Assembly (NCBI GenBank): GCA_965603825.1 | Contig: CBFDEM010000022.1 | Coordinates: 124,001 to 188,000 of the forward strand | Length of the DNA: 64,000 nucleotides | Direction: 5' to 3' | Origin: Blepharisma stoltei ATCC 30299 | Taxonomy: Eukaryota > Protista > Ciliophora | Shown: positions 1-64,000 of the stretch, piece after piece | Numbering within the stretch: the first letter of the stretch is position 1 | Layout: every line of letters starts with the position of its first letter | Position numbers and translations under genes: made by a program | Notes under the pieces: generated by a model | The model's input: the letters and a program-made list of their open reading frames with translations, nothing else | Database searches by the model: none | Told to the model about the DNA's origin: nothing

Positions 1-224
1 GTAAAAGTTTTATCACAACAGTTGCAGTGGACGTTGAAATTGAGTTCTGCCGCAATTTCATCAGATTCTCTCTTTTTCTCTTCAAAAACTTCTTTAGAGA
101 CTGGGTCTAATGAGACTAATTTACGCTTGAGGTTGTAGGTATGAAAATCTGAGCGATAATGCTCACGGCAGTCTTCTTGGGTGTTTAAAGTAGTTCGGCA
201 GGCTGTACAAGTCACTCCGTCCAT
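1..224 (-). CDS. REI1: REI1/ZNF622-like pre-60S zinc-finger protein, 5' part (runs off window start)
   Basis: Manual translation from ATG at 224: MDGVTCTACRTTLNTQEDCREHYRSDFHTYNLKRKLVSLDPVSKEVFEEK...CNCCDKTF, the CxxC..HYxSDxHxYNLKRK signature of Rei1/ZNF622. Absent from the ORF track. Confidence 0.85.
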   Translation of the reverse strand, partial: MDGVTCTACRTTLNTQEDCREHYRSDFHTYNLKRKLVSLDPVSKEVFEEKKRESDEIAAELNFNVHCNCCDKTF

Positions 225-459
225 ATCAGAAAAATTAATATGAAAAATAAATAAGCGAACCAAATAGATTTTTGTGCAATAATTGAATATTGCCACAATA
301 TATAGCATTTTAAAGAAAACAAAGCTTAATTTATATTAAATTAAAATTAATTTCTTGGATTCTATGATAGCTATATGAGCCTTTTAAGCAAATAATTAGT
401 GCAGCGAGGTGTAGTAGCGCTAAGTCTATTTGATATTGAATTAATTTTACCATTTTACT

Positions 460-1746
460 TTAATTTAATTCAGGAGAAGGAACTTTGTTAAGATGTGATG
501 TCTTAATATATAATCCTGAATGTTGTGAGGATCCTTGATCTGATATGCTTAGTCCTGGAAATTCATAAATCGTATAAAACTCATTATATGAATCTGACAT
601 TTGCATTTGCTCATGAATTTCTCCTTCCTCCATATCAACACTTTGCTGCTGTTGCAGTATAGGCGGCTCTTTAGCTTCAGGTCTTGGTGTTGGTGCCACT
701 CTTTCTTTAATTAAATTTGCTAACGGATTAACATTCAGCTCCTTCCCTGTCCCTGCCAACAATCCTTTCAAAATCTGCGTCACATCTACCGGGTTCGTTT
801 TTTTCGGCTTATTTACTTGCTGTTTCGGAGTCGCCGCATTATTGCAAAAAATCCAGTTCATAGATTTTTCCGACCTATTCCACATTTTTGAGTCAGGATG
901 TAGATGTGCCTTGATGATTTCAGTCAAAATTCTTTTATTATTCAAATGCTTGCATACACTTTCTGCTTTCTCAATATTTTTCATCACAATCAGTGTACAA
1001 AAAACACCATTTATCGCCCTTGGCTGCTCAATTCTAATAGCTTGGTATTTCAGCATATTTTTGACATCTTCTACTGTAGCATTTTTCTTGAGTCCACGTA
1101 ATATAACTCCAACCCACCCTGATTCAGGGTCAAGTGCTTTATAAATAAACCATCTCACCCTCATAGGCTTCTGAATCCCTTGTATCCTATGAATAAAAGC
1201 TGCCAGCTGCCCTCGATTTTCTTCTTGGCGCAAAAATTGATAAGCTGTTTGTGCTGCATATAATTTACCGTCATTCAAACTGTTGAACCAAACAATCCCT
1301 GTGTGAGTGAATTTGGGCGCCTTATAAAAGTCCACAAACTGCACCTTTTTTACTTTTAAATTTAAGGACTCGACGGCTCTTTTCAATTCATATGACTTCA
1401 TCTTCTCATCAAGGGGGGTGAGAATCAGTGCAAAAACTGGGGAATTCGACACGAAGTCTTCCTAAATAAAAAGTACAGCGAAGCCTACACACTCAGAATC
1501 AACAATGCAGTCAGCCACTTTTTGTACGGAAGGATAGGACTGCTCGTCATCTGAACCTTCATCACTTGTGGGAGGGTCTAAAATCATGCGGGTTTGAGGG
1601 CCAAATGAAAGGAGGTGGTTGAGGGATGGGGAGTATAAGGATGGCCGGGTTTGTTCTGATTCTAAACGAGCTATGGAATCTCTGGGGTCAACTTGGAGGA
1701 AGTCTTGTCTGGCTTTTTCTAGTGTTGTGTTAAAGTCGTCCATCAT
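460..1746 (-). CDS. Hypothetical protein with RRM-like domain; two exons
   Basis: ORFs 1462-1746 and 460-1452 join in frame after removing the intron at 1462-1476. VILRGL..ATVEDVKNML...TLIVMKNIEKAESVCKHLN has an RRM-like pattern. Confidence 0.6.
1462..1476 (-). other. 15-nt spliceosomal intron
   Basis: Sense gtactttttatttag; GT..AG, A at +10; removes an in-frame TAG and joins two ORFs. Confidence 0.85.
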
Positions 1747-2113
1747 GATTTTGATTTTATAAAATAAATAGCTGGGGACTTCAATTAGAATTGATAATTA
1801 TAGCAGAGCTGGGAGGTAAGTGCCAGGGAATGATATAGTTAAAGTTTTGGTAATAATTCATCTCAGCAATTTTGAATTCATTTGAAGGATATAAATGAAT
1901 GGAGTTAATAAAATGTGAAATATATGCTGAAATACACAAATCCGATGCAATTATAAATCTAACTTAAAAATTGTAAATGTCAATAGAAGTCACTAGTATT
2001 GAATAGCAATAAAAATATTAAATTAATAATAAAAATCGCACTAGGCAATTATTTTTATATATTTTTTCACTTAACTATCAATAGATTTCATAAACTCAGC
2101 CTCTGCTTTAAAA

Positions 2114-2683
2114 ATGTCAGACAAGCTTCTTCAAGAATTTCTAGTCCGCCTAACTCGTACAAGAACTGCAGTTTCCGACACCAAAAAGCAATGCGATTTT
2201 TTAAAAAAAGAAGCCAAAAGGCTTGAGCAAGAGCTAGAATCCTTAGAAAAAAACAAATCCGAGCTACTACAAATAGAAGAAAACCTAAAAGTTCACTATA
2301 TTTCTACCAAAGTCCAGAATGAAGAAGAATTCGAAAAAAACAGTTACGAGCATGAAGAGCTGCTTAAGCTGAGGAAAATCAAAAGATTAAAACAAAGGGA
2401 AAAAGAAAAAGTCCTTAAAGATGTAGAAAGGCTTACTAATGAACTTAATCAATTAGTTAGACAAAGAGAGCAGCTTGAAGGGGTCGCGAAGAGCTTGAAT
2501 AGTAAACTAGACCAAGCTTCTGCAGAAAGAATTGCTGCTGAACAAGAGGCGAAGAGAAATGCTGAAATATTAAGATCGTTGACTGCTGAATTGGCAGTTT
2601 TGAATGCGGAAAAAGATAGCTTAAATAAGGCTGTAGCTAATACGTTTGAAGAAGAGCTGAGATCTGCAAAGCGACATAGATAG
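2114..2683 (+). CDS. Coiled-coil hypothetical protein (189 aa)
   Basis: Continuous E/K/L-rich heptad ORF from ATG to TAG. Confidence 0.7.
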   Translation: MSDKLLQEFLVRLTRTRTAVSDTKKQCDFLKKEAKRLEQELESLEKNKSELLQIEENLKVHYISTKVQNEEEFEKNSYEHEELLKLRKIKRLKQREKEKVLKDVERLTNELNQLVRQREQLEGVAKSLNSKLDQASAERIAAEQEAKRNAEILRSLTAELAVLNAEKDSLNKAVANTFEEELRSAKRHR

Positions 2684-3001
2684 AGATAAAGATTAGAGTT
2701 AATAGAAGTGAATATATTTTATTAATGATTTTTTACTTTTAGAAACTGATTATAGAGAAAAGAGAGTTGCCGTAGATTTGGATAATGATGAGAAAGTTTA
2801 TCAGGCAAAATAGCAAAAATGAATACTGCATAAAGCTAAATCATATGAATATTATGAATTTATTAATAATAATTTATATTAATGTTGGATAAGAAAATTA
2901 AAATAATAAGCATTTGCACCTAAGAAATATTCAGAGTGTTTAATATTATTTAGATGCCAGCTATTTTTTATTTAATAATAAAATAATATTTTAATAATTC
3001 T

Positions 3002-4354
3002 TTATATCTCTCCAGCATCAAGATCATTTATGCTGCTTTCAGGCATATTGCATAAGCTATTATATTCGGTTTCGATAGTTTTCATATCCTCGAATGCCTC
3101 ATTAAACTCATGTTCTTCCATCCCTTCAGAAATATATCAGTAAACATATGCCCTTTTACAATAAAGCAGCTCAAACTTATGGCCAATTCTGTCGAAAACT
3201 TCAGTTATAGATGTATTATTATTGATCATGCTTATTGTTCTTGGAGATTGTCCAAGATGTTTATCAGTAATTGCTGCTATTTTCTTATCATTAATGGCAA
3301 ATTTAGCTCCTGCTGGGCATCAATCAGCGAATTCTACAGTTTTTATTGGTTCTAGATTTGCAATAGCAAAGCTAGCGTCTTCATATGAAGCATCCCCTCG
3401 GTAGTTTAAACTATATGCCAAATATTTCCCGTTTTTTGGGTCACATTTTGCCCATGCATTTTCTACTTGAAAAACTTCTCTAGTCATTTCCATAACAGAA
3501 ATATTTGGACCACATTGGTGATCGGTTGAGATAACTGGTGCATAAGAAGGAAAAAGAAAATGAAAATTTGGGGATGGGACTAAACTTGACGTAAATTCAC
3601 TCAAATTTGCATTAACAGTTCCATTATATCTCATTGATGTAGTCATTGATGAAATTCCAAGAGCTATCAGCCTATTTAGAACTGTATAATTTGGCCTTAC
3701 AACGTTTAATTGTTTTTTGCAAATTTCATAAATAGCTTCATTATCAAGAATAATGGCAGCATCTGAGTCATTTTTTAATGCATGCATAGAGAGGGTAGCA
3801 TTATAAGGCTCAACAACAGCAACAGAGTTTTTTCCTGATGGCCAAATAGAAAAATTAATTTTTGTTTTTTGGCTATATTCTTGTGAAAGCCTTTCAAGTA
3901 TCAGAGATCCAAGCCCTGACCCAGTCCCACCTCCTAGAGAATGGTAAATTAAAAATCCTTGTAGCTCTTCACAATCTTCAGCAATTTTTCTTATAACTTC
4001 AAGACTTGGGTCAATTATATTTCTGCCAATGCTAGAATGTCCTCTGCCAAAATTATTCGAAGCATCCTCTTTGCCATAAATGAACCGGTTAGGCTGAAAT
4101 AGCTTGCGATTTGGCCCATACATAGTCTCATAAATGATTAAAGGTTCTAAATCCACAAAAGCTGCTCTTGCAAGTCAATTGCCTTCTTTAGTTTCTGAAT
4201 AAAAGGCATTGAGGCATTCATCGTTAGAAATTGATTTATCGGGCGAAATTTGTCCATCAGGTTGAATTTCGTGCTCAAGGCAGAATAATTCTCAGCAGGT
4301 GGTACCAAGCTGGATACCGGCTTGTCCGACGTGAATAGATATTACTTCTCTCAT
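3002..4354 (-). CDS. Divergent alpha-tubulin-like protein (450 aa)
   Basis: [20 protein letters not shown][TGA=W]ELFCLEH, GGGTGSG, VVEPYN, EFAD[W][16 protein letters not shown][W]YISEGMEE; TAA at 3002-3004. Confidence 0.93.
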
Positions 4355-4419
4355 TATAAAATCATATTGGTATATTGTGATCCTTATATTAAGATAGTCA
4401 GTTATCCTTAATTATAAAT

Positions 4420-4590
4420 ATGGGCACTTGCTGCTGCAGAAGAGAGAAAGGGTTCAAAATACCTGAGGAGAATCAAATGAAAATAGATAAAGCAGTCGTG
4501 AAAGAAAACGAACTACAGAAGCCTATTTATTCAGCCAAAACAACTCCTTTTACCTCAGCAAATGAGGAGATATTTCAAGATAATTCTTAA
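4420..4590 (+). CDS. Putative 56-aa N-acylated small protein
   Basis: MGTCCCRREKGFKIPEENQMK...EEIFQDNS*; Gly2 plus Cys cluster is a myristoylation/palmitoylation pattern. Below the ORF-track size cutoff. Confidence 0.55.
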   Translation: MGTCCCRREKGFKIPEENQMKIDKAVVKENELQKPIYSAKTTPFTSANEEIFQDNS

Positions 4591-4696
4591 TAAAATTGTC
4601 ACCTCAAGATCTCCTTCTATCATAATTTTACTATTTCTTAAAATTCAAAACGCCTTTATATTATTATTTATTTAATATTTCCATAAAATTTTTTAT

Positions 4697-5852
4697 TTAC
4701 CATATTACACACTTCTTTTTCTCCTTTTTCTCTTTTTTCTCTTTCTTTTGTTGAAGTCCTACCCTATTCTTGCTCTGCAGTCCTTCTCTTCTATTTGATC
4801 GCTCATTTGCTTTGTGCTTCCTTTCTTCTTTTTCCTTCATATAAAGTTCTTTTTCTTGTAAAGACAGGGCAAGAGCTAAGCTTGCATCCTCCTCTTCAAT
4901 TTTTGCTTTCTTTTTGCTTTCTTCATCTTCATCAATTTTATTTTGATGATCGATGAAATCTGTGATTGCTTGTTTTTCATCGACATTGATAACCTTATCA
5001 GGAGAATTTGAGGCCGAGTTTATGATTTTTTGGAAATAGGAATTGCAGTATTTGTTGTCTCCTGCGATTTTGCTTAATCTTTCCCAAGTGATCTGATCAG
5101 CATCTCTAAACCCTAAATCAGTAGCAAGTATATACACTTTTTTGTTATGCTTGACTAGAGTCGAAAAATGGTTGTTTCTAAACAAAACGCAGATTCTGCC
5201 ATCAGGAATCTCAGTGTTTAGCCTCCTTAGCCCTTCTTCTGTCATCTGGCTTGCAGAATTTTCTAAAAATTCCGCTATAACTCTTCCTTTCCTGACAAAC
5301 TCCGTTTCTTCAGCATCCAGATTTTCCTTATTTTTCAGCTCTTCACATCTTACCAGAACCTCTTGTATTTGATTATACGACATTTTCCCAATTGCTTTCT
5401 CAATTTCGCTATCCTTTTCAACAACCCAGGCATGCACAAGTTGGATTTTCATTAAATCAAACACCTCGATTTCTGTCGTAAACTCAAAGCTATTTATGCT
5501 AAATATTTCTTACTCGTCAAACTTTACATTGACATCGATCCCCTCTTGAAGCTTCGGAATAATTGCAATCGCATCAGACAGATTCGCTTGCAAATTCGAA
5601 TAGTTGGGGTCGTTTTCGTCCTGTCATAATTTTTACAATTCTGTTTAACTCCAGCAATTTGTCGGCTACCAATGTAACGAGGTGCTCATGGGATAAATTT
5701 GAAAAATCCTGATGAATTTTTAATTGGCCGCGCAAGATCAAGACATTTGCGATTGCGAGGAGAGGGCAAGGCCCGTTATTGCTTTGCATGAGGATTTGTA
5801 AGTGTTTTCCTAAAAATTCGATTTCTTTGAGTCAATAGAATTCTTCTTCCAT
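4697..5852 (-). CDS. MINDY-1/2 (FAM63) family deubiquitinase; three exons
   Basis: QSNNGPCPLLAIANVL (catalytic Cys), GIDVNVKF, LVHAWV, LFRNNHFSTL (His), ATDLGF; MIU-like EEEDASLALALSLQEKE; C-terminal CVIW. Needs introns 5621-5636 and 5499-5513 and TGA=Trp at codon 7. Confidence 0.9.
5499..5513 (-). other. 15-nt spliceosomal intron
   Basis: Sense gtaagaaatatttag; removal restores VNVKFDDINSFEFT. Confidence 0.85.
5621..5636 (-). other. 16-nt spliceosomal intron
   Basis: Sense gtaaaaattatgacag; removal corrects the frame between the MINDY ORF pieces. Confidence 0.85.
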
Positions 5853-5875
5853 TTTATTAACTTAATAAGCTATAT

Positions 5876-8074
5876 TTATACCATCCAGGCGTCGTCCTGT
5901 GAGTTTGTTTTTGGGATGCCATAAGTGCTCCCTCGTCGGATTGGGTTGTATTTGTTGACTAATGACTGGTAGTCAGAATCAGGCTCCACTGCACAATGGG
6001 ATAGAATTCTGTGTTTGTTGGCCATGAATTCCCAAGTAATTTGGTTTGATTTTAGCTGCTCTATGCAGTTTTCGTCAATTGAAGAAGAGATGAGATAGCT
6101 GTTTAGAGCTTCGTATAGAGGTAAAGCGATATTTTTGATAAAGCCAGCTTGGGATTTTGCAATATCAGTGGTATCTCGATCACAAAACATTGAAATTGGC
6201 TGTTTTAGTGCTTTTTCTATGTCGCCTTGGTTAAAAAACTCATTGACAACGAGAACAGTCCACCTTTCATGCAGCTCTCTCACTTTAGCAGCGTGGCCAA
6301 TATCAGCTGCTTTTATTGCCATTCTGAGCACTTCAAGTCTGTTTTCTGCAGTTTCTAGAGGTCTTGAGCTATTATTCATAAGTTTCGCTCTGAACTGTCC
6401 AAGTAAATCAAAATGCCGCCCCATATCAGTCGCTAATATCATTTCTACAATAAATTTCCTTGCAGTTGCCCACTGGTCCTTATCCAAAGTTCCTAATATA
6501 TTATACTCAAGGTTTTGCATAATTTGAAAAGTCGTTGAACAATGCATGCTTTCCAGTACTGAAACGTCATTATATCTGATCGCCAGCTCATCTTTTGTAT
6601 TTATCAAAAATCTATTATTAAAGCCTGGATGAGCTACATCATGACCTAAATTGGCAATTATTGAAGCAAGGACTTCAATATCTAATAATGCATCTGCTAA
6701 GCATGATTTGTTAGTTAAATACAAAAAGGACGCTAACACGTCAGCAGCGTGGGTCGAGTTATGATATGGGTTATCTTTGTATAGTGATTCTAATTTTTCA
6801 AAAAAATCGAAATAAATTTTTTCTTGGATATTAAATACTTCATCTAGTCTATATTTTTTAATACAATATTTTCCCGTTATTAGTAGAGGATATTTTTCAG
6901 TACATTCTTTCAAGAAAAATGTATCAAAATTTCAGTTTTTCCCAATTTGGCGTAACACTCCGGTTAGCTCGTCAACATCATAAGGCTTAATTTTAAGGAG
7001 TTCAGATGTCTTGCGGACTCGAATTTTGCTGGAAGTTTTTGAAATAATGTGGTTTTGGTCGCTTCAAGATTGTTTAATGTATTCTCTGTCGTCTTCGTCC
7101 ATATTTTTAGTAATCATTTCTATATCGGTGGAATATATGTTTCTTTTTGACCTAATCATTCTCGAAATTTTATTTAATAGTTCTAGAACTCTCTTCAACC
7201 TGATTTTGTTATTTGCAGATGCTTTATTTATCAAATTCTCTACTAATTTCATTGACTCAATCAGTCAGCTTGTGACTTCTTCGATTTCTGTCTTTGGAGC
7301 TTCATTTTCGTTGTTATTTTTTTCAATTATGGTATCGCTTTGAATCATTTGGAACTGATACCTTCAGGTTATCTCTGTGTGGTAAAATTTTGACGTTTCA
7401 TAAATTATCTGAAATAAATAAATCGCAAGCTCTAATAGTGTCGTAATAAGTGACTGCTTGGAAAGCAAATGCGAAATTAAATAGATTATAGCTAAACAAA
7501 TGTTTGTAATACCAAATTCAAAATAATTCGTATATAATACAAATTTTGATATCGCTAATATCACTAATAGTCCGGGTAAGCTTGAAATATATACGTCTCC
7601 GCCACTTCCAAAAATTGCTTCCTGCACAGGAGGGTTATTAATTATTAGGAATACTCCAAAGGAGAAGTAGTTAAATTGTAAAATATCAACACGAAATTTC
7701 CGGAAAATGTTAGTGTAAAAGGACAAACAAAAAATATTGACACTCAAAATCAGGATCAAACCCATAGAGATCACCTGGAACTCAAAAATTTTTTTATCTA
7801 AGCTTTTGTTGGTGTACACGAGGATGTACATCAAAATATAAGCCAGCATTGTCCCAAAATAGCTTAAAAAGAAGTTTTTGCTTCGTGAGTAGCTATTGCT
7901 GTGAAATTTCTTATAGTGAAATAAAATTGATTCTTTGTAGTCTCTTTCAACACTTTTGTTCTTAAATTTTAACGTAATTCTGTAGAAGTCTTTTAAGCCG
8001 CTCTCTATGTTTAGAGATGAGGATAAAGGGTCTGCGGTTAAAATTTGTGTAGGATGAGTGTGATCTTTGGACAT
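5876..8074 (-). CDS. Class I cyclic-nucleotide phosphodiesterase with N-terminal multi-pass membrane region (732 aa)
   Basis: Three same-frame ORFs separated only by TGA; KN[W]NFD, YHNSTHAADV, HDVAHPG, LESMHC, ILATDM, AADIGH, EFFNQGD; several hydrophobic segments in the N-terminal third. Confidence 0.92.
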
Positions 8075-8790
8075 TTATTTATTAAAGAAAGTATGATTTC
8101 ACTAACAATTGTTATCCAGAGAAATTTTAAAGTTGAAATTAAAATATTGAATAGATGATTATTTATAAGGAGAATAAAGGAAATGGGGAAATTTTTTTGG
8201 TATAGATAATTGGGTTAAATTAGTTTTAGCCTTTTTTAAGAGTCTCTTTTAATTCAACCATAGTGGTTCATTTAATCAGTGATCATAGATTTAATACCAA
8301 AATTTGTTGAAATAATGAAAGTTGAATTAGAAGCAAAACTTTAGGAGCCAATATGAAAGTAAATGAAAGAGATTTTGATTAAATTTTTTTAATTATTGCT
8401 AAGTGCTAACATCCGATGATTTTTATGATGAATTATATGTGGAGAAAAGATGCCAACATGGAAAAGTCTAATTAACTGATAATTTAAATAGACCCATTGA
8501 TTAACCCCTATTGACTTTCGATATCATTTCTTCGTTTATCTCGTTTTCAAAATCTAAGCATTGATAATGCTTTCCAGCTCAAGCGTAACTTTCTTTTTCA
8601 CACACATTTAGTCTCTAATCCAGACAATTTCACTCTTTTTGATGATTTATATTTTTTGTCAAAATAATAACTTCAAAATATGGAGCATCTATTTTGAAAA
8701 TTTTGATTGATAGTTTTTAGAAAGTCAAATTTATTATAAAAATTCATATTTTACTTTTTGAAGTTTGGTGTATATAAATTTGACTTAAAT

Positions 8791-11435
8791 TTAAGATCCG
8801 AAATAGTCAGCAGCTTTATCAGAATAAGCATCTTGATAGCTATTTTTATAAATCTGCACATTATTTGAAGCTTTCTGATAAAAATGGCTAGCCTGAACTG
8901 AAACAACTTGAGCTCTTCCACCTTTATCCCAATTATTCTTCGAAGAAGCTCTTTTTGAAGCATCTTCAAGATCGTGTATCAAAGCTTGAACAATTACATG
9001 ATCTTTTATTCACAAAGCCCTAAACTCTTCTGCCGCTTCGAGTGCAACGCTGCTGGCTTGTTTATAATAACCCTTATCAGCAAGGCTTATAACATCGCGA
9101 AGGATTTCTGCACCTTTGCATCTATAATAATTCGCCAAAACATCTCCATTAGCTTCATTCTTTTTATTTCCATTGCCTTCGCTTGCTACTAAAATGTTTA
9201 AATCTATTTCAGTAGTTTTATTTTCACCTGATTTATTTATACTTACCTTGACGGGGGTTATAATTTCATTACTTTTCCTTTCCCCAGTATATGGTGGGAA
9301 ATTTAGCACAAAAACCAAGTCTTTGTTGTCATCACCTAAAAGAAGGGGTACTGTATAGTGACTTTCTCCATTTTCTGAATATACCTTAGAAATGCTAAAA
9401 GGTATGCTGCAGGGTTGAGGAATTAATTCAACTTCAAGATTGTCAGAAGTTGATGTAGCCAAATCACCTAAGCAAGTTGCAAATGCTTCTGCTATATCTT
9501 TAGGATTTTCTATATAATAGAAATTGCCATTGTTGAGACGAGAAATTTCTTTCATCATTTTTGAGTCATGATCTGCACCATAGCCAAATGTATGAATGAA
9601 GTATGGCCCTTTTATCATTGATTTAACATTATAAGAAAATTGTATTACTTTCTCTGGGTTTAGAGAATTATCTTGACCATCACTCAGCAATAAAATGGTT
9701 GTAGCTCTGTTAAACATTTCACGTGCGCTTACAATTGATAAACTTTTTTCAAGCCCAGAAGAAATATTTGTCCCACTGCCACTAGTAGCCATTTGTTTTA
9801 TCTTATTTGCTATACTAATTTTTCCTTTTTCATTGGTTTCAGTTAAATCAATCACTATGTCCGCTTTGGATTCAAAAGCAACAATGCTAAGCCTATCAGA
9901 GTCATTCAAAAGAGTAAGCAAAAAATCTAATGTTTTTTTGACTGAAACAAATTTCCCCTGCTCATTCATACTTGGACTTTTATCTACAATACAAATAATG
10001 TCAAGTTTTTTCCTATCATTTTTGACATCTACAACTTTTGGGTTCATGCCTTTTAATAAAATCATGCATGGGATTTCTTGCTCTACATCCTTTAATTCCA
10101 AATAGTTATATAAAAAGTCAGTTGATATTTCAACTGAAGTTAAATTTTGACCCTCAGTCTCAGTTACTGTGAAGCTCTCACTTCAGTTATTTTGTTTTTA
10201 AAGCATGATGTAGATGGAATAAGAAATATTTTGCAGCTTACCCATTGGGATGCTTGAAAATAATGACTCATAATGAAATCGTTTCTTTTGAAAATTGCAT
10301 TAAAAATTCCAAAAGTGCATAGATATAGACTTTTACATTCATTTGAAAATTCATCACTGTAAATCCAAGAGCTGATGTTTGTAACTGAATGAATTATGAC
10401 CACACAAGCAATAGCCTTAACAAGCCAAACATTTACTAATCTAATGATTATGGTTGCCGCACTTTGAAAAGAGCAGGTATAAAGACCGACTAAGACAAAT
10501 AGATTGAAACATACTGGGTGCACGTTTATACCAAGCATTATAATTGTTAGGCAGCCTGCAGATTGCCACATATCAAAAATTCTGAAAATTGATGTACTCT
10601 TAACAATGCATCTTCATATTCTTTGAAAAATTGAATGCTCCGGGTTCCGTTCGCGCCATTTTCTAAGAATAATTGCACAGCCATGTTTGATAGAGATAAA
10701 TACCACTATAACAGTACATAGCTCGAAAAGGATAATGAGAGATCCTCTAGCTAAAATACTAATAAAAATACAAAAACCCTGAAAATCGAACTTATAGCTT
10801 GAAATCACAAAAATCTCAAATAGTTGTATAAAAACAAAAGAAAATGTAAATAAGAAAGTCAAGAACTTTCTGAAAGCAAAAATAATTTTTATTGCATTTT
10901 GATGCACAAAGCATATATCTAAAATCAAAATGCAATAGAAAAATTTATTGACAGAAAACCCGAGCCATAATATTGTTAAATAGACAATGCAATGCCAAAA
11001 TTCGGTTATCCTGACAATATGCTTGATGGTGATACATAATTGCTGTAAAAAACTTATGCGTATCACTGAGCCTGAAGTGTCTTGTTGGGAAGATTGAGCT
11101 CTTTGCCAAAATGTAATGATTACGGAAGGACACCTTAGAATCAAAAACATTAAAAGAATTGAAATGCAGCACCAAATGTTAATTTTTCCAATTCAATAAA
11201 TGAAATAAGCGATTTGCTCCTTTTGAAAATCTCAATTTTGATAAATAGAAGTGGACAAAAAGCTTATATTGGGAAAAATCTCAAAGTCTAAACAAACTGA
11301 TAAAATGACCATGAAATTCACTACAAGTGCAAAGCACAATGATAGGGATCTTCACATTTTTATGTCAGCTGGAAGTATTTCATTGCGTAATGGTTCCCTC
11401 TCATTGGGCATATCAAGTTGCTCTTGACTTGACAT
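8791..11435 (-). pseudogene. Frameshifted or split paralog of the channel-like TM + vWA gene
   Basis: Colinear with 12464-15100, but 5 extra nt near 10180 give TAA at 10164-10166 at the TM/vWA junction. Both halves are otherwise open with TGA=Trp. Confidence 0.7.
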
Positions 11436-11533
11436 TTTAATTTTATAAATCTATAAAATAAATTGGCCTAATAAAATAGAAAATTTGATTAAATTCAGAT
11501 TATGTAGAATTATTTCGATTTAAAATATTGAGA

Positions 11534-12351
11534 TTAAGGCTTTTTAGGTGTATTAAAATAATTAGTAGCCAAAGATGAATAAGCAGTTTGGCATACATTT
11601 GATAAGCAAGGGAGTTATTTGAAGCTTTTTGGTAAAAATGATTTGTTTGTAATGAAGAAATAAGCAGTTTGGCATACATTTTGATAAGCAAGGGAGCTAT
11701 TTGAAGCTTTTTGGTAAAAATGATTTGTTTGTAATGAAGAAACTTGAGCTCTTCCTCATTGTTCCCATGACGCATTTGAAGAAGCTCTATTAGCGGCATC
11801 TTCAAGATCATGTATCAATGCTTTTATTATTGTATGCTAATTCACAATACAATTTTTCAGCTCATTTGCGCCATTAAGCGCAGCTACTTTAGCTTCATTA
11901 AATTTCCTCGCATCGGCAAGGCTTGCTACTTCTTTTAATATTTCTGCTCCTTTACACCGATAAAAGCTAACCATTACCTCTTCATTAACTTCAATATTAT
12001 CTCTTCCTTCATTGACAACCAAAATACCCAATTCAGCCTCAATTATTTTATTTTCTCCAGATTTTGATACATAGGAAATTCTTGCTTTGACAGGTTTAAT
12101 AATTTCGTTTTTAGGGACTCGATCAGTTGTTGGCGGAAATTTCAAGAGAAAAGCTAGCTTGCTTTATACAAAAAAATATTATATTATATTAATTGGATTG
12201 TCATTTATTAATATTGTAAAGAAAATAACTTTTTAAGAATGTTGAATTAAATGGAGGATGAGTCTTTTATGTTACCTGCAAAGACTTGAGGCATTGAGAA
12301 TGAATCGCCATTTTCTGAATACACTTTATGCAAGTGAAAAGGAATACTGCA
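11534..12351 (-). pseudogene. Decayed 3' fragment of the vWA gene at 15199-17748
   Basis: Homologous to 15199-15834; GAG>TAG at 11837-11839, ~81-bp internal tandem duplication, ~104-bp insertion, small deletions, no 5' part. Confidence 0.88.
11580..11742. repeat. Two-copy tandem repeat (about 81 bp)
   Basis: taagcagtttggcatacattt...tttgtaatgaagaaa occurs twice here and once in the paralogous region near 15245-15330. Confidence 0.9.
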
Positions 12352-12462
12352 TCTTCTATATGTGTAATTATTATTTAATTTGCTGTGCGATTACATTTTT
12401 TAAAAATAATTTCTTCATTTATCAAAAAATCCACTATATGCAATTTGATTAAATTTGTCTTA

Positions 12463-15400
12463 ATTAAGATCCGAAATAGTCAGCAGCTTTATCAGAATAA
12501 GCATCTTGATAGCTATTTTTATAAATCTGCACATTATTTGAAGCTTTCTGATAAAAATGGCTAGCCTGAACTGAAACAACTTGAGCTCTTCCACCTTTAT
12601 CCCAATTATTCTTCGAAGAAGCTCTTTTTGAAGCATCTTCAAGATCGTGTATCAAAGCTTGAACAATTACATGATCTTTTATTCACAAAGCCCTAAACTC
12701 TTCTGCAGCTTTGCGCGCAACTCTGCTAGCTTCTTTATAATAACGATTATCAGCAAGGTTTATAACATTGCGAAGGATTTCTGCACCTTTGCATCTATAA
12801 TAATTCGCCAAAACATCTCCATTAGCTTCATTCTTTTTATTTCCATTGCCTTCGCTTGTTACTAAAATGTTTAAATCAATTTCAGTAGTTTTATTTTCAC
12901 CTGATTTATTTATACTTACCTTGATGGGTCTTATAATTTCATTACTTTTCCTTTCCCCAGTATATGGTGGGAAATTTAGCACAAAAACCAAGTCTTTGCT
13001 GTCATCAGTTAAAAGAAGAGGCACTTTATACTGGTTTTTTCCATTTTCTGAGTATACCTTTGAAATGCTAAAAGGTACGCTGCATGGTTGAGGAATTAAT
13101 TCAACTTCAAGTGCTTCAAAAGTTGATGTAGCCAAATCACCTAAGCAAGTTGCAAATGCTTCTGCTATATCTTCAGGCTTTTCTATATAATAGAAATTGC
13201 CATTATTGAGGCTAGAAATTTCTTGCATCATTTTTGAGTCATGATCTGTCCCATAGCCAAATGTATGAATGAAGTATGGCCCTTTTATCATTGATTTAAA
13301 TTTATAAGAAAATTGCTTTACATTCTCTAATGTTAGAGACGGATCTTTTCCATCACTCAGTATTAAAATGGCTGTAGTCCTGCTAACTATTTCTTGTTCA
13401 CTTGCGATTGATAAACCTTTTTCAAGCCCAGAATGCATAATTGTATCGCCGTGAGCAGTCATTTGCTTTATCTTATTTGCGATTTTAATCTTTCCTTCCT
13501 CATTAGCTTCAGTTAACCCAATCACTATACGTGCTGTTGAATTAAAAGCAACGATGCTAAGCCTATCAGAGTCATTCAAAAGAGTAAGCAAAAAATTTAA
13601 TGTTTTTTTTGTTAAATCAAATTTCCCCCGACTATGCATACTTCCACTATTATCAACAATACAAATGATGTCAAGTTTTTGTCTATCAATTTTGACATCT
13701 ACAACTTTTTGATTCATGCCTTTTAATGAAATCATGCATGGAATTTCTTGTTCTATATCCTTTAATTCCAAATAGTCATATAAAAAATTAGTTGATATTT
13801 CGACTGAAGTTAAATTTTGACCCTCAGTCTTATTTACTGTGAAGTTCTCAGTTATTTTGTTTTTAAAGCATGATGCAGATGGAATAAAAAATATTTTGCT
13901 GCTTACCCATTGGGATGCTTGAAAATAATGATTTATAATGAAATCATTTCTTTTGAAAATTGCATTAAAAATTCCAAAAGTGCATAGATATAGGCTTTTA
14001 CATTCATTTGAAAATTCATCACTGTAAATCCAAGAGCTGATGTTTGTAACTGAATAAATTATGACTAAACAAACTATAGCCTTAGCAAGCCAGACATTTA
14101 CTAATCTAATGATTATGGTTTCAACATTTTGAAAAAAGTAAGTGTAAAGAGCAAGTAAGACAAATAAATTGAAATATACTGGATGCGCGTTTATACCAAG
14201 CATTATAACTGTTAGGCAGCCTGCAGATTGCCACATATCAAAAATTCTGAAAATTGATGTGCTCTTAACAATGCATCTTCATATTCTTTGAAAAATTGAA
14301 TGCTCCGGGTTCCGTTCGCACCATTTTCTAAGAATAGTTGCACAGCCATGTTTGATAGAGATAAATACCACTATAACAGTACATAGCTCGAAAAGGATAA
14401 TGAGAGATCCTCTAGTCAAAATACTAAAATAAATACAAAATCCCTGAAAATCGAACTTATTGCTTGAAATCACAAATATCTCAAATAGTTGTATAAAAAT
14501 AAACGAGAATGTAAATAAGAAAGTCAAGAACTTTCTGAGAGCGATAATAATTTTTATTGTTTTTTGATGCACAAAGCATATATCTAAAACTAAAATGGGA
14601 TAGAAAAAATGATTGAAAGTAAACCCAAGCCATCATATTGTTAAATAGCCAATGCAATGCCAAAATTCGGTTATCCTGACAATATACATTATAGTGATAC
14701 ATAATTGATGTAAAAAACTTATACATATCACTGAGCCTGAAGTGCCTCTTTGGGAAGATTGAGCTCTTTGCCAAAATGTAATGATCATGGAAGGACACCT
14801 TAGAATCAAAAACATTAAAAGAATTGAAATGCAGCACCAAATATTTATTTTCCCAATCCAATAAATGAAATAAGCGATTTGCTCCTTTTGAAAATCTCAA
14901 TTTTGATAAATAGAAGTGGACAAAAAGCTTATATTGGGAAAAATCTCAAAGTCTAAACAAATTGATAAAATGACCATGAAGTTCACTACAAGTGCAAAGC
15001 ACAATGATAGGGACCTTAACATCTTTATGTCAGCTGACAGCATTTCATTGCGCAATATTTCCCTCTCATTATGCATATAAAGCTGTTCTTGACTTGGCAT
15101 TTTAATTTTATAAATCTATAAAATAATAAGACCTAATAAAATAGAAAATTTGATTAAATTCAGATTATGTAGAATTATTTCGATTTAAAATAATGAGATT
15201 AATGCGTTTTAGGTGTATTAAAATAATTAGTAGCCAAAGATGAATAAGCAGTTTGGCATACATTTTGATAAGCAAGGGAGTTATTTGAAGCTTTTTGGCA
15301 AAAATGATTTGCTTGTAATGAAGAAACTTGAGCTCTTCCTCCTTGCTCCCATGACGCATTTGAAGAAGCTCTATTAGCAGCATCTTCAAGATCATGTATC

Positions 15401-15834
15401 AATGCCTTTACTATTGTATGCTCATTCACAATACAATTTTTCAGCTCATTTGCGCCATTAAGCGCAGCTACTTTAGCTTCATTAAATTTCCTCGCTTCGG
15501 CAAGACTTGCTACTTCTTTTAATATTTCTGCTCCTTTACATCTATAAAAGTTAACCATTACGTCTTCATTAACTTCAATATCATCTCTTCCTTCATTGAC
15601 AACCAAAATACTCAATTCAGCCTCAATTATTTTATTTTCTCCTGATTTTGATACATAGGAAATTCTTGCTTTGACAGGTTTAATAATTTCGTTTTCAGGG
15701 ACTCGATCAGTTGTTGGTGGAAATTTCAATAGAAAAACTGAGTCTTTTTTGTTACCTGCAAAGACTTGAGGCATTGTGAAATGAGTGTCGCCATTTTCTG
15801 AATACACTTTATGCAAGTGAAAAGGAATATTGCA
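12463..15834. repeat. Tandem segmental duplication, copy 2
   Basis: Homologous to 8790-12351. Confidence 0.95.
12464..15100 (-). CDS. Multi-pass membrane protein (IP3R/RyR-channel-like segments) fused to a vWA (MIDAS) domain (878 aa)
   Basis: Five same-frame ORFs separated only by TGA; N-terminal ~420 aa hydrophobic; vWA motifs DIICIVDNSGSM, RLSIVAF, LILSDG, IHTFGYG, GNFYYIE. Confidence 0.85.
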
Positions 15835-17748
15835 CTCTTGAGTGCTTAATGCTACTTCGACTTTATCTGCAACTAAAGAAACAAGCTCTCCAAGACAGTT
15901 TGCAAAAGCTTCAGCTATATCTTTTGGGTTTTCCACATAATAAAAATTCCCATTATTTGCTTTTGCAATTTCTTGCATAGCTCTTGCATTATGATCCCTG
16001 CCATATCCAAAAGTATGAACTGTAAATGCACCTTTAATTGAGGCTGTTGACTGATTAGAGCATAATATTGCTCTTTCTTCAACTGTATTATTTTCATTAT
16101 ACAATATTTCTCTTTCTACAACTGCATTATTTTCATTATACAATATTTCTCTTTCTACAACTGCATTATTTTCATTATACAATATTTCTTTTTCTACAAC
16201 TGCATTATAGTCATTATCACATCCATCTGTTAATAACAATACTGATGTGACTTGGTTTACAATTCTTCGATTGATTGCAACATCAAAGCCTTTTTGAAGC
16301 CCTGAGACAATATTTGTGCCTCCAATGACTTGCATCGACCTAATAGCTTTTTCTACCTCTATTTTCCCTGTTTCATTTATAGCTGTCAGTTTAATGATTT
16401 TACTTGAACTATCAGAAAAAATAACAATGCTAACTCTGTCATTGCCATTTAATAGCGTAAGCATAAACTCCAAAGTTTTCTTTACCAAATCAAGCTTATC
16501 ACCTCCCATACTTCCACTCACGTCTACTACACAGATTAAGTCAAGCCCTGCCCTGTTTCTTTGGAGTTCTGTCATTTCCATGTTTGAGCCTGTCAGTGAA
16601 AGTGTGCAAGGGATTTCTTGTTCTGTGTCTTTTAATTCTAGATAATTGAATAGAAAATTCATAGAAGCGGTGACTGAGCCTTCTGAAGTTTTTGTTTCTT
16701 CTGTTATTGGCTTTATTTGGATGTCGTCATCATCAAGTATCAATGGTAAGTCTTCAGGGATATATCTGCTTGAACTAAACACACTATTCATTGGATAAGA
16801 AGGGATCTGAACTGATTGACTGAGTGGCATAAGACTTTGGGGCTGGTATTGCATTGGAGGTTGAGGCTGCTGATATAACATAGGCATTGTTTGAGAATTG
16901 CTAATTGGGTTGTGACTATATTGTTGCGGCTTATATTCCATAGTTGGCTGAACATTGCTAATTGGGATGCTACTATATTGAGGCTGCTGATATGGCACAG
17001 GTCCTTGCTGAGGGAAGATGCCATATTGAGGTTGTCCTGGTGGAATCTGATATTGAGGTTGAGGCTGCTGATATGGCACAGGTCTTAGCTGAGAATTGCT
17101 AATAGGTAAGCTACTATATTGAGGCTGTACTGGTGGCATCTGATATTGAGGCTGAGGCTGCTGATATGGCACAGGTCTTGGCTGAGCATTGCTAATAGGG
17201 TAGCTACTATATTGAGGCTGTCCTGGTGACATCTGATATTGAGATTGATAGTTTGGAATTGGAAAACTTTGAAGTTGCGGTTGCTGAACTTGAGAAATAG
17301 GAGATAATTTACTATTTTGAGGCTGTCCTGGTGTTTGGAACTGCACTTGTTGGGCTTTCATTTGTTGGATTTGTTGGATTTGATGCATTTGATGCGGTTG
17401 AGCTTGCTGAAAATATTGCATTTGTATAGGAGCATTCTGGGGCTGGTAATTTTGTATATGATTTTGTTGAAACTGAGGAGTTTGCACTTGGCCTTGGTTG
17501 GATACCACAGGATTAAAAGATTGTGAGTAATTATTTGAGCTCTGTGAAATCGGAATTGAAGGTGAATTAGTGTCATCAAGAATCATGCGATCACTATCTT
17601 GATTTTGGAATAAATTCTGAGTAGGCTGAGTAGGGTGAGTAGGCCAATTAGGGGGAGTAGGCTGAGTAGGCCAAGTAGGGGGAGTAGGCTGAGTAGGTTG
17701 AGTAGGCTGATAAGTCTTTTTTAGGCTGTTGGAGGAGTTATATGACAT
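15199..17748 (-). CDS. vWA (MIDAS) domain protein with long P/Q-rich repetitive N-terminus (849 aa)
   Basis: DLICVVDVSGSM, GGTNI, LLLTDG, VHTFGYG; Vwaint-like C-terminal region; no C-terminal Hint domain seen. Confidence 0.9.
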   Translation of the reverse strand: MSYNSSNSLKKTYQPTQPTQPTPPTWPTQPTPPNWPTHPTQPTQNLFQNQDSDRMILDDTNSPSIPISQSSNNYSQSFNPVVSNQGQVQTPQFQQNHIQNYQPQNAPIQMQYFQQAQPHQMHQIQQIQQMKAQQVQFQTPGQPQNSKLSPISQVQQPQLQSFPIPNYQSQYQMSPGQPQYSSYPISNAQPRPVPYQQPQPQYQMPPVQPQYSSLPISNSQLRPVPYQQPQPQYQIPPGQPQYGIFPQQGPVPYQQPQYSSIPISNVQPTMEYKPQQYSHNPISNSQTMPMLYQQPQPPMQYQPQSLMPLSQSVQIPSYPMNSVFSSSRYIPEDLPLILDDDDIQIKPITEETKTSEGSVTASMNFLFNYLELKDTEQEIPCTLSLTGSNMEMTELQRNRAGLDLICVVDVSGSMGGDKLDLVKKTLEFMLTLLNGNDRVSIVIFSDSSSKIIKLTAINETGKIEVEKAIRSMQVIGGTNIVSGLQKGFDVAINRRIVNQVTSVLLLTDGCDNDYNAVVEKEILYNENNAVVEREILYNENNAVVEREILYNENNTVEERAILCSNQSTASIKGAFTVHTFGYGRDHNARAMQEIAKANNGNFYYVENPKDIAEAFANCLGELVSLVADKVEVALSTQECNIPFHLHKVYSENGDTHFTMPQVFAGNKKDSVFLLKFPPTTDRVPENEIIKPVKARISYVSKSGENKIIEAELSILVVNEGRDDIEVNEDVMVNFYRCKGAEILKEVASLAEARKFNEAKVAALNGANELKNCIVNEHTIVKALIHDLEDAANRASSNASWEQGGRAQVSSLQANHFCQKASNNSLAYQNVCQTAYSSLATNYFNTPKTH
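16070..16210. repeat. In-frame 39-nt tandem repeat (about 3.5 copies) inside the vWA domain
   Basis: Unit ttctacaactgcattattttcattatacaatatttctct encodes YNENNAVVEREIL. Confidence 0.92.
16860..17245. repeat. Degenerate coding repeats (QPQYSSxPISNxQxRPVPYQQPQPQYQxPP)
   Basis: Repeated tattgaggctg / ctgatatggcacaggtc / ttgctaat blocks, best units about 90 nt. Confidence 0.8.
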
Positions 17749-18028
17749 CAGTTACTATATTAAATTTATAAATGTGTAGATCATAATTAAAAATTTTATT
17801 GGTTTAATTAATAATTACTTGTCAAAAAATCTCAATGCCATATCACATAAGTATTTTTGAGCTTTATTCAAATATCTTCTGATTTTTCGATTAATAAATA
17901 ATTTGAAATAACCATAATAAAAAATATAGAAGCTTCCTGCCAACATAATCTATATTTCACAATTTACTAAATCCCATGTGATAAAAACTCAAAAGATTTT
18001 GTGTTATATTTTTATATTAATAATCGAA

Positions 18029-19558
18029 TTATTTGGGTAAGTTTTGAGCTGCTTCTGGGCCTTTCTTTTTCTTTTTCTTCTTTTTCTTCTTCGCAGCCTC
18101 AGGTGCTTGCCCAGGAACCAGCTCTTCTACCACCGGCTGCGGCTTTTGATGAACAAAAGCAGGCTGAGATTGAGACTTCCCAATATTTACAGGTGCAGTG
18201 TGCCCAAGTGAGTCTTTCACAGCTTTAAATCTCTCCGCAAAGTTCGACGACGATCCAGGAGGCTTATATACTTTTTTCTCAGGTGCTGCTTCTCTTTTCC
18301 TCGGTGTCAAAGGTCTATCTTGAAAAGCCCCAGGACAATTTCTCCATTGTACATCATACAAATCATTCTGTGCATTGACTGTGATCAATTGTTCTCCGGT
18401 GTACTTATAGATCGAGTATCCATTATCCACCCTCATTCTTGGGCATAAAGTCGCTGCCACAAACATTCTTCCGCATGGGGCCCATTCACAATACACAGTT
18501 GTAGCTGCTCTGCAAGTTCCTACAACTGTCAAAGTGTTTCTCTCATAAACTTCAATGTCTCCTTGCAAATTCCCAAACCCAGCGATTAAAAACAAGCTTC
18601 CAAACGAGTTCCATCTGATGGTGTTCCTGTGGTGCTTGGCGAGTTCTTTTACTTTGCCTCCTGAGCCTTTGAAAAGTGTGGAGGTCGCTGGCATAAAACC
18701 ACTGATTACTATAAATTCATCAGTGGCTGGTGACCATTTTACGTCATGAATTGGACCTTCAGTAGTGCTGACACTTCTGGCTTCTTTGTCAGGGTATATA
18801 ATGAATAGAGAATGCTCGCCATAATAGCTTCGTCCAGTGGAATCTACGTCTGTTTGGCACCATGCTATAGCTTTATTCCCAAATTTGTTCCAATGGAAAG
18901 TGGTGTCTTGTACCTTTGTGATAGGTGTCTGGTTAAGCTTTCTAAATACTGATCCAGAAAGGGTAAATAAGGAGACTGATGCTGTTTCGCCTCGCTGCTC
19001 ATTGGTATAGACAACTACTCTGGTAGGATTCACAGGACTGACTGAGAAATGAGCAGCTCGAGTTTCTGATAAAACAGCTATAGGCTGAGGCTCAGGGATC
19101 TGGTAAAGCTGGAGCTCTTGGTTGTTTCTCCTCAAAAAATAGTCACAGTTTGGAGTAAAAACCACTGTCGGCCAAAGCTCTTTAAGAGATTTCTTTTGCG
19201 AGAAAGAATAGATCGCTTGCCCGGTAGCCAAATTCCACACAAAAAGGTTGGGATTGTTTTCAACCTGTTTTTCCCAAGTGACAAGGTATCTTTCACATTG
19301 GGAAAAGTGCAGAAGCTGGATTCCTGTGTTGGGAGTCGTCATAATCACTGTATGAGTCTGAGCATTGAGCACTGAAAGACCTTGATCCTCAGTCGCACAT
19401 GCAAGTTTGGATCCAGATGGCGAGTAGAGGGCCATAGTGCAGGGTGAAGCATAAGCAATCTGTTCTTGGCGAGGAAGACCACGAACAGCAAGGAGAGAAG
19501 TTCCTGAACGGCAGAGCAGTTCATGGCTCTCTTGCTTGGTCTCTTCTGTTGGCTCCAT
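18029..19558 (-). CDS. EIF2A: Translation initiation factor 2A (WD40)
   Basis: DVDSTGRSYYGE, GPIHDVKWSP, AGFGNLQG, PRMRVDNG, YKPPG. Confidence 0.92.
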   Translation of the reverse strand: MEPTEETKQESHELLCRSGTSLLAVRGLPRQEQIAYASPCTMALYSPSGSKLACATEDQGLSVLNAQTHTVIMTTPNTGIQLLHFSQCERYLVTWEKQVENNPNLFVWNLATGQAIYSFSQKKSLKELWPTVVFTPNCDYFLRRNNQELQLYQIPEPQPIAVLSETRAAHFSVSPVNPTRVVVYTNEQRGETASVSLFTLSGSVFRKLNQTPITKVQDTTFHWNKFGNKAIAWCQTDVDSTGRSYYGEHSLFIIYPDKEARSVSTTEGPIHDVKWSPATDEFIVISGFMPATSTLFKGSGGKVKELAKHHRNTIRWNSFGSLFLIAGFGNLQGDIEVYERNTLTVVGTCRAATTVYCEWAPCGRMFVAATLCPRMRVDNGYSIYKYTGEQLITVNAQNDLYDVQWRNCPGAFQDRPLTPRKREAAPEKKVYKPPGSSSNFAERFKAVKDSLGHTAPVNIGKSQSQPAFVHQKPQPVVEELVPGQAPEAAKKKKKKKKKKGPEAAQNLPK

Positions 19559-20427
19559 TTAAGTCTAGTAATAGATGGGTTCTTAAATTGTCGTAGTGAA
19601 ATGGGGATTAAATAAAAATTGATAGGAATAAGAAAAGTGTGAAGGATTTGGGGAGTTGGGATTTGGAAAAATTTTTTAAAAAAATGTGAATTTTTGAAAG
19701 AAATTAAATGTGAATTTTATGAATTATTAATAGATATAGGCTTAAATCAAAAATTTTGCATTTCTTTGGCTATATTTAAGTCTTATTTTTATTTGATTTT
19801 AGCAAAAAAATAGCTGTGTATCTGAATGCGACTTTATAAGTGAGTGTTCATTTGGCTATACAGCTTAGATTATCTTTAATAGATAAATATCAGTTTATTG
19901 TCAAAGATGTAATAAAATCATAACTGCTTATAACAAATATATGAATATTGGAATATTTAGCATTTATTATATATATTTACACTCATTTTTGCATTCTCTA
20001 TTTTAAGTTGCCTCTACAGTCAAAGATTTTCTTATGTGAAGCTTATTCATATAATTTAAAATTAAAATGTAATAAATTTACTTTACATGCCATGAGCTAT
20101 CAAATACGTCTTTTGAATTCATAACTATTCTCCTTTAAACATCCAATAAATTGAAACCTCTTCATCTAAAAATCCCAAGTCAAGACCTAAATTTATAATT
20201 CATTTCTCTCCACTTAATATTTTATAAAATTTCGAATCCTTTTTTATAATACTCCATTTATTTCTTCAATAAATTCCTCCATCTACTCAAATTATCTTCC
20301 CCAATTAATAATTACAATTTACTGTCTCAACCTCTAAACTTTTTTTCAATGCTTAAAATAATCCTTTACAATATTTTAATACTAAAAGATCTTACTAGTA
20401 AAACAGAAACCATGGCCAATACTAAAT

Positions 20428-21738
20428 ATGTTTGAGATTCCAAGACATAAACGCTCTGAAACACACCCAATTAGCCCTTCATCTTCAAAGGGCTTATCAC
20501 TTTCCCCCACAAATGTAATGCCTAGAAGTCGAATTATGCGTGACATTCAAACAATGAGAAAAGTCTCGTCAAGAGGCACTTTAACAAACCCAAAAGTGGC
20601 TTGGGTTGAAGAAAAACCTAAAGTAATAAGGATTACAAAATCCCGCAGTAACCGTCCAAGCCCAGAATCTAATGTCAGAAGTCGCAAACTTCCACGGCTT
20701 TTAATACCTGATCAGCTATTATTAGAAGAGCAAAAAAAATTGCCATTCACTCCTTCAGGTACCCTTATAGGAGATTCTAAGTCAAAACCATCCAGTGCCA
20801 AAAAAAGGACGGCAAGTATGATTTCTCCTCCTATATCGCCTATATATGCAAGCGTAACAAATATAGTCACTCGCTGTGCTTATAAAACCAGGGCTGGAAG
20901 CATGATGGGGAGGCCAAAAAAATATAACCAGGATGCCTTTGTTATTCAACCTCTTTTGCAAGGTATCAAAGGGCAATATCTTTTTGCTGTATGTGACGGA
21001 CATGGGGTTTTTGGACATGAAGTCTCAGGATTTCTAAAAGAAAAACTCCCAATTGCAGTAGAACAAGGACTTCCTGAGAATGACTCACAAATAAATCTAT
21101 ATGCTCAGGCTTTAGTAAATGGAATATTAACTGTAGAGAGACTTGTCCAGGAAAGTATGATTAATGCAGAGTTCTCTGGAAGCACACTTGTATCACTTTT
21201 TATCAGAGGATCTTCAATAATATGCGGAAATGTAGGAGATTCCAGAGCAGTTTTAGCACAAAAGTATGAAAATGCATGAAATACTGTAGATTTATCAAGA
21301 GATCATAAGCCTGATCTACCTGATGAAAGTGCGAGAATAATAAGGGCTAATGGAAGAATTGAGCCTTATTATGATGATAATGGACAGCCTTTAGGCCCAT
21401 ACAGAGTATGACTTCATGACCAACAAATTCCTGGCTTGGCTATGTCTAGATCTATTGGTGATCTAGTCGCAAAATCAGTTGGGGTTTCAGCTGAGCCAGA
21501 AATCGTCATAAGAAAGCTAGAACCACAAGATAAATTCATTATACTGGCTTCTGATGGAGTATGGGAATTCATAAGTAGTCAAGAAGCTGTAGATATCGTA
21601 AAAGAATCCTGAGAATCAGGCAAAACAGAAGCCTGCTGTGATAGACTGGTCAAAGAAGCAGTCATCAGATGGCAAAAAGAAGACGAGTCAATTGACGACA
21701 TCACAGTCATTGTGATTTTTTTAAATGTTTTAAATTAA
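20428..21738 (+). CDS. PP2C (PPM) protein phosphatase with basic Ser-rich N-terminal extension (436 aa)
   Basis: NQD, VCDGHG, SGST, NVGDSRAV, LSRDHKP, RV[W], GLAMSRSIGD, ASDGVWE, DDITV; three TGA=Trp; TAA at 21736-21738. Confidence 0.93.
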
Positions 21739-21855
21739 TGTGCCATTAACCCTTAATTTCTAAAAAAAGAATAAATAGTGCGGTTTCTTAACTTGAAGAT
21801 TTCTTTCAAATCCATTTTTACTTTATTTCAAGATTATTATATTCATTTAAATTAG

Positions 21856-23139
21856 ATGTTGAAAATTGCTAATGATTCCAAAGCCAAAAATCTCCCCAAA
21901 CCTATCGTCTCTAGTAGACTTCCCAAGGCTTTTTCACAGCCTATCAAGAAAATGAAGAAAAAAGACTTCGAAGAAATTTCTGAGGCTGAAGAATACAAAA
22001 AAATGAAAAACCTTCTGTCACCTATAAAGGTGATGCCGACCGAGCACGCAAAACTTACAAAAGCTTTAAAGCAGCTTGAAAAACTTCCTGGCAAGCAAGA
22101 AAACAGCGATCTGTATGAGCCGTTTTCTAAGGCAAGAAACCAGGGACAAATAATCCTTCCACAGTGCCAAGTGCAGCTTGAAGAAATGATAACGCTTTCA
22201 AGCCTAAATTCTCAGTCACTCAATGGAAACATCCGCAAGGTGCTTCATGCCCAAACCTTAGAACTTTTTGCAATTAAGCAAATCCCAATCAGCACCCGTG
22301 ATGAAAGAGCTCATCTCAGGGATTGAATCGGAAAATGGCAAAATGCCCAACAAAGGCATAAAAAACTGCTAAAAGTAAGCGCAACTTTTTGGAACTCCCC
22401 TGAAGGAGTTGTTAGTGTTGTTATGGAATATATGCCAGGGGGAAGCTTGAAAAATTTAATAGACACATGTGGAAGCTTACCAGAACGGCAGGTTTCATTT
22501 ATTGCTAAAAAAGTGCTGGAGTGCCTTAAGTATTTCCATGGAAAAGGAGAAACATATGGAGGAATTTCTACTTCTCAAGTGCTCTTTACGAAATCTGGAT
22601 CTATTAAGTTTGGATTAGGATTGTCGCAGAGGCTACGGACCAAAGTTCCTTCTGTTGCAGCTGATATTTATTCTATTGGACTTTTAGTTTTGAATTCTGT
22701 TATTGGGGACTCTGACTTGATACCTTCTACTCCAAGCGAATGCTGCGCTTTTCATTCTATTGATCCAAATCCAATGATAAATAGACTCACACCTATTATT
22801 AAAGATTTTCTGTGCTTGTGCTTAAATGAAAATAGCAGCAAAAGGCCAACTGCACAGGAGCTATTGAAGCATGAATGGCTAAACTTAGAAAATTACCCAG
22901 GGCCATCTGTGGAATTAAAAGAGGTGATTGCAATTAATTATTATTTTGGGTCTGGAGAATATTTAGAAGCGGCTGATAAATTATTGGAAAGAGTCTGCGA
23001 AGCTCTGAAAGTAGTTATATTAGGCCAGCATCTTTCTAAGCCTGGGGATATAGCAATCCAGCAATTTGCAACTGATCTTGGCTTGCCATACACAACAGTA
23101 AATGAAAAAATTAGCAAAGTTTATACCGAAAACTTTTAA
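21856..23139 (+). CDS. STE/MEK-like protein kinase fold, probable pseudokinase (427 aa)
   Basis: Two same-frame ORFs joined over TGA; FAIKQI, MEYMPGGSL, DIYSIG, RPTAQELLKHEW; HRD and DFG missing. Confidence 0.8.
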
Positions 23140-23236
23140 GTTTTGATATATGAATCGTAAATATTTCTATAGAATAATTTTAAATAAGTATAATTGCCAA
23201 CAAATCTCCAATAAGGCAAGAATCCAATGAAATTTA

Positions 23237-24157
23237 TTATCTAGTATTTATTAAAGGTGGAATCAACTGCTTGATATCATCTAATTTCTTTGTCAATATT
23301 GTAAATGCCTTACTTACAATGCTTTCCGGCTTCAACGCTCCTGAGCTTTCCACTTTGAATATAAACCTATCCTTCAGCTGTGAAACCCTCACAACATTAT
23401 CATGCACATTCAGCAGCGCAGAAGCACTTCTGGTAATAATCATTTCTCCTTTTCTCATGCATTCCTCACAAAACATGCACTTATTCAGCTTCACAACCTC
23501 AATATTGCTTTCCTCATTCAGTTTATAAACCCCTACAGGACAGCTGTTAACTATTTCTTTTCTTTCTTCTGCAGTGAACTGGCTTTCAAGTCTCTGCTGA
23601 TTTAAGTATATATCTGGGGTGTATTTAAAAACAGCTGTAGCAACTGGTGACCATTTGGCATGCTCTTTGCCGATCCCTTTTCTTGCATTACAAGTAATGT
23701 CAATTTCTTGGTTTTTTCTGAGTTTTAGGATGAGGATTGGGCCGTCTGAGTCAGCAGGACGGACGTCGTTACCTTGTTGTGATAGGTGACGAAGATCGCG
23801 GGACGTCACATCCAACACACCACCTTCTTGATTTTTTACTTTGAGTCGGAACTGGACTGCACAATGTTCACAGTGGCCTGTACACTTGCAGTCACGAGGA
23901 AAATCGTAGTTGTCTTGGTTTTCACTGATGAGAGGGATCAAGCCAAGTCTGTGAGCGATGAATTCGTCGTGAAGGGAGCTTGTGTTAGTGTGGATATGAA
24001 CGACATCAATGGCCATTGTAGGGACTTCTGCGATCATAACGCGACGCAAAGAGTTAGCGACACTTGAGTCGACACCTGAAAGAGTGAACTTTATTTTTTC
24101 GCGAGTGATTTTGTTGATTTCGATGTTTGGAGCTCTCCCTCTGTAAACTTCACTCAT
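23237..24157 (-). CDS. RPB3: RNA polymerase II subunit RPB3
   Basis: ANSLRRVMIAEVPTMAID, DEFIAHRLGLIPL, CKCTGHCEHC, KGIGKEHAKWSP. Confidence 0.95.
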   Translation of the reverse strand: MSEVYRGRAPNIEINKITREKIKFTLSGVDSSVANSLRRVMIAEVPTMAIDVVHIHTNTSSLHDEFIAHRLGLIPLISENQDNYDFPRDCKCTGHCEHCAVQFRLKVKNQEGGVLDVTSRDLRHLSQQGNDVRPADSDGPILILKLRKNQEIDITCNARKGIGKEHAKWSPVATAVFKYTPDIYLNQQRLESQFTAEERKEIVNSCPVGVYKLNEESNIEVVKLNKCMFCEECMRKGEMIITRSASALLNVHDNVVRVSQLKDRFIFKVESSGALKPESIVSKAFTILTKKLDDIKQLIPPLINTR

Positions 24158-24426
24158 AAAATGGATTATAGATTAAGATATTTTTGAGTCAAGTGAGGAG
24201 ATTATTTTAATGGAATTATTTTAAAGAGAAATATATGAATAAATGAAGTAAAATTATAGTTTAAGCTGTTATGAAAATTATTATACTTTTTTCAATCATC
24301 TCCGATACTCTAAAATATAGCGATTATAGGATTGATTTTAGAGGCTAGATGCAAAAATAGAGCATCATATATAAATTTAAACAGAATAGCACAGATAAAT
24401 AATCATAGACAATTGTAAATAATAAA

Positions 24427-25671
24427 ATGGTCAATCTGGGCGAGTATGTTATTCAATACTCTGGAAATGGCTCTGTTCTTCGCTGCCTTGCAGTTGCTGA
24501 TCGCAATTCTTCAGGCTCTCCGGGGCAATTAGAAGCTTTAAGACTAGCTTTGGAGCTTGCTCACACTCAGGGGAAAGTTCATCTCTATGATAGGATTCGC
24601 CAAATAGTCACAAACCATTTAGGAGATCTCAGCTTCCTAAATTCAGACCACTATATGTCCAACGACTCTTTCAAAGACTGGGAACTCCAATTCAAAGAGC
24701 AAATCGAAAGAAAAGAGCTTGCAGTTAACCAGGCCAAAAATGCAGGGCTCAAAGACTCAATGAAAATAAGTATTATCGAAGAAGGCGACATGTTTCTAGA
24801 TGCAGGAGAGCCTGGGCTTGCTTTAAAGACCTATATGAGGCTTAAAGACATTCAGAGCACCAAAGATCAACAATATGAGTTATATACCAAAATTGCCAGA
24901 GCAGCCCTGCAAAAATCGAACTTTTCTTATGCCCAGAATATCTGTCAAAAAGCGATATCAGTAGGAACCGCTTCATTGCCTCTGAAATCTGTGGTTCAAG
25001 CTATTGTTGGAGTTTGCCATCTGGAAAGCAAAAACTATAAGCAAGCAGCTCGTGCACTTTTGGAGGTAAGACAAGGACAGCTTTACCATGAATTTCTTAC
25101 TGACTCTGATATAGCGATATATACTTCTTTGTGTGCTTTGATATCATTTGACAGATCTGAAGTGAAAAATGAAATATTGAAGTCTAAGACTTTTGGGACA
25201 TTTCTGGAAGAAGAACCAAGATGCATTGAAATTCTAGATGCTTTCTTATCGTGCAGATATTTCGATTTGATACAGAAATTGAATTTGATTAGAGATAGCT
25301 TGAAATATGACTTGTTTATAGGCACTAAATTGTCAGATATTTACTTAGAGATCAAGAACAGAGCTATTGCTGACTTTTTGAAGCCTTTCAAAAGGGTGAA
25401 ACTAGATGTTTTGGCTCATGCATTTAATAGCAGTGTAGAAGATATCGAGAAGCAAGTTGCAAGACTTATTATGGACGGGACTGTGGAAGCAAGAATAGAT
25501 AGTCACAATAAAATCATTCAGAGTAGATTTGCTAACGAAAAAATAGTCACTTATAGAGAAGCCCTGAATATGGGAAAGCGGTTTCTGAGAAATAACGAAT
25601 CAATGCTTTTAAGAATGAACATGGTCCAGCAAAAGCTCATTGTCAAAGAAGCGAAAAAAGGGCAGAGATAA
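24427..25671 (+). CDS. CSN1: COP9 signalosome subunit 1 (PCI domain)
   Basis: Helical region plus PCI domain with DIAIYTSLCALISFDRSE and ARIDSHNKII, CSN1-type rather than RPN7-type. Confidence 0.85.
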   Translation: MVNLGEYVIQYSGNGSVLRCLAVADRNSSGSPGQLEALRLALELAHTQGKVHLYDRIRQIVTNHLGDLSFLNSDHYMSNDSFKDWELQFKEQIERKELAVNQAKNAGLKDSMKISIIEEGDMFLDAGEPGLALKTYMRLKDIQSTKDQQYELYTKIARAALQKSNFSYAQNICQKAISVGTASLPLKSVVQAIVGVCHLESKNYKQAARALLEVRQGQLYHEFLTDSDIAIYTSLCALISFDRSEVKNEILKSKTFGTFLEEEPRCIEILDAFLSCRYFDLIQKLNLIRDSLKYDLFIGTKLSDIYLEIKNRAIADFLKPFKRVKLDVLAHAFNSSVEDIEKQVARLIMDGTVEARIDSHNKIIQSRFANEKIVTYREALNMGKRFLRNNESMLLRMNMVQQKLIVKEAKKGQR

Positions 25672-25846
25672 TAATTAAGAACATTTAATTTTAAAATCAA
25701 TTAACCTTAATGCCAAAACAAATGCAAAATTCCTTATTATTTTTTATTTTCCTGCAATTAGGATTCTATCTCTAAATTATAGATATATTAGTTATCGAGA
25801 ATTCAATATAAATATATAAAATCCATTACACCTAAAACAAATATTT

Positions 25847-27115
25847 ATGCAGAATCAACAACAAAGGAAACCAAACTCTATTGTAATGCACATGGAAGAG
25901 CATAAATCTGACCTTCTGAATATTCATAAAAGGTATCAAGCTTCTAACGATCAAACTGATCTTGTAGAAAACGCAGAATCAATTCTGCAAGAAGTCGTCG
26001 ATTCCTTACAATTAGCAGTTGAAGAGCTGCCAAGCTTAATCCCTTCATTTATAAATTTAGTAAGAGCAAGGCATCGAGACTCCCAATTTCAAACTTTTCC
26101 CGAATTTTTTGAATTGCTTGCAGGATGAGCAGTTTCCCATAAGCTTCAGTCCAATAAAACAGCTCAGCTTCAAAGACTATTCCTCCAGCACTTAGACAAA
26201 TCAATAAAACAGTACAAAGTTCTTCTAAAGCAAGCAAAAGATCCTGAAGAAACTGCTTCAATTAGGCAACTCCTAGAATTACTTATCAGCAAAAGAAAAA
26301 TTGTGTCTCAAGCTAATAAAGCAGACAGTGTATCTTTTAGCTTCAGACGAGAAGTATACGCACAAGAAGAAAAAGGAATCCAGGACCTTTTTAATTTCTA
26401 TTCTAAACAACATATGATGACAGGCAAAAACCCTACATTTGAGAATATTGGAGAAGCCATCGATACAATAGACTCAGGGAGTTTTTTATTTTTTTGCAAA
26501 TCCTTTCAAATTTATAATGAGAAAAAAGTTGAAGGAAAACGATTTTTGACTAAACAGGAGTTGTTGGACATTTTCAAAAGGACATCAGTTTTGCAGAGAA
26601 ATATGAATTTTCAAGGATTTAAGCAAGCTTTAGATGAGATTGCTTTGGCACTTTTTAACGCAGAATATGATAAGCTATTGCCGATTCCTTGCTCTAATTT
26701 AGGACTAGAAGAGAAAAGAGTCATGCTTTGTGAACTTTTAAGATGTGGAGACCCTAAATATGTAAGTGCTACTTGTAAGCCAATTGGAAAACCTTTTGGC
26801 TCAATTGATAAAGCTACGAGAAGTCCTGGAGAAGACCCAAATAAAAAATTCAGGTATAGGCTTAACGAAGAAATGAAGGATCAGCTTAATGTTTATAAAA
26901 GAGAAAAAGAAATGAAACAAAAATTCGAAAAGGAAGAAAAAGAAAGAGAAAATTATGAAAGGGCCAAAGTAGCACAAAGGAAACTAAAGGAGAAGAAAGA
27001 ACAAGAAGACTTGAAAAAGCGAAAAGATGCACTTAGGATCCAAGATTTAGATAAAGCAAGACCTCAAGACTTCGAGCTCGGAGAAAATCTTGAAGACTTA
27101 ATTGAAGAGAGTTAA
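25847..27115 (+). CDS. Hypothetical protein with EF-hand/p25-alpha-like helical domain and coiled coil (422 aa)
   Basis: Two same-frame ORFs joined over TGA at 26126-26128; IQDLFNFYS..FLFFCKSFQI..LTKQELLDIFKR..MNFQGFKQALDEIA. Confidence 0.6.
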
Positions 27116-27255
27116 TGATAAATAATTCACTTAATATTAGCCTTATATCTACTCTTCCTTAGGTTCTGCATTTTTCTGCTTATTTTCTATTACTTGCCTT
27201 ATCATTTTTAAATTAATTCATCAATAATTTCATCTCGATCTAAATTATTTCAAAA

Positions 27256-28971
27256 ATGGTAGATCGAGACCAGAAAATCCAAGTGATAGTCCGCAAACGG
27301 CCTCTAAACTCTAAAGAAAAGGCACGTGGAGAAATAGATATTCTTTCTCAGCGGTCACCTCAAACAATTGTAGTCACTGAGGAAAAAGTAAAAGTAGATT
27401 TAACCAAATATATAGAGGAGCATCATTTCACATTTGACGGTGTATTCAGTGAAGACATCACAAACGAACAACTTTACCGAGCCACAGTCCAGCCAATAGT
27501 CCAAGCTGCATTTCAAGGCGCAAAAGTTACATGTTTCGCATACGGACAAACAGGGAGCGGAAAAACATACACAATGATGGGAGAAGCTCAAACTCCAGGC
27601 TTATATCTGCTAGCGGCTAATGACCTTTTTTATTACCGAGAGCAGCTTTATCCAAATATAAAACTCTGGGTATCTTTTTATGAAATTTATTGTGGGAAAC
27701 TTCATGATCTTTTAAATGAAAGACAAATACTGCATGTCAGAGAAGATGCCAAGCAAAATGTGAATATCGTCGGACTACAATATAAACCAGTGGAAGATGT
27801 ACAAACTTTAATGCAAATTCTCAGCTTTGGCCTAGCTGCAAGGACAACAGGGACGACAGGAGCAAATGAAGATTCGTCAAGATCACATGGGGTTTTGGAA
27901 ATTTCGCTTAGAGAAAAGCGAAAAGCAGTCGGAAAGGTTACATTTATTGATCTGGCTGGAAGTGAGAGAGGAGCTGATACCCAGAATTCTGATGGAAAAA
28001 CAAGAATGGACGGAGCAGAGATCAATAAGTCACTGCTAGCCTTAAAAGAATGTATAAGGGCTTTGGATCAAGATAAAAAACATACCCCATTCAGAGGAAG
28101 TAAGCTTACTTTGGTGCTTAAAGACTCTTTTGTAGGAAACTGCAGGACTGTTATGATTGCTAATGTTTCACCTGGGATTACAAGCTGTGAGCATACATTG
28201 AATTCATTGAGATATGCAGATCGAGTAAAAGAGCTGAAAAAAGGAGGCGGAGGAAGTGCAGCAGCTACAAGAGGTGCTGATCAGCTTGCAAATATTCTTA
28301 TGCTTCCAAGACAAAATGCTAATGTAGTGAGATATGTAAAAAGTGGCGAAGAAGAGGAAGAGGACGAAGATATCTCGCCGAGAGTTGCAAATAATGCGCC
28401 AAAAATCACAGTCAAAGAAGACTCTGATCGGCCTACATCTAAAGGAAATGGCACTAAGCCTGCAGCTCCTCATGAAAAGCCAAGAAGCAGAATTGGAGGT
28501 GGCTTCACATCTCCAAAAACTCAGCGAAACTTGGCCCCTCCTCAGCCCCAGCCTCAGCCTCCAGCTCCTACTGCAAACCATATATTTGAAGAAGCCCAAA
28601 ATATGGACCTTGAAGAGCTTACTGCAACCCATGAGAATCTTATCGGGATTATTTTGACTGAAGAAGAACAACTTATTAATGCACATAGGAAAACCATTGA
28701 TGACATGGTAGATGCAATTAAAGTGCAAATGGCGCTCCTTAGCGAAGTCGATAAGCCAGGAAGTGATGTAGACCAATATGTATGTGAGCTAGACAAAGTG
28801 CTGGCTATGAAAGAAGAGATGATAAGAGGCCTTCGAAAGCAACTGAAAAACTTTAATGATCATTTGAGACAGGAAGAAGCAATGGCTGCTGCTTTCAATG
28901 CTCGAAAGTCAGCTATGGACGTATTTGATTTGGAGGCTCCTGATGGAGATTTACTGCAAGATATGTGATAG
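27256..28971 (+). CDS. Kinesin-13 family microtubule depolymerase
   Basis: VRKRPLN, KVKVDLTKY, GQTGSGKT, SSRSH, DLAGSER, LKECIRAL; with TGA=Trp it ends at the adjacent TAG. Confidence 0.95.
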
Positions 28972-29058
28972 ATAGTTAATATTCATTTATAGCAATTAAT
29001 TAGGGATTCGTAAATCAGCCTATTTATTGAAAAAATCTTTATTATATTTTCAAAGTAA

Positions 29059-30936
29059 ATGGGTGCTTGCTGCGGCAGCGGAAAGAAAATTTACATTAAT
29101 CACAAAGGTGCTACTAGACAACTAAAAGAGTCCACTGATATGAGCACTATCCTCTCAGAAGTAAAATCCTTTTATCCTGAACTCAATGATTCCAATTTTT
29201 ATCTTACAATAAATGGAGTTAAATTGGCTTCAGAAAATCAACTAGCACAAGCTCTACGCAAAAAAAGCACGCTCACACTTGCAGTGGTAGTCAAAGAAGA
29301 AGTAAAGATTTCATCAACAATGTCAATTTACCCTCTTTCTCAAACTACATGCAGCTTTTCATTAGACAGCAATAAATTCACAGCATTGCTTCTGACTCCT
29401 AAGTATGTTTTAGTTCCTAAAATCGCAATTTCAAATAATAATGATCTTGAGAAAGTAAAGATTCAGCTCTATGATTACAAGAAAACTTTGTCTTTAAAAG
29501 AAGGCACATACATTGATTTGAAAAAAATTCCATTTGTCATCCTCGAGCTAAATATTACAAGAGATATCAAAAGTGAGTTGAAGAAAAGGAGTTTTTGTGC
29601 TTTAGACATAAGTGATCAAAACTATCCAGGTGATAAATGTATTGCTTTATTTTTTTCACAACAAAAGCCCACACTAAGCGAAGAAAGAATAGAAATTTTA
29701 GCAGTCAATAAAAATGTTTTCTCCATTTCTAAGACTTTGCCATTTAGCTCACTTGGTGGAGGAGTTTGTGGGACATCAGGAAAACTAAAAGGAATTATCG
29801 CTGGAGCAGAGTCAGGAAAATGCCTCGCCATTTCAATCACTTCTATAATTGATGCTCTTCAGGCTATTTCCCAAGATGAATCAACTGTTGAATATAAGCT
29901 ATGAAAATCAGTCATGAAAATTTATGAGCTTACATTCCCACCTCCAATCACTCCAAATGAGCAAATATATGTGAAGAAAGATAGCATTGAAGAGATTGAG
30001 GCTGATGAAATCATTTTTGAAGTGAAGAGAGAAGGAATATATAATAAACAGATGAAAGAAGGTAGTGAAGAACAAGCTTCAAATCTAGAAGTTGAGGTAA
30101 ATATCCCAATGCATCCAGCGATTCAGGTAGAAGAAGAGGAAGAGGAAGAAGAGCCAGCTTTACAGATTCCTTATAAAGAAATTACAGCTTATATCAACCC
30201 CTTAACAAGTCAAATGATAACTTATCATCCAAATGAATATTCAGTCACATACCATGACCTCAAAGCTGACCTTTATAACGATTTCACTATTGTGCCATCA
30301 GAACAAGGACTTTATATCATTTCAGAAGACAAAGCTTGGCTTTGGGAAACCAACAAACTTACCCCTCTAAATGAGCTTCAGGTCGTCCACAAAAAGCATG
30401 CAGCTGCTATATACAAAAATATGCTTATCGTTATTAGTGGCAAAAACACTTCAAAAGTAGAAGGATTTAATTTAATCAGCAAAACTAACTGGATGTTTTT
30501 AGAAGACTTAAATAAGCCAAGAGAATCAGCTGTTGCTTTATCAATGGAAGATGGATTATACTTATATGGAGGAATAAAACATGAAAAAACATGCAATTCA
30601 GTGCTGAGATATAATTTCAGATGGGAAAAAATAGGCTGGAAGCTTCCTGAAAGGCTTTCCCAGTTTGGAGTATTAAAAGCTGATAGTGGAATTATTGTAT
30701 TTGGAGGCTATACAGCTGATGGAGCTGAAAACACTATGGCATGGGAAGTAGAAAATGGAGAAAGCCGTGAGATAGGAGAGCCACCTGTAAGAGGATCTTT
30801 CTATGGCCACCACGCAGGCCGATTTGGAGCCCTTTATGTGACATCTACAATTAACGGCCGCTTACTGTCCTTCAATGCTAAAAACAAGAAATTCTACTTG
30901 CTTTCAATCGGCAACAATGAAGGTTTTGCAATTTAG
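29059..30936 (+). CDS. N-acylated protein with degenerate trypsin-like domain and C-terminal Kelch repeats (625 aa)
   Basis: MGACCG start; two same-frame ORFs joined over TGA; Kelch-like IVISGK..VE, LYLYGG, IIVFGG..W repeats. Confidence 0.7.
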
Positions 30937-30954
30937 CTTATTAAATATTTTAAT

Positions 30955-32745
30955 TTAACTCTCCACAAGTTTTTCTATAACTGTTGTTTTTCTCAGTACA
31001 GGCTGAATATACTGTTTATCAATTTCTTCAATTCTTTCCAGTATAGTGACTGCTTTATCACTATCTCTAGGACTATTTGCGTCATACAAATCCTTATGAA
31101 TAGAGTCTCCATGTCTTGTAATAACCACGTCTTCGACTCTCAGCTTCAAGCACCTTAATACAGGATATGTCATTAGGCCTAAAATCACAATTGTAAATAA
31201 AATCAAATACTGGGTGGTTGAAATTATGACGTCTGGGTTCTTTGTAGGGAGACTTAATGCAAGAGAAAAGGCTACAGCCCCTCTCATTCCTGAAAGTCAT
31301 ATCAAGATTTGGTGCTTTATATTGATTTTATGAATTCTGAAATAGTTGCAAATAGGAGAAAGCAAGAAAACTACAACCCCACGGCTTGAAAGCAAAAGCA
31401 AAATACTTACTGAGATGACTGACCATAGGATACTTCTGGTATTCAGAGGGATTGAAAGCCCTAAATACACAAAGCAAAAGTTTTCAGCTATAAAGGCAAA
31501 CGTCCTAAAAGTTTGATGGGTTGTGATTTTGCTTTCTTCTGATAGCGAAAAATGGGTATAGTGAGCCATTATCATACCTAAAAACAACAATCCTAAGATT
31601 CCAGACATCTCTAATGCTTCACACAGCACAAATGGGATATAAGACCACAAGAAAAACATTGCAGTTTCTAAAGTTGGGTGGTCTGAAAGCTTAAAAACCT
31701 TAAATACCAAAGCTGACAAAATCCCAATTATTACTCCAACTGAAATAGACCCTACAAAAAGATAAGTAAATTGTATCACAATATTCCCCAGTTCCAGCTC
31801 TTTTTCATTTTCAGCAAACTGAGCAAAAGTTTTAAACAGCGCAATAGAAATCGCATCATTTAGCACGCTTTCTCCAAATACGATCATATGCAAAGTTGTA
31901 TCTACTTTTGCAGCTTCAAAAATTGCTATAGTTGCGACAGGATCTACAGCAGAAATTAAAGAGCCAAACAGCAAGGATTCAGTGAGTGACAGCTCATAGA
32001 GATTAAAAAAATTGCAGCATGCGTATATTGCAAAGCCAAAGATGAGGGCTGATATGATGGTTCCTACGACTGCAAACATCAAAATTGTGCCGATATTTGT
32101 GAAGAATTTTTCTTTGTTAGAAGAATAACCTGCATCAAACATAATTGGTGGGATAATCAGTAAGAAAAAAGTTTGAGGGTCAAAAAACAGGCCATTTGAT
32201 AAGTTTGTGTCGGTAAAGTAAACCAAATATATAAGTCCAATGAATAAGCCGAGAGAAATTGAGCCAACACTATCAGGAAGACAGTGAAAAGGCAGCTTTA
32301 TAAGGCTAAACACCATTAAGACGCAAAGGACAGATGAGCTAAGCAGTAAAGTAATGCTCTGGGCTTTGTGAGGCCATGTGGACATAAAGTTGGACTCTTC
32401 TGAGCAGTTGCTTTCATTAGTATACCCATCTTCACATAAACATTTTCCTGATCCTTTTATACCCGCTTCACAAACTCCGTGGCCTCCACATACTTTATGA
32501 GCTGATTCAGGACAGCTGACACATTTAGAGCCATAACGGTTTTCTGCACATTCTTCGCAGCCTTGCCCGCGGAAAGAATCGTAGCATTGGCATTCATATC
32601 ACATGGATAAAGTAGAATTCAAATTTCCTTCTTGTTCATATATTTCGTGGCATTCTCCATTGTGGCTACATGATAAAGGACAATGAGATAAGTCAACTTG
32701 TACTGCAGATGCAAATAAGGCTAAAGTGAGTATAAAAAACTTCAT
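30955..32745 (-). CDS. CPA1 Na+/H+ exchanger (NHE8-like) with signal peptide and EGF-like N-terminus (596 aa)
   Basis: FFLLIIPPIMFDAGY, FGSLISAVDPVA, VFGESVLNDA, [W]LSGMRGAVAFSL; frame extends upstream over one TGA to ATG 32745. Confidence 0.9.
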
Positions 32746-33087
32746 AATTTTCTTTATAGATATAATCTTTTAACATGAATTGATAGAGAAAATGTATTTT
32801 ATATATTTTTTAGCATGAACATGCTTATAATTTGAGAAATAATTAAGCTAATATTTGCTTATACATTATATTCAAACACTTAGATAAGAAGAGATAGCAT
32901 TTGTGTTGATTTATATTCAAAAATTTAAAGTAAAGCATGAAAATACATCAGAAAGTTTTAATTAAAATAAATAACTATTCAGTGTTGCAAATAGAATTAC
33001 ACAAACAGGTTGAATAATTAAAAAAAAATTATCTTTATTGTCAAGGAATTAATATAATAGATTAAAAGGGGCTGAAAATAATAAAAA

Positions 33088-33900
33088 ATGAGTGATATAG
33101 CTTATAGCTTGCTCTTTGCCTCACTAGAAACTCTGGTTTACCAAAACTTATACAATCATAAATTGTGTCTTTGTGCAGAGTGTCCTATTATTTTGGATAA
33201 GCCAAATAAATTAAACCAATTGAAAGACTCTGGTATCAACCCAACAAATCAGCAAAGAATTTCTGAAAATAAGCAATTAGCTAAAAGTCAATCTGGAATT
33301 TTAAATGAAAATTTATCTAAAAATAGTGCTTTTTCTAAGACTTCTGATACTAAAGCAAGTCTCCCTTTAAAAGTAAAAGGAAAAATTAAATATGAATTTG
33401 AAGACAAAGATCAAAAAGCAAGTGAGCCCATAAAGCCATCAAAAGCAGTTAGCTCAATTTCAGTCCCAGTAAAAAGGTCAAGGTCTGCAAATGAAGATAA
33501 AAATGCTGATGAATCTCCTACAAAGAGAAAAGTAAAATCGTCAAATTCTTCTCTTCCTAGTCAAGAAACCTCTGCTACTAATGTAAAGGACATCTATAGC
33601 AAAATTTCAGACATAAGTATGCAGTTTAAACAGGAAAAAAGCAATGAAAATAGCTCTGAAATTGCTCAAGAAAAAAATACTAAGCCCGCCCAATTAACAA
33701 ATGTGAGAGAGTTAAGACAATATGTTAATTACATTATAAGGAAAGTTAAGGGTTTGGTTTCTTTGAGAAAGGGATTTAAAATAAATAGTATGGAAAAGAA
33801 TTCACTAAGGCCTCCTTACATGGATATTGGGACGTTTCAAGAATTTAAAGAATTGAATCCAATATATAATGATAGTGTGCAAGATTCTCAAATGCGCTAA
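33088..33900 (+). CDS. Hypothetical K/S-rich protein (270 aa)
   Basis: Long open frame, low complexity, no recognised domain. Confidence 0.6.
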   Translation: MSDIAYSLLFASLETLVYQNLYNHKLCLCAECPIILDKPNKLNQLKDSGINPTNQQRISENKQLAKSQSGILNENLSKNSAFSKTSDTKASLPLKVKGKIKYEFEDKDQKASEPIKPSKAVSSISVPVKRSRSANEDKNADESPTKRKVKSSNSSLPSQETSATNVKDIYSKISDISMQFKQEKSNENSSEIAQEKNTKPAQLTNVRELRQYVNYIIRKVKGLVSLRKGFKINSMEKNSLRPPYMDIGTFQEFKELNPIYNDSVQDSQMR

Positions 33901-34183
33901 TTGCGAATGAATATATAAGTGTCAAACATTTGATTATTAATTTAATATAATGGTACCAATTATGAATATATTTAAAATAAGTTCTTATGGCTTTAGTTGT
34001 TAGGAATCATTGCTCAGGTTAGCTATTTTCTTATTTTATTATATCAGTCTGCTTCCATTTAATTAATCAGCCCTGAATCCTAAAAACCCTCTGTATCATT
34101 AATATATTTAAAATATCCTCACGCAAAATCTAATACAACAATAATTCTCCAAAAATTCAATAGCTCGAATTTATAAAAAAATC

Positions 34184-36541
34184 ATGAGCGTTCTTGGCCC
34201 TGACCAAAGTATTATTTCTTCTCACATCTCTTCACGAAGAAATTCATTACGGCCTCTTGACGAAAATATTTCAGATAATGAAGATATCGTTGGACAAATG
34301 CAGCAAGGCGCTTCCAATATCCTTGTCGCAGTCAGATGTAGGCCACTTACCAAAAAAGAACGAGAAATCGATAGCACAAATTTGATTCAAATAATTGAAG
34401 AAAGAGTAGTCATACTAATGGACCCACAATTCAAATACGGTGACAAAGGCAGCCGAGCAAAAGAAAAACAATATGCGTTTGATTTTGCATTTGATGAAAA
34501 TTCATTGCAAAAAGAAATTTTTGACAAAACCACCAAGTTCTTAATCGATGGGATCCTTAATGGTTTCAATGCAACAGTTTTTGCATATGGAGCCACAGGT
34601 GCAGGAAAAACCTATACAATGCTTGGTGAAGCTGACAGCCCTGGAATGATGTTGATGACTTTTGTTGAACTTTTCACAAAGGTGGAAGAATTGACGCTAG
34701 AAAGAGCTTATAAGGTAAAACTGAGCTATTTGGAAATTTATAATGAAGTCGTCAAAGATTTGATACATCCCACAAGCAGTGTACTAGATATTCGAGAAGA
34801 CCCAGTCAAGGGAATTGTGGTAGCTGGACTTGCTGAAATGATTGCGACCACTCCAGATGAGGTTATCGAATGCATTCAGTTAGGAAATATGAGGAGAACT
34901 TGTGAACCGACTGAGGCAAATCAGACTTCCAGCAGATCTCATGCAGTGCTACAAATCACTGTGGAGTATAAAGATAAAGCTGCTGGGACTCAATCTGAAA
35001 TTATTGTTGGTAAACTGTCACTTATTGACTTAGCTGGATCTGAAAGAGCTTCTCATACAAAAAACAGAGGAATTCGGCTTATTGAGGGTGCAAATATCAA
35101 TAAATCTTTGCTAGCTTTAGGTAATTGCATAAATGCATTATGTGAAGCTACAGAAAGAGGTGGAAAAGTTTATATCCCATATAGGGATTCAAAATTGACT
35201 CGTTTGCTCAAAGACTCCTTAGGCGGAAACTGCAGGACTGTTATGATTGCTTGCATTTCTCCATACTCAGGAAGTTTTTTTGACACATCCAACACTCTCA
35301 AATATGCAAATCGTGCAAAAAATATTAAAACCAATCTACACAGAAACGTTGTAAACGTGTCATACCACATCGCAAAATATACAGCCATTATTGCACAGCT
35401 CAGACAAGAAGTTTCTGAATTAAGGAAACAATTAAAATCTAGAACCCCTAACCCTACGGTATTTAATAATGAAAAATTCCAAATTGAGCTTAATACACAT
35501 TTCCAAGAGGAAGCAAAAATAAGGAAAAAAATATATGAATGCCAACAGACAAAAGAAGAATTAGGATTTATGCTTTTTGAGAAGCAGGCAGAAATGAATC
35601 AAGCCAAATCGAAAAATGGAGAAGAAAATGCTGGCTTTAAAGCACTGAATAGAGAGGTAGAAAGACTAAAAAAAGCAATTGAGGAGCAAAACCAAATAAA
35701 TGGAAATTATGAAGAAATGCTTAAAGGGCTTGAACATAAAAGAGATGATATCAAGCAAGAATGAATAAGAAAAGGAGTCCCTGAGCCTTATTTATCAAGC
35801 TTACAGCTTATGATGCAGCAGCAGATCTTAGCTATGAATTCTATTGATGCACAAAGAGATAAAAACCATGAGCAAGTAATTTTAAAACAAAAAGACCTAT
35901 ATATAGAACTGCTAAAGAGCCAGCTAAGATTGAGAGACAATGTGATCGAAATCCAAAACGAAGTTTTCAAAGAATCAAAAGTAGAAGTCAAGCCTGGCCT
36001 TAAAAAGATTTACAGTCAAATTCAAAGCTTAGAAGAAATAAACTCTTCATCAATTGTATCATTTCCAGAACTTCATGGAAATTCTCGTTCAACAAACCAC
36101 AGATCTAAAGCAAAAACCTATAAAACTGACCATTTTTTGCCACCTATAATCCATATCCCTGCAAATAAAACTCCGGCCTCTGTAACTCCGTCAAGAATCC
36201 CCAGGATAAACTCAAAACGGTATTTATCAACTGAACAGAAATCAGAGCCTCCAAAATCTTCAAATGTAAATTTATTACACCCTAAGGCTAAAAGGCTTAT
36301 TCAAAATGATGCAAAATTTAAAGAAAGGTCTCGGACAAACTCAGGGTATTTTGATGAGTCTGATTCTGAAAAATCGACAGCCAAGCAGATGCCATCAATG
36401 GTAAAAGTCTCAGATCGTAGCCAAAAAGGCCATTATGCTGGACAAAAAGTAAAAGATGAAAAGCATTTGGTCAAGAAGAGAATCAAGCCAACTGAAATTA
36501 AGTACGGAATCAGCATTAGAGGGATCGAAACATTTGTGTAA
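34184..36541 (+). CDS. Kinesin-8 (KIF18/KIF19-like) motor (785 aa)
   Basis: VAVRCRPL, NATVFAYGATGAGKTYTM, SSRSHA, DLAGSERA, EGANINKSLLALGNCINAL, TLKYANRAKNI; two ORFs joined over TGA. Confidence 0.92.
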
Positions 36542-36721
36542 TATAAATAATTGTACTCTAATAATTTTGATATCTCTATTATGGATTAAAAAAATCTATC
36601 CATTTTGAAGAATTAAGTTATTTTTATAAGCCAAATTTGAATTTATATTAAAATCTCTATTAACTTTTCCTCAAAAATGTCCCGTGTCTTCTAAACAATT
36701 TCTTTACCTTAGTTTTGATAA

Positions 36722-37921
36722 ATGGAAAGTGACCTAAAAATAGGCTCCCGCGTTCTCTGCAAATGGACTGATGGGAAATACTGTAAGACTTATTTAGATC
36801 CTGCTGAAATTATCCATGAGCGCCCAATCCCCAGTCATGAATTTTACATCCATTATCTTACTTTCAATAAGCGTCTAGACACTTGGGTAGCTCCTGATCA
36901 AATTGCTCCTATGCCTCCAGAAAGTGAAAAGACTCCAGAATCCATCGTCACCCGCTACAATAAAAGAAAGCGCGAAGAGCTCGACCCAGCCGAGCACAAT
37001 GAAGATTGCACTAACCCAGAACTTACCCAGTTTGAGAAAGACCACGAAGAGAACACCAAAGTCAGAAACGTTGATCGGATCGTCCTTGGCCGATATGAAA
37101 TTAGTCCATGATACTATTCACCATATTTGTCGAGATATCCCCAGATACCCACACTTTATATATGTGAATTTTGCCTCAAATATATGAGGCATGGCTCTAC
37201 TTATAAGGAACATATAAAAAAGTGCACATATAAACGACCGATGGGGAAAATGATATATAGGGATAATGTTAATATTGGGAAAATCAAATCAGTAAGTGTG
37301 TATGAGGTTATGGGAAATGAGCATAAATTGTATTGCCAAAACTTTTGTCTGCTGGCGAAATTGTTTTTGGATCATAAAACACTTTATTATTATGTGTCGC
37401 CATTTAAGTTTTATGTGCTGACTGAAGATTCGGGAAAATGCTCTAGAGTTGTAGGGTATTTTTCTAAAGAAATTGGAAATCACGAATATAACTTAGCATG
37501 TATTTTGGTATTGCCACCATATCAGCAAAGAGGTTATGGGCGATTCTTAATTTCTCTGAGCTACGAATTAAGTAAGAGAGAAGGAAAAATAGGAACTCCA
37601 GAAAGGCCATTATCAGATATGGGTAGAGTTTCTTATAAGTCTTACTGAACTGATACAATTTTAGAAGTAATAAGAGACAGAGGAAACCTCAGTATCAAAG
37701 AAATCACAGATATTACAGGAATTTCTAATCATGATGCAATGGAAACACTCACTTCGTTGAATTTAGTCAAGTATTGGAAAGGACAATATATAATGAACAT
37801 TGCAAACCCTAAAATGATTGAAGAGCACTTCAAGAAGAAGGAACAGAAGAAAAAGAAACTCAAAGTCTGCCAGATTAAATTTGATCCTAGAAAGCTAAAC
37901 TATACTCCTCCTAAATCTTAA
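36722..37921 (+). CDS. MYST histone acetyltransferase with chromo-barrel domain (Esa1/Tip60/MOF type)
   Basis: FYIHYLTFNKRLDTWV, P[W]YYSPY, LYICEFCLKY, LLAKLFLDHKTLYY, NLACILVLPPYQQRGYG, GTPERPLSDMG, SY[W]. Confidence 0.95.
36783..36797 (+). other. 15-nt frame-preserving intron
   Basis: gtaagacttatttag matches the other tiny introns; splicing gives DGKYYPAEII, as expected for the chromo barrel. Confidence 0.75.
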
Positions 37922-38169
37922 CTGAATTTTATTAGTAATGATTTCCTTATTCAATTTATTTATATATTAATATATAAATATTAAATAATGTCTAAATATA
38001 TGCAATTTTGAGACGGGAAATGATATAGCAGTTTTGGCAGGAAAATTAAGACCCTATTTCTATCAAAATAGAAGGTTTGAATATATCGTAAAATATTTTT
38101 GTTTACAGAATTGGTATTTCATTTATATTAAGGAATGCTGTTATTTAATATTGAGTTTTTAAGTTGATT

Positions 38170-39713
38170 TTAATGAGCGACCTGAGCTCTCTTCATTTTC
38201 ATAAAGTTTCTGAAGTTTTGGATCAGAGTTTTATGTAAACGATTCACATCTTCATTATCTTCATCTTCATAGTTTTCATTTGATATTTCACCTTCTGCAT
38301 TATACCAAATTCCTTTTATTCCTAAGTACCTTCCCCACCCATGATCATATTTCTGATAACTGTACCTGTCCAAGTAAATTTTCTTTCCACCTCTCCCCAC
38401 TCTCCCTCTCAGCTTGAGTTTCCTTTCAAGATTTGTGTGCAGCTGAGGTGGCATTTGCTTGCTCTCTGAAGAAGTTACTGATTTATTGCTTATCAAAGGC
38501 CACAGATTCAGCTTTTCCCCTTCAGTAATCAACAAGCAGCAAGCACGAGCCACATCGAACGACAAATGGCTCTTCTTCTGAGGTTCAGGTCTAGCTCTTT
38601 TAATTGGCTCCACAACTGGCTGAGGAATTGGCTTTGGCGGGGCAATTGGCGGGGGCGCGCTAATTGTTGTCTCTACAGACTTATAAGATGACCTTAGCTC
38701 TTTAGCAGTTTCAAGGACTTTTGCATCCAGCACGATATTAGGGATTTCTGAGGGCTTTCCTAGCTTATCAGCTCTTTCATGCTCAAATGCCAGAATTCTT
38801 GCATCAATAATGTACTTTTTCAGAACTTCTCTTGCGTTTATTGCTTTGAAAATCAGCTTTAGCGTTTCCAGCTGCTTTTGGAGGTTTTTCATCTGCATTA
38901 CCCTTACTTTTTCATAGCACTCTGAATCATTTTTCTTGGAATTCCTGAGACGCATTTTCTCTCGGTTTTCATTGCGAGATTTGAAGACAGTCTTTAGGTT
39001 CGCATCAGTCACCCCCTCACTGTTCCAAAACCTTCTTAATAAAGATCTTCCGAGGCTTGTTCTTCTGTTTTTTCAATAATTGTACAGGTTTTCTATAGCG
39101 TTTGAGGCTATCGACGCATTTTCAGGCCTTTCCCAGTGGTCGTTGACTTTTTTATCTTTGAGGAGATAAACAGCTCGCTCCAATGGGATGATTTCTCCGT
39201 CTCCGACGTCTTTTTCCCAGATATCTATGCTGGTTTCCAGCAAATGGACATTCATGATGTTTGAGCTTACCCTGAGGTCATTGGCGACATGGCAAAGGTA
39301 GTCTAAATCCTCGTCAACTGCTTCGTATTCGACTATAGACTCTAGCTGCAGCTCGCTTGGCGCCAGATACCTGTGGAAATAGCCTGGCCTGTGATAGCTT
39401 TTTGTAGGCATGCTATAGGCACTTAGTGTCTCAATGATGGGAACAGAGATGTTTGGGATGCGTGGAACCTTGAGATCTGCTTCAATATCATCTCTTTCAG
39501 TGCTGAGTAAAAGTTTGCGGTTGTGATCAACCGTACGCGGCCGGGTAATATGGCGGCTCTTGGTTATACCTATATGTGTAAGCACATCTTATCAGAAAAA
39601 TAGGGCTCTGGCGCAGAGACTTGGAAAGTTGTATGTAGGTTAAATAAACTTCCTGAAGCTTTCTGACCAGATTTCCCATGAAAAATGTTGAACTTACCTT
39701 TATCTAGCTTCAT
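38170..39713 (-). CDS. EPL1: Enhancer of polycomb-like protein (Epl1/EPC); exons 39698-39713 and 38170-39569 (471 aa)
   Basis: RPRTVDHNRKL, VEYEAVDED, LYNY[W]KNRR, VFKSR..KMRLR, RGRVGRGGKKIYLDR; the 5' exon MKLDK joins in frame through the 128-nt intron. Confidence 0.85.
39570..39697 (-). other. Long (128-nt) structured intron
   Basis: G|gtaagt donor, catatag acceptor with A at -6; simplest way to give the Epl1 frame an ATG; several internal complementary segments. Confidence 0.75.
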
Positions 39714-40930
39714 GTTCTTTTTCTGGGTTGTCTTCTAAAATTGATTTTGCCCTGGGGCTATAATACAATTTAAATGGATTTACACTTTTTGGACCTCTTC
39801 TCGGTCAGAAAATAATTAAAAGGATGTAGATATTTAATTAGCTTACTTTCATTAATTTGTTTAAGTGTAGAGCAAAGAAGCACTTGATTACACCTTTTTC
39901 AGAATTTTATCAAGATTTCTGGGAGATCTCTAGATGCTGTTTGAATTACTCAATGAAGCATTAAGACAAAAATTGATTCAAAATTGATAAACTGTTTGAA
40001 ATTTAGAATAATTCTGGCTTAGTCTTTATTCTTTTTTGTAAGGATTTATAGTTGATTAATTTTAACTTTCTATCAAGATTTAATTGGGAATAATTTTCTA
40101 GAGACATTGAAGCTTTATTGCTATAATATCCCAATATCAGTTTTTAAATTTTAAAAAATCGAGTGTTTTAATTCAATTTTTTTTCCTTTTTAAACAATAA
40201 AAATTTATTTTTTGCAGGCTTTTATGCATCAGAATTGCCAAATTTAAATATTTTCTTTAATAAAGCTGAAATCATTCATTGGCTTAGTTTATCACCTCTA
40301 AAATTGCTTATAGAAATTTTTATTTTAATAGGGTTTTACCTTGGAAATATATTTTATAAATTATCTAAGATATCTTTGGATTTAGTAATTTATAAATCAA
40401 AATACTAATAGCAAAATTTTATTCAATGAATATGAGAATTCTAAAGAATAAATATGATTTAAGAGAATTAATATAAAAGTATATCAGAGAGGCTACCAGT
40501 TTAAGCGGCTTTAATTAAATTATTAATTCAAAAATCAATTAATACTTAACTTAAAACAATAATCTATTTCATATGCCATCTGATGAAGCTAAAAATACTT
40601 GAGAATAATTTGATATATTTTAGAATTAAAGTGAAGGTTATATTTATAAGAAAAATGTTTAAAAAATTACAAATTGCTAATATATAATTATATTCACTAT
40701 TGAAAGCAACAATAATTTATACTACGAATTCTTCATAAAAATTTATTCCAAACCTATTCTAACACAAATGATTTTTAATATAGATACAAAATTTCTGCTA
40801 GCTTCAGTGAAGCATTTAAAGTTCCCTAAAAACAATTTTTAAATTATTTATTCACAATTTTTACATTATTTTCTCACTCAATTCCATGAAATATTTATTA
40901 AATCATAATTATAATTCAAAGGGTTATTTC

Positions 40931-41476
40931 TTACTTCTTGCCAGTTAGGGTTCTTGAAAGCCAGTCTAATCCTTCATAAAGTCCATCTCCACTTGTTGCA
41001 CAAGTGCTTTGAATGAACCAATTTCTTCCTCTAATTGAATGTAGCCCTAATTTGTCTGTGATTTCTGCTGCAGTCATTGCATTTGGCAAGTCTTGTTTGT
41101 TAGCGAATACCAATACGACGACGTCTCTGAGTTGGTCTTCATTGAGCATTCTATGAAGTTCTTCTCTGGCATCTTCGACTCTGTCTCTATCATTAGAATC
41201 CACGACGAAAATGACTCCTTGGATGTTCTCATAGTAGTACCTCCACAAAGGTCTGATTTTGTCTTGCCCACCAACATCCCATACAGTGAAAGAAATGTTG
41301 CGGTATTCGACGCGCTCAACATTGAAGCCAATGGTTGGAATTGTTGTCACGACCTCGCCAAGCTTGAGTTTATACAGAATTGTGGTTTTTCCAGCTGCGT
41401 CGAGACCGACCATGAGGATACGCATTTCTTTGCTGCCGAAAAGACGTTGCCAAATTCTTGAGAATGCTAAGCCCAT
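40931..41476 (-). CDS. ARF1: ADP-ribosylation factor 1
   Basis: MG start, [53 protein letters not shown]. Confidence 0.98.
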
Positions 41477-41851
41477 ATTTTATTTAGAAAATTGAATGAA
41501 TTTTGCTATTTATAGTCAATATGGGACCCCTGATTTTCAAAAACAAATAAAAAATAGGGGCAAAAATGGCCCATAGGGAAAGTACATGTTTTCCTTCATT
41601 TTCCTACGTCAGAAAAAATGGAGATTTAGAAAGATTTTGCAGTAAGGATGAAAGAAGATTAGAAGTTTATAGACTTTTTGATATTATTAGGCCATTTTTT
41701 TATATTTTTTTTGGGGTATTTTAAGTCAATTTGATCATTTTTATGACAAGAAGAGCACCAAATTCCAAATTTATTGAATTGAAAATTATGAAACTCCTAA
41801 TATTAGGAAAGATTGACGGAAAATATATGTGATTATTAATCTATTTTTGAG

Positions 41852-42241
41852 TTATTTATGTTTGACAGTTAATGCTCTTAAAAGCCAATCCAATCTTTTG
41901 TAGTAATAGCACAAGTATACTGAGTTAACCATTTTTTCTCTCTGATTGAATTGAGAGCAAGTTTTTCTGAAGTTCTGAAGCTCTCATCGAATGAGGGATA
42001 TCTTGCTTATTTGCCAACACTAAAATGTAAGTATTTCTAAGTTGATCTTTATTTACAAGTGTAAAGGACTCTTCTTTAGCGCATTTATCCATTTAGAATT
42101 ATTAGAAATACAGCGAAAATAATAATTGAATATTTTCAATGGCATATCCACAACAGTCTTATTTTGTCCTATCCACTAATGAATATTGAGATGCTCAACT
42201 CTTTCTACATTAAAGAAATTGCAGTAGCAACTTCGCCCAAT
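41852..42241 (-). pseudogene. ARF pseudogene
   Basis: Fragments LGEVATAI, FNVERVEHLNI, DKIRLLW, DQLRNTYILVLANKQDIP, SIREKKWLTQYTCA, LDWLLRALTVK, interrupted by frameshifts and stops. Confidence 0.85.
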
Positions 42242-42992
42242 GTAATCTAAAGGGAAATGTCTTGTCTGTTGTATAAGTTATTTTTCTTTTATTTTTGTTT
42301 TTATATTGAATTTAGACCCTTATAATATAGTGACAAATAAAATGCTATAGCACAAATTCCTAAATTTAAATCATAATTTTTCATGCATATTCCTAATCAT
42401 ATAAACAAAGATTACCCGCAATAAACAAATCTTATTTCTATAAGGGAATTTAGCAAAAGCTAGGCAATTATTTAAAAATTTGAGATGATATTTCTAAAAC
42501 CCATGAACTTAATTCAATTCAAGTAGATTTTATTTTAGTAACTTATCAAAATTAAATGAATTTAATTTCATGCCATTTATTTTTTAATTCATATATTGTT
42601 TTTAATCAAGGTATTCATGGATAAGCTAGCAAAAATAATAGTGTTTTCCACATCAATAGCTATCTTCGAAACTATGAGGATGGTCTAAACTTTCTACATT
42701 CCGGCTAGAAAATTTTCAAGCTAATTCAATTTTTTGAAAATAACTTGCACTATATACCAATTATTTTACATAAAGTTAAAAATATCCAAAAAATTTGATG
42801 CTGTTGAGTCTTAAAATAAATTTATTTGCTTTAGGAGTTTACATAATTTCAATAAAACAAGAGAATAGCTAAATTAATTTTTTCAACAAAATGGCTAATT
42901 ATATGCCAGCCATGCATTAAAGCCGACATAATTAAGTGCAACAATACAATTTTATTAACTCGATTTATATTGTGTAAACTAATTACAATAAA

Positions 42993-43448
42993 TTATTTGT
43001 CTTGGTCAAACGTTTTCACTGTTCTTGATAAAATTTCTTCTTCTTTGTCTCCGTTCGGCCCTAAATATTTGTCAAAAATATTTGTGCCTTTGGACTCAAA
43101 GCTTTCATAGCTTTGCAGCTTATCCAGCTCGAGTTCATTGATTACTTTGTTTATATATTTTTCGATGCAGTTCTCTTTGTGTTCTCTGAAGGAACAATGC
43201 CTTTTGCCTGATCTCATGTGTATTGGTGGAGAGAGTTCTTTTGCTTTTTCCTTTTTCACGCTTTGGAGTAGGATCTTATTGGCACAAAATTTTAATTTAT
43301 TTCATCCACTTAAATTCTTTGGAGATTTTTCGGGTTTGACGGTATCAGGACTGACGGCTTGGACGAATCTGTCCAATTTATGATTTTTTTGTAGGTATCC
43401 GAGCATTGATCTCGAATTAAGTGAGGATTTTCGCCTCTTAAATTCCAT
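42993..43448 (-). CDS. Hypothetical protein (151 aa)
   Basis: ORF 42993-43259 extends upstream over one TGA to ATG 43448 (MEFKRRKSSLNSRSML...). Confidence 0.6.
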
Positions 43449-44128
43449 TTTATATATTATGGCTTCTTAGGAAGTGAAACTGAATTATTTGGCGATTTCT
43501 CAGAAACTCCATATCATCGAAAACACCAATTGAAAGCTTATTTCTATTTATATTTAAGCTAAGTTTTAAGATGTGAGCTTAAACTCTAGATTACCTTAAT
43601 GAAAATAATTATCATATACAAAAAGCAGCCCATGATCACAGATTCATTATCTGCATCCGGATATGTTTTTTAAATCCAGTTATGGCCCAGCGGCATTTAG
43701 CAGCCTAAAGCAAGAGATGTGAATTTAAATCAGCTGACTTGAGTTCTGAATCTTTAGGCAATTAATTCACTACTTTTTGCAAGAAGTAGAGTCCTGTAGG
43801 AACTTGGGAGTAAGGATTTAAGCCACCATCAAATTAATTTAATCTAATCCATAAAACTTCGGATAAACTGATCAGAAATTTATTTAATTGGTGAAGAAAG
43901 AAATAAGTCTTGTTTCCGAAAAAAGCATCCTTATATTGGCTTCAATAGAAATATATACTTTTACAAATTTATTATTAAATGACAAATTCTTTAAATAAAA
44001 TATAAATTTCTATATGATTAATAAAATTTTCAAAAATTGAATTTAATGCTAAACTATCCAAAACTCAGTTTAAAATTTAAAGCTTGCTCAAAATTGCATT
44101 ATCTTAATTAAAATTATGTGATAATTAT

Positions 44129-45361
44129 TTATGCCACAGACGCAACGATAACCGTAACATCATCTGGCTTACCCCCGATCCAACCTTTTCCGTAAGTTTT
44201 TTTGACTCTTTCTTCGAATGGAGAGTTGAGCTTTGATTTAGATTTATAGTAAGCATATCTTCCAAGAAGATTTGCTAATTCAATAGGATTATAACTGCTC
44301 CCTTTATCTTTTGACAGCAGAGTCAATATTTCCTTTGAAAAAACATTGTCTCATAGACCATCTGAAGCCATAATTATTAAATCCTTTGCCCTGATCTTCA
44401 GGCAATAGTCATCTGCATCACTACAGCTATCTTTTATTACGTTTTTCATCTGTTCCATAACTTCAGCAAATTTTTCAGGGCTGACTCTTTCTCTGAGTTC
44501 ATTAATCTGTGAATTTGAAAGTTGCTGAGAAAGCTGATAAGGCGTATTAAAAGAATGCTCCTGTGGTGATGATCGAAAAATAATTTTTGGATTTTCATTT
44601 ACAGTCCGAACTACCATAATTCCACAATCCCCAAGATTCGAAATTTTAAGCTTATCTCTTTCTAGCTTCGCTACAATCCACGCAGCGCCTCCTCCATTTT
44701 TGACCTTGCTAAAAGCTTCTTCTACACATTTTTTTATCGGTAGTGCTTTTGAAGACTTTTCGATATTTTCTTTACAATTTTGCATTAATTCATTTGCAAA
44801 GTTTTTACTGGAGACTCCATACTGGTTCCAACCTCCAACTCCATCGGCGACGCCTATGCAGTGATTCGTTGTGAAATAGGAGTCTTCATTTTTTAAATGA
44901 TTCTTGCCTTCAGAAAATACTCCAGGCTTTAATTTTAAATTTTCACTGGATCGGCAATATAAGGGTCTTCTAAGAGAAGGTTTTCGGTATAGGAAAATAT
45001 TGGAAGTGCTACCTTTTTCCATTGCAGTCACATTTTCTGTAATTTGTGGAAAGCTCGATATAACAAATGTAGTTTCTTTTCTCAGCAATCTGAACTGATT
45101 GCCAATGCTCAGTCATATCTCAATAAAGTATTCTTTATGAGATAGCGAATAAGTGAGTGGTAATTTCACAGCCCAAGGTGGGTTGGTAAAGTTCCCGATC
45201 AGATAAGTAGGCTCTAGATTGTCCGACTTGCTTGTTGATATCCTTACTAGTTGTTTGCCTTTTGATCGATTTTGTCTAGCTTGGTAGATTTTGAATGCTC
45301 TCTTAATCTTGATTTGGCAGTTGTTCAGATAATCTGCTATCCTGTTATGAGAATATTCCAT
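44129..45361 (-). CDS. PTC7-type PP2C phosphatase with N-terminal CBM48/AMPK-beta-like module (410 aa)
   Basis: EDSYF, GVADGVGGW, NLGDCG, QEHSFNTPYQL, ASDGL[W]DNV, GGKPDDVTVIV; three same-frame ORFs joined over TGA. Confidence 0.88.
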
Positions 45362-46651
45362 ATATTATTATAACCATTGAAACGAAAGTTTTTATATAAC
45401 TTTGAGAATTTTAAGATTTAAATAATTTTAAAGATCCGATGTAAAACTATGAATTGAATAGTAATGAAAAATGAGAAACGAATAATTAGCTGGGTTAGAT
45501 AGGAAATATTATTATTTATTGACGTCAAAACTAGATTATAAATGGTATAAATAATAAAGATGGTTATCTGCAGGAAAGTATAAAATACTCAATTGCCTTG
45601 AAAAGATTGATTTTTTCTAATAAACACTGTGAATTGATTATTAATTTATTTTTCCATTTATATAATGCGATTTGAAAGGTGGAATGAGCAAAAACAACAG
45701 AATTTGGTATTTAGATGGTATTATGTGCTTAAAAATTGCCTAAACTTTAAAAGTTAAGGCATAATCATCAAAATATTAATTTGGCTGAAGAAAACCATTA
45801 GAAATGATTTTAATTAAACATTATTGAAATTTTCGCAAATAGCCTAACATTGTTTTTCTTATTATCCCTAGAAATTTTGTTTTTCACTCGTGATATTACA
45901 AATTTTATTTGGAGCACAGATAATTTATTTTGTAGGATTTTAATGCATTAAATTAAGTTGGATTTCAATTTATCAATTAGAAATACCAAAAAATATATAA
46001 AAGTTTTGATCTCTTTATAAAAAAAAATAATTGGAAATTTAGGCATGGTTTATATTGAACTATTTTTAGCTAAGGAAATCTTAATAACTTTATTTAGGTT
46101 TTATTTCAAGTATTTTGCGTTAGTCTTAATCATATAATCGATGATGTATTTAAAAAATCCTTAATCAGCAACAGTCTTAAATGACTATCATTCTGCCGAG
46201 TTTGGAGATGTCGAATAAAGGAACCAAAAATAGCATACCTAGTAAACATACTAAATTACATGGAAACAGATATATCACCTTCTCTTCAACTAATTTATCA
46301 TAATTTTACAGCAGTTTCAGCTAATAATTAATTTAATTATAAGTGATTTATATTATATATAGCTAATCTAAATGCAATTGCATTCTGCTTAATTTATCTT
46401 CGAAGTGTCTATCTATTGTTTTCAACTTTTTTGATTATTTAACCATTTCTCACCATATTTTCTTTTTAAAAAGGAATTCATTAGATCTTTTTAATAAATA
46501 TTTCTGCCAATTGAATATTTATCTATTTATTTTCCCCTAACTTTATCATTATTTCTAATAAAATAGCTATTTAGCAATACTCCCATTTATAAAATAATTT
46601 AAAATCTACTTATAATCGGAAAGATGATCCTATTTAAGTCTTAAAATGGTC

Positions 46652-47362
46652 TTAAATTAAGCATTTAGCGCTATTAGTGTCAATTGTATCAATATCTAAG
46701 CGCCATGCCGGACCTTGAGTCGATTTAATGAAAGCTTTTTTCAATAGTTTTCCTCTTACAGCTGCAGGTCTCAAACTATTTACAGCTGCTATAAAAGCTC
46801 TAAGATTTACTTTTAGCTCCTCTTCTGTAAAGCTTGACCTTCCTATAGTTGTGTGGATGATTCCTTCTTTCTGGCATCTAAACTGCAAGCTTCCCATTTT
46901 CATAACTTTAATAGTTTCCTCCAGTTTGTCCACAGGAACTACATTCCCAGACTTTAAAGTAGGCATCAGGCCTCTTGGACCCAAAATTTTTCCGAATGGC
47001 TTTAGCACATCCATCATTTCTTGTGTTGCTATTGTTTTATCGAATTCAATTTTCCCTTCCTTAATATCTTTTAATAAAGAATCTCCAACAAATTCAGCTC
47101 CTGCATCTGCAGCTAGCTTATAATTGACTGCTGATGTAAACACTGCTATTTTTATTTTTTTGCCAAGCCCTGAAGGCATTGCACAGGTGCCTCTTACAGT
47201 CTGGTCTGTTTTTTTGGCATCAATATTGAGAGTTAAAGCAATATCAACTGATTCATCATATGGGGAAATTGCGTATGCTTTTGTCAATGCGAATGCTTCG
47301 TTAGGAAGATATGCTATTTTCGAAGCTCTTGCAAAATGCCTTGCGATTATCGATATTGCCAT
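46652..47362 (-). CDS. Bacterial-type ribosomal protein uL1, probably mitochondrial
   Basis: DESVDIAL, VRGTCAMPSGLGK, AGAEFVG, GKILGPRGLMP, STQGP; short presequence-like N-terminus. Confidence 0.9.
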   Translation of the reverse strand: MAISIIARHFARASKIAYLPNEAFALTKAYAISPYDESVDIALTLNIDAKKTDQTVRGTCAMPSGLGKKIKIAVFTSAVNYKLAADAGAEFVGDSLLKDIKEGKIEFDKTIATQEMMDVLKPFGKILGPRGLMPTLKSGNVVPVDKLEETIKVMKMGSLQFRCQKEGIIHTTIGRSSFTEEELKVNLRAFIAAVNSLRPAAVRGKLLKKAFIKSTQGPAWRLDIDTIDTNSAKCLI

Positions 47363-47375
47363 TTAGAAATTTATA

Positions 47376-49652
47376 CTAATTATGCCTATAATAAGAAAGA
47401 GACTCCAACCACGTTTGCTTTTCAGGGAGCTGGCCGTCTAAAGGTGGCAATGTTTCTATTTGATTTATGATTTTTTGGACTGTAGATTTGGTTAGTTTTT
47501 GTGAAGCAAGCAGAGGTCTTGGGTTCATCACTTTTAAAACTGCATATAAGTCTTTGGGGTTTTTGATAACTTTTAATACAGCTTCTTCAAATTCGCCTTT
47601 GGCAAGGAGAACGTTGACTTCTTCTTGGATCCTTACTGTCTTCTTTTCTCCGCCCAAAGCAATTACTCTTTGATTCATCGTTTCTTCACACTCTTTTAGC
47701 TGATTCATATGCTTGTTGCAGCTTTCTGTAAAAATCTTAATAATGTCGTCAAAAAGTGTGAGCTTGCCTTCGTATTCTCTATTAATTATTTCTAATTCGT
47801 GTAATAAATTTGAGTCTTTTTCATTGAAATCTTTTATTCCAGCATCGAAATTTTGGGTGACTTGAAGCAAAATTTCATTGACTGAGCTTTGGAAAGCTGG
47901 GGTTACTGTTGAGTCTGAAGCTTCTTTGGTTTTAGTTTTTACAACTTTTGTGGTGTTTTTGAGGTTTTCTTCGAAAATGCTGTTGCTTCAGTCTTGAATA
48001 GGAGTTTTTACCCAAAGCAGTTTGCTTAAATTGTTTATTTTGTCTGAAACTTTATTCATTTTCAGCTGGACAATGTCACACATTTTGTCAATCATTGAGT
48101 TTTCGTCTGGTTCTTTTTCAATTGGCTGTTCTGGCTGAGGGACTATTATAGCTTTTGATTCCTCTTCTTCTCCTAATAATGAATAGACAGAAATGCCCGT
48201 TCTATTTATTACTGAAAACCGATTTGAGCCTGATAAAGCAGCTATTGCTATATTTGAGCTAAGTTTATAGTCAATGATAGACGAGAACATCAAGCAGTCA
48301 TTGATTTCTGAAATATTTACAAGACTTATGAACGGATCATTAATTCCTGCTATTAAAATCGATTTCCCTATCACAGATATTTTTTTGTGTGTCATTGATT
48401 GTATTGCCAAAGTATGCAATTTCGTCTGATTCTCAATGCTGAATATACAAAATTCATTTTGTGATCTGCCTGATGTTAACAAATAAGTATTAGTCAAAAA
48501 ATTAACGGTGATATTAGGAGAATACATCATTGTGTTATAAGTGTGAGGATTTGTATTGAAAATAGTGTTTTCGTCACTTATAGTGACAACCAGGACTTTT
48601 CCTTGGCCTAAAGCTACAGCTAATAAATCTGGATTATTAGGAGCTAGAGCAATACTGAGAATTTTAGCTCCAAAAGAAAGGACTTTAAACCAATCAGGAG
48701 CATTAAGGGAAAATGAATTTTTCCAAATCATGACTGTAACTTCAGACGCAGAGTGACTTGCAAACATATTTTGCTCAGTAGGATGCCACACAATTCCTTC
48801 TACTGTCCCATCCACAACATTATAAGAAAATAATATTGTGAAGTTAGCGAGGTCTACAATTATAATCTCTTTTTTCTCAACAGCGTATATTAAAATATTG
48901 GAATCTTGTCTTATATCAATAGTTGTAATATTTTTAATACTCTGAGTATAAGATGCTTTTAGACTTGGCAGCTCAAATTTGTATAATATGCTTTCTTTAT
49001 AATAGCAAAGTGTTGATAAATTGCTGGCAATTTGGATTTGTTCACCTTTATAGGGATGTGGAAGTGAATTTAAAGGCTCAAAAATACTGACATCTGTAGA
49101 TGGCTTGTATGATAAAATAGTTTGGCTCGTATCTAAATGATAGAAGCTTGACTGAAGTCCTTGAGGTTCAGGGAGTGGAGCAATTCTTTTAACATTAGAT
49201 TTATCTGCGGAGAGTTCAAGAGTTTTAGAGTCTTTAAGGGCAAGAGCTAAGGTAGACACTGACGTTGTCATATTTTTAATATTTTTGTGACTCAAAAAAT
49301 AAAGCAATGACACAAACCCTTGTGGATTTTTGTTGATCATAGATAAAAGTTTCCCATTATTCTTCAAATTATTATCAATGAAATAAGACTCCAGCACTTT
49401 TTGTAAATTTTTTAAATGAGCTTCTAAAACTTGGCAGGAAGTTTGGCTAAACTGCTCAAGAGAAATATTTTCACTTTTGAGTCCATTGACAATTTGCACT
49501 GAAATTTCACCTGGAACTTCCATTTCTCTACAGACCTCTTTGGCTAGATTTTGTATGTCGTTTTCACTTAAGAATGGTATAGAGTATAAGCCTCTTGAGT
49601 AGCATTTCAGTATAATTTCTTTTAAATCTCTTCCCATTCCTTGGATTTCCAT
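47376..49652 (-). CDS. La-motif + WD40 + EDC4/Ge-1-like helical protein (758 aa)
   Basis: Two same-frame ORFs joined over TGA at 47988-47990; La-motif-like segment, WD40-like repeats (IVWHP, IALAP), EDC4-like PAFQSSVNEILLQV. Confidence 0.7.
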
Positions 49653-49891
49653 TTAATAATTAATTTGATATTTTAAGAGTCATTATATTTAGATTATTAT
49701 GTTTTTTTAAAGCAAATGCAATAATTAGAGAGAGCTGAATAAGCTAGAGAAGTATTAGTGCAAGCTATAATAAATTGGAAAAGAGAAATACCAATGAAAA
49801 GAACTCATTTTCCTAATATTAAATTAAATTGCTAAAGAATTTGATACTTTAAATAGATCACGAATTATAATAATTAATAAATCAGTAAAAA

Positions 49892-51328
49892 TTAGCATAA
49901 CTTTGAGTACTCTGATACAATATAATTATCCCAATAAGCCGGTGGAATATTTTCAGCTTTACATTTCTTGAAAAGCTGCGAAATACTGACAGTATTCACA
50001 GGGTGATTTGTCGGAAATTCCATTTTTTTCGATAGAGCCACTGTGAAAAAATATTTTTCTAGCTCTTCATTTGAGTATTCTTCTAAGGTATGAGAATTAT
50101 TTTCTGAGAAGCTTGGATTAGCGTCTTGATTATTAGAGATATATGAATCTCCACTTGGTCTTTCAAAATGTGAGCCAACTCCGCTTGAAACTTTACTTAG
50201 GCCAGTCGGACGTGCTATGTGGTGGAGCATATCAGGCTTGAATTTTCATTTAGCAAGATCCTTATTACTTTCTGGAGAATTATCTTCAATTGATGCAAGT
50301 GTGGACTTTTTAAATTTTTCGTTACGCTTAATTCGGATTCTGCTTTCCATCAGATGGATAAGCCTTTTTGCAAACACAATACACGAAGCACCTATCTTAG
50401 GGATATTATCCAGATTTGAAATTGATGAGAGCTGTTCTAAAATCTTCACAGGTTTCTATATACAATATACCATTGATTGTGTCAATATTGCATTTCCTAA
50501 ATCTTGCAAATGTTTTAGCACTGTAAGCCGCTCTCCAGAAGCTTCAATAACTCTTGAAAATATTGCATTTACTATTTTCCTAACCCTTGCATCTATATAA
50601 ATACATTCATTTTCCTCCACCTTTGGAACAGTACATACATGTGAATGCTTATTAACTTCATTTATCGGAATACACTCATAACAATTAACACACAATAAAT
50701 CAACTTCTGTAACAAATGATTGATAATAATCTTCATTCCGGGAATTAGGAATTATATTTATATCGCTATTTCTCCTTCCTTTCCACCTATCTATATTGCT
50801 ATAATTTAAAATGCTACCATTTTTCTGATCTTTATCAAAAGATGGCATAATACTAGTCGTAAACTGTTTATAAATATTTAAAGCGTCCTTTCTGTGGTGT
50901 AAAATAGACTCTGCTGATATAAGAACCCCAGTTTCTTTGAGCGTGCTTGCGTTAAGAAAACTTTCCAGCTGGTAAATTTGTGAATAAGATGAGGATATGT
51001 TTTTCTGACGCTCCAATAAATCATTTCAGTCTTCAGTTTGGACGGATAATTCATTTTTGCTAATAACTTCATGGTCGGGAAGCTCATTTGAAGGATTTGT
51101 TGTCGCAGATTTTGAATTTGTGTTAAAAGATCTATCGTCTGCTCTTCCAGGGGCATAAGAATTCTTTGGAGAATTTTTTCTGATCCTTTTTTCATATAGA
51201 TCGACAAGATTTGATACTGATCCTCGAGGTAAATCTGGACACACTGATGCAGATGGCAGACCATAGCTTGTACGAGTTTTGGGGTTTTTATTGAAAGTAT
51301 CCTTTGGAGTTTTCGAGTCAATTTCCAT
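49892..51328 (-). CDS. Hypothetical protein with CxxC..H..C zinc-finger-like motif; two exons
   Basis: Four same-frame ORFs joined by two TGA=Trp and the intron at 50456-50470; LCVNCYECIPINEVNKHSHVC. Confidence 0.7.
50456..50470 (-). other. 15-nt spliceosomal intron
   Basis: Sense gtatattgtatatag; removes an in-frame TAG. Confidence 0.85.
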
Positions 51329-51419
51329 TTTCAGGCGTTTAAATTACTTTAAAATTATCTTATAAGCTCTTTCTTATTTCAGAATAATTTAATAATAGGA
51401 AAATATGCATCAACAAAAA

Positions 51420-53525
51420 TTATCTTACTATAAGCCCTTTCATGGACCGAAGTTGTGACATGATACTTTTTTGGTCTTCTTCATCAATATTGAACTCTTT
51501 TAATGTGCTTTCATATATATCAACGTAAAACCAGAATTCTTTTTCTGTTATTCCTCTTCCTTGATGGTTTTTTCTAACAGCTCTTCGAAACTCTAGGCTT
51601 ATTCTTCCGTTGAAAATTTTGAACATCCCAGAGACGATCATTTCAAAATCTCCCATTCTTGTATTTTTGAAATACCTATTTAATGTATCATTAGAAAGGA
51701 TTTTATTGTATAATGACACTATAAGCTGGTTTCAAAATGTGACTCCACCGTACTTCTCGACTAAATTTTGCTTTTTTATTTTAGATATTTGCATGTTCAT
51801 AGCCATTTCATCGAAGTTGTCAATTGCGTCACGAAGAGCCCTTTGTGCACAGGCTATGCTTTTTTCGTCAAGTCCTGATAGAATCATACTTTTGGTAGGT
51901 TTTCTTGTATAACTATTGAAGACTGGGCATTGTGGACTTATCATAGAATCACTACGAGGGTTGCGTTTTTGATAATATTTGATTGAGTCTTGCTTAAAAT
52001 CTTTTAGGCAAGCTGGAGGTTTCTGAGTGTTTATTTGGCCAAGTCTTTCGTTGACCTTTGAAACCCTCTCCACAAAATCGTTATCATCACTTGGATGCTG
52101 CTTTTCTTTCTTGCTTTGTTGCTGTGGTTTGAATTTAAAAGGCAAAGGGGTATTAATTGGCTTATCTTCTTCAATATTTGCCTTTTTAGTCTCTTGCCGA
52201 GAAATTCTGTGCTCAGTTTCAACATCAGTGAATCTTGAAGTTGAGCCTACAGAATGAGACCTTCTTGAAAAGTCAAGCTTTTTTTGAGGTCGTATCGCTT
52301 TCTCAATACCCAGCGAAAATTTAAAATCAATGAGCTGCTCTCTGCAGCCTAAAAACACTCAGCCATTTTTTTTGCTTTGAATAAAGTCACAAACAATTCC
52401 TTTTAAAGTCTGGTGCGGAAAAATATCAGTTGTAAGAAAAGTAATAATTTGGTTTATCATAGCATCCACTTCAGGGATTTTCATAAATGTTTCAACTGCA
52501 TAGCAGCTTTCTGAGTCATTTGTGTTTATTATCAGATCTTTGTTAGACTCTTCTTGAAAGATATGCACCCTTGTAATACTTTCTGGGTTTCGGTTAGAAT
52601 CAGTGTCTTTTTCATCTTTAGGAATTTCAGAAAAAGATTGGGACAGTGAAAATCCTTTCGGCTCAGCGTCACATTCATGCTTTGGGATGCTTAAGAAAGA
52701 TTTTGATAATCTGGGGAGTTTTGAACAACTTCCTGACTTCTTTTTGAGCTTGAAAGGATTATTAATTGACTGGGTAGTTGGGAGAAGCATATTTGTGTAC
52801 TTAAAATCCGATAAATTGCTGAATGACTTATTTCTGTTATTTATTCCTTTTTTATATCTTGTTCGATTTTGTACTCAACTGTTGCTATATTTGTTTTTAT
52901 TAACAATTGAAAAATAACGATTTTTTAAATCTTTTTTCCATAATACTCTTATTATTGATACAGGATTCGACCTGCACTGAATATACCTTTGCATAATAGC
53001 TTGTCCATCAAAAGAATTCCAAATCTCTTCTGCACTCTCCCCTGAAAATGCTAAAATTGTATCTTTGTTGTGGACCCGATAAACAAATGATGGGTACTCT
53101 CCATCTTCTTTATTTTTTATGCAATTAAAAAATTCGCTCTTATTTATCAGTGGTTTTGACTGTACTGAGCCATCTGGAAGGGTTTGGACTAAATATGAGC
53201 TAGATGACTCATCATTTCTAATAAGAGTCAAAGGAATATTTATATTTATTTTTTGTCCTGAATTCATCTTTGCCAGCAAAGAAAAAATATTAAATCGGAT
53301 AATTTGAGACTGCTTGGGTAAAAGACTGTTTATTTTGGTCACATAATTATTTTGTGTAAAATCTGAGACAGAAATATTATGCTTACCGACACCTCGAAGG
53401 TAACCTTTTTTGTATGAGTCGTGGATTAAGGATAATAAATCCTCTCTGAAGTTTGTGATCTCATCTCTTTCCATAGCATTTTTGTGGTAATCCTTTAAGT
53501 CCTCTAATATACCTGAAACTTGCAT
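51420..53525 (-). CDS. ATP-grasp-like + truncated globin fusion, paralog 1 (701 aa)
   Basis: Four same-frame ORFs separated by TGA; C-terminal LVEKYGG..F[W]..SLYNKIL..YF..RKNHQGRGITEKEF. Confidence 0.85.
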
Positions 53526-54127
53526 TTTATTTTATTTTTTATAAGATTTTTAAGGTTTTTTTAATTGAGTTAGTGTTCAGTAGTCCAGCAAATTAAGATA
53601 AGTTGAATTATTAATTAAGAATTTTTGCGAATCCTTAATAAATAGGAGTGATAATCAATATGAAGTTATATTGTTTTAAATTATTGGTGAATAAGCTTAT
53701 TTGTAACCTAGAATAACTTTAAATTAAGCAAAAAAAGATTTAGAATAGTTAAAGATTTCGCATAGTTTATATGTGAAATATATATTCATAATATTTGATC
53801 TTTGCATTTCCTAATTAAAGTATAATAAAGTTTAAAACTAAAAGATTAAGCGATGGATTTGACATATTAATATACTAAAATGAAAATTTTTATCGATGCA
53901 ATATATAAATCTGCGCCTGCTTATTGGATAATAAAGTCTAACTAGAAGATCAAAAATATTATATTCCCCTCGCTTTATTATAAGTTATTCTTATTAAATC
54001 AAATTCAATTGCTAAAAATGCTTGTATTATTGCTTCAAATATTTTAAGAATGCTTTAAGGGCCAATTACTCCACATATATCATATAAATGCATGATTATT
54101 TCAAATGAAATATAAATATATCTTAAG

Positions 54128-54406
54128 ATGATTGGTGTAATGAAATCACAATCAATTGATCAGTCATTAAGCAAGCTACAGAAAAGCGGCGAAAGTGAAA
54201 GTCCAAGGCTGCAACATCCCCAGCTAAAACGAACAAACACAGACCAAAATATTGACACTTCATTTAATAATCATCAAGCTGAACAAATTCGAATTCTGCC
54301 TCCTGCATATCAGTATTCAAATTATGCCACTACAAATTGAGAAGAGGAGGATGATATTGATCCTTATGAAGAAATTAATAAATCATGACAATGCTCTCTA
54401 TTATAA
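54128..54406 (+). CDS. Putative 92-aa protein ending in a CaaX motif (CSLL)
   Basis: ORF 54128-54340 continues over two TGA as N[W]EEEDDIDPYEEINKS[W]QCSLL*. Confidence 0.6.
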
Positions 54407-54560
54407 TGCAGCAATTAAATATAACCCTTTTCTATTTTAATTTCAATCTAATATTGCAGCATTACTATGCAATTTTGAATATGAGAGAAATAGTGCAGTT
54501 TTATCATTAATCTAATGAAATAAAATATATTTTTAAATAAATAGCTAAAAATTTGATACA

Positions 54561-56651
54561 TTATCTGCATATTAAGCACTTCATTGATTTAATCTGCTTC
54601 ATTATCAGATACCTATCGTCTTCATCTACTTCAAACTCCATCAGCGTCTTCTCAAAGAGCTCAGAATATGAGTTATACTGTATTTCATTTATTCCTCTAT
54701 TAAGATGTGACCCCCTAACTTTTCTTCTAAACTCCAAGCTCACATTGCAATTGAAAATCTTAAACATCCCTGTGACGATCATTTCAAAATTGTCTAGTTT
54801 ACAGCCTTTAAAATGAGTCTACAAAACTTCACTTGCTAAAACTTTGTTGTAAAATGACAAAATAAAGCTATTCCAAAACTCATCCCCTCCATATTTCTCT
54901 ACTAAATTTTGTTTCCTCATCTTCGCTATTTGTGTGTTAAGCGTCATCTCGTCAAAATTGTCAACAATATCTGAATAATGCTTTTTTGTCATATAGTGGC
55001 ATTTGTCATCCCATAAAGATTCTTTTATATTAGTTTGGGTTCTTTTTTTATAAAGGGGAGAAATCGGACTTGAATTTTGTGTATCGCTGAGCTGAGAAAA
55101 CGAAGTATTAATAGGGAATGGATGTGGGCTTTCACTTTGCATTAAATTTGAGGTAGCTGCTCTTATCATTTTTTTATTTATAATTTGGTCCACTTTTTCA
55201 TTAACTTCAGCACATCTTTTTACCAATTCTTTTTCATTATTTATATGAGGCTTCTCATTTATAATCATTTTTGGTTTTATTTTGAATTTTGGGAGTGTTT
55301 TTTCTTCTTTTTTCTCTTCTTCAAATAAAATCTCTTTAGGAGACGAGTCTTCTATTTTGATTTCTTCATCTTCCTCAAACGAGGTATTTTTTTTGCGCAT
55401 TACAAGTGATCTACTTCTTTTGGACTTATGTAGGCTTGGGATATTGATTTTTTTCTTCTCAATTCCTGTGTTAGTGTCTGCTAAATATTCTTTGCAGTCA
55501 AGCAGAAATCAGTTATTATTTCTGTCTTGAAGAAAATCAAGGACGATAGCTTGAAGAGTATTTTTAAATACTTCGGTGTTTAAAAACTGTACAACTTGAT
55601 TAACCATGTTTTCAATTTCTGGGATTTTTACGAGTGTTTCGATAGCATAACAGCTATCTGAGTCTTTGGTGGTGACTATGAACTCTTTATAACTTCCTTC
55701 TCCTATAATTCTTGAAAGCTCTTCAGTTAAGTTTCGTCTCTGATACAAGCTGTCGTCATCTTTTACTGTCATTAGTGGAGACACATTTCCACTAGGGCAG
55801 CTTCTTAGCTCTTGTTTTGGGAGCTCTGAAAATGAATTATTTCCAGAAGTCTTCCGCTTTAAAGGAGTTCTGCATTTCCTAATCTTATATGGATTATTTA
55901 ATGACTGAGTAGTAGGCAGCATCATATTTCTATATTGGAAATCTGAAATATTTATTGTTGAGCTTGATTTCTTATGGGTTGGTTTTTTTGCTTTCACTGA
56001 GCTAATTTGAGATTTAATTTCTTGTTTTGTTCTATTGACAATATTATAATACTTGTTCTTAGAGCCTTGTTTTCACAAAACTCTCGTAATACACACAGTA
56101 TTGGATCGACCTAAAATATACTGCTGCATGAAGGCATTGTCTTCTGAGTTATTTCATAGCTTTTCTGCGCTTTCAATGGTAAAAACAGCAATTGTGTCCT
56201 GCCCAGGAACTTTATAGCAAAATAATGGACAGTTGGAGTCGTTTTTCTTCTGTGTTAGATATAAAAAATCTTCACTTGTACAGGCCTTTGATTGTATACT
56301 TCCTTCTTTTTTGGTATGAATTATATATGGAACTTCTTCGACCTTTATTAGAGTTGTAGGAACATTAACATTAATTTTCAGTTTACTAGAAAATTTCGCA
56401 AATAAGGAAAACAGCTTTAACCTTGGGCTGAACTCGGATTTTGGAAGCAAGTTGTTGATCTTTGAAATATAGCAATTTGAATTGCTATCAGGACAAAGCC
56501 GATTACCAAGATAAGCACCTCTTAGTCCTACTTTCTTGGAAAAATCGTGGATAAAGGTGATTATGTCTTCCCTTATATGAGTAATTTCATCTCTTTCAAT
56601 TGTACTTTGGTGGTAGTCTTTAAGGTGCTGCAGGATTATTGGTACTTCCAT
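54561..56651 (-). CDS. ATP-grasp-like + truncated globin fusion, paralog 2; in-frame TAG at 54819-54821 (truncated or pseudogene)
   Basis: Colinear with the paralogs; three TGA=Trp; one TAG inside the globin domain. Confidence 0.75.
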
Positions 56652-56900
56652 TATTTTACTTTACTTTATAAGTCTAATAAATGCAAAGAGCCAGTAAATC
56701 TGTGTTTTAAAGATATGTAAAGGGTTCTATTGGCTTAATTTAATTTATCCTTAATACTTATCTAAAATTTCAAGCAAGAGGCCAATTAAATCTCTCCATC
56801 ATTTAATTTAAAATTTGACAATATTTTCCTCAAATAATATCTTTCCGAATCAAAATTTAAAAATAAAATTATTAAATAAAATAGCAATCGTTTACAAAAT

Positions 56901-58901
56901 TTATTTGCATATCAAACATTTCATAGATCTAATTTGCGTCATAATTATTTGACGGTCTTCTTCCTCAATCTCAAATTCTTTCAAAGTGCTATAAAAAGTA
57001 TTCGCATAGCAGTCAAAATCCTTTTCTGGGATTTTAAGATTTTGATGGACAGATCTTACAGATCTTCTGAATTCTAATGTAGTATTTCCATTAAAAACTT
57101 TAAACATGCCTTGTATGATCATGTTCATGCTTGTGCACATAAAATACTTGCTCAGTGAGCTGTTTCCGATCAGCTTTTTATAAAGCGATATTATAAATTT
57201 ATTTCAAAATTCATCCCCTCCATATCTTTGTATAAGTTCTTTCTTTTTGACTTTCATCAGATCGCATTGTATTTTCATTTCATCAAGAGAATCGCTGGTC
57301 TCCGCCAAATGTCTTTTAGCATGATCATTGACTTTATTTACAACCAAAGCGTTTTTAGGATTTCTGCCACTTTTTTGATTAAATACTGGGCATAGTGTCT
57401 GTAAAGACTCATGATAGTTGGAAGCTTTAGCAGTTTGATCAAAAGTAGCATAAGCATTAAGGTTATATCTCATTTGATATGCTTTTATGCTTTCCTCTTT
57501 GAAATCAACACTTTTTAGCTGTTTTACTGGCTTAAGATTCACTAAATAGTCAATTTTTTGGTTCACTTTGGTGCATCTCTCCAGCAAATCTTTATCGCTT
57601 GCAATCATCATTGTGCGGTTCTGTTTTGGGTTGCACTTAATTTTAAAAGGCAAATTAACCTCAATGCTTGGTGTTATACATCTCATTGACTCTAATGGAC
57701 GGTCAATACTTTCATTAGAGTCTTCTTTCATTATTTCTTGGCTGTTTTCAGAGTATGATCTTATTCTGCTAGGAGTAACAGTTTTTGATTGCCTGATCCT
57801 TGGATTGCAGTATTCTATTGGAGAGCTATTACTTGTTGTATATTCTTTGCAAGATAGGAAAACCCATTTTCTATCTTTACTCTGAATAAAATCTAAGATC
57901 AAGCCTTTTAGTTTTTCCTCTTTGCAAAAATAATGATTCAAAAATGATACAATTTGATCGACCATGTCATCAATTTCTTGAATTTTTGGCTTATTTTCGA
58001 TTACAAAAAAATCTTCGCTTGTATTTGTATTTACAAAGTAAGTTTTGACAGATTTTTCACTTTGAATAAAAGTTTCAGATCTTGTCCCCATTAAATTCCC
58101 AGTTATTTTAGTGCTAAAAGAAAGGCTGCTTTTCTTGATTGGCTTTTGTACAGCTTTAATGCGGTATGGGTTGTTAAGAGACTTCGTAGTTTTCAGCATC
58201 ATATCGGTGTACCTGAAGTTAGAAAGGTAAAATGAATTACTTTTGTCAGGGCTTTGGCTTAATGTCTGAGTATTTCTCTTTTTGCTTCTTTTAACTAGAG
58301 ATTGCTTTAACCTACTTATGATCGAAAAATATTTATTTTTTCTCCCAAATTTCCAAAGAACCCTTGTTATAGATGCTGGGTTGGAATGAGGGCATATAAA
58401 GTTTTGCATCATTGTTGCTTCATTATGAGAAAATCTTCAAATTTTTTCAGCAGTTTCTGCTGAATATATGAATTCTGTTTCTTTTTGAAATACTTTACAG
58501 CAGAAAATTGGAATATTCTCGTCAATTTTATTTTGGCTGAGGGCGAAAAATTCAGAATCTAGGCATGGTTTTGAGCAAACTTGACCATTTTTCTTAGTCC
58601 ATAGCATATGATTAAGCTGGGTTTTTCCATCCCTAATCATACTTTCAGGGATGAGAATATTTAAACCGCTAATATTTGAGTAGACTGTTAGTAAACTATA
58701 AAAATCAAGCTGACTGCCGTTAAAAAGTTTCGGTAATGAGTTGGCAAAAGAAGAACTTTTAGATGCTTGGACTGAGTCTCTGAATAAGGATTTAATGGGG
58801 CTAACGCTTGAAGTACTTTCTGAACACAGAGAAATTTGGTCCTCATTCTCGAATTTTTCAATTCTTTCTTTGGCTCTATGAATAGAAACGACTGGCTCCA
58901 T
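56901..58901 (-). CDS. ATP-grasp-like + truncated globin fusion, paralog 3 (666 aa)
   Basis: Three same-frame ORFs separated by TGA; MQNFI..ITRVLW, GLILDFIQSKDRKWVFLSC, RYGGDEF[W], RSVHQNLKI. Confidence 0.85.
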
Positions 58902-59467
58902 TGTTTACAAAATCTTGTTAAATATAAGGTAATTGATTTCCATTTTAAGGTTAAATAATCCCCTTTAAAAGCAAGAAATCTAAGTTTATACTCTCAAATA
59001 ATAATAAGATTCATAAAAATATTTATAATTTCACCATTACTGCAATATGGAAATGTGTGGAATTTTCTAATAAATGGATTTTCAATAAAAATGTTCAGCA
59101 AATATCCTTATTGTTTGCAAAAATTCTTATTCCTTGAAATGTAGAAATAAAAATATTTTTGAGTCATATTAAACTTAAAAAATCTTTGTTATTTTTCTAT
59201 AAATTTGTATAGGTATTTTTGGTGCTGTTAAAGATGATATGAAGATGATTCATATCAGTTGTACAGCAAAAATAATTAAAAAATGGATTTCTGATTGAAA
59301 ATTGAAAGATTTCAGATTTTTATATCATTTCTTAGGTATGGTTATTGATCAAAAGTAAGGATTTTAACGTTATAAATGTTAAAAAGAGGGATGAATAGCG
59401 ATAAAGATAATAAAGACTTTTATTAAAAAGATTACTAATAATTTTAAATTTAATTAATATCCAATTT

Positions 59468-61579
59468 TTATCTAGCAACTAGTCTCTTCATAGATTTTAC
59501 TTGAATCATAATTAGATTCCTGTCTTCTTCTGATACACTGAAATCATTCAAAGTGTTGACAAAAATATCAGCAAAGCAATCGAATTCACTCTCAGTAATC
59601 CCAATCTTCATATTCGCATGAACTGCACGTATCTTTCGTCGAAATTCTAGGTTCACGCTTCCTGAAAGAATTCTAAACATCCCAGAAACGATTTTTCCAA
59701 AATTTTCTAAATTCGTATTTTTAAAGTGTTTTTTAAGCATCTCAGTTGACAACACTTTTCTATAGAAAGACAGTATAAACTGATTCCAAAACTCTGTCCC
59801 TCCATATTTCTCCACTAAATTTTCTTGTTTCTTTTTCGCAACTTTAACACTTGTCACCATTTCGTCAAAATTACTTACAATATTTACATAGTGTTTTCTA
59901 ATATGGGTATAATTATTATCTTTCCATAAGGATTTACTTTGAGACTGGCATTGTGGTGGGGAATCATTTTTTTGCTTGAAGATTGGCGAAAAGAACTGTG
60001 CTCCATATAAAATAATATTATTTTGGATATTATCATGAGGACTTGTTGTGCATTCTGTATTTTTCCTACTCGGGGTTTCATCTGTATCTACTTGAGATCC
60101 ATTGGTTTCTTCATTATCGGCTATTTTTGTATGGCTTAAATCTATTAGATCAATTTTACAAGCTTCATTCCTTAACGTATTTTTTTTTGAAATTCCTTTA
60201 TTTAAATTTGAATTTCTAAAAATTACATCATGCTTGAAAATGTTGTTAACAGTTAAATTCGCTTCAGCTGTGATTAGCAAATTCTGTGTTGACCTTGATC
60301 TTTTTGTTGGTTCTAGTTTTTGCATTTTTGTTGTATTTATATTTAAATCTGCTTCAGTTATATAATCTTTACAATCTAGCAATACCCACTTGTTTTCTGA
60401 GTCCTGTATAAAATCAGCTATTATCCCTTTAAGTTGATTATGACTTGTAAAAAAGCAGGAATTCAAGAAAGCAACAATTTGATTTATCATGGCTTCAATT
60501 TCTGGTGCTTTTTTATAGCTTTCTATCGCATAACAACTTTCAATATCTTTGGTAATAACAAAATATTTTTTATTTTCTTCTTCTTTTATTACATTTGAAG
60601 CTACATTTATATGAGGCAAAACTTCTTTTTTTGGGGAAATTCTTTCATTTGAATCTGCTCTTTTGCAGTCTTTTTTTATTTTTGGAGGAGAAAAATAGGA
60701 TTGGGAGTGCTGGACGTTCATCAATTTGATGCCTGGATATGGTATATAGCTTAATCTTCTTTTTTTGATTTTGAGGGTTTTGAAATCAGATGCATCTGAA
60801 TGGGATCGATTTCTACTATGGGAAGGTATATGGAAATTGTTATCAATTTTAAGCAGTTTTTCATCACATTCAGTTATATCGGTATTTGATCTGCTTCTCC
60901 CACGAAAGGGATGAGATTGGCTACTTGAGGTATTTTGACGTTGTACAGGGTACTTATTTTTATTTATTATTATGAAATATTTGTTTTTCATATTTTTCCT
61001 CCATAGGACCCTTATTATTGTGGTGGGATTGGATTTTAGATCTATGAAGTGTTGCATTATTGATTTCTCTGAAGCCTTTTTTCATTCTGAAATTGCAATA
61101 TCTTTAGAAAATATTGATGTTATATCTTCATTTTCATGCTTTAAGCAGCACAATGGAAAAGCTTTATTGGATTTTTCTTTTTTAAGATCGAAAAATTCTG
61201 TTTCGTTACATTTTTTTACAGAGACCTGTCCGCTGCCATTTGTAAAGATTAAATATGACTGAATATCCATTTTTCCTAATTTTAGAAGGGTTGTTGGGAT
61301 ATTTATTTGACATTTAAAATCATTTGCATGCATTGCCAACAGTTTGTGGAAGCTAATTTTAGCATTAGCGTTTGGGAGCAAGCTATTTATTCTCTTAATA
61401 TAATAATTTTGGCTTGATATAGGATTGCTAACCCCATCTATTTTTACTCCTTTCAAGAGACCTTTCTTCACAGAATCAAGTATAAAATTATCTATATCTT
61501 CTTGGAAGATGGAAATTTCCTTAAGAAAACTTTCATTTTTCAAGTCTTTCAAAATCACTGGCAATTCCATCGTTTCCAT
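59468..61579 (-). CDS. ATP-grasp-like + truncated globin fusion, paralog 4 (703 aa)
   Basis: Two same-frame ORFs; MQHFI..IIRVLW, GIIADFIQDSENKWVLLDC, KYGGTEFW..SFY, RAVHANMKIGITESEF. Confidence 0.87.
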
Positions 61580-62455
61580 TTGGATTTTATAAAGCTTAGA
61601 AATAGAAAATGAGCAAATTTTTTACGGTTTAAAATTGAGAAAATTAAACATAAAGAGGAAAGTATTATGAATTTTGACTTAAAGAGGCAATTGCTTGAAA
61701 TAACTCCTTTTGGAAAATCCCTTAAGTGCATATATAAACTATTTAAATCTTATTTGGAGCAAAAATATCCTTTCTTTCCTTTTTATTTAAGTATTGTAAG
61801 ACCTATTTCCCATTCTATCAATATAAACACATCTCAATATATCATTATATATCATATAACGACGCTGAGTTTTAATAATAAGAAGAGCCATTGGACCAAT
61901 TTCTTCAATTTTCTTAAAACTCAATTATATATTTTGCATGAGAATTCGTCCTACCCATGGATAATTTTAGCTTAATAATATTTGAGACCAAATTTCCTTA
62001 ATTTTGCAAGCAATACTGATGCTTCATGAACCCCTTTTTGCGTCTTGATTCCAATTAAAATCAAGAGGATTGATCAGTATGGCGTTAAAATTATGGGTTT
62101 AATCCTGATTAAAGAAAACTCAAAGAAATTAACAGCATTGTGATCCAAATTCTGTATTATTGAAATTAAGTTAGATTCATTGAAATAACTTATTATAGTG
62201 AGCATTAATTAATGCCTTTTTAGTAAATAAATATTTTGATAAATAGTGTTATTAAACATTAAAAAAAAATCATTTTTGTAAAAATATTCATCTTAGCAAT
62301 AGTTAATGCTATTTAAAAGAATAAAATACATTCTAAAGAGTTTAAGCTATAGTTTATTTTAAATAAAAAATCCATATTAATTTTATTCAAAAAAATCATT
62401 TACTGACTTTTTTATTTATTGAAAGAAAAATAAAAATAATCATAGAAATATTTAT

Positions 62456-64000
62456 TTAATGTGATTTGCATACCAAACATATCATTGATCTGATTTGTGA
62501 CATAATAAAAACTTTATCATTTTCTTCTATTCGAAATTCATCAAGTGCTTCTTCCATTTTATCAAGAAACAAATTAAACTCTTCTTCTAAAATTCCTAAA
62601 TTTTGATGAATCGTTCTAATAGACCTTCTAAACTCAAGTGACACATTTCCACTGAAAACATTTCGTAGCCCTGATAAAATCATTTTTTGATTCGAATCTT
62701 CAAAACGTTTATTTAATTTGTTTTCTGAAATAATTTTTTGAAAGAGTTTTACAACGAATTTATTTCAAAATTCATCTCCTCCATATTTAGAAACGAAATT
62801 TTGGTTCAAAGAAGTATTCTTGGAATTTAATTTCATTTCATCATACAATTCTACAATGTCTGAATAGTGTTTTTTGGTGAATGCATGACTTTCATCATTT
62901 CATAGCGGTTTATTTCGTTGAGCTTTGTGTCTTGATAATAAATTGTGTTGCAGGCAGGGAAATGAAGGTTTTAAATAGTCTGACTCGTTAGGAGATGGAG
63001 TCTGTGATTTTGATTTTTGTGATATTGAATTTATACGATCATTGTAAATGTTGATACATTGATCTTTAATTGAACAGTTTGAGATTGGAGGAAGGTGATT
63101 TTTTTCAATAATTTTATCGATCTTTTCTGATACTTGAGAGTATCTTTTAAATAAATCTTTTTCAATGGGCTCTGATATTTCGATAGCTGGGCAAATTTTT
63201 GACTTTTTCAGAGATAGCTGCCTTGGTTTGATACTTCTAAAAACATCATTTGGCATATTTTCTGTTTTTTGAATAAAATTGCTTTCTTTTGGTTCGTTTT
63301 CTTCTAAAATATTAATTTTTAGTTCAGGATTACTCTGTGTTCTTTGATGATGGATAACTTTAGAGTTTTTTCTTTTTAATCCTTCTGTGTCTTTGCTTTC
63401 AATTGAGCATTCTTTGCAATCAAGTAGAAATCATTTTTTGTCTTTGCTTTGTATAAAGTCAAGCACAATTCCAGAAATTTCTTTATTCGCCAACACCTTA
63501 CTATTTAAAAACTCAACTAACTGAGAAATCATTCCTTCAATTTCTGTAGTTTTAGCTTTATAGTCAAATGTAAAGCAATCTTCAGGCTTTTCAGTTGTCA
63601 AAATTAGCTTGGTTTCATTTTCTATTTCATTATTAATTTCTTCTAGGGTATTATCGTCATTTAAAAATTGCGATTCTTCTTTTTGCTCTTTTTTTTCCTT
63701 TCTTGACTTCCCAACAACTAAGGATTTGCTCCTTTCTTTTCCTCTTTGCTGGACTCTAAAAGGATTATTAATTGATTGCGATGTTTTTTGCAGAAAATCT
63801 GTGTATTTGAAATTTGCATATTCTGATGAGGTGTTTTTCCTATGGAATTTATTATTTGCTGAATTTATTTTTGGGTTAATTCTTGGACGGCTTTTTATTT
63901 TATTTCTTTTTATTATAGTAAAATACTTTGTTGGCTGCCCAAGTCTTCATAGAACTCGAGTGATTGATATTTGATTAGTCCTGCACTTAATAAACTCTTG
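62456..64000 (-). CDS. ATP-grasp-like + truncated globin fusion, paralog 5 (5' end beyond window)
   Basis: QEFIKCRTNQISITRVL[W], GIVLDFIQSKDKK[W]FLLDC, KYGGDEF[W], RTIHQNLGI. Confidence 0.85.

What the first reader, a model, noticed from the sequence alone, without database searches (positions are those of the whole stretch)
39570..39697. 128-nt structured intron gating Epl1 expression in a tiny-intron genome
Seen: the Epl1 frame is closed upstream by TAA and has no ATG before its conserved RPR motif, but ATG AAG CTA GAT AAA G|gtaagt...catatag|GT ATA joins in frame. The intron is about eight times the local norm and has nested pairings: guaagu..acauuuu with aagaugugcuuac (covering the donor), ucagaaa with uuucuga, ggaaguu with aacuuucc, and a cucug/cagag hairpin. 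Retention yields a 47-aa peptide ending at the acceptor TAG. A nested 16-nt gt..ag (39570-39585) shares the acceptor but is out of frame. Inference: an RNA element that either shortens the effective intron length or acts as a splicing switch for a chromatin regulator.
Basis: partly seen in the sequence, partly recalled or inferred. Interest (0 to 1): 0.8.

Follow-up and report, generated by a model that had tools for sequence, protein, structure and literature searches.

The report
Conserved long structured intron in Epl1
In a ciliate whose introns are almost all 15-16 bases long, the gene for a chromatin-acetylation scaffold (Epl1/EPC) keeps a real, spliced 128-base intron with a stable hairpin that a dozen related lineages also preserve, which makes it a natural test case for how a tiny-intron splicing machine handles a long intron.

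Summary
The window is Blepharisma stoltei MAC DNA. On the minus strand, ATG 39713 plus 16 nt of exon 1 is joined to exon 2 (39569) by removal of a 128-nt GTAAGT...TAG intron. An MMETSP transcript of a close relative shows exactly this junction and also lacks a normal 15-nt intron further down the same gene.

The intron is single-copy. It folds far better than shuffles (z about -3.6 to -4.6; none of 160 background segments reaches this). It is 70% identical to a second Blepharisma species, against 35% at four-fold sites.

Twelve orthologous DNA copies from five heterotrich lineages share several features:
- the same MKLDK micro-exon and the same intron phase;
- a strong donor, GTAAGT in eleven and GTAAGG in one;
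- a CTNAC branch site 8-10 nt from the TAG;
- a long intron (82-131 nt) with a central hairpin whose basal stem covaries.

Intron 2 of the same gene is 15 nt wherever I could read it.

The donor-covering stem is only intrinsic 5' splice site/branch-site complementarity. The fold does not shorten the donor-to-branch path more than random sequence does.

Whether the hairpin helps or gates splicing is untested, because read laying was unavailable. I call this a new variant of a known kind.

The parts
39714..39749 (-). 5' UTR as seen in the relative's transcript (transcript 5' end maps to 39749)
   Evidence: L001 bases 1-55 match 39749-39695 at 100% identity
39698..39713 (-). Exon 1: ATG AAG CTA GAT AAA G (MKLDK plus the first base of a Gly codon). 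The intron is in phase 1.
   Evidence: The same micro-exon, with synonymous differences, is present in all 12 orthologous loci.
39570..39697 (-). Intron 1, 128 nt, GTAAGT...CTTAC...TAG, single copy in the genome
   Evidence: Absent from transcript L001. Unique in G000. Fold z -3.6 to -3.9. 69.5% identical to L002:2495-2622 with no indel.
39692..39697 (-). 5' splice site GTAAGT. With the exon end, AG|GUAAGU gives 8 consecutive Watson-Crick pairs to this genome's canonical U1 5' end (ACUUACCU).
39660..39666 (-). 5' strand (UCAGAAA) of helix P2 in the two-species consensus structure
39619..39659 (-). Apical hairpin P3, with two compensatory and two one-sided changes against the second Blepharisma species
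39601..39618 (-). Variable segment. Each Blepharisma species forms its own small hairpin here (CUCUG/CAGAG in the window).
   Evidence: The register differs between the species (read from the alignment).
39570..39600 (-). 31-nt block that is 100% identical between the two Blepharisma species. It holds a U-tract, the P2 3' strand (39592-39598), the branch site and the 3' splice site.
   Evidence: Four-fold coding sites are only 35% identical.
39578..39582 (-). Probable branch site CTTAC (A at 39579, 9 nt before the intron's last base). It is the positional homolog of CTAAC/CTGAC in the orthologs.
   Evidence: Inferred from sequence and homology, not mapped.
39570..39585 (-). Nested 16-nt GT...AG unit. 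GT sits at -16 in 10 of 12 orthologs.
   Evidence: L035 (CA) and L037 (GC) lack it.
38908..39569 (-). Exon 2 (the N-terminal, EPcA-like part of the Epl1/EPC homolog). It contains an in-frame TGA = Trp at 39075-39073.
38893..38907 (-). Intron 2: an ordinary 15-nt heterotrich intron (GTAAGGGTAATGCAG, A at position 10). It is in frame and stop-free, yet spliced.
   Evidence: These 15 nt are missing from transcript L001. Sequence. A 15-nt intron lies at the same site in L002, L011, L005, L014 and L015.
38170..38892 (-). Exon 3, ending with the TAA stop at 38172-38170. The spliced CDS is 466 codons under code 4.
   Evidence: local frame check only

Best explanation
This is a genuine, ancient U2-type spliceosomal intron that has stayed long while nearly every other heterotrich intron, including intron 2 of the same gene, became 15-16 nt or was lost.

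Shown:
- It is removed from mRNA.
- It carries near-ideal canonical signals: AG|GUAAGU matches U1, and a yeast-like CTNAC branch site is fused 8-10 nt from the TAG.
- Its middle is occupied by a stable stem-loop (a three-way fold in Blepharisma).
- That stem-loop is maintained by selection. The sequence is far more conserved than synonymous sites, length is conserved within lineages, and the basal stem covaries.

Inferred: the stem-loop acts in cis on the splicing of its own intron. It folds the interior into a compact, self-contained module. That leaves the donor and branch site free and within reach. Such help would matter because this spliceosome is reported to splice less efficiently as intron length grows. 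The module thereby sets how much productive Epl1 mRNA is made.

I split this reading about evenly between two sub-versions. In one, the hairpin is a constitutive helper for an intron trapped at a long length. In the other, it is a tunable efficiency device, with retention giving a premature stop.
For: Splicing. Transcript L001/P0001 shows the exact junction and also lacks the 15-nt intron 2, so it is processed mRNA.

Selection.
- Intron identity to L002 is 69.5% with no indel, including a 31-nt invariant block. Identity at four-fold sites is 35% (17/48).
- Lengths are 128/128, then 98/98/98/97/96, then 89/82/82 within lineages.

Structure.
- Single-sequence z is -3.63 and -4.58 for the two Blepharisma introns. 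The window background minimum is -3.03 over 160 segments.
- With splice signals held unpaired, all 12 orthologs fold better than interior shuffles (z -0.41 to -4.04, mean -2.63).
- The alifold column-shuffle z is -4.46 for the Blepharisma pair (0/500 as good) and -2.5 for L008/L011.
- On a CM-guided alignment of 9 sequences, 5 of 7 basal-stem pairs change on both sides. The covariation score is 0.318 against 0.183+/-0.032, with 0/500 shuffles as high.
- G-U pairs place the structure on the sense RNA.

Accessibility. In lineages B and C the donor is less paired than with shuffled interiors: 0.15-0.34 against 0.45-0.56.

Context.
- The literature reports falling splicing efficiency with intron length in Blepharisma and Stentor.
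- The strict signature GGTAAGT...CTDAC(4-6)TAG occurs 11 times genome-wide, against 90 for the reversed control. Only this instance looks like an intron.
Against:
- The structural donor-to-branch distance is not shorter than for shuffled interiors. A simple 'zipper' role is therefore not specifically supported.
- One ortholog (L011) has z near 0.
- The covariation rests on few sequences, and the alignment was fitted to the structure. The two-sequence Blepharisma test alone is not significant (138/500).
- A helper role does not by itself explain why the intron never shrank.
Confidence: 0.55

Rival explanations
1. It is a dedicated splicing switch or dosage device. Regulated retention, or use of the nested 16-nt GT-AG unit as a competing proximal donor, yields stop-containing transcripts. 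A protein or a condition modulates the RNA fold, so Epl1 (and hence NuA4) output is gated.
For: - Retention gives a 47-aa dead-end peptide.
- In Blepharisma the donor and branch site are predicted to be paired.
- GT at -16 is present in 10 of 12 orthologs, against a GT frequency of 0.056 measured on the first eight introns.
- No other convincing intron with this signature exists in 41 Mb.
- Length is kept in all lineages while intron 2 is tiny.
Against: - The donor/branch pairing is intrinsic to the two signals and forms with shuffled interiors.
- The branch site's middle base varies A/G/U among orthologs, and most lineages have an accessible donor.
- GT at -16 is missing in two lineages.
- The only transcript seen is fully spliced.
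- No condition-dependent data exist.
Confidence: 0.22
2. The hairpin has a function unrelated to splicing, and the intron merely hosts it. It could be a stable intronic RNA, a small-RNA precursor, or a shape-specific protein-binding site.
For: - The hairpin is conserved as a shape while its sequence turns over.
- Intron length is conserved.
- An AGCCTTCA 8-mer is shared by three distant lineages (read).
Against: - No Rfam family matches above noise, and there is no tRNA.
- No C/D or H/ACA boxes are conserved (read).
- Loop and stem sequences are not conserved between lineages, which argues against a guide or sequence-specific RNA.
Confidence: 0.12
3. It is a neutral relic: an intron that simply escaped loss and shrinkage, with stems that are chance features of a 100-nt RNA.
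For: - 5'-proximal introns are the ones that persist in heterotrichs.
- Random sequences of this length also fold and shorten the path.
- L011 has z near 0.
Against: - 69.5% identity against 35% at four-fold sites, with no indels and a 31-nt invariant block.
- All 12 z-scores are negative, and the stem covaries.
- Intron 2 of the same gene is 15 nt in every lineage examined.
Confidence: 0.08
4. The gene model is wrong. Translation would start at GTG 39585, or at ATG 39679 joined by the ordinary-sized 16-nt intron 39585-39570, and the 128-nt 'intron' would not be one.
For: ATG 39679 plus removal of 39585-39570 is in frame. 16 nt is a normal intron size here.
Against: - The transcript starts MKLDKG and skips all 128 nt.
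- ATG 39679 is absent in L002 and in the seven other orthologs checked.
- The MKLDK micro-exon is conserved with synonymous changes in all 12 loci.
Confidence: 0.02

Closest known systems
Yeast structured introns with 'zipper stems' (RPS17B/RP51B and others; PMC2536676, PMC12350175)
   Same: Both are long introns, for their genome, with strong canonical donor and UACUAAC-type branch site. Both have internal stems that fold better than shuffled controls and are conserved across species. The proposed role is in the efficiency of the intron's own splicing.
   Different: - Here the genome norm is 15-16 nt, not 100-500 nt, and the element sits in what looks like a one-off intron.
- The Rogic-type structural branch-point distance was tested here and is not shorter than in shuffles.
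- No mutational or probing data exist.
Heterotrich tiny introns (Blepharisma and Stentor; 10.1101/2021.12.14.471607, PMC13685798, PMC9505925)
   Same: Same organisms and the same GT-AG, U2-type machinery. The 3' end (A at -6, then T-W-TAG) resembles the tiny-intron 3' half. Intron 2 of this very gene is a standard 15-nt member.
   Different: Intron 1 is 82-131 nt, GC-richer, has GTAAGT rather than GTAAWW, and has an explicit CTNAC branch site. At 128 nt it is outside what the published B. stoltei predictor can record, because its regex takes two-digit lengths only.
Fused branch-site/3' splice-site motifs of intron-poor eukaryotes (Irimia and Roy 2008, PMC2483917)
   Same: A strong branch consensus lies at a short, nearly fixed distance from the acceptor (CTNAC then 4-6 nt then TAG) in a lineage that has lost most introns.
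   Different: [quoted passage not shown] This intron is the opposite case inside such a lineage.
Autoregulatory structured first introns (such as yeast RPL30; from my own knowledge, not checked here)
   Same: A 5'-proximal intron just after the start codon, a structure near the donor, and unproductive unspliced RNA.
   Different: There is no known RNA-binding regulator and no evidence of regulation. The donor pairing here is incidental.

Membership tests
U2-type GT-AG spliceosomal intron | Removed from mature mRNA at GT...AG boundaries, restoring the reading frame | tested here: met
   L001/P0001 junction. The spliced CDS is 466 codons with a single terminal stop. The transcript is from a 95%-identical relative.
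U2-type GT-AG spliceosomal intron | Donor complementary to the U1 5' end, and a branch site complementary to U2 GUAGUA near the acceptor | tested here: met
   AG|GUAAGU against U1 ACUUACCU. CTTAC/CTAAC/CTGAC lies 8-10 nt from the 3' end in 12/12 orthologs. U2 has GUGUAGUA. The branch point itself is not mapped.
Heterotrich tiny-intron class | Length 15-16 nt (rarely 17) with the branch A 10-11 nt from the donor | tested here: not met
   128 nt here and 82-131 nt in orthologs, against the norm
Zipper-stem (end-bridging) structured intron | A stem that reduces the donor-to-branch distance more than expected | tested here: not met
   Ensemble structural distances are 10-30 against 18-27 for shuffles. 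Depending on the ortholog, 5 to 96 of 100 shuffles give a distance as short or shorter.
Zipper-stem (end-bridging) structured intron | A conserved, unusually stable intronic stem | tested here: met
Known RNA families (riboswitch, snoRNA, snRNA, self-splicing intron, tRNA) | Match to an Rfam covariance model or to ARAGORN | tested here: not met
   Only noise-level hits: SNORD43 at 13.9 bits on the opposite strand, and SNORD15 at 22.4 bits elsewhere. No tRNA.
Internally eliminated sequence (DNA-level excision) | Absent from somatic (MAC) DNA | tested here: not met
   The sequence is present in the 64-contig MAC assembly and in DNA contigs of 11 other organisms. It is absent only from the transcript, which also lacks the 15-nt intron.
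Epl1/EPC (Enhancer of Polycomb) protein family, for the host gene | EPcA/EPL1 domain similarity | tested here: inconclusive
   - Pfam finds nothing on the two window pieces.
- Pfam EPL1 scores E 0.084 on ortholog P0006.
- A 4-sequence profile has human EPC1 as its top PDB hit, E 0.017, over the YxYW...RNSKKND region.
- All 30 top named Atlas clusters for P0006 carry EPL1, with scores up to 0.97.
The lines agree, but each is weak or alignment-free.

The most novel reading that the evidence does not exclude
The long intron is a lineage-wide dosage controller for the NuA4 scaffold. A distal, perfect U1-type donor (productive) competes with a nested tiny-intron-sized GT-AG cassette or with retention (both unproductive). 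The covarying hairpin decides the outcome, possibly under feedback from an RNA-binding NuA4 component such as the Tudor-knot of the Esa1-like acetyltransferase encoded tail-to-tail next door. A related possibility is that Blepharisma's two U1 variants (ACUUAC and AAUUAC) service two donor classes, and this intron is the rare client of the canonical one.
Probability: 0.1. Interest if true: 0.85.

Novelty: new variant of a known kind. Interest (0 to 1): 0.62.

Why it matters
Heterotrich ciliates are the textbook case of a spliceosome that seems tuned to 15-16-nt introns. The published view is that longer introns are spliced poorly, and that tiny introns leave no room for regulatory elements.

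This intron is a natural counter-example. It is 5-8 times the norm. It has been kept long in at least five lineages whose proteins are only 35-50% identical, while its sister intron in the same gene is 15 nt. It also carries a selected RNA structure.

It provides a defined substrate for three questions:
- How does a tiny-intron spliceosome deal with a canonical long intron?
- Is the structure required?
- Is chromatin-regulator dosage set at the splicing step?

It also exposes a practical blind spot. The B. stoltei gene predictor accepts only two-digit intron lengths. Metagenomic gene callers either start this gene at a non-ATG codon inside the intron or read a stop-free intron through as protein.

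Tried and rejected
- **Read laying.** I therefore have no junction or retention counts for this strain.
- **Run shares.** The word shares of runs X1-X4 (0.74-0.78) cannot distinguish spliced from retained RNA.
- **Protein pieces.** Pfam and PDB searches of the two window protein pieces found nothing. The pieces and natural database proteins were used instead.
- **RNA families.** Rfam and tRNA scans found nothing. An intron-encoded snoRNA is rejected because no boxes are conserved.
- **Alternative start.** ATG 39679 plus the 16-nt intron is rejected.
- **IES.** Rejected.
- **Effective-length shortening.** Not significant.
- **Donor-covering stem as a designed feature.** Rejected.
- **Nested GT at -16 as universal.** It was 8/8 at first but 10/12 after more orthologs were added.
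- **Other long introns.** Four genome-wide pattern searches gave 11 hits against 90 in the reversed control. The best other candidate, L019, is not coding on that strand. The pattern is strict, so long introns with other signals would be missed.
- **Extra cluster members.** They gave only identical introns or lacked exon 1.
- **Two-sequence covariation test.** Underpowered.
- **Organism names.** None could be obtained for the metagenomic orthologs.

Full report
**What is there.**

The finding lies on the minus strand. Reading 39713 downwards gives ATG AAG CTA GAT AAA G, then GTAAGT (39697-39692), then 128 nt ending ...CTTACACATATAG at 39570, then GT ATA ACC.... The downstream frame (ITKSRHITRPR...) is closed upstream and has no ATG before the first conserved residues. 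The frame that starts at ATG 39713 runs through the 128 nt to the acceptor TAG and gives 47 codons.

An in-frame TGA at 39075-39073 falls in ...LYNY-W-KNRR. The assembly has 41,464,486 bases in 64 contigs. [quoted passage not shown]

**Is it spliced?**

I could not lay reads. I sent nothing from those places to any search tool afterwards.

The word-indexed protein search supplied the evidence instead. It returned a 170-aa ORF of an MMETSP transcriptome contig that begins MKLDKGITKSRHITRPR. Bases 1-55 of that contig (L001) match window 39749-39695 at 100% identity. Bases 47-1485 match 39575-38122 at 95%. That is the predicted junction.

The same transcript also lacks 15 nt at 38907-38893 (GTAAGGGTAATGCAG), an ordinary heterotrich intron. 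L001 is therefore processed mRNA, and the gene holds one typical and one very atypical intron. With both removed the CDS is 466 codons with one terminal stop. This was a local frame check.

One caveat: the transcript comes from a close relative, not from this strain.

**The host gene.**

Pfam and PDB searches of the two pieces, split at the TGA, found nothing. Three weaker lines agree on Enhancer-of-Polycomb:
- Pfam EPL1 at E 0.084 on a full-length ortholog.
- Human EPC1 as the top PDB hit of a 4-sequence profile, E 0.017, over the YxYW...RNSKKND segment.
- EPL1 in all 30 nearest named Atlas clusters, with scores up to 0.97.

I accept 'Epl1/EPC homolog' as probable. Its convergent neighbour at 36722-37645 (+) has Tudor-knot, zf-MYST and MOZ_SAS domains and so is Esa1/Tip60-like. 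From my own knowledge, Esa1 and Epl1 are direct partners in NuA4.

**Is the structure more than chance?**

- *Single sequences.* The window intron folds at -32.7 kcal/mol, with z -3.87 from the tool (0/200 shuffles as good) and z -3.63 from my shuffles (0/300). The orthologous 128-nt intron of a second Blepharisma species (L002:2495-2622) gives z -4.30 and -4.58. The background of 160 random 128-nt segments of the window has mean z -0.10, sd 0.97 and a minimum of -3.03.
- *The Blepharisma pair.* The two introns align without a gap at 69.5% identity, with the last 31 nt invariant. Four-fold degenerate sites of the flanking exon are only 35% identical (17/48), which I take to be close to saturation. 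The consensus fold has four helices and no disrupted pair, with two compensatory and three one-sided changes. Its energy beats column shuffles at z -4.46, 0/500. The pair-count test on two sequences alone has no power (138/500).

**Relatives.**

Protein searches and contig look-ups gave DNA loci from five lineages. The proteins are 34-49% identical between the four lineages compared; the fifth, L037, was not in that comparison. There are twelve distinct introns in all:
- WIN and L002: 128 nt each.
- L016: 131 nt.
- L008, L011 and L040: 98 nt each. L015: 97 nt. L035: 96 nt.
- L005: 89 nt. L014 and L038: 82 nt each.
- L037: 93 nt.

Every one has the same MKLD(K/Q) micro-exon, with synonymous differences, and the same phase. 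Eleven have a GTAAGT donor and one has GTAAGG. Every one has a CTAAC, CTGAC or CTTAC branch site 8-10 nt from the end, followed by TAG|G. Every one has a central hairpin that starts 10-31 nt after the donor.

The organisms look like heterotrichs. The loci I checked carry a 15-nt intron at the conserved ...EK|M... site of the same gene (L002, L011, L005, L014, L015). L008 reads TGA as Trp.

So in the same gene and the same lineages, intron 2 is 15 nt wherever I could read it, and intron 1 is 82-131 nt everywhere.

With donor and branch site held single-stranded, all twelve fold better than interior shuffles (z -0.41 to -4.04, mean -2.63). The stem sequences differ completely between lineages. 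Within the best-sampled lineage the basal 7-bp stem keeps its position while pairs switch among A-U, G-C, C-G and G-U.

On a covariance-model alignment of nine sequences:
- Five of seven basal pairs change on both sides.
- 76.6% of cells pair, against 64.4+/-3.0 for shuffles.
- The covariation score is 0.318 against 0.183+/-0.032, with 0/500 shuffles as high.
- All slid controls are lower.

That alignment is fitted to the structure, so the numbers lean towards it.

**What the structure does not do.**

It is simply the 5' splice site pairing with a branch site that resembles the U1 5' end. In most other lineages the donor is predicted to be free, and freer than with shuffled interiors. The branch site's middle base varies among A, G and U across orthologs. 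This genome's U1 has ACUUACCU and its U2 has GUGUAGUA.
- *Path shortening.* A Rogic-type structural donor-to-branch distance (10-30 steps) is no shorter than for shuffled interiors (18-27).
- *The nested 16-nt unit.* The GT...AG unit is present in 10 of 12 orthologs but absent in L035 and L037. An alternative first exon through it is not conserved.
- *Known RNA families.* No Rfam family or tRNA matches.

**How unusual is it in the genome?**

The 128 nt are single-copy. The signature GGTAAGT-N(30-150)-CTDAC-N(4-6)-TAG occurs 11 times in 41 Mb, against 90 for the reversed pattern. On inspection only the Epl1 site joins a start-proximal exon to a long ORF (465 open codons). The pattern is strict, so differently signalled long introns would be missed.

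The published predictor selects spliced reads with a regular expression that accepts only two-digit gap lengths. An intron of 100 nt or more cannot be in that annotation. The authors also report that splicing frequency falls as intron length increases.

**Interpretation.**

Shown:
- a real, ancient, long intron;
- strong canonical splice signals;
- a selected, covarying stem-loop;
- length retained while the sister intron is tiny.

Inferred: the stem-loop acts in cis on the splicing of its own intron. It packs the interior into an inert module and leaves the ends accessible, and so it sets productive Epl1 mRNA output.

I give this 0.55, split evenly between a constitutive helper of a 'trapped' long intron and a tunable efficiency device. 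The rivals are a dedicated switch (0.22), a function independent of splicing (0.12), a neutral relic (0.08) and a wrong gene model (0.02).

The closest known systems are the yeast zipper-stem introns (PMC2536676, PMC12350175) and the fused branch/acceptor motifs of intron-poor eukaryotes (PMC2483917). The intron fails the specific zipper criterion that I could test. It is certainly not a member of the heterotrich tiny-intron class. I therefore call it a new variant of a known kind, a structured spliceosomal intron, in a lineage where none of this size has been described in the papers I read.

Noticed in passing
window 36722-37645 (+): An Esa1/Tip60-like MYST acetyltransferase (Tudor-knot, zf-MYST, MOZ_SAS) lies tail-to-tail with the Epl1-like gene. 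From my own knowledge the two proteins are direct partners in NuA4. The adjacency is kept in the second Blepharisma species (L002) but not in the other lineages.
   Followed up: partly
window 38893-38907 (-): A 15-nt intron that is in frame and stop-free (it would read VRVMQ) is nevertheless spliced in the transcript. The same site holds a 15-nt intron in the five other loci examined. In L005 it is also stop-free, and the gene caller read it through as VKTKQ in protein P0006.
   Followed up: yes
L028 (G000:C29:114848-115008, -) and L029 (G000:C18:451628-451788, +): There are two U1 snRNA genes about 90% identical. One is canonical (5' end UCACUUACCUGG, 87 bits). The other is a variant (UCAAUUACAAUGG, 55.9 bits, below the Rfam cut-off). 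The variant arm AAUUAC would pair with GUAAUU and so fits the tiny-intron consensus GTAAWW. The canonical arm fits GUAAGU, the donor of the long Epl1 intron.
   Followed up: partly
window 39750-39800 (-): A block of about 50 nt just upstream of the transcript's 5' end is nearly identical between the two Blepharisma species, while sequence further upstream does not align. It is probably the core promoter. It contains a GTAAAT...TATAG string of 26 nt.
   Followed up: no
whole genome G000: The strong-donor signature GGTAAGT...CTDAC...TAG is about eight-fold rarer than its reversed control (11 against 90 over spacings of 30-150 nt). This suggests avoidance of canonical splice-signal combinations.
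   Followed up: partly
L035:1017-1112 and L036: In one lineage the orthologous intron is 96 nt, a multiple of three, and stop-free. The gene caller translated it straight through (protein P0017, MKLDKGKSIFFPGP...). In other loci the callers start the protein at a GTG inside the intron (P0002 MLTHIG, P0015). Metagenomic protein sets therefore carry intron-derived residues for this gene.
   Followed up: yes
window 39570-39585 (-) and the last 16 nt of each orthologous intron: GT sits exactly 16 nt before the end of the intron in 10 of 12 orthologs, even where the branch site shifts by 1-2 nt. It is absent in L035 (CA) and L037 (GC). This is unexplained. It may be extended branch-site context or a vestige of a 16-nt intron.
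   Followed up: partly
Nothing was laid, and no letters of these places were sent to any search tool afterwards.
   Followed up: no

Follow-up and report, generated by a model that had tools for sequence, protein, structure and literature searches.

A tandemly expanded family of Blepharisma stoltei fusion proteins joins a DC4-like ATP-grasp domain to a group I truncated haemoglobin: a candidate haem sensor

DC4 is a subunit of the docking complex with similarity to ATP-grasp proteins; it rests on DC1/DC2 and is in contact with the heavy chain of ODA-alpha, and its loss results in slower swimming (PMC7617938). There are proximal and distal DC4 paralogs, and further flagellated organisms, Chlamydomonas among them, have orthologs (PMC11971395). 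Among globins, the globin-coupled sensors carry an N-terminal 3/3 S-family globin and an MCP, kinase or cyclase output, and chimeric and multi-unit T1 globins have been detected in ciliated parasites, their partners unnamed (PMC7475203). A preliminary description of the locus analysed here, which treated ciliate truncated haemoglobins as solely small single-domain proteins, was therefore incomplete on this point. A further chimeric globin, androglobin, is tied to motile cilia across eukaryotes, with a homolog in Tetrahymena (PMC13331133).

The window (the whole stretch of DNA that was analysed, 64,000 nucleotides of Blepharisma stoltei ATCC 30299, CBFDEM010000022.1:124001-188000) closes with five intronless genes of one family, g1 to g5, which all lie on the minus strand and encode proteins of 666-703 aa; g5 starts at about position 64531, past the window edge (Table 1). 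The preliminary description had proposed at least five co-oriented paralogs of about 700 aa, fragmented by TGA, and the gene models agree once TGA is read as tryptophan. TGA and TGG replace one another at four conserved Trp columns in an alignment of 36 paralogs (20/13, 16/20, 16/20 and 13/23), which establishes TGA as a Trp codon in this gene family and rules out an artefact of frame or genetic code; UGA as Trp is published for B. stoltei, which has a genome of 41 Mb (PMC9942806). All of the motifs quoted earlier are present and in the order given, except that in g2 A replaces G in the GxxxDF motif. Pairwise identity among the five proteins is about 27-41%, and BLASTP E is 3e-38 or lower for every pair, far beyond chance. 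The ATP-grasp domain of g1 is interrupted by a basic, low-confidence insert (approximately aa 213-329, by pLDDT), and its globin has Tyr B10 at residue 606, Phe CD1 at 619 and His F8 at 654 (His codon at 51566). The g3 globin has a 3-residue deletion preceding the E helix.

Table 1. Positions of the fusion genes and of their annotated parts, counted from the first nucleotide of the window
Feature	Position	Strand	Description
g1	53525-51420	minus	intact fusion gene, 701 aa (P0004)
g1 DC4-like ATP-grasp domain	52320-53318	minus	aa 70-402; from VIA match to 9E78_5K and pLDDT
g1 pre-globin long helix	51777-51866	minus	aa 554-583; DSSP helix; conserved D-E-M
g1 group I truncated globin domain	51423-51770	minus	aa 586-701
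g2	56651-54561	minus	fusion gene, 696 codons; ATP-grasp 56444-55470; globin 54911-54564
g2 in-frame TAG	54821-54819	minus	codon 611, just before CD1 Phe
g3	58901-56901	minus	fusion gene, 666 aa; ATP-grasp 58733-57825; globin 57242-56904
g4	61579-59468	minus	fusion gene, 703 aa; ATP-grasp 61375-60347; globin 59824-59471
g5, 3' part	62456-64000	minus	691 aa in full; globin 62803-62465

Both domains belong to one protein, as had been proposed. They lie in a single reading frame in 36 complete paralogs, and one probable-RNA contig spans g2 from 54718 to 56500, taking in both ATP-grasp and globin sequence, which rules out a separate globin gene. The bodies of g2 and g3 and the end of g4 are covered by three runs that we guess to be RNA, available as contigs that carry no strand or level information, and coverage between genes is zero or near zero. 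The TAG in g2, which the preliminary description does not mention, is a polymorphic nonsense allele: the codon is TAT (Tyr) in two of the three probable-RNA runs and TAG in the third, as well as in a DNA run. The g2 alleles differ at 19 synonymous and five other sites, the stop being one of the five; with mostly synonymous differences and a polymorphic stop, g2 is not a pseudogene in general.

The five genes are the first of a 15-gene array (contig C22, 175-213 kb) that continues for about 25 kb past the window, and a second, collinear array of 16 genes is located on contig C58 (651-690 kb). The B. stoltei assembly that we searched (41.46 Mb, 64 contigs) holds about 50 core fusion copies; a single-protein query matched 49 loci, and a profile of the N-terminal domain matched 58 loci at E<1e-48 plus roughly 25-30 weaker ones. 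Between old paralog pairs dS is about 1 or more, mostly saturated, and globin dN is about 0.1-0.3 (0.09-0.21 for most best-matching C22/C58 pairs), with linkers evolving faster. Since pairs drawn from the two arrays show saturated dS and low globin dN, both arrays are long-standing and evolve under purifying selection, and recent neutral amplification, which their collinearity also contradicts, is ruled out. No shared motif was found upstream of the paralogs.

The architecture search across eukaryotes that the preliminary description had suggested recovered the fusion beyond Blepharisma. Word-based homolog searches miss most distant members; an exhaustive profile search yielded 57 further proteins with both the N-terminal domain and the globin, at 20-29% identity. 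Stentor coeruleus contributes one of these (SteCoe_12330) and B. stoltei itself two, from divergent genes, and the remainder (about 50) come from environmental eukaryotes. The environmental contigs are gene-dense, eukaryotic, of 33-54% GC and use the standard code, and we infer that they derive from heterotrichs; one of them (L080) has its own tandem array of four fusion genes. Among 30 proteins looked up there was no named match with the fusion outside heterotrichs, and the ESM Atlas returned merely ciliate and oomycete clusters in addition to generic ATP-grasp and globin clusters. SteCoe_12330 is present in a Stentor mRNA table.

Pfam assigns no family to the N-terminal domain; none of its ATP-grasp families recognises a member among the 70 searched. 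A profile built from these 70 sequences matched one PDB sequence, Leishmania distal DC4 (E 0.0012), aligning two segments, QxFI-RVxW and F-L-C, in order; a second profile of the domain again found DC4 (E 0.005), added the IPxT segment and weakly matched T. brucei TbDC65. Structure prediction followed by Foldseek, the check that had been suggested for this half, points the same way: DC4 is the top match in four of four PDB fold searches, and the listed Foldseek and VIA matches are all DC4 or ATP-grasp-type. The g1 model scores Z 18.0 (9E78_5K, model residues 71-404) and 16.7 to DC4 versus 11.2 for the next ATP-grasp protein (DC4 match: rmsd 3.6, 224 aligned residues, Foldseek E 1e-8), at a sequence identity of 14% (range 11-16%). 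For a compact distant relative modelled as an isolated domain (pLDDT 88, pTM 0.85), DC4 is likewise the best Foldseek match (E 8e-10, next family 5e-5), with Z of 17.2 and 15.7, followed by synapsin at 11.4. Judged by these profiles and models the family is a homolog of DC4, rather than a demonstrated ortholog; a true DC4 ortholog may be among the weaker DC4-like loci of B. stoltei.

The earlier account of an ATP-grasp-like half devoid of ExN is upheld by the models and profiles as regards both the fold and the loss of the motif, which across 86 members is replaced by K, D, G, S or N at the Glu position and by K or R at the Asn position. What it missed is the closeness to DC4, and because the closest structural match of this half is an axonemal docking subunit, the likely output changes. 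Several other sites are kept: Lys150 (72/86, K or R), Gln179 (81/86), Arg193 (71/86), Asp380 (73/86) and Phe/Tyr181. More of the site is thus retained than in DC4, where a Tyr aligns with Asp380, and TTL/TTLL proteins are among the fold matches, which would fit an active, divergent ATP-grasp enzyme (a peptide or tubulin ligase, or kinase-like) regulated by the globin. However, given the substituted ExN and the lack of a Pfam ATP-grasp match in all 70 members, and with residue equivalences that we presume from the order of the motifs, the predicted secondary structure and what is known of TTL and Ddl rather than from residue-level superposition, we regard such an enzyme as decidedly unlikely. 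Mean net charge is +10 for the first lobe and +9 for the insert; a basic lobe and insert would suit microtubule binding, though such charge is common in AT-rich genomes.

For the C-terminal domain, a profile of 22 paralog globins matched exclusively group I truncated globins (Tetrahymena trHb at E 3e-8). The AF2 model of the g1 globin reaches Z 15.1 to 6BME and 14.6 to 3AQ5, with lower values for groups II and III (12.2 and 10.5); it matches THB4, 3AQ5 and HbN at Z 14-15 and rmsd 2.0-2.8, versus Z 9.5-10.4 for the globin-coupled sensors DosC, HemAT and AfGcHK. Together with His F8, present in 85/86 family members and in 37/37 Blepharisma copies, the 2/2 fold and the profile support the assignment to group I truncated haemoglobins made in the preliminary description. 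The Bac_globin search (PF01152) that it had recommended gave a divided result: one paralog passes at 26.2 bits and 16/22 match at E<0.1, but single proteins such as g4 fall just below the gathering score (20.5 bits versus the cut-off of 21, E 5.6e-4), and in most members Pfam does not reveal the fusion architecture. A quick tree groups the core globins of Blepharisma (support 97), together with one long-branch outsider, and separates them from globins of the single-domain and multi-unit kinds (support 94).

Given the fold match, the near-invariant His F8 and a mostly conserved CD1 Phe (69/86 members; 36/37 in Blepharisma), haem binding by the fusion globin is likely. A proximal His that stays nearly invariant at 20% overall identity would be needless in a haem-free fold, and this weighs against the notion that these are structural axonemal or cortical subunits whose globin is haem-free or constitutively liganded. 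SteCoe_12330, moreover, is not listed in the supplementary files searched of a Stentor dissection proteome. DC4 itself is structural, distal residues drift, and the globin is no longer recognisable in the B. stoltei relatives P0061, P0093 and P0124; on balance we consider a purely structural role very unlikely.

The distal side of the pocket is variable, and ligand properties probably differ among paralogs. Tyr B10 is found in 42/86 members overall (33/37 Blepharisma copies versus 16/57 others). Position G8 holds Tyr or Phe, with Tyr in 30/37 Blepharisma copies. A distal network of Tyr B10 with Gln E7/E11 was not recovered: Gln46 and Gln50 of Tetrahymena trHb align with Phe and Val in a register that the profile alignment supplied and that may be shifted by one residue, and a third of Blepharisma copies have three residues missing in this region. 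Were the ATP-grasp half a mere targeting anchor that holds a catalytic or buffering globin (an NO/ROS scavenger or O2 store) at cilia or cortex and receives no inter-domain signal, one would expect the Gln pair to be kept and Tyr B10 to be common outside Blepharisma as well. The presumed equivalents of the positions that line the long tunnel of HbN are bulky in the fusion globins (Phe, Trp, Phe), and the seven single-domain trHbs of the B. stoltei genome could serve such a purpose. The linker is, on the other hand, long and disordered, the domains pack without confidence in the model, and Tyr B10 and Tyr G8 in most Blepharisma copies could hold O2; Chlamydomonas THB1, moreover, occurs in flagellar extracts (PMC4304232). 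We therefore consider an anchored scavenger or store unlikely.

Our preferred reading, which the predicted models and the conserved residues make moderately probable, is that the fusion proteins are haem-based gas or redox sensors with a non-catalytic, DC4-like binding output. Each polypeptide is predicted to open with a short N-terminal helix, followed by the DC4-like ATP-grasp domain and the basic, disordered insert within it; a linker that is largely disordered and a long helix then lead to the C-terminal globin. Haem b would be bound through His F8. Since the distal pocket is mostly hydrophobic and differs between paralogs (no Gln E7/E11, Tyr B10 in about half of the members), it would report O2, NO, CO or the redox state of the iron rather than store O2 or turn over NO; no reductase domain is present in the fusion proteins. 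About 150 linker residues separate the two domains of g1, and with a pTM of 0.51 the full-length model shows no inter-domain contact. The haem state might be relayed to the ATP-grasp domain via the pre-globin helix, a candidate signal-transmitting element, or via release of the tethered globin. Devoid of ExN, the ATP-grasp domain is probably a protein-binding module that perhaps still holds nucleotide, DC4 being likewise a binding subunit, and altered partner binding would then be the output. The many old paralogs could cover separate ligand ranges, stages or cell regions.

Going by DC4 kinship alone, the most likely target would be the ciliary or cortical microtubule/dynein system. A more specific version, tentative, drawn by analogy with DC4 and rather unlikely as it stands, is that a DC4-type dynein-docking subunit of heterotrichs was turned into a haem sensor, with paralogs placed in different cilia or ciliary zones, either on outer dynein arms or on other arrays of microtubules and dynein, where they would tune the beat directly by O2, NO or redox, bypassing membrane signalling. 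DC4 is a single characterised family, related at 14% identity, the weaker DC4-like loci may be the orthologs proper, and SteCoe_12330 is absent from the supplementary files searched of the dissection proteome and of a regeneration study, a weak negative. The analogy suggests a candidate route from oxygen, nitric oxide or redox state to the ciliary motor; should the proteins prove to be axonemal, a dynein docking module would be coupled directly to haem chemistry. Ciliates place themselves within oxygen gradients, and we know of no established molecular sensor for this positioning. The fusion family, with a function that we infer, offers a concrete candidate that is old and has expanded heavily. 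A search reaching few subscription journals found no published description of a truncated haemoglobin/ATP-grasp fusion, and the family, real, old and expanded, is apparently undescribed.

How do the fusion proteins compare with known systems? With the globin-coupled sensors (HemAT, DosC, AfGcHK) they would, if the sensor reading holds, have in common the logic of a globin combined with a putative output domain; the globin here is a C-terminal 2/2 one, joined to a pseudo-ATP-grasp domain in a eukaryote, and with globin class, domain order and output all different the family is outside that group. Androglobin is a precedent for a ciliary globin fusion, but one with a calpain domain, a permuted globin and an IQ motif, and without homology to the family. 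TTL/TTLL, synapsin, Ddl and RimK have the fold (Z 8-11.4) and the motif order in common with the N-terminal half, which differs in having no catalytic ExN and no sequence-level match to them. The group I (N) truncated haemoglobins (Tetrahymena trHb 3AQ5, M. tuberculosis HbN, Chlamydomonas THB1/THB4) share the 2/2 fold, the GG after helix A, CD1 Phe, His F8 and, for most Blepharisma copies, Tyr B10; unlike them, the fusion globin is the C-terminal domain of a protein of 500-720 aa, has no distal Gln, is aromatic at G8 and has a longer helix (EFRR) in place of the EF motif. DC4, the docking subunit of outer dynein arms in trypanosomatids (dDC4/pDC4; 9E78/9Y6S chain 5K; 9E5C chain 7c, TbDC65), has the same ATP-grasp variant, with IPxT, QxFI, RVxW and F...L.C in order and ExN absent from both. 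To this the fusion family adds a basic insert of about 100 residues, Asp380 and the C-terminal globin, and it numbers about 50 copies against two to three for DC4: ciliates hold a large offshoot of the DC4-type domains, which are described as docking subunits of trypanosomatids.

Two neighbouring members of the fusion-gene array, situated beyond the window in locus L009, share 92% identity (coordinates of this and other features are collected in the table); this pair is a recent duplication, and the rest of the array is old. Elsewhere in the assembly we observe a convergent gene pair at locus L052 and an additional, inverted copy of the globin end on contig C58.

The spacers between the array genes of the window have features of their own. 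That between g1 and g2 holds a 92-codon open frame that runs on the strand opposite to both genes and includes two TGA (Trp) codons. A segment lower in AT between g4 and g5 resembles decayed coding sequence, with stops present. Two genes downstream of the array lies a WD40 protein gene; further away, two kinesin motor genes, spaced about 7 kb, are separated by a Na+/H+ exchanger gene.

Features of the window and of the B. stoltei assembly (G000)
Feature	Location	Strand	Remark
Kinesin motor gene	window 27244-28968	+	
Kinesin motor gene	window 34145-36541	+	
WD40 protein gene	window 47376-49652	-	La-domain match near N-terminus, at Pfam cut-off
g1/g2 open frame	window 54128-54406	+	
g4/g5 segment	window about 61840-62210	-	
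Near-identical array pair	L009 2927-4978 and 5752-7800		C22 about 188.9 and 191.7 kb
Convergent gene pair (L052)	C55 about 351-355 kb		
Globin-end copy	C58:840011		inverted
Single-domain truncated globins L001-L003	C54:165910-168007		
Weak DC4-like loci, examples	C37:140826, C5:78935, C18:80200		profile search of assembly

Truncated globins also occur in other architectures. B. stoltei encodes seven single-domain versions (L001-L003, L004-L006 and L008), three of them in tandem; L004 apparently lacks the proximal His. Among the profile search matches, six environmental proteins (P0090, P0101, P0107, P0113, P0133 and P0155) carry 5-8 truncated-globin repeats in tandem.

Finally, an N-terminal profile search yields weak matches at roughly 25-30 more DC4-like loci in the B. 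stoltei genome. The DC4-like domain also occurs without a detectable globin in at least three proteins of this species (P0061, P0093 and P0124). A true ortholog of DC4, the trypanosomatid outer-dynein-arm docking subunit, may be found among these weak loci or globin-less proteins.
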